This document shows positions 1 to 64,000 of a stretch of DNA of 64,000 bases, piece after piece (position 1 is the first letter of the stretch; each line of letters opens with the position of its first letter). The stretch comes from Zygnema circumcarinatum SAG 698-1b (Eukaryota > Plantae > Zygnematophyceae), in the NCBI GenBank assembly GCA_037447605.1, contig CM074804.1:8471909-8535908 (forward strand). Reading direction: 5' to 3'. Under the pieces are notes generated by a model. The model was given only the letters and a program-made list of their open reading frames with translations, did no database searches and was not told the DNA's origin. Made by a program: the position numbers and the translations under genes.

Positions 1-13
1 ATCCCACCGTGCC

Positions 14-611
14 ATGACCTTTTATGGGGTTGTGGAAGGTCGACCTGTTATCGCCTTGTTTGATTCCGGCGCTGACGACAATTTCCTGAACTCTTTGTTT
101 GTTAAGATGACCTCCCTTGTCCTTTCAGACCGCTCCGATACAGTCACGTTCGGCGATGGTCGTAAAGGGCAGATCCTCGGTTGTGTGACTACCCGATTGC
201 GAATTCAATCTTTTTCCGGGCAGATTCGGTGCTTGGTCACAATTCTGACTCCTGGCATTGACTTGATTTTAGGCAGTTATTGGTTGCAGTCAGTCCGGGC
301 CACGATGGATTTTGCAGTTCCGACCTGCGTGGTTCGCAGTGGCACTCGGCGGGTCACCTTACTACCGGGTATGCCCACGGTTGTCCCCCCCCTCCATCCC
401 GATGCGGCGCACTTGTGCTCCGCCATGCAGGTGGCGAAAGCCGTGAAGACGGGTTGTGTCCTTTTTTATGTGCACCTCGTCGATGAGATCGAGTCTGTCT
501 ATGACGGCGACCAGGAATGGTTACCTACTGCCTCAGAGTCGTTACCACCCGTGCCACTGGCGATCCAATCTTTGCTTACCGAATTTCAGGACATTTTCCC
601 AGAGGACCTCC
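14..611 (+). mobile_element. Ty3/gypsy pol fragment, aspartic protease
   Basis: ORF with retropepsin motif ALFDSGADDNF and downstream DLILGSYWL, running toward the RT N-terminus (EFQDIFPEDL); ends at an N gap. Confidence 0.9.
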
Positions 612-621
612 NNNNNNNNNN

Positions 622-862
622 GGCGGGACCCTCAGCTCCTGCCAAACTGGCAGGAAAGAACAAGCGGAAGCAGCCGGAAGTGGCTGCCCGCCCACCCACT
701 GCACGGCCGCAGAAGTTGACTCCAGAGGAAATGGAGAAGATGCAGCGGGAGAACAAGTGTTTCCGCTGCCGCAAGGAGGGGCACAAGGCCCGTGATTGCC
801 CTCTGAACACCAAGGACAAGAAGGGCAAGGGGCCGGAAAACCCCAACCCACCAGCAGCTTAG
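622..862 (+). mobile_element. Retrotransposon gag C-terminus with CCHC zinc knuckle (repeated at 1328-1558)
   Basis: CFRCRKEGHKARDC followed by TAG at 860-862; identical copy at offset +696 across a gap. Confidence 0.85.
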
Positions 863-2006
863 GGGTCGTTGCTGGTGGACATGCTAGGCTAGGGGGAGGG
901 AATGGGGCTGCCATCAGGGATAAAAGACTCTTGTTTCTTAGAACCCTGGACATTCTTAACTTGGTGGACAGGCCTTTGGGAGTGCAAGATCTCTTTGTGT
1001 TTGATGTACTCCCTTCTTCCATTTCTCTTTCCCCTGCCACTGTAGTGACTCCTTCTGGGTTTATGGATGTCGTGATGAATGGTGATTGGCATGTCTTTAT
1101 CCTCAATGTCATGGGCAATGATGTTCTCATGCAATGTGCCATGGATGCTTTGCATGTCATGGGAAACACCTCCCATGTCCTTGGGCTGCATGTGCTGGTT
1201 CCTCAGCACATGGCAGTTCGCACCTTTCCCAACGCCACTTGGCGGTTGGTGAAACAGTTGAGGAAAGGGCACATGTTGGTGCAAGAGATGGAAGGATCCA
1301 CCAGCTTGCTGGTTGGCNNNNNNNNNNTCAGCTCCTGCCAAACTGGCAGGAAAGAACAAGCGGAAGCAGCCGGAAGTGGCTGCCCGCCCACCCACTGCAC
1401 GGCCGCAGAAGTTGACTCCAGAGGAAATGGAGAAGATGCAGCGGGAGAACAAGTGTTTCCGCTGCCGCAAGGAGGGGCACAAGGCCCGTGATTGCCCTCT
1501 GAACACCAAGGACAAGAAGGGCAAGGGGCCGGAAAACCCCAACCCACCAGCAGCTTAGGGGTCGTTGCTGGTGGACATGCTAGGCTAGGGGGAGGGAATG
1601 GGGCTGCCATCAGGGATAAAAGACTCTTGTTTCTTAGAACCCTGGACATTCTTAACTTGGTGGACAGGCCTTTGGGAGTGCAAGATCTCTTTGTGTTTGA
1701 TGTACTCCCTTCTTCCATTTCTCTTTCCCCTGCCACTGTAGTGACTCCTTCTGGGTTTATGGATGTCGTGATGAATGGTGATTGGCATGTCTTTATCCTC
1801 AATGTCATGGGCAATGATGTTCTCATGCAATGTGCCATGGATGCTTTGCATGTCATGGGAAACACCTCCCATGTCCTTGGGCTGCATGTGCTGGTTCCTC
1901 AGCACATGGCAGTTCGCACCTTTCCCAACGCCACTTGGCGGTTGGTGAAACAGTTGAGGAAAGGGCACATGTTGGTGCAAGAGATGGAAGGATCCACCAG
2001 CTTGCT
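632..2006. repeat. Direct duplication 632-1310 = 1328-2006 across an N gap, probably an assembly artefact
   Basis: Copies read identical at offset 696 and are each bounded by 10-N gaps. Confidence 0.8.
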
Positions 2007-2016
2007 NNNNNNNNNN

Positions 2017-3070
2017 AAGATCACCGTAAAGAACCGTTTTGCTTTACCACGTATTGATGATCTGTTGGATCGTCTTCACGGCGCCAGAGTGTTTACTTCA
2101 CTCGATCTTGCTCAGGGGTACCATCAAATCCGTGTTACGGAAGCTGATGTGCCAAAAACTGCGTTCCGGACGCCGATTGGTCATTTCCAATATAAGGTGT
2201 TGCCCTTTGGATTGACTAATGCTCCGGCGACTTTCCAGGCTGTGATGAACGAGATGTTCATAGGCATGGATGAGTTTGTTTTGGTTTACCTCGATGATAT
2301 CCTTGTCTTCAGTAAGACGGAGGAGGCACATCTTGAACACGTTCGGAAAGTGTTTGAGACCCTGAGGGAACACCAGTTTTATGCCAAGAGGAAGAAGTGT
2401 CACTTCGCTGCGGCGTAGAGTTGCTTTTATCTTGAGCACATATCCTCCAATGTCGAGGTCTTGACGCAGTCACTGCCAAAATTTCGCGGTAGAAACTTGG
2501 GCGCCACCGACTGACTTGCATCAGTTGAGGTCTTTTCTGGGCTTTGCGAATTATTTTCGTAAGTTCATCCAAGGGTTTAGTAAATTGGTTACTCCCTTGA
2601 CTAATTTGACACGTTCCGGTGTCCCCTTTACATGGACCCCTGAATGCCAGGATGCATTCGAAGGTGTGCGCCATGCACTTGTTACCGCACCCACTCTCCG
2701 TTTAGCGGACACGTCCAAGCATTTTGAAGTGGTTTGTGATGCTTGGGATGCGGTGCCGTCTTGTTTAAGATGACGGCACTGGCGTGTGAAACGCCAAAAT
2801 GAATCAGCTTGGCGCAGCTATTGCACCTTGAACAAGAACTGCTTCGCGGTGGTCCACGCCACTGAGGACATGGCGGTGCTATTTAGAGGGGGCGAAAGCG
2901 GTCACGCTGGTCACTGACCACCGCCCGCTGACGTTTCTCTCTACCCAACAGACCCTGTCTAGGCGGCAGGCACGCTGGTCTGAGTTCCTCCAAAGGTTTG
3001 ACTGCCAGTGGGTTTATCGGCCCGGAAGGCTGAATGTTGCAGACCCACTGAGTAGGCAGCCTCGGCATCN
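2017..3070 (+). mobile_element. Degenerate Ty3/gypsy RT-RNase H fragment
   Basis: KNRFALPRIDDLLD, LDLAQGYHQI, PFGLTNAPATFQ, YLDD, LRSFLGFANYFRKFI; stop at 2416-2418 and frameshifts downstream. Confidence 0.92.
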
Positions 3071-3080
3071 NNNNNNNNNA

Positions 3081-3560
3081 TCTCGGGCCACGGCCCGGAT
3101 CCCCCTTTTGGACTTCTCCGTTCGTCCGTACAATAACGGTTACCCGTTGGTACGGACGGACTGTCAGTCGGACCCCGCGCCGCGCGCGTAGGATCCGACC
3201 GTGCACCGACGTACGGCGGCGCGTCGCGTCGCGGCGCGCGCCGCGGAATGCGGCGAGCATTCGTACGTTGTACACCTCTGACCCATTCGAGTCAGAGAGG
3301 GACACGTGGCAGTTTGCCATTGGACAGCCCTGCTTCCAATCCTCCATGCTGGTAGGAGGTTCGACGGGGGAAGCGTAAAGGGGCGAGGGTGACTGTCGTC
3401 ACCCAACCAACGTACCGGCATACGGTTGCACGCCCACCCCGGGCTGCTCCCCACTCTGAAGCTCTCTCTCTCTCTGAATCCCTCTCAATCTGAACTCTGT
3501 TTTGCTGAGTGCTGGTGTGTGATTCCGCGCAGGCTGAAGAGGCGGTTTTCAGCTGTTACA
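3081..3560 (+). mobile_element. LTR (3' part) nested into the RT gene of another element
   Basis: Ends TGTTACA at 3560, directly abutting RT codons ILPFGLTNAP; shares a core hairpin and GCGTA(A/T)AGGGG motif with LTRs near 6.6 and 7.9 kb. Confidence 0.65.
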
Positions 3561-4600
3561 TCCTGCCTTTTGGGTTGACAAATGCACCGGCCACCTTTCA
3601 GTCTGTGATGAACGAGATGTTCACCGACATGGACGATTACGTCTTGGTCTACCTCGATGACATTCTGGTTTTCAGCAAAACAGAACAGGACCACTTGACC
3701 CACGTTCGCAATGTGTTGTCGGTCTTACGCCAGCATACATTTTATGCAAAACGCAAGAAATGTCAATTTATGCAGCGCGAGCTGCTCTACCTTGGACATA
3801 TCCTTGGAGAGAACGGCCTTAAGCCTGACCCGGGCAAGATTGCGGCGGTTGACACTTGGGCTGTTCCTAAGGATCTGCATCAGTTGCGTTCCTTCTTGGG
3901 CTTTGCGAATTATTTTCGTAAATTCATCCAAGGATTTAGTAAGCTAGTTACTCCACTTACAGATCTAACAAAGTCTGGAGTTCGCTACACCTGGACAGAT
4001 GCATGTCAGGTGGCGTTTGAGGGGACCAAACACGCCCTCATCACCGCACCTACGTTGGTGTTGGCAGACCCTACCAAACCCTATGAGGTGGTTTGCGATG
4101 CGTCGGGGTTCGCACTTGGCGCTGTCCTGTTTCAGGAGGGCCAACCACTGGCTTATGAAAGCCGAAAAATGAACCCGGCTGAACGGAATTACTCGGCAAC
4201 CGAGCAGGAACTGCTCGCCGTTGTTCACGCCTTGAGGACATGGCGTTGCTATTTGGAGGGGGCGGATGCCGTCACGCTGGTCACCGACCACCGACCCTTG
4301 ACTTTCCTCTCCTCCCAACAAACACTGTCTAGGCGGCAGGCCCGTTGGTCCGAGTTCCTCCAGAGATTTGACTGCCAGTGGATATATCGACCAGGAAGGT
4401 TGAATGTTGCCGATCCGTTGAGCAGACAGTCCAGTCATCTTGCCTGGATGGTGCACTCGTCGGCCCGAGTGTTGGAGGAACAAAGCGGTCGAGAAGGTGG
4501 GCCGGCCAACTCACCTTCTCCCTTCCCAACGTGTTTAGCCATGGATACCCCAACCAGCGCCACGGTCGACCCCCCTACCCTCTCTGATCTTAGACAGATG
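3561..4600 (+). mobile_element. Ty3/gypsy RT-RNase H, open reading frame
   Basis: PFGLTNAPATFQ, YLDDILVFS, CDASGFALGAVL, EQELLAVV, TDHRPL, NVADPLSR without stops. Confidence 0.95.
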
Positions 4601-4610
4601 NNNNNNNNNN

Positions 4611-6060
4611 GCGCTCCACAGACGGGTTTTGGTACCGCGACAAGCAGTTAGTCGTTCCCAAGTGTGGGACTGTACGGCAGCTCATTCTAAGTGAGATGCA
4701 CGATCCTCCTTACAGGGGCCACATGGGTGATGCCAAGACCTCCGAGGCAGTACTCCGTGAGTATTGGTGGCCGGGACTCACGACGGATGTATCGGCATAT
4801 GTGCTCGCCTGTCCAACCTGTCAACGTGATAAGCCCCGCATTGGCAGAATTCCTGGCCAGCTTCAACCACTCACTCCCCCTTTTCGTAAGTGGGAGAGCA
4901 TCGGTATGGATCTGATCACAGATTTACCAGAAACCCCACGGGGTCACGATGCTATTATGGTGTTTGTCGACCGTCTCAGCAAGATGGTGCACTTTGCACC
5001 GACTCGGAAGTCCGCTGGGGCGGAAGAGGTGGCGCGTCTCTACGTTGACAAGGTGTGGAGCTTGCATGGTTTTCAGTCCACTATTGTTTCTGACAGAGAT
5101 CCCCGATTTACTGGTCATTTTTGGACTGCAATTCTGAAAATCGTGGGCACCAAGCAAGCGCTCAGCACAGCTTTTCATCCGCAAACTGACAGCCAGACGG
5201 AGAGGGTCAACCGCATTGTGGAAGATTTCCTGCGGCATTACGTGGGACCCACGCCGGATGAGTGGGATACATTGCTCCCATTGGCGAATCATGCATCAAC
5301 GATGCTCATCGAGGGAATCCGGCTCAGTGCGACCCCCTTTTTTACGAATTGTAGTGCGGCATCCTCCTAAATCCCTGCAGCCAAAGGGATCGGCAACCCG
5401 TCCTCGTGGGTCGCGAGCATCCACCGGGACGATGACCCTTGGGGCTTGAGAGGAGCTGGGGGGGATCACCCACCCGCCGTTAGATCTTTTGTTGCGACTC
5501 ATGTCAGGCTGTGCGGCGTGCAAAGGCGGTACCTTCTTTGGCGACGAATCGACGAGAGGAAGGTGCATCGCGTCATAAGCGGACTCAACTCACGTTCCAG
5601 CACAGAGGCGGGCGATGCTGGCCAATCTCTGCGCCCGAACTGAGCCCCGAGAGGAAGCTTCACGGGGGCAGAAATGAAAGTTATAACCCGCGGTTAAGTC
5701 GAGGGCCATTCAAGGTCTTGAGCATGGTGAGGTAAACCTGGTACGGCTTTACCGGCTCACATGAAGATACATCCGATTGTTTTCATGATGCGCTGCGCGC
5801 TAGCAGGTGACGGGGAGGATCGGCCACCTCCACCCCGGTGGATATTGAAGGCGACACCGATGCGAGGTGAGATACGTAAACCCACCGAGAGCTGTGAAAA
5901 GGGGTGGAGTCACTCCCGTCCGCGATATCACCGTGAAGTAGGTACAGGCTATGGGGTTGAACATAGCGATGGGAGAAAGAAAGCAATTTGACCCATTGCC
6001 ATGAGCTGCGTGAACTTATATTGGGGCCTTGAGCCCATTTGGTAGCTTGAGCCGCGAGGG
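4611..6060 (+). mobile_element. Integrase with GPF motif and decayed chromodomain (chromovirus-type)
   Basis: H(D..)H..CPTC zinc motif, MDLITDL, IVSDRDPRF, QTERVN; GPFKV near 5700; frameshifted GYGVEHS..WEKESNLTHCHEL near 5945-6020. Confidence 0.85.
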
Positions 6061-6335
6061 TACTTGCCTTGGGGTGTCCACAATGCGGTCCAGCCTTGCT
6101 TGACTTCGGAAAAGGACTTGACGGGGGTTGTAAGCCAGAGCCCTCCAGGACTTCTCAGCATGACTTGTGAGAAGCAGATTGAAGGCTAGCGAGAACAGCT
6201 GCCTTAGTCTTCTCCGTGTGAGGCGTCGCGACTTTGGGGGAAGCTGATGTGGCCCTTCTGACCCAGCGGGCCTTCGCCTTGGCGGACCTCGATGCAGTTG
6301 CGTCAAATTACCGCTGTCGATCCGGTCGGGGGCAG

Positions 6336-6744
6336 TGCGAAGACCCGACATACCTGGACGGCGTCTGGTTGTAGCGCGCGCACCGGCGAGCCCATGTAGC
6401 GGGTCAATACGATCGCGTGTCGCATACTGGCGTCGTATGCAGCGCGTCGTATCTTGTAGCGTATATATACCCGACGGCGCCCGAGAACTTCAGCGGCGGC
6501 TTTGGGCGGCGACGCCTATTCCCGTGGCGATCGCGCAGGCTACACAACCGCTTGGCGGCGTCTGCGCCCGATGGTGGGCCACTTCCGGTCCCTCATGCTA
6601 GTAGAGGGTTCGACAGGGGAAGCGTATAGGGGCGGGGGCGAATGCAACGGCATTCAACCCGGAAACCGGCTTTTCTCTCTCTCTCTCTCTACCCCTCACG
6701 CCTCCCTGCTGACCCGCCAGACCGGTACCTGGACTCCCATTACA
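6336..6744 (+). mobile_element. Probable 3' LTR preceded by a purine-rich tract
   Basis: GGTCGGGGGCAG then TG at 6336; ends CCCATTACA at 6744; carries the shared core motif. The 5' boundary is uncertain because TGTAGC also occurs at 6370 and 6395. Confidence 0.6.
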
Positions 6745-6781
6745 CGCGATGACGTCAGCAACTTAAGTTCAGAGGTGCGCG

Positions 6782-7624
6782 TGTAGCGCGCGCGGGCGGA
6801 GTTTGGATGAACGGCCACGATTGATCGCGGCGCTAACTTGGAGATGCGCGGAGCTGATTGGTCACGGGGCTGACGCGAAGGCGCGTGGTACGGACGCGCG
6901 AAGATGATTGGACGCGACACGGGCGCGAGGACGCGGAGTGCGCGTCGGTGACGTGAAGCGACGAAGGGATGTCGGCGACGAATCGCGCAGCGCCACGTGG
7001 GCCACTTATTGAGTGGGCCCGTTGGTTCGAGCGTACGGCGAAGGAGTTGGCGGCCGGAAAATGTCAAGGGTACCCGACGAACGGCGGCACTGTACGGATA
7101 GGACGGAAATAGGTCGGTGTCGTCGTAGGTTTACGAGACCACTACCGTAGGTCGCTATTCTGAGTGCGCCGCTTTGCCGAATGCAAGGGCCAGCTATGGC
7201 GGCCGTGACGTGACATGTGTGTCACGTCACAGCGCCATATAGTATATAGTGTGTGTTGTGTGTTTGGTAGGTAATCTAGTCTGTCTCTTATTCTGTGCCA
7301 GCTCGTGTTGCTAGGCTGCCTTGCTCGTGTTGTGAGGTAGTGAGTAAGAGAGGATAGGTTCATAAGGTGGGAAGTGAACTTTCATGTGGGAAGACATTTA
7401 TTAAGGAGTTTTAGAGGCGTGAGCTTTCTCCTACACTTCTCTCGATTGATTTCCGCTGTGCTTGTCTCTGGTGTTCATTCTGTGAGTTATGGGCGATGAG
7501 TGAATTGAGATAAAGCTTTGAGAGTGATAGAGTGGTAATGTCTTCATCGGTGGGAACACGAGTTCCCGTGGAGGGCGACACGAGAGGTGGAGCTGGAAGC
7601 AGCGAGATGTCCCCTACTTCAACA
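6782..7624. mobile_element. LTR-like segment, possible solo LTR
   Basis: TG...CA bounded, CpG-rich part followed by a TATA-like part; no TSD found. Confidence 0.3.
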
Positions 7625-7649
7625 TGAACTGTCAACCAAACCGACATAT

Positions 7650-8081
7650 TAAGACCGCTCGCATACAGACGCGCGCTGCCTTTGGCGAGCGCTGCGCGTG
7701 CGGGTTAGTTGTGTGTCGCATATGCACCTTATATATGTACGTCATATAAACGACTCTATTAGTGTTGCATTCGCGCATTGCATGCGCGCATCACGACTAG
7801 TCGGCCCGCCGAATGCGGTGGGCTCGCTAGATATCTCTAGCACTGACACCTATCAGCAGACCAGCCATGTGGCGAACTGCCATAAGCAAACGTAAGTCAC
7901 GCGGCGCCTCGCCACTGGCCAGCCTTAGCTTCCAGTCCTTCACGCCGGTAGAGGGTTCAACGAGGGAAGCGTATAGGGGCGTGGGTCGAATGCGAAGGCA
8001 TTCAACATGGAAACCGACATTACCCTCTCTACCTCTCTACCTCCCTCTCACCTTCGCCCTCCTCCGAGGCCTAGTATTACA
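7650..8081 (+). mobile_element. Solo LTR related to 6336-6744 (start approximate)
   Basis: 7929-8060 aligns with 6582-6710; ends TAGTATTACA at 8081. Confidence 0.6.
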
Positions 8082-8104
8082 ACAGGTGCCCAAAATGATG
8101 GGCA

Positions 8105-10520
8105 ACAATCCAAAGTATTTTTGCCTGATGACCAGGTGGAGGCCCTGCTCTGGGAGGGCTTCACGTGGATGGCTGGCTGCAAAGGAGGGCGCCTTCCCAG
8201 TCTACCACGCAGCAAGGGGTACGTTTTTTCTTTAAGGTTTGTGTGGCTCTTGAAAAAAAATGTTTTTTTTATTCTTTGGAGAAAGACTCAACGACTTTTC
8301 ACTGACATGAGTAAGTGTGCTGTGTGTTTTTTTTCGAAATTTACCCACCCAGCACTGCTACATCTGCTACTGTAGCACCTACAAATCCCACAGCTTCTAC
8401 AGCTGAGTCAGTTGCTTCATTTTCTGGCGCACCTAAAGAAGAAGTCGAAAAGAAGAATACGGACGTAACAGGACCCGTCAAAGGTGCATCCAAAGTATTT
8501 TTAAGTGATGAGCAGGTGGAGGCCCAGCTCTCGGAGGGCTTCACGTGGATGGCTGGCTGCAAAGGAGGGCGCCTTCCCAGTCGACCACGCAGCAAGGGGT
8601 ACGTTTTTTCTTTAAGGTTTGTGTGGTTCTTGAAAAAAAATGTTTTTTTTATTATTTGGAGAAAGACTCAGCGACTTTTCAGCGACTGAGGTTAATGTCT
8701 TTGTGTGTTTTTCGAAATTTACCCACCCAGCTGCTTTGCTACATCTGCCTCTTGTAGCACCCTCTGAATCCCACAGCTTTTACAGGTGAGTGGGTGCACT
8801 ATTTCTGCACTTAAGAAGAAGTCGAGAAGAGGCATCTGGGAGGCGTAGCGAGGACGTCAAGGTGCATCCAAAGTATTTTTAAGTGATGAGCAGGTGGAGG
8901 CCCAGCTGTAGCGAAACGCTATACATGGGTTGTATGGCCTAGTACTTACATCCGCGGTTGCCTTTTAATGGTAAAGCACTGGTGTGGATACCGGGAGGTC
9001 TTGTGTTCAAACCTTGCAGTTGGCAGGTTTGTTACATTGGTATCAGAGCCAGTGCCCGGTATTTGTAATCCACCCTAAAAACACCGTGATCTTTGAGCAT
9101 GGTACGGATTGCTCAGTGGCCTGAGGGGCTGAGACCGTCGTGTCGCATGTTTTGAAGGAGCTTGAACGCTGCTCGTGAAAACCCTTGAGTGCGCTCGAAG
9201 ACGAGCCCGGTTTAGGTGGGGAGGAATGTAGCGAAACGCTATACATGGGTTGTATGGCCTAGTACTTACATCCGCGGTTGCCTTTTAATGGTAAAGCACT
9301 GGTGTGGATACCGGGAGGTCTTGTGTTCAAACCTTGCAGTTGGCAGGTTTGTTACACCAGCTCTGGGAGGGCTTCACGTGGATGGCTGGCTGCAAAGGAG
9401 GGCGCTTTCTTAGTCTACCACGCAGCAAGGGGTACGTTTTTTCTTTAAGGTTTGTGTGGCTCTTGAAAAAAAATGTTTTTTTTATTCTTTGGAAAAAGAC
9501 TCAACGACTTTTCATTAACATGAGTTAGGTTGCTGTGTGTTTTTTTTCGAAATTTACCCACCCAGCACTGCTACATCTGCTACTGTAGCACCTACAAATC
9601 CCACAGCTTTTACAGCTGAGTCAGTTGCTTCATTTTCTGGCGCACTTAAAAAAGAAGTCGAAAAGAAGAATACGGACGTAGCAGGACCCGTCAAAGGTGC
9701 ATCCAAAGTATTTTTAAGTGATGAGCAGGTGGAGGCCCAGCTCTGGGAGGGCTTCACGTGGATGGCTGGCTGCAAAGGAGGGCGCCTTCCCAGTCTACCA
9801 CGCAGCAAGGGGTACGTTTTTTCTTAAGGTTTGTGTGGCTCTTGAAAAAAAATGTTTTTTTTATTCTTTGGAGAAAGACTAAACGATTTTTCACTGACAT
9901 GAGTTAGTGTGCTGTGTGTTTTTTTTCGAAATTTACCCACCCAACACTGCTACATGTGCTACTGTAGCACCTACAGATCCCACAGCTTCTATCGCTGAGT
10001 CAGTTGCTTCATTTTCTGGCGCACCTAAAGAAGAAGTCGAAAAGAAGAATACGGACGTAACAGAACCCGTCAAAGGTGCATCCAAAGTATTTTTAAGTGA
10101 TGAGCAGGTGGAGGCCCAGCTCTCGGAGGGCTTCACGTGGATGGCTGGCTGCAAAGGAGGGCGCCTTCCCAGTCGACCACGCAGCAAGGGGTACGTTTTT
10201 TCTTTAAGGTTTGTGTGGTTCTTGAAAAAAAATGTTTTTTTTATTATTTGGAGAAAGACTCAACGACTTTTCACTGACCTGAGTTAATGTGCTGTGTGTT
10301 TTTTTTCGAAATTTACCCACCCAGCACTGCTACATCTGCTACTGTAGCACCTACAAATCCCACAGCTTCTACAGCTGAGTCAGTTGCTTCATTTTCTGGC
10401 GCACCTAAAGAAGAAGTTGAAAAGAAGAATACGGACGTAAGAGGACTCGTCAAAGGTGCATCCAAAGTATTTTTAAGTGATGAGCAGGTGGAGGCCCAGA
10501 TCTGGGAGGGCTTCGCATGG
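8105..10520 (+). repeat. Tandem array of a ~380-bp exon-plus-intron unit (about 5 full units plus flanks)
   Basis: CCAAAGTATTTTT recurs near 8110, 8490, 8870, 9703, 10082 and 10462; each unit has donor GG|GTACGT, a T-rich intron and acceptor CCCAG|; exon encodes TATSATVAP...SKVFLSDEQVEAQLWEGFTWMAGCKGG. Confidence 0.9.
8907..9356 (+). mobile_element. TRIM (miniature non-autonomous LTR retrotransposon), 450 bp
   Basis: Identical 130-bp LTRs (8907-9036, 9227-9356; TGTAG...TTACA), PBS TGGTATCAGAGCC at 9038-9050, PPT AGGTGGGGAGGAA before 9227, 5-bp TSD CCAGC, no ORF. Confidence 0.95.
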
Positions 10521-11734
10521 CAAGCTGCAGTGGAGGGCGACTTTAGCACAACTCTCAAATTGGCGGAGATAGCGTTGTAAAGGGGGCCGCTCTACCTGCG
10601 AGCCGTCAAGATTGAGGCAGAGGCGCTCACAACGGTAAGCGATGCTCCTCCACCTACTGCTGCTAATTATTTGAACAAGGCAAGTACATAAAAATCAATA
10701 TGGAGTGGATTCCGAGAACAGGACTAGTGAAATCAGAGGACTCACTTGGCCGTGTTTTCGCATGTAGTTGATGAGATACGACGCAGTGGAGCGCCTTTGT
10801 TGGGCAATGGAGGAATGCAGGGAGGCCTACACGTAGCGCATGTGGATGAAGTGCCAGCTGGCATTTTGCAAAGGCTTCCTGCAGGAGTCCATAGAACTTG
10901 CCAGGTAATTCAACATGTTCTCAACAACAATGTACGTTTGGTTTGAATCGCCTCTTCACTTTGCAGCGATTTTGTTTTAGAGAAAGGCCGATGCAACTGT
11001 GCAACCATGCTTGTGCTAGAAGGCTGTTTTTTTCATTGTTGACTCCTACTCTGAGCGCGCTGCAAGAACCTTGGTCTGACAATGCACATGCGCAAGCTGA
11101 AATTTCTTGTGAAGCTCAAGGTGAGGGCTTCTTTTCAGTGTTCGCAATAAGCTTATAAATGTTGTTGGAAATGCTTTTGAGATGGGCGCGTTTATATACG
11201 AAAGAGTGTGTGTGATTGTGTTTGTGTCCAATGCTTGGGATTGAACATACAAAGTACAAAAAAAAATTCGAGTTTAGGGTGAGGTGAAAGCATATGGATA
11301 TCGATTTAGACTATGATTAGGACTATGACTTTAGATTTAGTTTTTTTCTATAAAAGCATACGGGTGTGTGCACATCTTGAATTCTGAAGGTGTATTCAAA
11401 GAGAGTAGATGTAAGCAGTGCACATCAATTCAGTTGTGTGCTGAATGCAACAAGAGGGAAGAGGGTTACAAAATGAGAGGGAAGAGGGTTACAGAATGAT
11501 GGCAGAAAGGCGTTTGAAGAAGGGCGGTTTTGAGAGGCCTTGGCGCTGTACACGCAAGCGGCAGAAGGCGCCTTTGCCGCGACCTTTTGGGCTTTCCTCT
11601 CCGATTGCTTCCTCGCCCGCACAACAATCGCCTGCCTCTTGGGGCACCTTTTGAAGGCGTTCGCAGACACATGCAAGACCTTGCATAGTGGAAGAAGGAG
11701 AGGGAGTTTGGAGTTTTTTCTTCGTGACAACTAG
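10500..11734 (+). pseudogene. TPR-like pseudogene remnants (second piece repeated at +2321)
   Basis: EGDFSTTLKLAEIAL*RGPLYLRAVKIEAEALT ending at a GTAAGC donor; LQNDGRKAFEEGRF*EALALYTQA...LLKAFADTCKTL with TGA at 11531-11533; TPR resemblance judged by eye. Confidence 0.5.
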
Positions 11735-12409
11735 TCTGGTCCTTTAGAAGCCTTTTCTTAAATTTTAATTCTCACTACTTGGCGCTTCTGCCTTTCTTAA
11801 AAAATGGTTGTCGAGGAGTGACTCGCAAGTGGACCGCAATGTTTGTAAGGTGGTTGTGGAGACGGTCGATTGCGAGTTTGAAAAGATTCAAAGTTTAATC
11901 ACTCGCAACTACTATAGGTCTGTTCTATACACTTTGAGGTTTGATACAATGTATAATACAGTATTAATACATTATTATACACTATATAAAACCTAAATGC
12001 AACTGTTAACATTCGTACAACCGGACATAGAGTCGTACAGAATTTCTGTACATAAATTATGTACAAAACTATATAGTTCACATATGTGACTTAAGGTGCT
12101 AATTGGACTATAATCAATCTCCATTTAATTAGTGAAAAATATTAAAAGAAAATACATTAAATACATATAAAATACACTGTATTTTAAAAAATTGTATAAT
12201 ACGTATGTGTTATATGGCGTATTATATACGCTTTTGATACATATGGACCTATAACAGCTATAGAGTTATTGTTTACAGCGAAGGCTAACAAGCGTAGTGA
12301 AAGCGTAGTAGGGAGGTAATAGAGAGATGTTAGACAGACGTGACTGTAAATTATGACTGAACAAAGAGATGAGAACTGATATAACAAACTGCCTTTACTA
12401 GAGAGCTAA

Positions 12410-12856
12410 TGTAACAAACTACCTTCAACAAAGTTCATATTGCCCTCAACAGACTTCATACTGCCATCAGCAGGGTTTGATATCAAGACCTCTTGATACC
12501 CACCTATGTGCTTTACCATTAAAAGGCATTTGTACAACGTGGATGTAAATATTAGGCCATACAACCCATGTATAGCGTGTTGCTACATTCATCCTCACCA
12601 CGTCTCGCTACATTCTTCTTCACCATGTTTCGGTACATTTCTCCTCACCTAAACCAACTCATCTTTGAGCGCACTCAAAGGTTTTTACGAACAACGTTCA
12701 AACTCCTTCAACATATGGCCCTACAGTCCGAGCCCCATATGGCCTTACGGTCCACGCTCAAAGATCACGGTGTTTTTAGGGTGGATCGCAAATACCGATC
12801 CTTAGGCTTTGATACCAATGTAACAAACTACCCAAAGCATAGAGCGTTTCACTACA
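12410..12856 (-). mobile_element. Diverged TRIM copy of the 8907-9356 family
   Basis: Reverse-complement LTR 12410-12587, internal domain homologous to 9050-9215, PBS complement GGCTTTGATACCA at 12805-12817, 38-bp mini-LTR 12819-12856, near-TSD GCTAA/GCTGA. Confidence 0.85.
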
Positions 12857-14730
12857 GCTGAAGTTGCTCCCTTTTTCCTTAAAATGGTTCCAAAACCATC
12901 TGGAAGGTTCAAATGTGAAAAAAAAGTCTCATGCATTTGTTTTTCTTCAATGTTATACTGTGTTGTGTTATTCAATGTAGAGCTATGCTATGCTATAACA
13001 TGCTATTCTATGTTTTTTCTGCCATATTGTAAGAGTTTAGTAGTTAGATACCCGACTGGCTCTTCTATGCACGCTGAGCCTTTACGCCTCTCACCTGTAA
13101 AACCCTGGGACCTGTCAGTCCAGGGTGTCCCCCCCCTCTCCTCGGTGAAGAAGAGCCGAGCGTCTGCCTAAGGATCGCCAATGTGAGGCTGAAGGCACCA
13201 TCAGCATCAGCACCAGCATCATTACAGTACGGAACCTTCGCCCTAATCTGCATACTTGTTGAAGCGTCGACCTCTGGGATGAAGGGGTGGCAAGGCGAGG
13301 CCTTGGGGGGGGGGCGTCCTCGCGGCTCTGCGCTGCACACGAGGCGAGACGCACAACGGGAGGGCCCGCGCAGGTCCTTGAGATCTTCTGTCAGAGTGGC
13401 GCGAGGGGGCGGTATTTGGCGGCGATACCGCAAGATACTGCCCTCTCGATTCCCTGAATGTAAGTCGATATCACGGTCATGATGAAGGTCATCATGATGA
13501 CATGATGATTAGATTATGAAGATGAGTCTGACAAGTCAAAGAAACTCCCGTAGCCCGTGGCCCGCCCCTGCCGCCTTCAGTAAATGCCGTCGAAAAAACC
13601 CTAAAATCCAGACAAGCCCTACAAGCCCTCAACCATCNNNNNNNNNNGACTTTAGATTTAGTTTTTTTCTATAAAAGCATACGGGTGTGTGCACATCTTG
13701 AATTCTGAAGGTGTATTCAAAGAGAGTAGATGTAAGCAGTGCACATCAATTCAGTTGTGTGCTGAATGCAACAAGAGGGAAGAGGGTTACAAAATGAGAG
13801 GGAAGAGGGTTACAGAATGATGGCAGAAAGGCGTTTGAAGAAGGGCGGTTTTGAGAGGCCTTGGCGCTGTACACGCAAGCGGCAGAAGGCGCCTTTGCCG
13901 CGACCTTTTGGGCTTTCCTCTCCGATTGCTTCCTCGCCCGCACAACAATCGCCTGCCTCTTGGGGCACCTTTTGAAGGCGTTCGCAGACACATGCAAGAC
14001 CTTGCATAGTGGAAGAAGGAGAGGGAGTTTGGAGTTTTTTCTTCGTGACAACTAGTCTGGTCCTTTAGAAGCCTTTTCTTAAATTTTAATTCTCACTACT
14101 TGGCGCTTCTGCCTTTCTTAAAAAATGGTTGTCGAGGAGTGACTCGCAAGTGGACCGCAATGTTTGTAAGGTGGTTGTGGAGACGGTCGATTGCGAGTTT
14201 GAAAAGATTCAAAGTTTAATCACTCGCAACTACTATAGGTCTGTTCTATACACTTTGAGGTTTGATACAATGTATAATACAGTATTAATACATTATTATA
14301 CACTATATAAAACCTAAATGCAACTGTTAACATTCGTACAACCGGACATAGAGTCGTACAGAATTTCTGTACATAAATTATGTACAAAACTATATAGTTC
14401 ACATATGTGACTTAAGGTGCTAATTGGACTATAATCAATCTCCATTTAATTAGTGAAAAATATTAAAAGAAAATACATTAAATACATATAAAATACACTG
14501 TATTTTAAAAAATTGTATAATACGTATGTGTTATATGGCGTATTATATACGCTTTTGATACATATGGACCTATAACAGCTATAGAGTTATTGTTTACAGC
14601 GAAGGCTAACAAGCGTAGTGAAAGCGTAGTAGGGAGGTAATAGAGAGATGTTAGACAGACGTGACTGTAAATTATGACTGAACAAAGAGATGAGAACTGA
14701 TATAACAAACTGCCTTTACTAGAGAGCTAA

Positions 14731-15177
14731 TGTAACAAACTACCTTCAACAAAGTTCATATTGCCCTCAACAGACTTCATACTGCCATCAGCAGGGTTTG
14801 ATATCAAGACCTCTTGATACCCACCTATGTGCTTTACCATTAAAAGGCATTTGTACAACGTGGATGTAAATATTAGGCCATACAACCCATGTATAGCGTG
14901 TTGCTACATTCATCCTCACCACGTCTCGCTACATTCTTCTTCACCATGTTTCGGTACATTTCTCCTCACCTAAACCAACTCATCTTTGAGCGCACTCAAA
15001 GGTTTTTACGAACAACGTTCAAACTCCTTCAACATATGGCCCTACAGTCCGAGCCCCATATGGCCTTACGGTCCACGCTCAAAGATCACGGTGTTTTTAG
15101 GGTGGATCGCAAATACCGATCCTTAGGCTTTGATACCAATGTAACAAACTACCCAAAGCATAGAGCGTTTCACTACA
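14731..15177 (-). mobile_element. Same TRIM copy within the duplicated block
   Basis: Identical to 12410-12856 at offset 2321. Confidence 0.75.
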
Positions 15178-16150
15178 GCTGAAGTTGCTCCCTTTTTCCT
15201 TAAAATGGTTCCAAAACCATCTGGAAGGTTCAAATGTGAAAAAAAAGTCTCATGCATTTGTTTTTCTTCAATGTTATACTGTGTTGTGTTATTCAATGTA
15301 GAGCTATGCTATGCTATAACATGCTATTCTATGTTTTTTCTGCCATATTGTAAGAGTTTAGTAGTTAGATACCCGACTGGCTCTTCTATGCACGCTGAGC
15401 CTTTACGCCTCTCACCTGTAAAACCCTGGGACCTGTCAGTCCAGGGTGTCCCCCCCCTCTCCTCGGTGAAGAAGAGCCGAGCGTCTGCCTAAGGATCGCC
15501 AATGTGAGGCTGAAGGCACCATCAGCATCAGCACCAGCATCATTACAGTACGGAACCTTCGCCCTAATCTGCATACTTGTTGAAGCGTCGACCTCTGGGA
15601 TGAAGGGGTGGCAAGGCGAGGCCTTGGGGGGGGGGCGTCCTCGCGGCTCTGCGCTGCACACGAGGCGAGACGCACAACGGGAGGGCCCGCGCAGGTCCTT
15701 GAGATCTTCTGTCAGAGTGGCGCGAGGGGGCGGTATTTGGCGGCGATACCGCAAGATACTGCCCTCTCGATTCCCTGAATGTAAGTCGATATCACGGTCA
15801 TGATGAAGGTCATCATGATGACATGATGATTAGATTATGAAGATGAGTCTGACAAGTCAAAGAAACTCCCGTAGCCCGTGGCCCGCCCCTGCCGCCTTCA
15901 GTAAATGCCGTCGAAAAAACCCTAAAATCCAGACAAGCCCTACAAGCCCTCAACCATCGCACATCCCTGGAAACCCTAAAAATTCTGAAACCTTGAAAAG
16001 CCTATCGGAGGTCAAGCAGCAGTGCTTCCACTTCCGCTCTCTCCCCTTGCGCTCTGCGCCTCCGCCTTGAAACACCTGTTGCTCCGTCGAGAAGCCCTCA
16101 CCGGGTGGCGCGTGGCAGGCGTTCCAACAGGCGCCACGTGGCGTGCGGCC

Positions 16151-19100
16151 ATGGCCTCCGGCGGCGTGTTCCCCTCCCCTCAGCGCCTCTGCTTCTGCCA
16201 GCTCTGCAGGGTGCCGCTCGACATCATCGGGACCGATGCGCTCTTCGACTCGGCTCGACAGGGTAACCTTCAAACCTGGAAATTCTGTATTCTGGAAACT
16301 CGAAGGCATGGAAATCCTAAGGCATAGAATCCTGGTAACCCTAAAACCTGGAAATGGTAAGAAGGTATGAAGATTCTCAGGTATGGAATCCTATACCTGG
16401 AAAACGAAAACATGGAAACTGTAAACACGGGAGCTCTAAACTGAGGATAATTTTGAAATCTTCTAAAGCATTCCTAAAAAGTGTGAATTCCTGAGAATTT
16501 TGGAACCTTCTGGAACCGAAACTCTTTGAACTTGAAGTCATGCAAACTGGAAACCCTAAAAATGAAAGCCCTGAAACATCGAAATTTCTGGAAACTGGCA
16601 CCCTAAGAATGGGCACTCAAAGATAAAGCGACTTGGAAAAATGCAGAGTTTCGTGGGCAAGAATAGCGTTTTAAGTTCCAAATGGGAAGAAAATATATTG
16701 TATCAAGTGGCGGAAGCAGAAACGCCCCAAGAGCTTTGCGCAAACAGCAGGGCCGAAGAAGTCTTCAAGCCGCAGAAAATTCCAAATTCCACGTGAAAGC
16801 TACGAAACATTTACTAACAATTCTATAGTTCCAGCAGTTCACAAAGCCCTGAACTTGGGTTGACATCTGCAGCAGGAGGACAGCCGAGCGGCGGAGCCTC
16901 CCGCATGGCAATGGCAGCCATGGACAGCTCCTTCGTGCTCCTTCCAAAGCAGCAGCGCCCTCCTGCACCACTCCCTTCCTCCTCTTCCAACGCTCCCACT
17001 CTCCCCCCTCGCATCCTCCGCCCTAGCAGTACAGCCATGGCTTCTGCAGGAGGTGCATTCACAGCCGATTTCCGGGGAGCTCCTGCTGCAGCAGGCATAT
17101 CTACTGGTGGGGGGGCAGGAGGAGACGGTTCCGCGGCAGCAGCGGGGTTCAGGGGCATGGAGGAGTCCTTTGTGGTGCTGCCGTCTGCGGCGGCTTCTAT
17201 GTACCGCCATGAAGGGGGGCAGGGGGGACCTGGGCCTCAGGGAGATGGAGGCGGAAGCCATGGCAGTTTGGACTCGCGTATAATGGCGCTTACGAAGGTG
17301 TTTGAACTTGCGTCACAGCACACCGGGGTGAGCTCCACGTCCCCTTTTTCAAGAATTACTAGCTTTGGCAACCCTAAATTTGTTGAAGCCCTGAATGGAG
17401 CTTGGAAAGTTGAACCTCCAGATGACTCAACTCACTTTCAACAAAGCCTTTACGATCAAACGGCCCTCCTAACCTTCGCACGGCAGTAAGGATTGTTATA
17501 CTGTCAATCTGGGAGCTCAAAAGGAACACGTGGAAACATTTTCACATTCTGAAAATCCTTAGGTCTCGCGTCGAGTTGCAGGTAGACCACCCTCTTTGTG
17601 CAGAATGCATGCGGTCTCTGCAGGAGGAGCTAAGCATGGAGGTGAGAGATGTGGAGAAGGACATTGCCGGATACGAAGCGTGCTTGCTACGGTTTGAGGC
17701 GGAGGAGCAGAAGGCCATGAAGGACGACAAGTTTGCTTGGGAAAAGCAGCAGGTTCCCTCATTCTGCACTTTAGGCGGACATTGGTCATGCCATCTATGC
17801 ATGTTATGACAGAGTCATTTCTGCAACGGAGGAGTTGGTGGGTTTCCGAGGGTAATGAGTTTTTTGGCACTCGTGAAGGTTTAGATTCGAGGGAAGCGCC
17901 TCGGTGGTGAATGGATTTGAGGGATTTTGGGTTATGGGAAGCGTTACAGTTGTTGTTGATGGTCGGGAGGGAAGGGGTGGGGCAAATTAAGAGCTCGGAA
18001 AGTGAGTATGATCAGAGCGATGGAAACTTGAAATTAGAATGGAAGGTTGGTTGATGCAGGCAGAAGCCGAGGAGCAGCGTCTCTTTGCAGAGCTGACGAG
18101 AGTGCAGGCAGAGAGGGCAGAGGTGCGTGCTGAGCTGGCGGAGGTGGAGAAAAAGGCGGTGCGATTGGAGGAGCTGCAGCAGAGGTGAAATGCAGAATGA
18201 ATCTTGAACTGAAAGAACCTGCCTTGAAGTCCTGCAGCTTGTAGACTCAAAAGATCTTATTCACCAATCATTTCCATCCTAGAGCTAGGCTCGTCCTTGA
18301 GAGCATATATCGCTGTTGATGTGAAGAACTGAGTATACTTTCACCTCGTTTTGTGGAGTTTATGTTGAAGTACTTCTAGACTTGGAACTGCCGGCAATCT
18401 GCCTGCAAGTTGAGCGATTAGACGACATTATGTCCAAGTTTTGTTGTATTGTTGTCATAGGCGACTTCCGTCTCGGAGTTGACTCTGTCAGTTTTGACTA
18501 TGTCCTGACGTATGGAAAACGCATAACGAGGATTGCAGGTACTGGCACGAATGGAACGAGCTGCGGTGGCAGCTGACTGTGCATCAGGTACTTGGGGCGT
18601 TACTGGGAGAGAGAGAAGGAGAGAGGAGGGAGAGAGAGAGGGAGAGGGAGGAAGACAGTGTATATTAGCGGGGAGAGAGTGTGAGACATGAATCTTTTGT
18701 TGTTTATGCGCTCTTGCATGTATCCCCGGCCTCTGCTGATTGGTCACGCGTGTGAGATGACAGGAGGCGAGAGACACAGTGTTGGCGAGAATGGAGGTGG
18801 CGGGTGCGCAGCTGGAGGCTCTGAAGAGTGCAAATGTGCTCAACGATGCGTTCCACATTTGGCACGACGGAGAGTTTGGAACGATCAATAGCTTCCGACT
18901 TGGGCGTCTGCCGAGTGTGCCGGTACGGTTCCATGTGCCGGATTCGGACTACTGGTTTTTTGCGTTTCAGAAACTGCGTCTCTATGTTCGTTATGGCGTT
19001 CATTGTGTTGATGCAGAAGGAGAGGCCGAAGAATGACGAGATGATGTCAAGTGATAGGTTCTCATTTATGGTCTCTAATATGTGTGGATGTATGAGTGGA

Positions 19101-20874
19101 GAAGTCAATTTGCAAAGGCTGCCACTAGATGATGAAGAAGAAGAAGAAGAAGAAGAAGAAGAAGAAGAAGAAGAAGAAGATCGAAGATTGTAGAAGCCAA
19201 GGGTTAGAGTGAACCAATCCGAACGTGGTGAATATTAAGACGTCAGGTTTCTTGTCAAGTTTGAATTTGGTTGGACAACCTAATCTGACCTAGCTTTTTG
19301 GGTATAAACTGGGATTGGGAACCGCAGGTTGAGTGGGACGAAATCAATGCAGCGTGGGGCCAAGCGTGTCTGCTGCTCTTCACAATGGCCCAAATGTGCC
19401 GCTTCACCTTCTCGTGAGCAATAAGATCCACTTTCAATCAACTTCGGCTTAACTTTGGGTCAATTTCGGTTCAATTTTCATCCGTTCTTTTCTCAGATGA
19501 TTTGTTTGGTCCGTCTCGCAAGTATGTGAAGGAAGGCTCTCACGGCTATTGAGTAGAAAGGGCTGAGTATCCACCTGGGGATGGAGGGGAGTGATCAGTT
19601 ACCGGATACTGCCCATGGGGAGCCAACCGCGCATTGCAGATGGCAAAAACTCGTATGACTTGTGAGTGTTCCTGTGAAAGCATTGTTGGAGGGGGAGGGA
19701 GTGGGTGGGAGAGGAGTCGGAGAGGTGACAAGTTGGGGAGGGAGAGGGGATTTATAGAGAGATTGAATAAAGGGAAGCAGGAGATAGAACAGAGGGAGAG
19801 GGAGACAAGAGCGGGGAATGTCAGGGGAGGACAGGGAGGGAGAAAGCGAGAGGAGGGGGGGGGGGGAAGGTGGAAAAGGGGGAGGGTACTAGGAAGAGAA
19901 CTATGGTGAACTGTGCTTTGAAGTGGAAGCCAAGCGCATGGACTTGTACTGCATTGGATGTTGAAATATGGCGTGAAAGAAACTGCGTTTCTGTATGCAG
20001 GTTTGGCCCTGTAAACCTGTTTTGGAGTACTCGTTACGACAAGGCCATGGTCCTCTTCCTCGCCTGCTTGAAGGAGTTCACTGACTTCGCCCACGCTAAG
20101 GACCGCGCAGCCGATATTCCGCCTGAAAAGTGCTTTCAGCTTCCGTACAGGTGGGGCCCCTTGAAGACTTTCTTCCTACCCATTCTTTATCTGTTTTAAA
20201 AACCAATCCCTGTTCTACTTCCTACAGGTTGTTTAACCCTGATCGGTTGTGTCGCTGTTAGGCCTGATTGAAATCTTTGGTTTGAGCTTTTGGATTTGTA
20301 ATTCCTAAGTTTGACCCTAATCTCTACCTGTTGAATCCCTACAGCTGATCTTGGATTCGTACTCTGACTTTAATTTTTAGCCGTTTCCGCTAGCCCAAGT
20401 TTGGTGTGCTAAATTTGATTCCTGACTCACTTCCAAACCAAACCAGATTTGCGATTCTCGTTCTTCTCAGGTTGTCACGGTGCTTTCTCTCCTAAGCCAT
20501 TCTTTAATTTTGAAAAGAAACTGAGCCCAACTGCATCGCCATTCACACAGAAGGCGGGACATGTTTACCTTCCTTCTTTCTTTTTGTTTTTTTTTACAGA
20601 ACTTCCGTGCCAGAATACTGACCCGTGCCAGAATACTGACCCGGAGCTGTGTTTTCACTGTTTACGCAGGATCGATGGAGATAAAGTGAAGGATTTAACA
20701 ATTAAGCAGAGCTTTAATCGCGATGAGCGATGGACCAAAGCTCTGAAATACACTCTTTGTGATCTCAAATGGGCCCTTGTCTGGCTCATTAACAACGGCG
20801 CCCCTCCCCCCTCCCAGCAAGCGGCCTCAGCTCCCCAAGGGCCTTCTAGCAGCAACTTGACTATGGTGACCTAG
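16151..20874 (+). CDS. ATG6: Autophagy protein ATG6/Beclin-1, multi-exon
   Basis: [99 protein letters not shown] with GT-AG introns. Confidence 0.95.
19134..19178. repeat. (GAA)n microsatellite in an ATG6 intron
   Basis: About 15 uninterrupted GAA units. Confidence 0.95.
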
Positions 20875-21372
20875 TCACGGCCAAAGCATTGAAACTGATT
20901 CAGATTGTATAGACTTCAGAGGTCCTATTGATTTAGCCAATTTTAACTGTTTCGACATGCATGTAAATTAGGGTCGACGACTTTCTGCTCTTGTCGAACG
21001 AAGTGTCGATGACAGGTAGATGATGAACATCCACGGAACGGAGAGCGTTGTGACACAGAAGTTGTCTCAAAAACAAAATCTCGCATACATTTTTCTTTAG
21101 TAATCATCGGTCAATATCACAGCTTGGAAGTTGGAACCCTGAGAACGGCGAGTATGGCTTTTGACCAACTCGAAATGATCAGCAGGAGGGCAGCAGCTGC
21201 GGAGTTGGAAGAGGGCTGGTCCAAAGCCTCGATCAGAAGCAGAGATTAGTTCGAGAAGCAGTGTCAGAGGAGGCAGAAGAGAATAATGAGAGAAGTTTCC
21301 TCGTCTGGAGATGGCCCTTCAAATCAACTGGTAGAGCTCGTCTGGTGCCCTCCCATGTCCCATGCCTCAGCG

Positions 21373-21409
<37 letters not shown>

Positions 21410-21442
21410 NNNNNNNNNNCCCCCCCCCCCCCCCCCCCCCCC
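21373..21442. repeat. Poly-C tract interrupted by an N gap
   Basis: Homopolymer on both sides of the gap; true length unknown. Confidence 0.9.
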
Positions 21443-22207
21443 AAATGCACCATGTCCCATGCCATGCCTCGTGCTCCGTATCGCATGTCCTATGTGTCAA
21501 GTGCCATGACGTTCCAACTATGCCACTATGGCTCGTGGTTCATGTGAGCATGTCTCGTGTCTCCAGCCATGCCCCATGTTGCATGCATGGCCATGGCCCA
21601 TCGAGCTCATGCAGTGGTGCCAGTCACCAGACTTGGCTAAAGAGATGACACAGCAGACGCCATGACTAACCAAAATCGAACTAAACTGGTCAACTGGGAA
21701 ACTGCCACATGGGTAGCCACAGCTGTTGAGCGGCCGATTTTCAACCAACGACATGTCCTTCAAGAGGGCAGTAAGAAAAAAAATGTCGATTTTTATTCCT
21801 TGTATTAGCGGGAAAACCTGAAGCGGCCAATGGTCAACCGTGGGCCACCTTTACCGTCGAAGGCCAAAAATGAATTTCTTTTCAGCAAATGAAATGGCAG
21901 AAGCCTTCTACTTAAAAAAAAAAAAATTGTTCACGAAAAAAAAAAAATGGAAGTACTGTCCCCGAAATTATTTTCAAAACTATTCCCGCTCTCACACGCG
22001 CAACAATTTAGCGGAACGGGGAAATGGAACCAGAAAAGAAGCGTTGTACGGAGGCCCTGCAAGTCGAAGCGTTTGGTCTGACGCTGGAGCTTGAGGTGGA
22101 GAAGCTGGCAGGTGAATTTGCTTCAGAAAGCGCTCCAAAACTGCAGAAAATCTCATCTATATTGAACGGAAGGTTGCAGAATTTTGTAATATTGGAAAGG
22201 TTAAAGC

Positions 22208-24001
22208 ATGGCTTCTACGCCAAGTATTTTCACTCCTGCATTGGAGCTGTTGCCGCATGCGAAAACTGCGAATGGAGTATTGCAAACGAAACCGTTTTTG
22301 GACATCTGTCGCCTCGTGTTACCTATTGTTGGTAAGAAATATCATCATCAGATTGGAGTCATGTTGTGGCGAATTTTGCGATTTACTGCATACTTGGTAG
22401 CATATTACTCAAGCTTTTTCTATCTGATATCGACCTGTAATGGAGGGAATTTCCCTGACGTCTTGTCGTTGATCCTTTGCCACACCTGTTCCAGCGCACC
22501 ACTGTCATATAAGAAGCTTCATGTCCTGTGTTTGCAGACAGGTTTGGAGCTGCTCTTTCTATTGTCAAGTCCGATATTGGAGGCAACATTCAGGTGATTT
22601 AGTGTGACCCCGTGGCTTTCTTCATTTGGTTAAAGCCATAATTTGGATTTATGTCTCGACTCGGCAACCCCATGTGCTGCTTCTGGCAAGCCTTAGCACT
22701 TTAGAGTGAAGTAAGTGTTAGTATCACCTTACAGTTTTAGAATTCGGAACTGATTGGAGGATTTCCTGATTTTTTTTTTTTTTTTCCTTTCAGCGACTGG
22801 AAACGTGTTACCGAAGTGATCCAGTGGCCTTCGAGGCATTATATGACATAGTCCGTCGAGATATTGAGAATAAGGCAGTTCGTCGACCCAGCAGCAATAC
22901 TGATGGCCTGCTCTGGCTCACTAGGTACATTTTTGGTGTATTTGTCTGCTCGTTACTTCTATTTGCTTCTTACAGGTCGTCTTTTCATTTTGTATTGTTG
23001 GAAAACGGTATTTTGAGGTTTGCTGGCATTTTGGGAGGACACCATAGCGGCTTATAGCTTGACTTCCAGCAAGCTTCTTCTTCCTTCCGTGTAGATTGTA
23101 AATATGCGGTTGTTGAGTGTTTTTGGTAGTGTTTATGTATTGCTGATTCTGTTGTTTTTATTCTAAATGCCGTTGCTCACCAGGGCTATGGATTTTCTAA
23201 CAGCCATGTTACGAAACTTGAGGACGCATGAAGCTTGGACTCTTTATCAATCAGCAGCAGCGGCATATGACGAAACTCTAAAGAGATACCATGGATGGAT
23301 CGCCGCGGCAGCATTTAAGGTGTGTTGACTTTTTTGCAGTCTCTTAAGCGTTCAAGTGGAAAGAGTCACCACTTGCTTGAATGCGCTACGTATCTTGTGA
23401 TGAAGCGGCAGCATTAGATCCTACTGTTCACTTTTTGGCTCATATCTTCCTGCATAACTTCTTGTGCTCCCTGTTGCAGATGGCACTTAACTTATGTCCT
23501 GAGAAAGCGACATTTCTTGAAAAGCTTGGTCCTGGCGACATTTTTGGAGATATGGACAAGTTTTTAACTTTATTTCGGGCCTTGTTGCAAGAGAATCACG
23601 ACTTTATGGTGAGCGTCATGTCAGTGATGCGGAAGCAGTGATCTGGTCCACTTTGATGCACTGTCCGTCACTCTTCTGTTGCGCGTCCAAGGAAGCAGAA
23701 ACTTTGATGCGCTACTTGCTTTTCGCACCTGTTTAATTGGGCGACAGTGGCTAAGTGTTGTGCCAGGCAGGATTTTTTCTCGTTTACCAGGGCAGTCTTT
23801 TTGGGATGTGCCCCACTTTTAATGGAAGGATGTGCTCCAGCTTAAATGAAAGACAATGCTTTGAAGGAGAGACATGCATTCTAGAAATTAGCTCTGACAG
23901 CAAGAACCTTCGGCTTATCTTGGTGAGCAATTGTGGCTGCGTGTATATGTTTTATGGTCTCGCAGAGGGAAGCTGGAGTTGATGATATCCAAGCAAGTTA
24001 A
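22208..24001 (+). CDS. GLTP: Glycolipid transfer protein family, multi-exon
   Basis: TKPFLDICRLVLP, FGAALSIVKSDIGGNI, TDGLLWLTRAMDFL, AYDETLKRYHGW, MALNLCPEKATFL; ends GVDDIQAS*. Confidence 0.9.
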
Positions 24002-25118
24002 GGCGCCGGACATTTGCATGTAGTTGGATTGGGCGGAAGCCCTCATGATGTGTCTTGAAAACGGACGAGAAAGATCTTTTGTATCTAGTACATCTTGATG
24101 GAGGCGGCCGGATTCCTCCTTTTTGGGAGCTCAAACTATCATATTACTGCGCTTTTTTCAATATGCTGGATAGTCAGGACGAGCTCATTAGGAGATCTGA
24201 GAGCGCGACAGTGAGAGGGAGTGGCGAGAGAGGGGAGGAGGAGAGAGGATAGATGAGAAGGAATTTCCCCAGATCACGACACATATTGACGCCTAGAGGC
24301 GGTCGTAAAGCAGCCTAGTTATGGAGCGAGTTGAGCAGCTGGGATTGCTTTGTTTGCCACTATGGTACAACGGTGGTTAGGTTCTTTAAGATTTAAGGTC
24401 TTAGCTTAAGGGTTGCATGATCCATGATATCCATGTTTGAGGAGCTGTTTCGAAGGAAATCTCAAAATCAGTAAGTAGAGACCGTTTGATGCATCGTGGA
24501 TGAGCGGTTGGTGGCCTTGAACCCCTTTGTCTTGGCCGAGGTAAAACCCTGAAACCACTTACCACCACCCTAGAGTCCAGTTTTGAACTGAAATTTCATC
24601 GTGAGGTTTTCAACAGCGTTACGACTCATTTGGCTGGCCCTTTGCCTCTCCTCTAGCACCCATTATAATAATATTTTGAGTGTATTGGTATGTGACAACC
24701 ACACAGAACGAACCAAAACCCCAAAACCTTATAAACCAAAAGAAACGTTCGCGGGCGTACATGTTAGAGGCCCATCTCCTAAATTTGCGAATTGCACGCT
24801 TGCACCTGATCGCTCCTGTGATCTTAATTTCTTTGGGAGAAATTTACCTAAGAACACAAAGACGCGCAGTATGCATCCAATCTCCCGGTCCTAGCACGCT
24901 TCTTCAAACGACCTGACAAACATCGATCTGCCGAACAGCTCTTTCAAAGACAAGGGGAGAAGGTGGGAGAGGGCAGAGAGAGGGAAAAAGAGAGCATTTT
25001 CGATCTCAAGTTGCTAGCACAACGAAATCACGTCGAACATCCTAATTACGGTTGCTTTGTTGATAGGCCCCTTAAAGCCATTCTTGAGCTTAAGAGGTAA
25101 GGGCGGCTCCTACTGGTT

Positions 25119-28100
25119 CTATGCACATCCAAATGCAGCGAGCGATCCATGCGCCTTCTCTTCCTCCTCCATAGCCTCTCCCTCTCTCCACTTCTCCAGC
25201 CGAAGCACATGAAGCTTCTCCTCATCTGCTACATATTGTAAAGCTAACCGGGCCCGCTCCACCATGTACTTCCTATGAAGTTCCACCCAGGCCTTCGCTA
25301 ACTCCGCCTCAGAATCGCCGCCTTTTAATACTCGAAATACCTGCGTTTGTGGAATGTACGGAAGCAATTAGGGTTAATGAAAATATGAAGGCGAAGGCTT
25401 TATGTTACGTTTCCTTTCATTTCTCAGTACCTTCGTTTGTGGGACATATAAAGAAATAAGGAGCGAAGGAGAAGGACTTAGGATTGTAGTCACGTCAGAC
25501 CGGCAAGTTGTCAAATGGAAGTCGGTAAGGAAATTAAAAAACGCGTGGCTCCTTTTTTTCCGAAAACGCTAGTGATCATCTTTTAAATAGTTTAGCAAAA
25601 GAAAGTGATAATTAATTTTCCAAAAAGGGCTTGCAAGGTTTGAAGGTTTGATGTGGGGAGCATTTACATTAAACTGGGATTAAGAAGATCGAGCGAAGCA
25701 GAATAGATTGGGCAGTGCATAAGATGACCAAAAAAAAAATGACCAATTTCTGCTCAGCAAAAAGTGGAAAATGTCTATGGTTTGTGTTTATGGTTTGTGG
25801 TGATTAGGATTGACGAATCAAACTGTACAGAAAATCTGAGAGCGGGAGGAGGTTAGAAAAAACTGTTTGAAGGTGCGAGGGAGGAAAGCTCACTGTGTTT
25901 GTTGCTGCAGGTGGCTTCTTTTGATACGAAGTGAGCCCGGCTGCTAATAAGCGGCTCCAGAGAGATGCAATCAAAGGCCTGCAATTGCAGCAATCCCAAG
26001 ATAAAGAATAACTTTTGAGCTTGAAGGTAATCCATCTTGGCATCACCAGACAGCTCTGATGGGTTTGAGAATGTCAATTTTTTAGGGTCTGAGGGAAATT
26101 CTGTCGCGTGAAACTGAACTTGGAATGTCCATCTTCTCCTCTCTCTGGATAACAATTCCTGAATCGGCAAGCTTGAACTCAGCTGGAAACACGGGCAGTG
26201 TTGCAACAAACCCTAAAATCCTTAATGATTTCCTTATTCTGGCATGCTTTCCTATTCGAAGCAGAAAAAGGCCCTAGATAGGAGCAAATGCCCACCTTCC
26301 CGATGCTCCAACTATCATTTTAGGACCTCCAAGAAGCCGAACAGACTCCTCAGCATAGCTGGGTAGCTTGTACAGCAGCAGACCCCACAACGCTGCTCCT
26401 TGATAATGGGGAGACATTGTCTGTGCGTCTTCCAGTCCTTCTGTTACTCCCTGCTTCCAACAAGTAACCAGAATGCTTTCAAATGTGGAGATTTTCCAAG
26501 GAGGACACACACATGCTATACAGATGTGGATGCGCACGCATGTGGGAGCGTGTGAAGTGTTTTGGGTTCTATTAGGCCACTAGAAGCCCACCTCAAGGAC
26601 CCCCTTCAAATGTGTTGCATTGACATCAGGTTCCAAGTTATCGATTACGACAACTCGATCTTGCACTTCCCACACGTTGTCTAGCCAATTGGCCCCAATG
26701 TTTACACAGGGTTGTGTCGCCCCATCCTTCCCCTTGCAAGCAAAAACTTCGATCCCACTTTCCGTATTCTTAAGAGGAGACGGTCCTTCCTGCAGGACGA
26801 TAAAAAACAGTAGGCTTTTAAGGTCTTAATGCCTTCAAGACTTTTTTCTTAAGGTCCACCTTCAAGGTCGAATCTTGTGTTTCATGTTTCGACTTTACTA
26901 TTACGAGCAACTTGAATTGGTGGTGCACATTAATACTTTGATGTCATCAGAAATAGACTTACCAAAGGAGCTGAAGCCTTAGTACTGGCAGCCGTATCTT
27001 CCTCGGCGATTGTTACAGCTCCACTATCCAAGATTAACTCTGGACCCCCAATACTAATCTCTTCATCTTCTTCATCAGGGACGCCCATTCCCCTTGTCGT
27101 CTGAATAATCATGGGATGAAGTCCTCGATCGTTGACCCGCAGTACCCCACCTCCCTTACTTACATTTCCTATCCGATTCAGGGGTTCCTGGAATTTTGAG
27201 GCAAAGTTCGCCTTGATAGGAGTTGCAAAAGAAGCACCTAACCTAATTCCTCTGTCTAGCATGAGTCCTTTACTATTCGGATCAACTTTTATAGATTCAG
27301 GTCCAGCAGAAACTCCAGATAGTGAAGGAAAAAAGGGAGCTTTATTGGTAGTGACAGAAATTGTTGAATTTCCTAAGGACGCTAACTTTATGGGCTCCAA
27401 GTTGGATGGGAACACTGCACTGGTGCCATTCGTTTCAACTTTTCTCGCGTCAATCTCACCCCGTCCTGTTAGACCATTCCCAGGCGCTGACTTTCGGGGT
27501 CTTCCTGGTCCTCTTTTTACAACCGACGGTGCCTCCAGAGTTCCTGGAACTGAAACTGAAGGGGGGGAAGAAATCCGTTCCGTTGGAGAAGAGAGATTCA
27601 AGACCTTTCCTCTTCCTCTTCCTCTCCCTCTCCCTCGACCTCGAGGACGCCCACGACTTCTAACAGTTGGCGGAGCTTCTGCAAAAGATTCTGGAACATT
27701 TAAGGGCAAGATTTTGATTTTGGGAGTACCTTCCACGACTTCTGCTGCTCCTCTCTCTGCACTTCCACCTCTTCCTCGTCCTCCACTCCTCCCCCTCCCT
27801 CTTCCTCTCCCTCTTCCCCTTCCCCGCCCCCTGCTTCTACCTCTCCCCCGCCCCGAACCTGAAGCTTCCTCAGTTTCATCTTCACCAAAGGTAAACGGAG
27901 GAGTTCCTTGTACAGCAGCCTCCGCCTCCTCTCCTCTAACTGCATCGTTTTCACTAAATGCTCCTTTCTCAACTTCAACTGCAACGTTTCCTTGACCTTC
28001 GCCTTCTTCTCCTTCTCCAACCATCAAATTGCTGTCTAACTTTAGACGCTTTTCCCCATCACGAAGACCGCCAGAATGATCTCCTGAGTTGGCCAGCATC

Positions 28101-29264
28101 GGTCTCTTCAAAGGGAGTCTTGGAAGCCCAAACTCCAGTTCTCCCGTTTCTATGTGTTTCTCCGGCTCCGTATCCTGCGACAGCTCTTCGTGTACCCCTG
28201 GGGATCCGCCGGAATCCTGGATGTCGCTTTTCCTCTTTACCCCCTTTTTGCCCGCAGACGATAATAAGAGGTTCACGTAGGGCCAGATAGAAGGATGATT
28301 TCGAACATCGTCTGAAGAAATCATACAGATATCGGCACATCTGACTGTCTGCACTTTCCCTTTGTTGGGCCCATCGAGCCAGCAGACGGAAAATATGCAT
28401 AAGCAGTCTTCTCCCAATTTCTTTTTTCTATGTTGTTTCGCCTCCACCTGGCAGCATGAAAACTTCAAAGGGTTAATAATAATCTACATATAGTTTACTC
28501 TGTTTAGTATGGATATCTCGAGGGAATTGCGCCCTTGGATCGAATAACATCATTAATAAATTGAAAATGCAGAAAAAAAAGGTCCAGAAATTAACCAACA
28601 AGCCCCAGAAGCTGTTAGTTAGGGCTAAACTGAAGCATTGGACTAAAGTAGTGCACGGAATGAAAAGGTCCCTGTATAAGCTTGCAGCTTTAAAGACTTA
28701 GAAAAAAAATGCTTCACTGAAGAACATCAGAAGGGTATCTCCATTCTACTTTTTTTTTTCTGGTCAAACTTAGGTTTGATCTCAAAGGACCTAAATTTCT
28801 TGCAGATTGCAAATTCCTTGCATTTTTTGAACATCACAACCCGAAAGAAAGGAGCTTATTTTTTTGCTCATATTGTTTGTAAAAAGAACGGAACCTTATA
28901 TCCGCACCCAAGTACGGTTCAAGCTGGACCACAAAAGACCCAACACGTCTTTCCAACAAAAAAGTTGTCTTTTGTATCCGACCTTTATGATCATTGCGTC
29001 GAAGTACTTCGAGAACTCCTCTTCTTCACATAACGCACAGACGACGTCATTTGCATTGACGGTCCGACAGGACTTGTCCTGCAGCTGTATGGACTGATAT
29101 CTGACGCGCTCCTGCACCTGCCGCACGCCCTCCAGGACCTCATCATCGCCGTCAAAGCCGAGAAACTCCACCTCCAGCAGCTTTCCTCGAATGCGTACCT
29201 TCGCTTCGTACCAAGCATCATCTACGATAGATTTAATCTCCAGCTGCCGCACTTTTGGAGGCAT
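25119..29264 (-). CDS. SAWADEE-domain protein with AT-hooks, RG repeats and a C-terminal RRM-like region
   Basis: LEIKSIVDDAWYE..VEFLGFDGDDE..SIQLQDKSC..KYFDAMII..HR..CLCIFSVCW; KRGPGRPRK and RGRPRG; later exons VVVIDNLEPDV and MIVGASGR; terminal exon 25119-~25345. Exon joining inferred. Confidence 0.7.
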
Positions 29265-30264
29265 GAGTGCTCAGATTTGGCGAGAATAGGGTTCTAAAAA
29301 AAGCCCAGAAAGTGGGGAGGACGGGTGATATTCTATCAGAGATGCATTTCCCGCGAGATTCTTGTTAAAATGAGAGGAAACGTGGCGGAAAATCGGAGTG
29401 CCTGGTTGCCACATTGTACAGACGCTTGAAACCCTAAAATCGCCCTCTGACGACAGAGCGCGGGCAGCGGGAAAATTTGGGGTTCGGGCAGACAAGAAGC
29501 GTTTTAGTCAAGTGAAGTCCACTAGTCAGGAAAATGACCATTACCATGACCCTTTGACCATAAACATGGCCATGACCCACGGGATGGGCCAGAGTCCATG
29601 ACACCATGCGACAAGAAACCATGACGGCATGCCCATGGGTCCATGTGTCCATGTGTCCATGACTCTACTCCATTCAAAAAGCTGAATAAACCATGGAGGC
29701 TGTTCAGATTCTGCCTTGTTCAATTCAACCAGAACAGGGCAATTCCTCCAATTCGAGCTGCAATACTCTGACATGTGCATGCATATGCATGTGACCCTTC
29801 CCCCATGCCGAAAGCGGCATACCGTGCATAAAGGATTGCCGACTCCGAATGAGAATCGTCAAGTTTCATGACCTTCAAGCAGCAGGCACCGACAGCAGCA
29901 GCAGGAGCCCACTTGTCTCTCTTAACAAACGCCTCTACAACCCGAACTTAGTCATCTTCTGACACTGGAGAAACATAAGAAAGGGCGCAAAAATGGCTCC
30001 GTTCAATAATCTACATTAAAGGGCTCAGAAAAAAGGCGATTCCTTAGTGGAGTCCAAAAAGACTTCCTGTCAGCCAGTCGCCCAAAACGGGGACCTGCAT
30101 TCAGTCAAAAATTGCCATTCGTCTGAACAGATTGCGTACACAAAAGAAACCGACTGCCTCAACGGTGCACCACCACCGGGCCTGGCCTATGGTTAAAAAA
30201 CTCTAAAGCAGCTTGAAGCTCCCTGGTCCAGTAGAGCACTGAGAGTCCCTCAAACTTTGACGGT

Positions 30265-32923
30265 CTATGAAGACGCGCTCCCCTTGCCTTCGGACAGTTC
30301 TCGAGCTCCCAAGTCATACAATTCCGCAAAGCTTGTTCTGGCCGAATCCTTAGCTTGGTCATCAAATGCATTCTCCCCGAGGTAGAGGTCAAAAAAGGCT
30401 TGACATAGCAGGGCGCTTTTCACTCTCCCTACCTCCTTTCCTCCAACTGCACACACACACACACAGACAGACACAGAGCGCAAGCCAAGCTGTTACCTTC
30501 TCCAGGATGTGTGCGGTTGCATTGCCTTGGATGTGATTTTCATAAGGCACACAATATTTCTTTTCGTCGCTGCAACTCACTTTTAGTAACCAAAACTTGT
30601 TGAGGCTGACGGCTGATCTCTATCGTAGTTCCGCGCTCGAGTTTAAAGTCATCCTTGAATAGCTTTGTGAAGCTGCAGCGCATCACGTCCTTTCATAACA
30701 AGTTAGGGTACAAACGCATAACTTAATGCAGCCCATGAAGCCAACAGAGAGGACAGTATTATGAGTGAGAGAGGGAGAGAGCGAGAGAGAGCGATGGAGG
30801 GGAACGGGAGCCTGCCTATTCAGAAGCTCCTTATCTGGCTTGCCGCTAATTCTCTGAATCCTAGTTCCCAAAGAGTCCTCAAATGCCGACCGGACTTGGC
30901 CAATCTTCAAGCCTCTGCTCCGAGACCCCCCCCAAACCCCTCCAAACAACGAAGGTAAAACTCCATTTCTATGCTGCAGACCAACTACCAACAAGTTGAC
31001 AAATCGCGCAAAAAATCATGGAGAACAAACATCCCTCCCATATTTGTGCTGAGTTATTGAAAAAGCCGTACAAATAGGGCAAGCCTATTCGTCCCACTAT
31101 CAGACAACCAAAGAATCGATAGCCCGGAAAGCATCCAAAAGGCTGCACGAAGCACACTTGTAAAATATGACGAGGCGAACTCCGAGCTGAGAGTCTGATT
31201 TGAATGCGTCTTCCAGAAAGCCTGGACTCTCCTTCAAAGCTACAGGTAGAGCACTTCCGTACTTGGAAGTCAGAACCTTATAGAGACTCTTGGGGTCCAC
31301 ATACACTCCTGCACACGGACGCACTCACTCCATCTCAAACAGAGGAACCCAAAGAAATAAATGGATGGAAAGATTATTGAGGGAAAATAAAAAGGGTAAT
31401 AAGGGAGTTGAAACAAGAACACCCTACCGAAAGCATAGATTTTTAGATTCTTTAATCCGAAAAGTTTTTTCTTGCGCACTCCGAGCCCTGCTAGCTGCCT
31501 CCCTCCGCCATCTTCCTTCACTTCGGCAGGGAATTCAAGCCCTGTTTGCGGCTCTATGCGAATTTCTCCGGCAGATGATTCCGTCTCAGCATCCGGCGAC
31601 CCGGCTATGGCCAATGAGGCGCTTGCAAATGGGAGATCCGCAGGGAACGTCAGATTCTGCACATAGAACGGCAGAAATGTTGCCACTTACGGGTAAACAT
31701 GTGAAGTCATCCAGGCCGCCATCTCCGAAGAGAGACACGTTTGTTTTGAGATTTGGTTATTGCAAAGCTGGATACGGGAAAGGAGCATGACAATGGGAGT
31801 AACTGCTGCATGGAGCAAACAAAAGTGAGCGAATGGGAGGTGAGGGGGGAGAGTGTGTGTGAAAAGTGTTGGAATTGTGATTGAGAGAAAGCCTACAGTG
31901 AACGGGAGCGATGAGTTACAGAGGCTGAAACTCATCACCCTTAATACGGCCGAGAATTATTGAGTGTACTTTTCTTTCTCAAAAAGTTGTCAGTTTTTTT
32001 TTAGCTTATCCGCAAAGTGTGTCCTTCTACAATATGCCGGATGTTAGTGTGAATCCATCTAAATGTATGAATCGAATTTCAAGAGCGGTGGTATAGCCAG
32101 GAACCAGACTCAATCACAAATGACCATGAATTTACAAAGCATAGCGTACATTGCTCAAAGAGTCGTTCAGACTATTCCCCTTTGCAAAAGAAGGGAAAAA
32201 AGAAGGGCTGCTGAAAAGTAGAAACGTTGGCGTACCCGACTCCGCTGACTCGGAGCAGCACACGCTGCAAGAGCTGCAGCTATGGCCGCCTGCTGCGCCG
32301 TCCGTACAGGCGCCAAGCCCAGACTCAGGGCCGCTCCCAGAGCCGCTCCTGCAGCCGCTGTGCCGAGCTTGTCTTGTCTTGACATGACTTGACCTGAATT
32401 GACTTGATCTAAATTGCATTGCCTCTATTAAGCATGCTAATTACCAATCAGTCTCTTTTCGAATTTTTACTCGTCCTCTTTTCTTTTATTTTTCACTACT
32501 GTCAGAGGTGGAGAAGCTTATGGCCTGTAGTGACTAGAGACAGATACACCACACCGGAAACGATTTGGAAAGGAAGGGCCTGAGCAGGAATTCTACTTGT
32601 GCTTTACTAGGAACTGATCCACAAGCAGCAACGATGGGCGGACTCGGCAAACCCAAAATAAAATGTATAGATAACATAAATGTGAAAGAAGAAAGAAAAT
32701 ACAGGAATAATGCTCAATGGATGCCACCATGCTCTCATGCCTGCTTGATCCCATGCCAGAAAAAAGCGCCTCTATTTGCACAAGTCCATAACCGTAAAAA
32801 AAACCACTAACCAGGAAGAAGGCGCCCCGCCCTGCTCGCCTGCAGTCTCACCCGCACCCCTGCAAGCGCGCTTATTCGCTGCAAGATAAATCTCCACGCG
32901 GCGCCCGCCGGCAGAGCGTCCAT
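30265..32923 (-). CDS. Chalcone-isomerase-fold fatty-acid-binding protein (FAP1-like)
   Basis: EPQTGLEFP, LAGLGVRKKKLFGLKNLKIYAFGVYVD, VRSAFEDSLGTRI, LLCQAFFDLYLGENAFD; start at 32923 (MDALPAG) inferred, alternative ATG at 32385. Confidence 0.85.
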
Positions 32924-33989
32924 GGCCGCGGAAGCTCCACGCGAGCAGCAGGAGAGTGGCGAGGGGGAAAGAGAGAGAGAGTGAGCGAGAGAGAGGGCAG
33001 GACGGCTGCGAGGAAGGGTCGCCTATTACTTATTCGGCGGATGTGACACGTGGCGCACCGCACACACGTCCGTACAGACTCAAGCCATGCCGTACGGTAC
33101 TATCTGTAACTCTGTCGAAAGTTTCGGTGCAGGAGGGTTGGGAGCATGGGCGAATCTGCGGGCCACGTGGACAAATGATCCAGTTAGCGACTTCGTGGCG
33201 AGCCCTGATTGGCTGTTGGTTGGGCTAGAATCCTTTGAACGCCATCGGTGAGCTAACTTTACTGAAGTCAAGTCGAGTATTGAAATAGCGCGATGGCCCC
33301 AGCCCACGGGACATGGCGCCAATTTTTTTTTTTGGAAAGATATAACTACGGGCTCTCACAAGTGAAAAGACAAGAGAAAATGGCATTTCACAAGTACCTC
33401 GGAGTAGCTCAGGAGGCACTACAAAGTCTACAACGGAAGTACCTTCAGGAATAAATGAAATCAATTTTCTCATCAATTAGTTACTTAAACATAAAAACAG
33501 GGGCAAGTGCTCGTCGAGCGTGGCCACCTCTTTACACTCCTATTCTCTTCCGTCTATCTTCCGCTCTTCCCCTCTCCTACCTTACTCTCTCCATATCCAA
33601 ACCTCCGGCCCCCACTACTCACCCACCCATCCCCTTCCCCCACCCCCAATCCCCTCCCCCCACCTCTGCCTCTCCCCTTCCCTTACCCTCCTCTCCTCCT
33701 TCCCCCTCCTCGTCCCTTCCCCACACCCCCCTCCCCCGGCGCAGGTTCCGTTTCCTCCCGTCCCCTCCCGTCCCCTCCCGTCCCCTCCACCTCCAGCCCT
33801 TTCCCTCTCTCCCTCCTTCCCTCCATCCACTTCTTCCCACCTGCATACATCTCTTCTCTCCTTTTCTCCTCACGCTCCCCTCCCTCCCTTCCTGACCTCC
33901 TATTCTCCCATTGTACTCCTCAGCTCTTCCCTCGTCCCTACCCCCTTCCCCCTCCGTTCTCCTTCCAACCTCTCTCCTCACCTGCTAGT

Positions 33990-36900
33990 CACGTGGAAGC
34001 ATGGCGGGTCCACGCCGGCCTAACAATGACCCCGGACACAATGACGCCCATGCAGGACAAAACCACAAGCCACGTGGGTAGCTGCATCAATGGCCCAGAT
34101 GAGTCTAAAGCTGCTCCAGTTCGCGTCATGGCTGCCACAAATCAACAAGACATTAGAATCCAAACCTTTTATTTCCAACAAGGAAGAAAAAACCTATACT
34201 CGAAATTTCCGTGGGACCCAGAAAATGAAGAATTCGTAAGCAAAATAATCTGTGGAGCTTCAGTAGCTTACCTCCAAAGATGAGAGCTGCAACATTATGT
34301 GTAGCATGAAGTGTAATTGGCGGAATAATGCTGCCAGATGTCACGGCAAGGACGCCTGCTGCTATTCCGAGAACTGCAAAGACCAAACAGAAAGGGAAGT
34401 TCTATGCAGAAGGTGAATGCAATAGGCACATGGACACCTGGACAAAGACATCCTATGATTTTCGCTAGGACAGTAGGCATAACGTAGAAAGCTTTATACT
34501 GACTATTTCAGGACAAGGAGAAGGAGTTTATGTGCACTGACTTCTACATCTGCCTATGCTTGTGTCTGGTGACAGCTTGAATCGGAATAATAGATACCTG
34601 TTGTAGCAAAGAACTGGGGTAAGTTAAGGTAGAACATTCCACATAGAGCTCCAGCAAGCGTTACAGCGTCAAGCCTGTCAAGCATGCCCGAACATGGAAA
34701 AATGGGAATCTGTTCCTTATGCCTTGGGAAATATTTTAAAAAATCTGTTTTAAAGTTTTCTCATCACAATACGGAGGAGTAGAAAGCAGCTAACCTTCCA
34801 AGATGTGGTTTGAGACAGCTGAGAAGGAAACCCCGAAAGAGAAGCTCTTCCGCTAAAGCTGGAGCTAAGGCAGCAGCAGCCACAAGGAATACCCATCCCT
34901 GCCACGTGGACGGGTAGTGCTGAAACATAGACACTGCCAGGAAAGGAAAGGAGGAGAGAAACGAGCCTCCCTGCTGCAATTAACGCTCCCGGAGAAATAT
35001 TTCGTCTAGATGGGTTACTTAAGTCTTCAAACGTGCATTGAGCTTTGCCATTTCTCTGTCGCTCTTATGCTGAGGGTTGCGTCAGAATGGAGAGGGGAGA
35101 AGGAGAAGGGGAATGAAAGCGGGTGAGGAGAGTGGAAATGGGAGAGGTTAAGGGGTAAGCGTGCGCAAAGTTACCAAGAACACTTTTGTTGGGGAGAGGA
35201 GCGGGCATAGAAGCTGAAAAAATCCAAAGTCGCTGCCAAATGCATGCTGTGAGAATTGTCCAAACGCTCACACCTCCCAAAACAGCTGCAAACACGTATC
35301 GCATCTTTGACCTGCCCGACCCAAAACACCATCCAAAGCTCTGAGTTTTGGACTACAAAGTGATAAATACCACATGAACCGATTTAGCGATAGCAACTTT
35401 GGATAGCTTGTTCATCAAAACAAGCACTTGATGAGAAAGAACGTAAAAAAGAAACGAGCCATATGCTCTCAAGGGATAAAATCTGTTTTGAGTGGCGAAA
35501 CACACGTGTTGCAAAACGGACAGGATGACTGGACCAAACGAGGGGACAAGTGCAAAAGGTCGAGACAGTGAAGCAAAGGAAAGGGATGCAAGACAAATGA
35601 AGACGTTGAATGGGTTTGAAATTCACCTGGTGAGCAGAAAAGTGGAAGAGAGGTTGAATCCTGAGTGGCGGCAATAGCTCACAGTAGGAACTACGAACAG
35701 GCCCTGCATGCTCAGTTGAGAAATCAAGATTCCTTGCTCCAGACTGCAAGCTCCCTCACATTGAGCAATATGAACACGATCAAAAGTCTTGATGTGTGCG
35801 GAGGCAGTTTCTTTGTGTGTTAAGTTTACGCCATAGACGGCAATTATGATAAATATGACAAAAACTTGCAGAACAATGATCGTAAGTAGGCTTACCCACT
35901 GAATTGCTGCAAGAAGGAGAAGTGCAGCATTTGGAGAAAGTACAAGGCGGGGTAGGGGTCCATCAGCTAAAGCAATCAGAAGGATGAGAAATGCACTGAA
36001 CCTGCAAGACAAGAAGTTGCAAGTCAATCTCGCTCTAAAGGTCCATTTAACCAATGCCTACAAACTGCTTCAGCACTACATATCCAAGTTTGCATCATAA
36101 GCAAATGCAGAACCATACTTCAAATGCGATGTGAAGGATTAATTCACCAATTGATCACATCGTTAAAGTCAGGAACCCTTGGCATTTCGCTACCACCATC
36201 CGTTGCTCTTGCCAACCCTTCTTCCTTCCCTACTCTCTCTTCAATCCTTACTTCTCCAGCGTCAAAGCCGCTTGAGATGCTTATATCCGTTCCAATGCTG
36301 CGACCTGAAAAAGGTGACTGCGGCTGAAACTCCCCTACTCTCCCTAACCTCCTCTCCTGCAACTGCGGCATTTGCTGCTCCATCAGATCCTCTTCCTGCT
36401 CCATCAGCCCTCCATTATTTGAATAAGGGCTAGAATCTTCAATCTCTCTCCTTGCAATGCCCTTTTCTGCGACGTTCCTTTCAACAACACATCCATGCAA
36501 GCTATCAGAACCATCTGCTTCTGAAGAGTTGTCCTCGAAACGAATGTCGCCAGTATCGATGGGGGAGGCAGAGCTTGATTTCGTCACTTCTATCTCTCTC
36601 CTTTCGTTCAAAACTTCAGAGGCTCCTCCTTCCTCTTCGCTCCCTTGCACCGTGCTTGAACGCACAATATGTGAGCACCTCGGGGAAACTTGGAAGCGCG
36701 ACAGCATGTACGAGCGAAAACATTGGTGAAAGTTCTGTTCTTCGCGTTTTCTTTCACAGTTATGAATGGCAGGTGGACTGCAAGTTCTAACGCTTACGTT
36801 AGCCCGAACTCTTGCACTTTTTTGCATGTCCAGTGCTGGTGAACACTTGGACACATGGATGTCTGAGACAAGGACGAAAGAAGAGCAACAAGAAATCCTA

Positions 36901-37007
36901 CTTTTTTGTGAAAGTCTTGACAAAGAGTAAACTGTAACAGCCCTGGACGCTTCAAAGCCGGAAGCGTCAATAATCTGAACACGACATTGCATGATGCTTT
37001 CAGCCAT
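33990..37007 (-). CDS. CPBP/CAAX (Abi) family intramembrane metalloprotease with a long N-terminal extension
   Basis: LAPALAEELLFRGFLL and PITLHATHNVAAL motifs, hydrophobic exons; termini approximate. Confidence 0.8.
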
Positions 37008-38076
37008 GGTCGTGTCTTGGAGGTGGCTTTTTGAGTCAATATCGCTTCCTAGGTGATTCATCCACAACAAAACTGAGAATGCAGGCCATACTTTCTGCTC
37101 CAGCTATCAAACAGCTGAAGTGACAGCATTTTATCCTTCTACTTCACGAGTCACGCATGCTCGCAGCAGTTTCCTTTTTGCATTACAATATAGCCAAAAT
37201 AAAAACTCTACTTCTTTTCACTATGCAGCTCAAATGCATACCCAGTGAAAAACCCATCCTCTTTTGCCTCTTCCTGTCTTCTGCAGCTACCAGACACTCT
37301 AGCAGAAAAAAATTCGTTAGGGGCAAGCCAAGCCGAGAGTCAGCCTCGCTGCAGACTGGGGGTGGGAATGTTCCATTCAAGGTCCATTCTTAAACTATAG
37401 CCAATCAGAATTCGACACGTGTTGCTGAGTTGGCAGGCTGTGACTGGTCAACCGGAACGCACTAGGGACAGTGCCCTCCATGGAGTCCCGCCTGTCAAAG
37501 CGTTGTCAAACGGAGAGCGTGAGACAGCCATAGAATCATAGGTAGGGGCTGAGATCAGTTCAGCATGTAACCGGAGTTACGTTACAGTTCAATTTTGTTA
37601 CTGCGCTACTTGTGTTGCCTGCAACTGCAACTACAACTGCAACTGCGACTATTTGAATACTTCTCTCATCTGGACACTCCGTTAGGGCGTTTTAGGGTTA
37701 GCGTTCACTGCTGGGATGGTGGAGGTCATGGCCAGAGCGAGAGGGAAGGGAGAAATTAGGGTTAGGGCATGACTGTACCTGAACGTTTGGATTAGAAGGT
37801 AAAGTATAGAGTGAGGAGAATTACAGTGGAAGTAAGTTTAGGGTTAGGGCTAGGATTTTTATACGGTTTAGAATCAGGTTTAGAAGTCTCTGAGTTCTGA
37901 ACAGACGGCTACACCACGAAGCTCCTCGCATTGCATTGCATTGCATTGCATTGTGCTCTGCTCCGTGGAGCTTCTGGATTCTGCTGCCTGTTAAGCCCCC
38001 AAGCCCGAGTTCCCTAACACTAACCCTGACCCTAACCCTAACGCCTCCCAGCAAACACCTTCAGCTTGTTGCTGCA

Positions 38077-41000
38077 ATGGCGGACTTTCCTCAGACCGCA
38101 TCCTTTGTACAGAGGGTCTTACAAGCTCATCCGCACAAGTTTGGAGCGATACTGGAGAGGCAGGAAGAGTTCCGCTTCCAAGTGCTGCTGTCGGAAGTCC
38201 GGCATGGCGTGCATGGCCAGCCTGTTGTTATCCGCCATGGCTACCGGACGGATGCTGAGTACTTCTATCCCGCCAGGTGAGAGGACGACTTAGCGGGTCT
38301 CGGAAAAACTTGTCGCAAGCAGCAAAAGCGGATTTTTAGGGTTCTGGAGTTTCTGAAGGTGATTGAGTAGGGTTCTCGAGGACCTTTCTCTGGCCCGGCT
38401 TTGGCTTTGATGCTGAAAAATTATTAAATTAGCGTACTCTATCTTCCTCCCCTTTTCCCAGGCATTTTGTTTGAGCAATTCTCTTGTTCTTTCGTATACC
38501 TTTCTGCCCATGTCCACGCTTGTTTTTTTTGGTCTGTTTTATTGCAGTGCTATAAAGGTCTGTGCCGCCATTTCTGCACTGCAGAAGCTTTCGGGGCTGC
38601 GACAGCTGTCATCAGGTAAGCTCTTTTCACCGCCCTTTGTTTTGCCCTCAAATTCAGCCAAGGAAACAGCACTTGATGTTGCGAACTGTGACAGGAAAAT
38701 GTAGGACTCTCTCTCTCTCTCTCTCGCTCTCTCTGGCTCACATGCATGCGCCCTTTGTCAAGTCACGTCTTTGTATGCTTATCTTTTCACCGAGAGACAT
38801 GGGTGCGTGCTTCAGGTGCGACAGAAATCGCTCCTGACACGCCTCTCGCATTCTGCCCTTTGTTTCCTGGGGATAAGCGGAACGTTGTTGATGTCTCCAA
38901 TCAAAATGGGAAAAAGATTACACTCGTGCATGAGATTCGTAAACTTTTTCTGGTGACTATCTTTGAATACCATATTACTCCCCAATTCAATCACATGTTT
39001 GGTCATAGAATCTAATCTATGCGGAACTCATATCTAGCGAAGAAGCAAGTGCATTGTTCATATCTGAACTTTCGTTAGAGGTTTCTTAACAAAAACATTT
39101 GTAAGGGTATCTGTTAGAAACTGCTCCATTAGAAGTACTCAGATGTTCGGGTGAACTGCGAATTTTTTAGCACGCCTGAAACCCTGAGATTCGTGTCGCA
39201 AACGTAATCGAAGATTTCAATGGCAGGACTTCCTTAATCACACAGGAACCTTTTGTCCACGATTTGGTCATAGTCTTTCTTGTGATGGTCCTGCTCATGC
39301 TGTCAGGTGTCGGACAATGTCGCCTTCAACCGGTTGTACTCGTTTGTGGGTCATCGCCATTTAAATGAAGGCATGTGAGTGTAAGTCCCATCCACATATA
39401 TTCCCCTTACTCATTTTCCTGTCTTTCACGCTATGTTGGTACTTGGAAGACTGGGGGAAGGTGGTGGGGAATCATGCTATCTCTCCCCTTCCCCTTCTCC
39501 TTCGTCCTTTCACCGGCTCGTTCTCTCTTCCTTCCTTTCTTTACGCGATTCTCTGCCTCCCTCCACCCTTTTTTCCTCGCCCACGCCACTTTTCTGCCTG
39601 CCCCATCCCCCTTCCCCCCTCTTCTCACACTTTCGCCCCATCCTCTCTCCTCCGCTCATTCACGCCAATCTCTTCCTCTGCAGGTGGGCCATGGGCTTCA
39701 GTTCAGTGCGCCTGCAGCACCGCTTGGCAGTGGCTGCAGCTCCGGAAGACAACCGCCGCTGCGAACCCGTGGAAGTTGCTGCCGGCCAGGAGGGCTCGTT
39801 CTGCCTGCCACCCAGAATGAGCCACGTGGCCATGCCCAGAGGATGCCACGTGGGAGGTCTCCATGTGGGGACAGCATACATTGACGAAGAGGGGACTCGG
39901 GTGAGTGGCAACCTGAACTTCTTCACTAGGGTACCTTCACCCCCATGCTCTGTTTGAAAAATAATGTAGTCCTTTTTCTCTACTTCTGACGGGTCTATGT
40001 TTTAATAATTGAGAAGCTTCCTTTGGTCGCTGCTCATTGGCTCGTTCTAGGTGGACTCGCCGATGGACTTTTCGGGAAAGAACAGAATGAGCCTGAGGGA
40101 GCTGCAGGACTTGCTTGTTAAACTTCTTCGACCAGATATTCATGTCAGTTTCTAGCCCACTTGGATTGCAACATAGATTTTTTCAGCGAACAAATGCATT
40201 CATAGAAGTAAGGCATGCGTTACAATTGTCATAGGCAAAATGAGTAAGCCACGACAGGAAGTCGTTCATTGGTCATGCAGTTTACGGTTCATGAGTCAGT
40301 GCACGAAATTCATAATGAGGAGTTTTTTGTTCAAATTTCTTCATTCAAGATTCTTGTAGGAAAGGTTCTTGGTTTTACAGATTGGAGGAGGGAAAGTTGA
40401 GCTGGAAGAGAGTCAGCGCCGGCTTCTCTTGGAGGCCATGGTGGAGTACCCGTCACAGTCACGGAATCCAAAGTATTCCTCAAAGGAATATCCTGACGAC
40501 TACTGCAAGGTGTGCGTCTCTCTGCAGGTCGCCTTCATGTGAAAAAATTCGTTTCACCCTTTATCTCTCTCTCTTCCTTCCTTATTCTCTTATTCGTTCC
40601 CTGCTTTTATCCCTTACTCCCTTTTTCGCCTTCCCTCTAACCCCCCTCGTCATTCTTTCTCCTCTCTACACTCAACCAATCCAAGGGCCTCAGTCTTCGT
40701 TCCTTTTATGTGATTTGGGTTCTTCTGTTTGGGCTTTCTTTTTGTTCAGTTTTTCTTGCCCGGGCTATGCCGCGTTCGACCCAAGGAGTCTCTTCGTGTA
40801 TACAACAAAATAGGGCAGGCGTATGGCTTCACCGTTGACAATGCGTAAGTATTCTATTGGATCGTTAAAGGCACAGAATGCGTTCCATACCGGCTTATCC
40901 GTTGTTTCTCTTTGGAAAGGAACTGACACCTGGAACAATGAGCTGTGATTCGTTGGTTGGTAGCGAGGGGTCCAAAAGTGAACTCTTTACCTTTCTCAGT

Positions 41001-41654
41001 GATGCGGTAATGGAGCTCAAGTTACTGCTGTGAAACTTGCTGTGCCTCAGGTACATATTGGACATAGAAACTGGGCGCGAATTTTTCCTTTCCGTGGTGC
41101 TGTACACCAACAGCAACGCAGTCTTGAACGATGACAAGTACGAATACGACACGGCGTATCGCGTTGCGGCTGATCTTGCAGAAGTCATGGCAAGGGCTGT
41201 TTGGCAGTATCCTCCGGACCAATCGTTGTCAGCCACGTGTCTCGACTGCATCCCTTCTTCCTTTTGGCCGGGTGGAGACATAACCGGTAATGATGTTCCT
41301 TGGGATGCGAATGCCGACGTTAACATAGCTGCTACCGGAGATCGTGAAGGGGAGCTTTTGGAAGGGGGGGGGTCGCAGCAGATGGACGTGTTCTTTGATT
41401 CGAGGGAAGTGATGGAAGAAAGCGATCACGGCTGTCAAAATCGGGAGCCAAGTGGTGGGGAGGCCGCGGCTGGGACCGGCAGTTCGCTTGAACCCAAGGG
41501 GGGTTCAGAGGGAGGGGAGGGTTCCAGCAAGCGTGGTGTGGAGCATGAGGAGGCGGCGGATGCGGTCGAGTCCTTGACATTGTCGACGGTGTCTCTCAAA
41601 ATTCCAAAGCCGTCGTCGCCATTACCGTGCTACAAATACTTTGTTGAAGGGTGA
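38077..41654 (+). CDS. Class A beta-lactamase-fold serine hydrolase, multi-exon
   Basis: Splicing assembles YFYPASAIK (SxxK across intron 1), LFLVSDNVAFNRLY (SDN at 39310-39318), VYNKIGQAYGF (KxG at 40807) and FFLSVVLYTNSNAVLNDDKYEY. Confidence 0.85.
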
Positions 41655-42554
41655 CAATTTTCTTAAACGAAAGGCTGTCCTCTGTAAAGTGAAGGTTGGT
41701 GATTAAAATGGAATATTTTTTGGAGTCGCTGCAACTTTGGTTCTTGTTCTGTATGCCTTCAAATTAAATGCACATGTAATGGGATGCAATGGAGAAAACT
41801 GTGACAAACACCAGGACACCCCTCTGCCTCGGCACCTGCTCCTGCCTGAGGCATCACCCTCAGCTTCGCTGCGCTTAGTCCCAAATGTATCCTCAGGCCC
41901 TCGAAGCCCTCAGAGGACTGACTGAAGCACCTCCGCCCTGCACTTCCTCAACTCTGCCTTCACCCCTTCACAGCAGCCATAGCCCACAAGCAAGGCGGCC
42001 TACTGTAAGTACGTCCACGACGGGAGTGGGAGTGTAGTCGTGGTTTCCATTCAATGCACCGATGCTGCATTGCCTACAACAGGGAGAAGTTTGCATTGAT
42101 CTCACCATGGCGATGCCATCAAGTGCGCAACAAGAAGAAGAAGAACACCAACAACAGTAGAGCCATTTCGCCCACAACATGGTTCAAACCATGGCATGCT
42201 GTCGCATGGCATGCGCGCATGATGCTTGCCTCCATGTGGTGGCGGCTCCATAAGAGGCCAAAACGCGGCCCCATTCTGTGTCCCACCGTTCCGTTCGCCG
42301 TACTCCCCCAAACTGGAGCAGTCACCAGCACGGAACTGCGCAACAACATTTTTGCGCCATAGGGTGCAATTGGGGTACAGTCGTTGGACGCCCCCCGCTG
42401 TCCGATCCTCCATCCGACGGCCGTCGGTTGGCGCCCTCCGCCGTAAAGCTCCCGCGCGCCCACATAGCAGCCCTTTCTCGCGCGCCGTCTCCCTCCTCTG
42501 CGGGCGCCTCCCTCCCTCGCTCCCTCTCTCTCTCTCGCTCTCCGCAGTGCAGCC

Positions 42555-43786
42555 ATGAAGGTGGTCGCGGCGTACCTCCTCGCGCTGTTGGGAGGCAACG
42601 AGTCGCCCTCCGCAGGAGATATCAACGCCATTCTCGGCTCAGGTGCGCTCCAGAATGCTATGCCAATATGCTTGGATTAGGGTTCGGAACCCTAAAAATT
42701 CTGGACCCTAAAGTGCTAACCCTAACCCTGAGAAGCTTGAGATTGGAAGCATGGGGTTGGAGAGCGGCGCTGCAATGGAAACTTGAGGGATTGAGGGGTT
42801 TGGGAGAGGCTGCAGTGGGAGCGGAGGCGGACGAGGAGAGGATAGAGCAGCTGCTGGGAGAGCTGAAGGGGCGCGACATCAATGAGGTGCTCGCGGCCGG
42901 GCGGGAGAAGTTCGCATCTGTGCCAGGCGGAGGAGGCGGTGGCGGAGTGGTAGTGGCAGCGGGAGGAGGAGGAGGAGGAGCTGCGGCGGCAGCAGCGCCG
43001 GCGGCAGAGGAAAAGAAGGAAGAGAAGGAGGAGGAGAAGGAGGAGTCTGACGATGTGAGTGGCAGGAGGCATAGGGAGGGGTTTTTGGAAGGGGAAGGGG
43101 AAGGGGGGGGGGGGTGGGGGGAACCAGAAGGAGAGAGTGAGAGGGGAGCTGGGAGGGAGGAAGAGTTAGTGGGTGGGAAGGTTGGTAGCCGAGGGTAGGG
43201 GGCGGAGGGAGGGAGAGGGTGGTTCGGGGGGGAGAGGGAGAGCTGGAGGAAGGGCAGGTAGTGGTGAAGCAGGCAGGGATAAGCTAAGTTTGAAGGCATG
43301 TAGGAATGTGGCAGAGGCCGAGGGAGGAGATAGTATAATTGGGAGAGAGTGGGGGGGGTGAGGGAGGGGGGAGGCGGTCTTGGTTGGAGTCTTGCTGATG
43401 TCTCTTTTGTGGGTTCTCTGTATCTGTCAGTTTTTTGGGAGAAACTTGTGTACTAAGTGCATTTTTGGTTTTTAGTCGGCAAAAAAATGGCATCCAATTG
43501 GGGATAGAGAATTAGTGGTTGCTGCATTCGAATTAGCTGGGACCTTACATTGCTTAATGTACACAGACGATTGCTTTTGAAGATGAGGGGGCATCAGAAT
43601 ATCGTTTGTTTGCGAGGAAGCAAAAGCTGATTATGCAGCTCAGAAAAGGCTGGCTGTTAATTCGGGGTTCTGAATTTTTACGATTGCAAGGTGCTGTACG
43701 TTCGTTTCTTTGGAAATGCTATCTTAATCGCCATTCGGGTTATGGGTTTTTGGATGCAGGACATGGGATTCAGTCTCTTCGATTAA
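42555..43786 (+). CDS. RPLP2: 60S acidic ribosomal protein P2
   Basis: [58 protein letters not shown]|DMGFSLFD*. Confidence 0.96.
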
Positions 43787-45022
43787 GCGACCAAAAATTG
43801 GGCATATCGCTGGGAGTATTGCCAGCGTGCCACGCAAAATGTGCAGTTTTTGGGGTTATGCTAAGGAGGAGGAAGGGATGAACTTCAATTAGAATGGGCA
43901 TGCAGAACAGCGAAGGCAGAGGATAAGCCTAATAGCCTGCATGAGTTCGCAGCACAATGTGTTTTACGGCTATGAAAGAATTATGGGGCATAGTGAAACC
44001 GGGAAGGCAAAGCTGTGAAGTGCTGTTCTGATGCATTTGTAAGGGGCTGCCCTTGCCTTTTTCTCAAATATCTGTCATGTGTTCGTTGGAAGAGTTCGGA
44101 GTTTCGGTTTATGTGTCTGATATGTTTTGTTTCCTTAAGCACTTCTTACAAGCACTTCCTTTAGCACTGTTTTCAGGACTTCCAGTGTTGGAGTCACCCG
44201 TCTCCAACATATGATAGATTCCACTGGAAAAATCTCATCAATTGAGTTTTCTTTGGATATATTGACTTTAGGGTTTCCAGGGCTTGTTGATTCAGGTTAG
44301 GCTTATGTTGCCGAGCTCTGGAGCTAATCTGCAGTTTCGTCGAAGGTGGTTTGTGTGCGCAGTGCTCATAGTCGTTATATGTCAGTAAGGCAGTGCTCCC
44401 ATTGAGACTAGCCACGAGGTGCTTTGGGTGATTTGGGGAGCGAGCGCTTGTGGATAGATTGGCCTTCTGGTGGAAAGAATGAGGACGAGCCCGCCCTTCA
44501 TGGAAGTATGCAGTTCCTGTTTTTATGTTTAGTTTTACTTTTTCGTCGGCGCGAGTAGATGTTGACAGCTAGACTGGATGTGATGAAGCATCACGAGAAT
44601 ATCAAAGGGGTTCAGTATTTTCTCTACGGTTTTAGGGTTTGTTCTGTTACATGGGATGGGCGAGAGAGAGAGTGTTGCGTGTCCTGTAGATTGAATTCTT
44701 CTCGGCCGAAGGACGGGTGCCTTCTGCGGTGAAGCTGAACCCAACGAGAACTCTGACGAACTACAAGCCATCGGTGACTAACATGCTTTGGCTTCCATGT
44801 GGAAATCAAAAGGCACACATACTATGCCATACATCTCACATTCATCATTGTTAGGCGCCACAAGAACCCCCAACACAGTTCCCGTTTCCAGGGCAAAACT
44901 CACTATTTTAAAAATCTGGCAATATTTCCACATAAGCAAACAAGAGAATTACGGTGACATTCTCGCGTGGCTCCATATTACGACGGCCCTAGACAAAGTT
45001 GGGGTCCCTCTTTTAGCAGGTT

Positions 45023-48000
45023 TTAATAACTTCGGCCCCAGAGCGCCCACTTCTTGGCGGGCTTTCCAGACGCAAAGCATAGCGTACCTGCACAGACCAC
45101 AGAACGGGACTTTAGGACCTCTGCAAAAGGGGGAAAAGGGGGAATTAGAGGGGGTGCTGGGCTCGTAGGATTTTTAGGGCTTCTAGGATTGCTAGGGTTT
45201 TTAGGGTTAGCGAGAAACACCTTCAGGGAGCTCAGGCTGGTCAAAGGGCATGCAGAGAGTCTTGGCTGCACCGCCTTCTCCTGCCGCACTCCGCCTCTTC
45301 ACATCCTCCTCCACTTCCTGCAGCCTCCGCCATAGATCCACGAAACATGGCTCATTGAAAACGCCCAATTTGGACATTGCAAAAAACAGCCCACACGCCA
45401 ATACCCCTAGTCCCATCAAGCCCAGAAGGGCAGACAGCTGATCACGGAAAGTAACCTTGGTTACAAAGAGCACACAGAAGACACATAATATGTACTGAGA
45501 AGGAATGAGTGATGAGGTGGCATCCTCACCATCTCGTCGCACCAGGGGGCGAGAACCATCTTCTTGCTATCCAGCGCGGGGATGAAGTCCTCCCAGGAGG
45601 TCACTTTGGCAATGCAGTTGTCTCTCTCTTCGGTGGCTCGGGCCAACATGTCGGCATGAATTTGCTTCAAAAGGGCGTCCACTCGCTGGGGGAGTCCGTC
45701 CCATGGGAGCACTTCCTTCACACCCGTGTCTCTCCTCACAGCCACCACCTGCACAAACATGTAAAAGGGTGAGGGAGGGGGAGAGAGAGAGAGCGAGAGA
45801 AAACGAGAAAGGGAGAGGGGGGAGAGAGAGAGAGAGATTTTGATTGGTGGAGGGAAGTGTCTGCGTATGTGCGTGTCTATTGCCTCCCATTGCACGTGTG
45901 CACATGTGTGGTGCGTGCATCAGCAGCTTGCCAGGCCGACCCCTGCAAAGTCTCACCTGTTTGTTGGTGAGATCCCGCGGTCCGAGCTCGATGCGGAGGG
46001 GCACTCCCTTGAGCTCCCAGTAGTTGTACTTCCATCCGGGAGAGTAGTTGTCTCGCGCGTCCTCCTTGCTGCGTATCCCTCCCTCCCTCAGCTCCGCCCC
46101 AATGCGCAGCGCAGCCTCCACCACGGCCTCGCGGTCGGCGTCTTTGAAGGGGATGGGCACCACCACGGCCTGCACGGGGGCGATGCGGGGAGGCAGCACA
46201 AGGCCCTTGTCGTCCGAATGCACCATCACCATCACACCGATCTGCACGCACGCTCACTCATTCACGCACATAACGTTTCAGTTCCAATATCAATCACGTT
46301 CGCTGTCGTTAACAGGTTTCTTTCGCTGCAGGTAGGTTCTCTGCAGAGACTCCTTCCATTTTGCAAAAAAAAACGTTACGTTTCCTCCCTTCTAGCTGCC
46401 CTCTGTGACTATCTCACTCTGTGTTACATTTTCACTCCCCTTTGCCTCTCCGCTGTCTGTCTCTCTGTGCCCTCTGCCTGTCTCCCTCTTCTTCCCTGCC
46501 CTCACTGAATACAAGAAATGAAAAGGAGAAGAAAAGTCCTGAAGCAACAAGTCGATGATGAATCGCATACGTACCGTGCGAGTAGTGAGACCCCATGAGT
46601 TCTGCCATACCATCCTCCGAGCTCCATCTGTATCCTCAAACTCTATATGGAACATTTTCGCAAAGTTCTGCCCCAAGCAGTGAGAGGTTGCTCCTTGAAT
46701 TCCTCGCCCTGTCGATGGAATGAAAGCCTGTCCAGACAAAGAGCAACATGGTTATAGAGTTTCAAGAATTTTTGAACAAGGCCGCTTAAGTTAGCACACA
46801 CATTGAAGTGTCTCAGGTCGTTGGGGTCCTTCAGATTTCAAGGAATCCGAGCTTTTTGTGTTTTTCAGGTCAAGTCTTTACAGTTGCTTCGAGTTCTTGA
46901 TTCTTTTATAGCTATCAGGTCAATAAAGTAAAGCCCTTAGGGTCCCTCCAAATCCATGATGTGCGCGTTAACCTCCCAATTTCATCTTTTGCGTTCATGT
47001 GAATGTCTATCCCAATCTAGTGACGGTAACGTGTGACTGATTTCAAAGCTTAACCCAAAGCCTTAACAACTGCGTAACGAGCAACTCCTCATCGCTGACC
47101 TCAACAGTCGTCGTGTAGAGTCCACCTGCAAACTTCTCCTTTTCACTTTTCACTCCTTTGATGACCGGCACCGCGAGCAGGTCCTGATATACACTTGTGT
47201 ACAAGTCCAAGATCGTTCGCACCTGCACCCCATCTCAACAAGAAGAAAATTAGCTTCAACAAAGGTGGCACCCAAATCAACAATGTTTTGGAAACTTAAA
47301 GGAATGTCTGATTGCAAATTGCTTCTAGAACTCAGAAGCTATTAGTTGCTGTCAAGCTGAGCTCAACATTTTGGGCTTTTTCAAGTATGGGATAAGAAGA
47401 TAAGCATCCTACACAAGAGAATAGAGAATAACAAGCATGAGTTTATAGAGAGGATCAAAAAAAATATTGCGGGTAATAAGTCATACTTCCACATCCGCCT
47501 CCTCCTTGGTGGCAAATGCGGTATGGCCCTCCTGCCACAAAAACTCGCGACTCCTGTATACACCCTCTCATTCAACCGAAAAATAGTCAAATTAGAGCCT
47601 GTGAAACCTCTCTCCTCTTCTCCACGTGTTTCGAAACTTCCAATCCTCAGTTGTAATGCATGAATGAAACTTTCGAACAAATAAAATATTCTGCTTTGCT
47701 GCTTTTTGAGTTTACCATTAAAGGCAGATAGCTGCTAGGATGAAATATACAACCCGTTCAACTTGCTATCAGTTACCATTGGTGTTGGACTCAGCGCAAC
47801 AGTGACAACTTCTCTATCTACAGCGCATTCTGTACATTTCTATTTGTTCATCGCTCCTTTAGAATGTGTGCATGCATGTCCTCGTAAATGCGGCATCAAC
47901 CTGATGAAGGGTGTGGGATGCTTGAACTCCCAGCGGACAACATTGTTCCATTGATTAATCTTCAATGGCAAATCACGGTGACTGCGGATCCAGTTCGCAT

Positions 48001-49548
48001 AGATCGGATACATCACAGTCTCACTTGTGGGACGAATGGCAATCGGAAGCTCCAATTCCGAATCTCCGGACCGAGTCACCCATGCCACCTGCATGCACAG
48101 TGTGCAGGATTAGGGTTAGGGTTTTCAAAAACAGTGAGAATTAGGATTCGGGCTATGGTCAGGGATAGGATCAGGTTATTGCTAAGTTAAGGTTGGGTTT
48201 AGCGTTAGGATGGTAAGAGTTACGGTTAAGGTTAAATGGAGGGTTAAGGTGGAATTAAGGTTAGAATTAGGATTAGCGTTGGGGTTGGAGTTAACGCTAG
48301 TGTTAGCGTTAGGCTTATAGATATCGTTACAGTTCGAATTAGGGATAGCATCAAAACTAAACATGGACAGAAACCCCGTTGATCAAAAGCCGGGCTATCA
48401 TGCGTTAAGCACACAGAGGCGGAGCAAGGAAGAAGCAATGGAGTTGTACCTCTGGAGCAAATCCTTCCACATGGTCCTTCTCTGCAGTCAAGGCCTTCTC
48501 TGACACAAAGAGAGGGAAGTATGCATTTTCCACTCCCAGCTTCTTAATTTCGCCATCAAAGTAACTCTGCAATAGCACAAACGAATAGAGATTTAAATTA
48601 CAATGGCGGGAAGAAGGAGAGAGAAGGGAGCGGAAGAGCGGGAGGAGAGGAAATGAGGCGAGGAGCCGGAGATGACGCGCACGAGGAAGAGAGGGAGAGT
48701 TGAACATGGTAACTGAAAAAAAGTCTCGTCGTAACCAGTTCTCAAAATTCCATCTATTTATTTATTTATTTATTTGTTTCATGCAATAAATTATGTAAAC
48801 ACATTTTTGATGAATGCAGAGGGAGGAAAGAGAGTGTACTTGAATTTGTTGCCAAATGGAATACGACCAGGGTCGGAGGATATAACAGCCGGAGACGTCA
48901 TAGTATTCGATCATCTCTCCGTGAACAACTACCTGCCAGAGCATATCGCTCTCTTTAAAATTCTGAGTCGATTCGCTCAATTAAGACTGAAAAAATGCTC
49001 TGGTGTTAATACTTCTTTGAAGGGTAGACGGTTCCTTTAGGGAGGATAAAAGATACTCACCTCGGAGTACCATTTTCCGAAATCATCTTTTTTTTTGGTC
49101 GAGATGCCTAACGCTGTCTCTTTCTTCACCTCCTTCTTGCCGCCTCCCCCTGGACCATCAGCACGCGACGAGGGAATGCAAAAAATCCATGTAAATAAAG
49201 AAATTGAAAAAAACAAAAAAGAAGAATGAGTTCCATTTCTCTGCTTTGCGGTGAACGAAAACAAACTGAGCTGCAGGAGCTGCTCTGCGGTCAGAGAGAA
49301 AGAGAGACGAAGGGAGAGAGTGGGAGCAGAGAGAGAGAAATGCGCATACCTCCGTGCTTAGCTCCCCCCTCTTTGTGCGGCTTGTGCTCCTTGGGCTTGT
49401 CCTTCCCCGCCTTCTCCCCGCCCTTGGGCTTCTCCTTCTCCTTCTCCCTCTCCTTGTCCTTGCCCTTCTCCCTCTCCCCCCCCCCCTCGCAGCCATGGCC
49501 ACACGACCAGCACGCCTCTGCGCCCTTCGCTTCCTGCGCACCCCCCAT
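45023..49548 (-). CDS. Cytosolic-type prolyl-tRNA synthetase
   Basis: [116 protein letters not shown]; start codon uncertain. Confidence 0.95.
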
Positions 49549-49814
49549 CAGCCCCGCCGACTCGCGTCAGCCCAACCGCCAGCCCAGACCCTGAACCCTC
49601 ACCTTCCGGCTATCCCCATCGACCCCCCCCTTATCCCCTTAACTCTCGCTAGCCATTGCAGGAGGCAGGCAGGGCGCGCAGCCCTCACCGTGGCCATGGC
49701 GGAGGGCTGGGAGTGAGAGAGAGAGAGAGAGAAAATGGGGAGAGGGAGGAGGGGCTCAGGAACCACCTCTGAAAAAGGGAGCTCCTTCAAGTACGAAAAA
49801 TTTGTCCAAAAAAT

Positions 49815-50828
49815 GGAAAATTCTATTCTCACACCTTTTTTGTCTACACACAGGCCTCTTTTCGCCGGGCAGATTTTAAAATAGCACAAAAAAAGAACAC
49901 ACCTTTCACACCTTCTCACCTTTTTTTTTTCACCTTTTTTTTCCCACCTTTTTGAAATCGATACACACCTTTCTCCATCGGGCAGATTTTACCCCTTCTT
50001 GTTTTTTTCAAAGAAAAAAATATCGGCCTGCCCGAATCCACTCGGAGCAGAAGATCCGTCCGCCACGAGATCGTTCGCGGGTGGCCGTCCTTCACACGTG
50101 CAGAAACTATACACCGTCGATTCTAGAGCAGATCGCACCACGGCAGATCACCGTTCGATCGGCAGCCGGGCTCGGTTCCAGCGAATGGCACACGCCCACG
50201 TGTCCCACCCGAGCAGGCTCGACCGTACACAACTCGTACGGTCACAGCTTCGAGGAAAGTCTAAATTCCTTACATTGCGAGCTTGAACCAATCACCATCT
50301 GCCGCGTGCTCTTTTTAGACGTGGCAAACTGTGATTGGTACAGGCACTCAACTTTAATTATTACGTTTTTTGACTTTCCTCGAAGCTGCGGGCGTACGCC
50401 TTTTGTACGGTCCTTGGAGCCGGCTTGGGTGGGACACGTGGGACAGAGCCCGGCTTCTGATCGAACGGTGATCTGCCATGGTGCGATCTGCGTGAATATC
50501 GACGGCGGAAAATTATTGCACGTGTGAAGGACGGCCACCCGCGAACGATCTCGTGGCGGACGGATCTTCTGCTCCGAGTGGATTCGGGCAGGCAGATATT
50601 TTTTTTCTCTGAAAATAAATGATAAGGAGTAAATCTGCCCGACAGAAAAAGGTCTCACGGCGCTCGGCCGCTCAGGACTAGTAGCGTGTATCGATTCCAA
50701 AAAGATGTGAAAAAAAAAGTGAAAAAAAAAAGGTGTGAAAGGTGTGTTCCTTTTTTGTCTATTTTAAAATCTGCCCAGCGAAAAGAGGTCTGTGCGTAGA
50801 CAAAAAAGGTGTGAGAATAGAATTTTCC
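49815..50828. mobile_element. Non-autonomous foldback element with ~450-bp TIRs (MULE-like)
   Basis: Termini GGAAAATTCTATTCTCACACC... and its reverse complement; arms ~49815-50270 and ~50372-50828; flanking 9-mers CCAAAAAAT / CAAAAAAAT (one mismatch). Confidence 0.8.
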
Positions 50829-50918
50829 CAAAAAAATGTCCTCTTCCGCCTTCGTATGAAGTACGAAAATGTACGGCTTCGTACGCCCCTCTTGTACAGT
50901 ACGGAAAAGCCCAATACT

Positions 50919-51731
50919 CAGGGTTCGTCAAATAGGGGAGATCCCCTAAATATCGTAAATAGCTTATTTATGTAAGATTTTGAGATTAGTTTACGTGATT
51001 TCAACTTAAATACCACACAAGCCCCAAAAAAGCATTTTTTTGGTTAAAAACAAAAAGGAAATGAATTGCATTTGCAACCACGATAGCAATGATGTATATG
51101 AACTTTACTTGTTGGTATAACACCACGGCTATAGAAACTGGTGCAACCTCTTCGACTCTTATAGATTGGTAAATTTTACCAATCAATTAGAACAACTGTG
51201 CATTTGGCAATCACAACATATAGTTGCTTCTTCAAAAACTCAATTGCTCGGAAACTTTGTAGATCCAATCCTAAGCTCTCTATTTCCTTTTCCATCCATC
51301 ATTAATTACTCCAAGTATCACTTTAGAATCCATCATAGTCTTGAAATTTCCTCACAAAAACTCTATTCCAAATCATAACCTCTGAAATTCTAGGTGTAGT
51401 CACAAAAGAAAAACTGAAATAGGAACTAAAATTAGAAATGAAATGAAAAATGGTCTCACTCCCTTAGGAGTTTTAGGCTGAACAAGACAGCTATAGAAGT
51501 GATGCAAACTACTCAAAGGGACCTTCGAAGAGCGATCAAACTATCAAACTATTTGCAGTGAAGAATTCCTTCCAATGAAAAGTCTGTCAACCTCTTTCGA
51601 AACTCGTCTTTCTCCCATCCAATTCCTGTCTTTCTGTATTCCTGTCTCGTCCATATTTACGTGTTTTTACAAAACCAAGTTAGGGGACAGTCCCCTATCT
51701 TAAGCCGAAATCCCCTATTTGAAGAACCCTG
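50919..51731. mobile_element. hAT-like non-autonomous element (MITE), 813 bp
   Basis: TIRs CAGGGTTC(G/T)TCAAATAGGGGA, perfect 8-bp TSD CCAATACT, AT-rich non-coding interior. Confidence 0.88.
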
Positions 51732-52069
51732 CCAATACTGTACAGTCAGGGGTCCGCGTATTTACCGCCCTGAGTGCGTCCCCAAGAATTTCGCCCCGAT
51801 TTTGCCGAAACCACCTTTTTGTACGGTAACTGTGTGTTAGCCGTACTGTTCGTACTATCCGTACTAGCTGGACCCTAAAAACCCTAACGACCCCTGACTG
51901 TATGTTTGGGCCGAGGGAGGTGATCGGAAAGCAGATCTTGCCTTCTTCCTTAGTGAGGGACAGGGAGAGGGAGAGGGAGAAAGAGAAGAGGGAGGACGAT
52001 GGGGTGCTAGGGTTGAGGGCTGAGGGGGGTTCAGGGCTTAGGGTTTAGGGTTGAGCGGCGGCGGGTGCG

Positions 52070-54775
52070 ATGTTGGCCATGGCGGCGGCAGCCCCCCCCG
52101 CGAGGGTGGCGGTGCTGTACCATTACCCGTGCCCCGACGGCGCCTTCGCAGCTCTCGCGGCGTCCCTCTTCTTCCGCGCGCGGGGCGAGGCCGCGCGGTT
52201 CCTCCCCAACGCCGTGTATGCGCCGCTGCGGTGGGCGCCTTCTGCTCGCTTTGATGCGGCCCCTGCACCTCGCTTCTCAGGTTGATTTCTGTAGGGTTGG
52301 GGCTTGCGGGGTGAGGAGGCTCAGATTCTGCTGGTGGGGTTGTTTGAGGGGTTTTGGGATTTCTAGGCTTTCAATTCAGCGGTTGGTACTTATTGGAAAA
52401 TGCCTGTAGGATCTGGACCTCCTGTTTAGTTATGGTCCAAGCTTAACTCATGCAATTTAATTCTGAGCAGGTTGGAGGATTTGGACATTTTGAACACGGA
52501 GGTTTTTTATCTTCTGGACTTCGCTGGTCCTTTAGGGTTTGCAGAGAACCTCGCTCTTCAAGCTAAAAGGTAAATGCGAGTTTTTAAGAGTTAAAACTTT
52601 AATTTTGGGGTTATGAATTTTTAGGGGCTTTAAATGTTTCCTCGTTTTCCGGGCTTATTCAAGTTTCCAAAGGTTTCAGACTTGACGAAATTTTAAAGCT
52701 GAAGTGTCTTAGGGTGTTATGTGAATGGATTCACGATGAGGCCACTGCTGTTTCGCAAACTGTCATGGCCATAATAAAAAGTGCGAATACTTGTCCTTGC
52801 TGCTTAGGGTAAGTCGGAGAGTACACGCGACATTTTTGTATATCCTCTATGTCTATTAAGTCAGAGAGGGAACACTGTATGTGGGCTGCATGCAGAGTTG
52901 TGGTGTTGGACCATCATAAAACTGCTGCAGAAAACCTTCCAAAGTGCGGCGAAGGCCCGCCCAACCTTTTGTGCATTTTGGACATGGAACGCAGTGGAGC
53001 CACTGTGGCTTACGACTTCTTTTCTCGAAAACTGCAGGAGGGTCTGAAACAGGGCGAGACTGAACCCGTTCACACACACGACTGCAGTTCAAACTCGTCG
53101 ACGTTTTCAGGCGGCGATACATTGGAGGGAGATGGGCCTGTTGACACGGAAAGCGCGTGTGCTTTTGTGGAGAGGGAGAGAGAGGGGAGGGGCCTTGTGG
53201 CGGAGGAGGATCGTGCTCGAGTGGAGAAGCTTTTTGCGTATATTGAAGACGCGGATTTGTGGCGATGGAAGGTGCCGGGCTCGAAGGGGTTCAGCAGCGG
53301 GTTGAAAGATTTAGGGTTGGAGTATAATGTTCGGAAGAACAGCAACCTTTTTGATCAGGTTCGTCTGCTGTCCTGAGGGTTCCATGTTCCACTCACTACT
53401 TCGGGCCCCTTTGATGGCATGTCGTAGATTGGATGTATGTACGTTTGTGTATCTCTGTGTATGTACTTGCATGTTATGTGCGTGTATGTATGCATGTATG
53501 TACGTGTAGATGTAATGTTGTTTATGGGTTGTGGGGGTGTTGAATTTGTGGTGGGACAGCTCCTGTCGTTGGAACCAACGGAATTAGTTGAAAGTGGCAA
53601 CAAAACTATTGCAGCGAAGCAGGTCTTGATCGACGCGGCGATCCGATCTGCCTTCGTCATCCAGCTCGGAGGAGGTCGCTTTGGCTCCTGCTTGGTAAGC
53701 TGCGTCTCCATTTGTGCACCTTGAGCGGAAAGATTTTGGCAGTCTCACACTCTTTTGTAGCTCGAACCCTTCAAGTAACAAACCTTTAATACTCCTTTAA
53801 CGTGTCAAAACCTATCAGACCTCTTTAAGGTTCCTTCATCCGGGACCTTAGACCCCTAGAACTCTCCTTGAGCTCAATCCATACACACAACCTAAAGAGC
53901 GATATCCTACAAACTAGAATTTCTGATCCCCTTTGTGTCTGTGCCGACGTAAATTTTAGAATTCGGAACCCCTTTCCGCTTTTTCTGCCTCTCTCGTCCT
54001 TGTCGCAGGCTGTTGAAGGTGATGACGTGGCACATCTACGAAGTGAGCTTGGGAACCAACTCGCTGAAAGAAGCGCTGAGGCTGGTCACAGGCAAGCACT
54101 GGGGCCGAATCCCTTTCACCTTCACAACAGCCAGAGCCCTAATGTTTTGGGAACCTTCCAGAAAAGTGTGAAATGACATTTTCTGCCTTGGGTGCCTTGC
54201 AGAGCGATCGGAGCTGTAGTGTATCGGGAGAAGGGCATGCAGGATGCTTCTCTGCTGAAAGTCAGCCTTCGGAGTTTGGGCCTGGAAGAGGACACCACAG
54301 CAATTTCGCAGGTGGGAACCCCCACCTCCCTCCCTCTCTCTCGCTCTCTCTCTCTCTCTCTCCCCCCCCCCCCCCTCTATCTTTCGTGCCTTCCCTGTCC
54401 CTCTCTCTTCCCCTACCGCCCGAATCCCCACTGGGACATAAACTGAGTCGCTGTCCTGACGTCATCGACCTGCTGACATCAGAACACCTTGGACAAGGAC
54501 AAAGCTGCTCTCTTGCTCTCTTGGTTTTGAGACTTGAAGACTCACAGTTGTAATTGAAATGCACGGTCGAAAGACATGTGTTTGGGAGAACTGAATCTTT
54601 CATGTCCATGGAAGGAGGGCTCCTGAATGTGAGGAATTCAGTTCCAAATTTAAGACTTTACTTGGCGTGGGCTCTGCAGGCGTACGGAGGCGGAGGCCAT
54701 CGGAATGCTAGCTCGTTTCTGATTGGTGTAAATCAATTCTGGGAATGGAGAAGCGAACAGAGAACCCTGATTTGA
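52070..54775 (+). CDS. DHH/DHHA1-family phosphoesterase-like protein
   Basis: VLYHYPCPDGAFAAL, FYLLDFAGP, VVLDHHKTA, YIEDADLWRW, LRSELGNQLA, KVSLRS, YGGGGHRNASSF. Confidence 0.85.
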
Positions 54776-55176
54776 TTTGGGCTTATCATTGTGAAACTGC
54801 AATACGAGCACCTGGGTGTGGGTGTGGGCATTGCAGCTTCCTCCTTGTGCAAGCCATTCTTCGTACAACGACGATATAGGGACTCAATTTCTTATGTACT
54901 TGTAATGAATAAAAAAAACTTCCTTGTACACGGATTGAAGCTATGAACTAAACCATCATTTGCTTTTCCTCAAGAATGATATGTACATCGGCGGAGAGGG
55001 GGGGTGGGTCATGCGGCTATAAGGAACTTGTTCCGGAAGCACTACCTTTGATTCGGAGTTTACGACTAATTCGGCAGGACATCGTTACTGATTTCGAATT
55101 TCATATGCATGAAACTATTCTGACTCTGACCCCCCCCCCCCTTGGCAAAGCCTCAGAGCTGAGGCAGGAGGCCGGT

Positions 55177-56825
55177 TCACCCCCTCTGACTCCCGGGCCG
55201 AAAAAAGGCAACGGAGGCCTCCGATATGCGGAAGTGCAGGCGCGAATCTGCACTGTCTCCTCCATTTGCATGCAATCGTGCCGTTCTATGCGAGACTTCC
55301 ACCTGGACAAAGCATGTTGACCAAACCAGTCCTTGTAAAATCAGATTCAGCTTTAATGGGGCTTTCCACATTATAATATGATCGGTTCATGCAGAACGGT
55401 AGGCGGGAAGGCCTTCAGAAGAACTGATTCCATTAATGTCATGACGATGTTTAAAAGGACCAAAAAAGACTAACCCTAATCTCTCACTCAACTCCAGGAA
55501 AAATGGACTGACCTGTCCGTGAACATCGGAGGCAATTCCGCTGTCCAGCGGTTCAACGGCCGCGACAACATCGGCTGCATGGAGACACCCCTGCAACAGG
55601 GAAGGTTCATCCTCCGTTTCTATGTCGCTGTGTACCAAAAGCGCCACAGCACATCTCTGCACCAGAAATACAAACTGGAAACAATTACATTTTTTATGAT
55701 GTAACCCGAAACAAGTTTCAGACCTATCCCAAGTTCAAGTTCAGGTTCATCTGCTTTCATGGCAACGCTGTATTGGAAGGCCTGCTGAAAGCCCTGAAAG
55801 CTCGTAAATTCTGGAGTGTTTTAAACTTTCAAAAGGGGGGTGTTTTGGTACTCGAGCAGAATCATTCATCACTTCCTAACGCACCTCTCCGTTCAAACCC
55901 GCTCGAAGTGTTCGGCAGTAGTGCACAAAATCCAACACAGGAGACCAGCCGCCTCCAGCGACCACCTCCAGCTGGGAAGCGTCGTCAATGAGGATGCAAG
56001 TTGCCCCTCCCTCCAACATACTCCCCCCTCTTTCCGAACCCTTTGTTTGTTGGGGGCTTTCTACATTTTTGGCTGGCTGAGAGAGAGTACTTCTCAAGGC
56101 TCTGTATAACTCATACAGAGAATTCCGTTCCGTGTGTTTGCTCCCATCTGGACCGGCATCTGGCTCCCGAGGGGGAGGTGAAAATGAGCACGCAGAAGTG
56201 CTTGAAGCTGCCGCATTTGTGAAGGCATCAAGCTGCGCTGAAACGTCGAAGAAAAGGAACCTGCCGGCATCTTGAAGAGCTTGAAGGTTGTAGCCCTGCC
56301 CTGCCCAGAAACACTCCGCAAGCACAGAGGCAAACACAGAGGAGGTTTAGTCACTCCTTTATCAATAACCCTAAATGAAGTAGCTGAGTGCATGCCTTAA
56401 TACGAAACAATGACAACCACGAACCCTGAACCCCACAACCCCAAAACTCAGACTAGCACCCCTAAAATCCTGAAACTCTTCACCAGCAGCCAGGAACGGC
56501 CCCTGAAGCCTCTGTGAAAAGCAGCCACCCCAGCCCTCGTCCATTCCCACCATTCAACAGAGCATAATCAAAGTTCTGACCGGGCCTGCACCTGCTTCCT
56601 CGCCACTGCCGCGTAGTGTGCGAGCGGCTGCGCCATAGCCAGCAGGCACACCCGGTTTTGCGGAGATGCCGCCACATGGCAGCGCAACACGTGGTGCAGC
56701 AGGAAGGCCCCGCTAGCCTGCAGCGAGTCGCGGACCAACAGCACGCTGCCAGCCGCCATGGCGAAGGGCCTCCCGCCGGTAGCCCCCAGGGCGACGTCGA
56801 GAAGCGTCGCTGCGCTCCTCGCCAT
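55177..56825 (-). CDS. ELP6: Elongator complex subunit 6
   Basis: SVLLVRDSLQASGAFLLHHVL, PLAHYAAVARKQG.NL, ILIDDASQLE, VLDFVHYC, VAAVEPLDSGIASDVHGQ, LHFRISEASVAFFRPG. Confidence 0.82.
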
Positions 56826-57041
56826 GGCCGCCCACTTTGTCGCTGAACCCTGAACCCCACAGCCTCCGGCTTCCTGCCACGACAGAATCTCTCCCGCCCC
56901 TTGGCCCGAGGCCCTGAACCCTAAAACTCGGCGAAGTCTGAACCCCGAGGTTCGACCGAGCTGAAAGCCGCGCGCGCGACTCCAGCCTGAACCCTCCAAA
57001 GCGCAGGCAGACGAAAGCGAGGCGCGCGGTGCGCGGCGGCC

Positions 57042-57087
57042 ATGGTCAGTGACCTCTCGCGCCCGCGCTCCCCCCAGCCGCCCCCCT

Positions 57088-57183
<96 letters not shown>

Positions 57184-60100
57184 CCTCTCCCTCTCTCTCT
57201 CTCTCTCTCCCTCTCTCTCTCTCTCTCTCGCTCTCTTTCGCTCGCCCTCTCTCTCTCTCCCACTCCCCCACCTCCGTCGGCTTCTGCTGATACTGCTTTG
57301 TCTCGCCCTCTCCGTTCTCTTGGCTTCTTATTCTGCTTATTTCTCGGCCGTTCGTGCGTCCGCTACTTGTGCTGTTATTTCTGCCTTCATCTATGGCTGC
57401 TTCTACTTCTCCTCCTCCTCTCCCGCCCACACCTCCCAATGCTCTTATATGCTCCCCCACCTTCTACAATTCCTGCAATTGCACATCTCGTGTCTCCTGC
57501 AGCTCTTCCTCTTTCGTACCTGCTGCCGCCCTGCAGAGACTGTACATATCAGCATGTACAGGCATGCCTCTGTTGCGCTTCTATCTCCCCTTTTAGTTTC
57601 TCTTCTCTAGAAGCCATGCGCTGCTATCCGTGTGAATAAGCCTCCTCCTCCTTGACGCTGCGCGTGCAGGCCCTGTACGTGCTGTACGAGGCGGCGTCGG
57701 GGTACTCGCTGTTTGAGGCCTCTGGGCTCGACGAGATCGGGCGCAGCGCGGAGGCGGTGCAGGCTTCCGTGGCCGACCTCGAGCGCTTCGGGAAGGTGGT
57801 CAAGCTCACGGCCTTCAAGCCCTTCAGCTCCGCGGCGGATGCTCTGGAGCAGTGCAACTCCATCTCCGAAGGTGAGAGAGGGAAAGGACAGTGGAAGGAC
57901 CCCGGGGGGGGGGGGGGAGGGGGAGGGTCAGGACAATGAGAGAGGGACCAGAGATAGCATGAGGAATAGAATATGCGAGAGATTGTGACGAGCGTGGAGG
58001 TGGGATAGCGGGAGAGTAGGAGAGCGAGTGAGGAGAAGGACAGAAGGGAGTGGGAGAAATGAGGGGAGGGTGAAAGAGATAAAACAGAAGGGGGAGAGGG
58101 GAAGAATGTAAGGGAGAAGGAGAAAGTGGGCGGGGAGTGGCGCAGAGAGTTACGGGGAGAGAGATAAAGAGAGGAGCGAGGAAATGCCTTTGCGCTGCAC
58201 AATTGATTGTCGCTTCTTGAAGGCAGTAATTTTCTTGGGGTCACTGCATTTGCCGCTCTTCCGTAATGCTGAGGGTGCTTGTTGTTTGACGGCTATCAGG
58301 TTTGTTGACTCCGGAATTACAGAACTTTTTGGAGCTTAATCTCCCAAAGGTGAAGGCTGGCAAGAAGGCGAAATTCAGCTTGGGAGTTGCAGAACCAAAA
58401 TTGGGGTCTGCAATTCAGGAGACCACAAACATTCCCTGCCAGAGCAATGACTTCGTGTTGGAGTTTTTGCGCGGCATCCGCCTTCATTACAACCGCTTTC
58501 TCAAAGATCTAAAGGTATTTCAAAACTCCTGAAATTTGCAACTGGCCGTTTCTGCATTGTTTCAAGGTCTATCTCACTGTTAAGTCTTACATTTGTAGTG
58601 CAACTTTGTCTCGCTATTTTGTAGCAACTGATGGGGACTTTGGTACTAGCGTTTTTGCTCATTCCTATTTTGAATGTACTTCTTTGTGAAGTGAGAAAGG
58701 ATGTACTGCATAGAGAATTGAGCCCAATGATGAAAATCATGCTTTAACCACACTGAAGTCATGGGTCGAGTTCCTGTGTGGTACCTATGTTAAGCTACAG
58801 CTGTCAGCGAGTGGTGATTTGCAGACCCGACTGCGATGCAGCTGACAAACAGCTCATTGTTCCTCGAGCTCTGCAGTTGCTAGTCTCTGGAAGCTGTAGT
58901 GAGTTATAAAGTACCCCATGGCATCTTGGTCAGCGCTGTGGAAAACTCGGCCAAACTGAGGGCTCTGTTCACTTCGCGTTACAATCGGATCCTTTTTGTT
59001 TGTTGATGTTCTTCACCTTTGGTGTGATCACCTTTCTCGGCATTCCCTTCTCAACGATATGTAATGACGTGGTTTGGCACTCGCTGCACGAGATAAAATT
59101 CGCCTTCGTTATGTTCGGCTCTAATTCTCCTCTCTTCCTCCCCTCCCTCTCGTGTCTCGTTGTCAACTCTTTGTTTGTTTGCTCGACTTCGCATGTGGGG
59201 ATGATGAAGATGTTGAAGAACCAACCCTTCGTCTGTTCTCTTTTCACAGAAGAGATTATTTGCTTCTGTCCTGAAGCGTTGGTGGGAAGTGGAGGGGTGC
59301 AGGAGGCGGACTTACAGAGAGCGCAGTTGGGGCTGGGACATAGTTACAGCCGCTCGAAAGTGAAGTTTAATGTCAACCGAGTCGACAACATGATCATTCA
59401 GAGCATCAGTCTATTGGATACACTCGACAAAGATATCAACACCTTCTGTATGCGTGTCAGGTATCCTCTGAAAGAATCCTGCAATACCTTTTATGCTTTT
59501 TCATTGGATCACAGCATCCATGCATAACGCGGGCCAACCCGACAGCTTGAAATTGCACTCTGGGGTGCAGCTCTTGGATGCATTTCAACAGTTTCAAATT
59601 CAGCTTTGACATGTTTTTAGGTGCCTTAGATGTACTTATGCATGGAGATATACGACGAGTTGCTGAAGTCTAACTGGTTTCTCTTTAATGATGATCTGCA
59701 GAGAATGGTATTCTTGGCACTTTCCAGAGCTAGTGAAGATTGTGAATGACAATTACCTCTATGCCAAGGCAACGAACTACATCAAGGACAAGTCAAAGTT
59801 GTCAGAGTCGGCTGTGGATGAGCTCACGGAGATTTTAGGGGAGGAGGATAAAGCGAAGGAGGTTGTCGAAGCAGCGAAGGCGTCCATGGGTGGGTCCTCA
59901 CTGCTTAGTCTCGAACTTCAATACCCTGTTTTGACTTTTTTAAGACTTTTTGCTGGCTATCAAGACTTCGTGCCATAGAGATCTCAAGCAATACTGATGT
60001 ATCTTCAAGATGTTCCGGCATGAGGAAACTAGCAGTCTCACAGAGCCACCGATGTATTGTTTGGGCTGCCGTAGGGTGCAGGACAGGACATATCCGAAAT

Positions 60101-61817
60101 AGACCTTATCAACATAGAAATGTTTGCACAGCGAGTAATTGATCTTGTGGAGTATCGACGCAATTTACACTCTTACCTTGTCTCTAAAATGTCTGACGTG
60201 GCCCCAAACCTGGGAGCCCTTATTGGGGAGATGGTTGGAGCACGACTCATCGCTCATGCTGGCAGTTTGACAAATTTGGCAAAGTATCCTGCCTCAACAG
60301 TTCAGATTCTAGGAGCAGAGAAGGCACTTTTCAGGTAAAGTCTGGTTGATGGAATGTATCGCGGAGGGAGGGAGTTTTGTTTTTTCTCTTTCTGCCCTTC
60401 TCTCCGCCCCCCCCTCTCTCTCTCCCCCTCCTCCTTCCCGCCTTCCCTGTCTCTCCCTTCTCCCCCCCCCCCCCCGTCGCCCTTTCGCTACTCTTTAACT
60501 TTTTCAAGTGAAAGCCAATCTAGTTACGGAGAACTGATTGGATATAGAACTTGGGTGGGTTGGTCAGAGCGCTGAAGACCAAAGGCAATACACCAAAGTA
60601 CGGCCTAATCTTCCATTCTTCCTTCATAGGACGTGCTTCGACAAAGAATAAAGGCAGAATCTCACGTTACCTCGCCAACAAGTGCTCCATTGCCTGCCGC
60701 ATCGACTGCTTCTCTGGTTCGTTTCCGCCCATTATGTCCATCTACCACAAGAGAACTCCCATACTTCTGTATGTGCATGTCATATCCTGCTCTGATGACT
60801 TCAGCTTGTTAAAATTTAATAAAAGCTAAATCTTGATTCTTCTTCATCCCTTCTCCTGTCCCTTGGGGGCGCTTGATGGAACTGGGAGCAGAGGTGAATA
60901 CTTCTGCGTTTGGAGAAATGCTGAAGAACCAAGTGGAAGAGCGCCTGCAGTTCTATGACAAGGGCGTGGCTCCGCGTAAGAATGTGGATGCGATGAAGAC
61001 TGTCATAGACGAGTTGGCGAAACCGGCAATGGAGGCAAACTCTACTGGTGCGTTTTCTCTCACTTGCCTTCATATTGAAGGTGCCCCTCCACACCTATGG
61101 ATGCCGTTCCTGTTGCTTCGGTTACCTTCTGGATCAGTGAAGCAAATCTCACAGGCTGAAACCATCATGTAGCCTCAACATGGTATCTTTATAGATTTGA
61201 GTACTTCAGGGCAGCCCAATGATGAAATTTTGCTTTAACCACACTGAAGGAGCAGGGCAAGCCGGCACTTCCCTTGGGAGGTAGCTCTCGTCTGTCCTCT
61301 TCTTCTGTGGAAAGTATGTGGCTGCCCTGATGGTGGTGCAGCCATCCATGGCTGCCAGCTTTCAGTGCCGCCACGCGTCTCTCCGCGGGAGAGAAGGCCG
61401 GCAGAGCTGTCAGTGCGAGCGTGGTGGTGGTTTGCTCTGTGCTGTGGAAAACTCGGCCAAACTGAGGGCTGCCCTTTGTTGAGGTTTACTATTGCTCGCT
61501 CTAAGTTACTGTCCATCCTCCTCCCTCGTCCCCTCTCAGAAATGTGAGATGTGTTGTTGTTTCCATTCCTCTTTTTCCATCCTTTCCTCACAGCAGAGGA
61601 GCCAAAGAAGAAGAAAAAGAAGGCGAAAGTGGAGGAGGAAGGTGGTGAGGTCGATATGGAAGTTGCGGAGGAGCCGACAAAGAAGAAGAAGAGGGCAGCA
61701 GAGGAACTGGATGCTCCTCAGAAGAAGACGAAGAAGAAAGCGGCAGAGGCGCAGCAGAACGGGGAGGACGGGGAGGCTCCAAAGAAAAAGAAAAAAGCCA
61801 AGAAAGAGAACGACTGA
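57042..61817 (+). CDS. NOP56: Nucleolar protein 56 (box C/D snoRNP core)
   Basis: ATG-only first coding exon (ATG|GTCAGT), [90 protein letters not shown]-rich tail. Confidence 0.96.
57087..57260. repeat. (CT)n microsatellite in NOP56 intron 1
   Basis: Long imperfect CT dinucleotide run. Confidence 0.95.
58720..58965 (+). ncRNA. Long intronic box C/D RNA, copy 1 (246 nt)
   Basis: Stem GAGCCC/GGGCTC; C box ATGATGA 58727-58733; D' CTGA 58753-58756; C'-like TGTGGA; D CTGA 58956-58959; self-complementary interior. Confidence 0.85.
61208..61475 (+). ncRNA. Long intronic box C/D RNA, copy 2 (268 nt)
   Basis: 10-bp stem AGGGCAGCCC/GGGCTGCCCT; C box 61219-61225; D' 61244-61247; D 61462-61465; both guides identical to copy 1. 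Confidence 0.87.
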
Positions 61818-62723
61818 GCCGGAAGCTTAGACCATTTTTTTTCTTTTTTTTTTTTTTGGGCTTTTTGGGGGCTGTAAACTGTAGTGGCACCTTGAGCTGC
61901 TGTGCGGAAGAAAGGCTCCGCGAGGTAGGCAGGTCATAAAGGTAACGTAAAGTGAATAGTGGAGTTAACCTTGAAAGATTTTTCTGAATGAAAACCATCT
62001 TGAGTAATGCGATTTTTTTCCTTTTTTTTAAAGAGGTGAGTTATCACTTTGCCCTATAGCACGCCCTCTGTGAAGTGCGGACTGCAACCCGTTCCCATCC
62101 TCTTTTCCGAACCTGGCCTCGCATGGCTGTGTCTGATTAGAACCTTGTCTTGGCTCAAACAACTGAACTCCCACTGCACCGTTACTCGGCTTGACACATC
62201 GCATAGTTCATAAGGTTAAGATTTGCAAGAAGCAGTGTTAAGGAAATCACAACACGATGAAAGCGCACAGGTGGGCTATACCAGCTCCGTGAGGAGCGCA
62301 TTACATGCAACAAAAACCGTGAGTTCAGTGAGCGTATTATTTTGCATAGTTGGCCCAACGAGGCTTTCACACATGTCAAGTGATCCCTCCAGCAAGCAGT
62401 GCGGCCTGGAGCGCTACGCAATATCCTCACTCTATAAAAAGAGCCCCTGCTCCCTACCGCTCCTACCCTGCTCCCTTCACCAGACGCTTGAAAACATTAT
62501 CCCTCCAATAATCCCCTACAGGCCTACATTTGAAAGATTAAAGCCACTCGATACAATTCCTACACATTCCCTTCAAGTAAAGCTACAGATACACGGGTGT
62601 CAGCTTCAACCCTTCGACGATTCTTGTTGAGGAAGTGAATCCAATGAGATGGTGAGCCACCTCTCAGTACGGTAGCCATGGCCCAACAAAGGAGGAAAAA
62701 GAGAGAGAACCCGACATTACCAC

Positions 62724-63890
62724 TCACACATTAAAGCACCTTGGAAAGTGATGGCCTCCCACGTAGCCTCCTGCCATCGACTTTCGGACGTTCAACTCAA
62801 ACTGCCGCGGATTGTCCCTCAAGACTTCTGCAGCTTCGTGGTTAAGGGGATCGTCTGGATTAGGGTCCTGCATAAATGAGCAAAAGGATTCCATCCCCTC
62901 TTCTTTTCCCTTCAGAATGCAGGCCGACATGCACGTACAGAAAGGCATCTGCATACAAAGAAAAGCAGTCCAAAACTCCCTCTTTCTTCCCGCCCTTTCG
63001 ACCTTTCCCTTCCCCTCTCTTGCTTGAGCGATGTAAAACAGTCAAAGTCCAACAAAGGTCAGCAGTACATCTGCTACTCAGCTAGTTGCCATAGATTGCA
63101 CTGAAGATTTGACGAGAACAATAACACGTATACATTGGAATTGCTTATGGTAGCTGGGTTCAAGAGATGCTAATATCCCTTTTCACTCAGACAGCCAAAG
63201 ACAGCAAAAATCCTGATGAGTCAGAGAACCCGAAAAGCCTCATGGAAAGCTAAAGTGTTCGATCTCCGGTAGACAATACGTCATCAAAGTCCAATCGTCT
63301 ACATATGCGGTAAAGCCCAATATGTATTAACAGGGAAGACTAAAATGCACTTCCGAGCCTGAAATCAATATACAGTGCATGGAACTTACAAGAAATAGAT
63401 ACTGAAGACCATAGATGATAGAATTAACACTGAGAACTGGCTTCCAATCCTCCCGTAATATATTCAAGCAAACGTTTCCCTCCAAGTCTATATTTGGATG
63501 ATACACCTAAATACCAAACACCTCCCAAAAAGCCAAATTAGTCTTCACGGGAATACGCATACCGAAGGTAAGGGCATAAGAGTGAATAACGAAGGAGAGT
63601 CGGGCAAAAAGACATTAAGGAACAAGCCTACATGTGGCCTATCATGCACTGAAACGGCACAAAGTAAAGCTATTCGTAACCCTAAAGCACACATTGCTTG
63701 CAAGGAAGGTATATTTATATTCAATCAAACCCATGTCATGTACAGCGTACAATTCAAAAGCGTCTCTACGTTCATCTCACATTTGTCTTGCATTTCACCT
63801 TCGGCGCCTCATGTGGGTACACCTGCGGAATCAAAAAAGTAAACACAAATGTCCCACCCCTGTCCCAAACAATCCAACACATACAAACTA
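62724..63890 (-). CDS. UBC12: NEDD8/RUB-conjugating enzyme RCE1/UBC12, 3' part (5' exons lie outside the window)
   Basis: [88 protein letters not shown]. Confidence 0.92.
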
Positions 63891-64000
63891 AACAGTCAAG
63901 TTCATGAAAAGGAAACCCTAAAACCGGAATCCTATGCAGTGCACACTGGGAGTCATCAGAATACGAGAATGACGAATCAATCATTGAACAGCACAAGATA

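What the first reader, a model, noticed from the sequence alone, without database searches (positions are those of the whole stretch)
58720..61475. Paralogous long box C/D RNAs in NOP56 introns whose two guides both match the D-arm of Ser/Leu tRNAs
Seen in sequence: two ~250-nt elements (58720-58965, 61208-61475) in different NOP56 introns. Each has its own terminal stem and C, D', C'-like and D boxes. The D' guide TGCTTTAACCACA and the D guide AAAACTCGGCCAAA are identical in both copies, while the ~170-200-nt interiors are unrelated in sequence yet self-complementary. That pattern points to selection on the guides and boxes. Established: eukaryotic Ser/Leu tRNAs carry a D-arm of the form UGGCCGAGUGGUUAAGGC, and as I recall plant tRNA-Ser(GCU) reads UUUGGCCGAGUGGUUAAGGCG (needs checking). 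Inference: the D guide pairs 11 bp with tRNA nt 6-16 and the D' guide pairs 12 bp (2 G-U) with nt 15-26, so one RNA could cover the whole D-arm. The D+5 rule gives G10 and G19, which are not the canonical Trm3 Gm18 site. The region contains ac4C12 (NAT10/THUMPD1), and long atypical C/D RNAs (U13, snR4, snR45) are known to guide acetylation rather than methylation. This could be an undescribed tRNA-directed modification or chaperone system hosted by a snoRNP core gene. A weaker alternative is the D guide pairing with the 18S ES6 sequence UUGGCCGGGU.
Basis: partly seen in the sequence, partly recalled or inferred. Interest (0 to 1): 0.85.

Follow-up and report, generated by a model that had tools for sequence, protein, structure and literature searches.

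The report
NOP56-intron snoRNAs matching tRNA D-arm

Summary
Elements 58720-58965 and 61208-61475 lie in two RNA-confirmed introns of a NOP56 gene. Each has a terminal stem, C box, 13-nt guide, D' box, a 180-195-nt hairpin, a degenerate C' box (UGUGGA), exactly 13 nt, a D box and the closing stem. No Rfam family matches.

I found orthologues in the last NOP56 intron of four or five other green-lineage contigs. The hosts are so diverged that third codon positions are only 34-47% identical. Even so, guide positions -1 to -10 are unchanged (D: CUCGGCCAAA; D': [U/C]UUAACCAC[A/U]), the terminal stem covaries, and the interiors are unalignable.

Together the two cores are antisense to UUUGGCCGAG|UGGUUAAG. 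A cloned Physcomitrella tRNA fragment has this string at nt 6-23. Its last 17 nt lie inside an 18-mer that sits at nt 7-24 of class II tRNAs in 113 of 116 database hits.

The +5 rule predicts Gm10 and Gm19, which are not known sites. C12 would be base-paired, so the acetylation-guide idea does not fit.

One orthologue has an unrelated D guide. This organism's tRNAs, its full rRNAs and a stable ~250-nt transcript could not be checked. A SNORD86-like role in cis remains a rival. The scan's earlier notes near this place held nothing on this family.

The parts
58720..58965 (+). snoRNA copy 1 (246 nt, terminal stem to terminal stem)
58720..58725 (+). copy 1, 5' strand of the terminal stem (GAGCCC); it pairs with 58960-58965
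58727..58733 (+). copy 1 C box AUGAUGA, one unpaired nt after the stem (K-turn spacing)
58740..58752 (+). copy 1 D' guide UGCUUUAACCACA; the core UUAACCAC is invariant in all orthologues
58753..58756 (+). copy 1 D' box CUGA
58757..58936 (+). copy 1 internal hairpin, 180 nt, closed end to end
58937..58942 (+). copy 1 degenerate C' box UGUGGA (conserved as UGUGGR); its GUGG can also pair with CCAC of the D' guide
58943..58955 (+). copy 1 D guide AAACUCGGCCAAA, 13 nt; positions -1 to -10 (CUCGGCCAAA) are invariant in the window and in L003, L004 and L006
58956..58959 (+). copy 1 D box CUGA
58960..58965 (+). copy 1, 3' strand of the terminal stem (GGGCUC)
61208..61475 (+). snoRNA copy 2 (268 nt, with a 10-bp terminal stem AGGGCAGCCC/GGGCUGCCCU)
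61219..61225 (+). copy 2 C box AUGAUGA
61231..61243 (+). copy 2 D' guide UGCUUUAACCACA
61244..61247 (+). copy 2 D' box CUGA
61248..61442 (+). copy 2 internal hairpin, 195 nt; its sequence is unrelated to that of copy 1
61443..61448 (+). copy 2 C'-like box UGUGGA
61449..61461 (+). copy 2 D guide AAACUCGGCCAAA
61462..61465 (+). copy 2 D box CUGA
58515..59302 (+). host intron of copy 1 (GT..AG, 788 nt)
   Evidence: spliced RNA contigs in 4 runs
61048..61593 (+). host intron of copy 2, the last intron; there is an alternative acceptor 3 nt downstream (61596). Contigs that retain this intron reach 4-8% of exon depth
57652..61817 (+). NOP56 host gene. This is the approximate CDS span; the first exon boundaries were not verified

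Best explanation
These are two paralogous members of a conserved, previously undescribed family of long (225-268 nt) intron-encoded box C/D snoRNAs of the streptophyte lineage. The family is hosted in the last intron of NOP56; this alga has an extra copy in an upstream intron.

Shown: canonical terminal C/D K-turn geometry with a covarying stem; an internal D' box and a degenerate C' box held together by a long rod-like hairpin; and two antisense elements whose 10 nt next to D' and D are frozen while everything else drifts.

Inferred: the selected partner of both elements is the D-arm of class II tRNAs of the tRNA-Ser type, 5'-UUUGGCCGAG|UGGUUAAG(G)-3', nt 6-23. The snoRNP would bind an unfolded or precursor tRNA. 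The 3' guide would lie on acceptor nt 6-7, U8, G9, the 5' strand of the D-stem and A14-G15. The 5' guide would lie on the D-loop and the 3' strand of the D-stem.

The geometry is that of methylation guides. It predicts fibrillarin-dependent 2'-O-methylation of G10 (D guide) and G19 (D' guide). A non-catalytic role, holding the D-arm open as a chaperone, is the fallback.
For: Anatomy and spacing. The C'-to-D spacer is exactly 13 nt in all six complete elements. Exactly one nt separates the terminal stem from the C box.

Stem covariation: C-G to U-A, A-U to U-A, and G-C/C-G/A-U at three pairs.

Orthologues in the last NOP56 intron: L003, L004, L005, L006, and L010/L011.

Host divergence: exon nucleotide identity is 72-75% and third-position identity 34-47%. 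The guide cores and boxes are nevertheless identical, and the interiors are unalignable.

The target string exists in a streptophyte: the Physcomitrella small RNA GUCAAUUUGGCCGAGUGGUUAAGGC (PMC1838911), classed as a tRNA fragment in PMC5904727. A wheat tRNA-derived fragment reads GACAGTTTGGCCGAGTGGTCT (PMC8722339).

All D' guides, and all D guides except L005's, form 10-11 contiguous bp with the moss fragment, at -14.3 to -19.3 kcal/mol. Between 0 and 29 of 3000 shuffles do as well.

The 18-mer TTGGCCGAGTGGTTAAGG lies at nt 7-24 of class II tRNAs in 113 of 116 occurrences in the viral-contig collection (Ser 88, Leu 23).

My analytic estimate is that a 10-mer and an abutting 9-mer both matching one stable RNA by chance has a probability of about 1e-7.

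Nothing else checked fits. No Rfam family matches. Arabidopsis 5S, 5.8S, U1, U2, U4, U5 and U6 lack both cores. No conserved cis target lies in the NOP56 pre-mRNA.
Against: No tRNA gene lies in the window, and the organism's own tRNAs could not be read.

Full 18S and 25S sequences of a streptophyte were not obtainable, so an rRNA target is excluded only by my memory of rRNA sequences, by one unidentified 18S 3' half, and by the Arabidopsis Nm maps.

The orthologue L005 keeps the D' guide but has an unrelated D guide, GACACAGGUCUUC.

To my knowledge, G10 and G19 are not known 2'-O-methylation sites in eukaryotic tRNAs.

The C' box is degenerate. Its GUGG can pair with CCAC of the D' guide, so part of the conservation may be structural.

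No evidence for a stable ~250-nt RNA: the runs gave only assembled contigs, and these look like intron retention.

The two duplexes overlap by 2 nt, so full simultaneous pairing is not possible.
Confidence: 0.5

Rival explanations
1. It is an ordinary methylation guide for rRNA, snRNA or pre-rRNA spacer, with a target I could not see. The best partial candidates are the 3' part of 5.8S (UGGCCGAG) and 18S. On this view the tRNA match is coincidental or reflects a tRNA-like stretch in that target.
For: Conserved 10-nt footprints next to D and D' are the classical signature of rRNA methylation guides. Arabidopsis 5.8S contains UCUGGCCGAG, which gives 8 contiguous bp with the D guide. Full 18S, 25S and spacers of this organism were never examined.
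Against: Both cores map to one contiguous 18-nt tRNA string, which is very unlikely by chance. Arabidopsis 5.8S has only Am47 and Gm79, and 18S has no Gm between 1434 and 1554. GUGGUUAA is absent from Arabidopsis 5S, 5.8S and U1-U6, and from the first 400 nt of 18S and 25S. An 18S 3' half from an unidentified eukaryote gives only interrupted duplexes of -14.5 kcal/mol or weaker. From memory I recall no 9-mer match in yeast or Arabidopsis 18S or 25S.
Confidence: 0.17
2. It is a cis-acting sensor like human SNORD86. snoRNP assembly on the element inside the NOP56 pre-mRNA would tune splicing or retention of its intron and so autoregulate NOP56. The 'guides' would serve alternative intramolecular folds rather than trans targets.
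For: The host gene is the same as for SNORD86, and the element sits in the same intron in every lineage that has it (PMC11028025). The last intron is the only one consistently present in RNA contigs at 4-8% of exon depth, as an exon-intron-exon contig. CCAC of the D' guide is complementary to GUGG of the C' box in every orthologue.
Against: A sensor needs boxes, not 10-nt frozen antisense elements. CUCGGCCAAA and UUAA have no conserved partner within the element or the pre-mRNA. There is no sequence or Rfam similarity to SNORD86. Only a NAGNAG alternative acceptor was seen, and no alternative isoform. This role could coexist with a trans function.
Confidence: 0.15
3. It is an acetylation guide for tRNA ac4C12. 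It would recruit NAT10/Kre33 to Ser/Leu tRNAs the way U13, snR4 and snR45 do for 18S rRNA.
For: The RNA is long and atypical for box C/D. Both antisense elements fall on one substrate. The region contains the CCG motif of ac4C12.
Against: In U13/snR4/snR45 the two helices flank an unpaired target cytidine (PMC5464676 and PMC9226516). Here C11, C12 and G13 pair with the guide's CGG at positions -6 to -8, and the two duplexes abut with no gap. In yeast, tRNA acetylation uses the protein adaptor Tan1 and does not depend on snR4 or snR45. L005 lacks the guide that would cover C12.
Confidence: 0.05
4. It is an evolutionary relic: an antisense class II tRNA or tRNA-derived SINE fragment captured in the intron that happened to acquire C/D boxes, so the tRNA complementarity has no present function.
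For: The two guides are collinear with an antisense tRNA interrupted by the D'-hairpin-C' insert. The antisense of a tRNA 5' end (..CCAAAUUGAC) even resembles guide plus D box (..CCAAACUGAG).
Against: A relic would not keep 10 + 9 nt identical while third codon positions of the host exon are near saturation and the interior is unalignable. The element stays at the orthologous intron and is not dispersed.
Confidence: 0.03

Closest known systems
SNORD97 / SCARNA97 (human; 2'-O-methylation of C34 of elongator tRNA-Met) and archaeal box C/D sRNAs that target tRNAs
   Same: A box C/D guide whose antisense element next to D or D' is complementary to a tRNA rather than to rRNA or snRNA.
   Different: Those act on the anticodon loop or on experimentally known Nm sites and are short (about 60-150 nt). 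Here both guides cover the D-arm, the predicted sites (G10, G19) are not known Nm positions, the RNA carries a 157-195-nt internal hairpin, and nothing has been shown experimentally.
U13 (SNORD13) / snR45 / snR4 acetylation guides
   Same: Long, atypical box C/D RNAs with two antisense elements that bind neighbouring stretches of one substrate.
   Different: Their helices leave the target C of a CCG motif unpaired, and their substrate is 18S helix 34 or 45. Here the CCG is fully paired and the substrate match is a tRNA. No Rfam match.
SNORD86 in human NOP56
   Same: A box C/D element in a NOP56 intron with no rRNA target, in a gene whose product binds that very RNA class.
   Different: No sequence similarity, and SNORD86 is reported as conserved within eutherians. 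Here the guides are strongly conserved and have a plausible trans partner. No alternative NMD isoform was seen.
U14 (Y-domain) and other box C/D RNAs with internal stems between D' and C'
   Same: An internal hairpin of variable sequence inserted between two conserved antisense domains, framed by C and D boxes and a terminal stem.
   Different: From memory, the U14 domains A and B are complementary to 18S rRNA. The guides here are unrelated, and the insert is much longer.

Membership tests
Box C/D snoRNA | C box (RUGAUGA) near the 5' end and D box (CUGA) near the 3' end | tested here: met
   AUGAUGA (ACGAUGA in L004) and CUGA in all six complete elements
Box C/D snoRNA | Terminal stem bringing C and D together, with K-turn spacing | tested here: met
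   Stems of 5-10 bp, one unpaired nt before the C box, D box directly on the stem, and compensatory changes at three pairs
Box C/D snoRNA | Internal D' and C' boxes | tested here: inconclusive
   D' CUGA is invariant. C' is UGUGGR, matching 4 of 6 positions of UGAUGA and lacking the A of the first GA. It is conserved and always exactly 13 nt from D, but it could instead be a strand pairing with CCAC
Box C/D snoRNA | Antisense element of at least 10 nt immediately upstream of D or D', conserved across species | tested here: met
   Positions -1 to -10 are invariant for D in four elements. For D', positions -2 to -9 are invariant in all, and -10 is U or C
Box C/D snoRNA | Stable RNA bound by fibrillarin, NOP56, NOP58 and SNU13 | not testable with these tools
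   Only assembled contigs were available. They cover the host introns at 0.3-8% of exon depth, which does not show a processed 250-nt RNA
tRNA-directed box C/D guides | Contiguous Watson-Crick complementarity of at least 10 bp to a tRNA, ending next to the D or D' box | tested here: met
   10-11 bp with the Physcomitrella tRNA 5' fragment for 11 of 12 guides. The organism's own tRNA was not available
tRNA-directed box C/D guides | A 2'-O-methyl group at the nucleotide paired to guide position 5 | not testable with these tools
   The predicted sites are G10 and G19. From my own knowledge, neither is a known Nm site in eukaryotic tRNA (Gm18 is)
U13/snR4/snR45 acetylation guides | Two antisense elements flanking an unpaired target cytidine in 5'-CCG-3' | tested here: not met
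   C11, C12 and G13 pair with guide positions -8 to -6. The duplexes overlap by 2 nt with no gap. The family's geometry is described in PMC5464676 and PMC9226516
U13/snR4/snR45 acetylation guides | Complementarity to 18S helix 34 or 45 | tested here: not met
   In an 18S 3' half containing h34 and h45, the best duplexes are interrupted and no stronger than -14.5 kcal/mol. No snoU13 Rfam hit
SNORD86-type cis sensor | A snoRNA-dependent alternative splice isoform of NOP56 | tested here: inconclusive
   Only a NAGNAG acceptor and intron-retaining contigs of the last intron at 4-8% of exon depth were seen
SNORD86-type cis sensor | Homology to SNORD86 | tested here: not met
   No Rfam match, even at E up to 10

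The most novel reading that the evidence does not exclude
Streptophytes possess an RNA-guided snoRNP system aimed at the D-arm of class II (Ser/Leu-type) tRNAs. A long box C/D RNA hosted by the snoRNP core gene NOP56 opens the D-arm of pre-tRNA. It then either installs undescribed ribose methylations (Gm10, Gm19) or acts as a folding or quality-control chaperone. This would couple snoRNP supply to the maturation of a tRNA subset.
Probability: 0.38. Interest if true: 0.85.

Novelty: new variant of a known kind. Interest (0 to 1): 0.68.

Why it matters
RNA-guided tRNA modification is routine in archaea. In eukaryotes the example I know of is the human SNORD97/SCARNA97-type guidance of tRNA-Met C34, and I found none reported for plants. 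A guide family frozen across very deep streptophyte divergence and aimed at the tRNA D-arm would add a new substrate region and possibly new modifications. It would also give a concrete, testable job to a class of 'orphan' long C/D RNAs. Its fixed home in NOP56 further suggests that snoRNP core genes recruited regulatory or functional snoRNAs independently in plants and animals. Mosses with gene targeting appear to carry it, so the question can be tested directly.

Tried and rejected
1. Rfam at gathering and at permissive thresholds on the window and on the orthologue loci found no family.

2. ARAGORN found no tRNA genes in the window or in loci L001-L005.

3. Getting real rRNA failed in several ways. 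The Arabidopsis reference table in PMC8053127 stores only the first 400 nt of 18S and 25S. The rRNA archive of PMC5122169 lies beyond the 200 searchable supplementary files, and a control string was absent. A viral-contig scan for 18S gave only a chimeric partial 18S, L020. The LSU scan found nothing. Searching with a spurious ORF from the rDNA in order to fetch rDNA contigs found nothing.

4. No cis target lies in the NOP56 pre-mRNA of any species.

5. The acetylation-guide geometry is rejected because C12 is paired.

6. The 18S stretch CUGGUUAAUUCC next to helix 34 gives only 7 bp, and the invariant C at guide position -2 would be mismatched, so I rejected it.

7. The L005 D guide against the 25S GAAGACCC region (recalled from memory) gives 7 bp plus a bulge and points to no known site. 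I did not pursue it.

8. NOP56 loci of other green-lineage contigs (L007-L009, L012-L019, L137-L142) have short last introns and no copy. L136 ends before that intron and is uninformative.

9. Plant snoRNA papers gave no family with these guides and no plant tRNA-directed snoRNA.


Full report
OBSERVATION.

Copy 1 (58720-58965) is laid out as follows:
- stem GAGCCC, then one unpaired A
- C box AUGAUGA
- a 19-nt spacer ending in UGCUUUAACCACA
- D' box CUGA
- a 180-nt interior
- UGUGGA
- AAACUCGGCCAAA
- D box CUGA
- stem GGGCUC

Copy 2 (61208-61475) has the same modules, a 10-bp terminal stem and a 195-nt interior.

The pairwise alignment shows the two ends identical apart from a few bases between the C box and the guide. 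The interiors align no better than unrelated sequence. Both whole elements fold into a terminal stem plus a long hairpin, with z = -5.0 and -5.2 against dinucleotide shuffles.

HOST GENE AND EXPRESSION. Logan contigs of four RNA runs of the same organism are spliced exactly around both elements. The introns are 58515-59302 and 61048-61593, the latter with an alternative acceptor at 61596; four further introns are also spliced out. The most conserved exon matches NOP56 better than NOP58: human NOP56 scores 1.5e-37 and NOP58 scores 4.4e-26. Close exon ORFs in the protein collection are named nucleolar protein 56.

Contig depth over the last intron is 4-8% of exon depth in all four runs, as one exon-intron-exon contig. 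The intron holding copy 1 is at 0.3-3.4%. Two other introns are at zero in all runs. This shows that the introns are transcribed and that the last one is noticeably retained. It does not show a processed 250-nt RNA, because contig depth is flat and the library types are not on record.

NOT A DESCRIBED FAMILY. Rfam 15 gives nothing at gathering thresholds on the whole window. At E up to 10 it gives only noise on the region, and the same holds for the orthologues.

ORTHOLOGUES. I used NOP56 exon ORFs as protein queries and fetched the encoding contigs. I also ran one metagenome scan with the 3' module.

The same element sits in the last NOP56 intron, just before the lysine-rich tail exon, in these loci:
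- L003, L004 and L006, which have AT-rich, moss-like introns
- L005, which is GC-rich
- L010/L011, where the contig ends at the D' box, so only the 5' module is seen

Other green-lineage NOP56 loci with short last introns lack the element (L007-L009, L012-L019, L137-L142). L136 ends before that intron. Only the window has a second copy in an upstream intron.

The hosts are deeply diverged. The exon is 72-75% identical at the nucleotide level, and third codon positions are 34-47% identical.

WHAT IS CONSERVED.
- Exactly one nt lies between the terminal stem and the C box, and the D box abuts the stem. This is K-turn geometry.
- The terminal stem changes by compensatory substitutions: C-G to U-A, A-U to U-A, and G-C/C-G/A-U.
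- D' is always CUGA.
- The C'-like box is always UGUGGR, and it is always exactly 13 nt from D.
- The interiors are 157-195 nt and are always closed end to end into a rod (z = -1.4 to -6.2).
- Within the moss-like trio, the stem next to D'/C' shows compensatory changes.
- The D guide reads AAA/AUU/AAU + CUCGGCCAAA, so positions -1 to -10 are invariant and -11 and -12 vary.
- The D' guide reads UGCUUUAACCACA in the window, UUCCUUAACCACA in L005, and (U/G)AUGCUUAACCACU in the moss-like group. So -2 to -9 are invariant, -10 is U or C, and -1 is A or U.

Ten frozen nucleotides next to each box is the footprint expected of methylation-type guides.

TARGET. The two cores are antisense to UUUGGCCGAG and GUGGUUAAG, which abut as UUUGGCCGAG|UGGUUAAG. 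Three lines of literature and database evidence bear on this string.
- A Physcomitrella cloned small RNA is GUCAAUUUGGCCGAGUGGUUAAGGC (PMC1838911). It was later classed as a tRNA fragment (PMC5904727).
- A wheat tRNA-derived fragment reads GACAGTTTGGCCGAGTGGTCT (PMC8722339).
- In the viral-contig collection, the 18-mer TTGGCCGAGTGGTTAAGG lies at nt 7-24 of an ARAGORN-called class II tRNA in 113 of 116 occurrences (Ser 88, Leu 23).

Against the moss fragment, every D' guide and every D guide except L005's forms 10-11 contiguous base pairs. The energies are -14.3 to -19.3 kcal/mol, against about -6.5 +/- 2 for shuffled guides, and 0-29 of 3000 shuffles do as well.

The U/C difference at D' position -10 lies opposite a G, so it gives U-G or C-G. 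This is the kind of change a G in the target tolerates.

The conserved footprints stop at the GAG|UGG junction, with a 2-nt overlap in both lineages.

My analytic estimate is that a 10-mer and an abutting 9-mer both matching about 10 kb of stable RNA by chance has a probability of roughly 1e-7.

The organism's own tRNAs could not be read: none is in the window. That it has such a tRNA is an inference from how widespread this D-arm is.

WHAT THE GEOMETRY PREDICTS. The nucleotide paired to guide position 5 is G10 for the D guide and G19 for the D' guide. G19 is the second G of the invariant GG, since position 17 is absent. From my own knowledge these are not known Nm sites, whereas Gm18 is.

C11-C12-G13 is paired to the guide's CGG. 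This is the opposite of the U13/snR4/snR45 arrangement, in which the target C stays unpaired between two helices (PMC5464676 and PMC9226516). In yeast, tRNA ac4C12 depends on the protein Tan1 and not on snR4 or snR45. I therefore reject the acetylation reading.

A continuous target strand passing from the D-guide duplex to the D'-guide duplex is topologically reasonable, because its crossing point lies at the C'/D' motif. This is inference only.

ALTERNATIVES FOR THE TARGET.
- Arabidopsis 5S, 5.8S, U1, U2, U4, U5 and U6 are printed in full in the PMC8053127 supplement. They lack GUGGUUAA and UUGGCCG. 5.8S has UCUGGCCGAG, an 8-bp match.
- Arabidopsis 5.8S carries only Am47 and Gm79, and 18S has no Gm between 1434 and 1554.
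- One 18S 3' half from an unidentified eukaryote gives only interrupted, weaker duplexes.
- Full 18S and 25S of a streptophyte could not be obtained. An rRNA or spacer target is therefore not formally excluded. From memory I know of no 9-mer match.
- No conserved complement exists in the NOP56 pre-mRNAs.

COMPLICATIONS.
- L005 keeps the D' guide, but its D guide (GACACAGGUCUUC) has no tRNA match. Dual coverage of the D-arm is therefore not universal, and the D' guide looks like the older constraint.
- CCAC of the D' guide is complementary to GUGG of the C' box in all orthologues, and the two pair in one centroid fold. Part of that conservation could be structural.
- Human SNORD86 shows that a C/D element in a NOP56 intron can act purely in cis as a sensor of core-protein supply (PMC11028025). 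The retained last intron fits that idea, but frozen guides do not. The two roles are not exclusive.

VERDICT. This is a real, conserved and undescribed long box C/D snoRNA family. I am about 90% confident of that much. The best reading of its guides is class II tRNA D-arm recognition, at about 50%. The outcome of that recognition is open: methylation of G10 and G19, or chaperoning. I found no report of a plant-lineage tRNA-directed snoRNA in the papers searched. Earlier notes of this scan mention other intronic snoRNAs in this genome, including one in fibrillarin, but nothing on this family near this place.

Noticed in passing
window 61590-61597: The last NOP56 intron has a NAGNAG acceptor (CAGCAG). 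Different RNA runs assemble either the 61593 or the 61596 junction, which adds or removes one codon at the start of the lysine-rich tail exon.
   Followed up: partly
window 59500-59600 (intron 59458-59698): There is a hairpin with a 7-bp lower stem (GCAUCCA/UGGAUGC) followed by AUUUCA-ACA-GUU. It looks like a single H/ACA-type hairpin. This intron also appears in RNA contigs at low depth in 3 of 4 runs.
   Followed up: no
window 59995-60066 (intron 59889-60081): A box C/D-like candidate with a perfect 6-bp terminal stem (CAAUAC/GUAUUG) and a C-like box UGAUGU. It has only CGAU where a D box should be, and no RNA contig covers it.
   Followed up: no
L005 12311-12556: The orthologue in a GC-rich relative keeps the D' guide but carries a different D guide (GACACAGGUCUUC) whose target I could not identify. 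It resembles the complement of the 25S GAAGACCCUGU region (recalled from memory) with one base missing.
   Followed up: partly
L004 1-30: The contig starts with GGCTCAGTGGTTAAACACC, a tRNA- or SINE-like A-box stretch that also contains GTGGTTAA. tRNA-derived repeats are therefore another class of RNA carrying the D' guide complement.
   Followed up: no
window 57000-58180 and 60390-60470: Long GA/CT-rich low-complexity tracts flank and interrupt the NOP56 locus. The reads tool skipped a repeat at 60397-60440.
   Followed up: no
L020 1880-4543: An IMG/VR 'viral' contig joins a 655-aa ORF, which I guessed without checking to be RNA-virus polymerase-like, directly to a partial eukaryotic 18S rRNA. 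It is probably a chimeric assembly.
   Followed up: no
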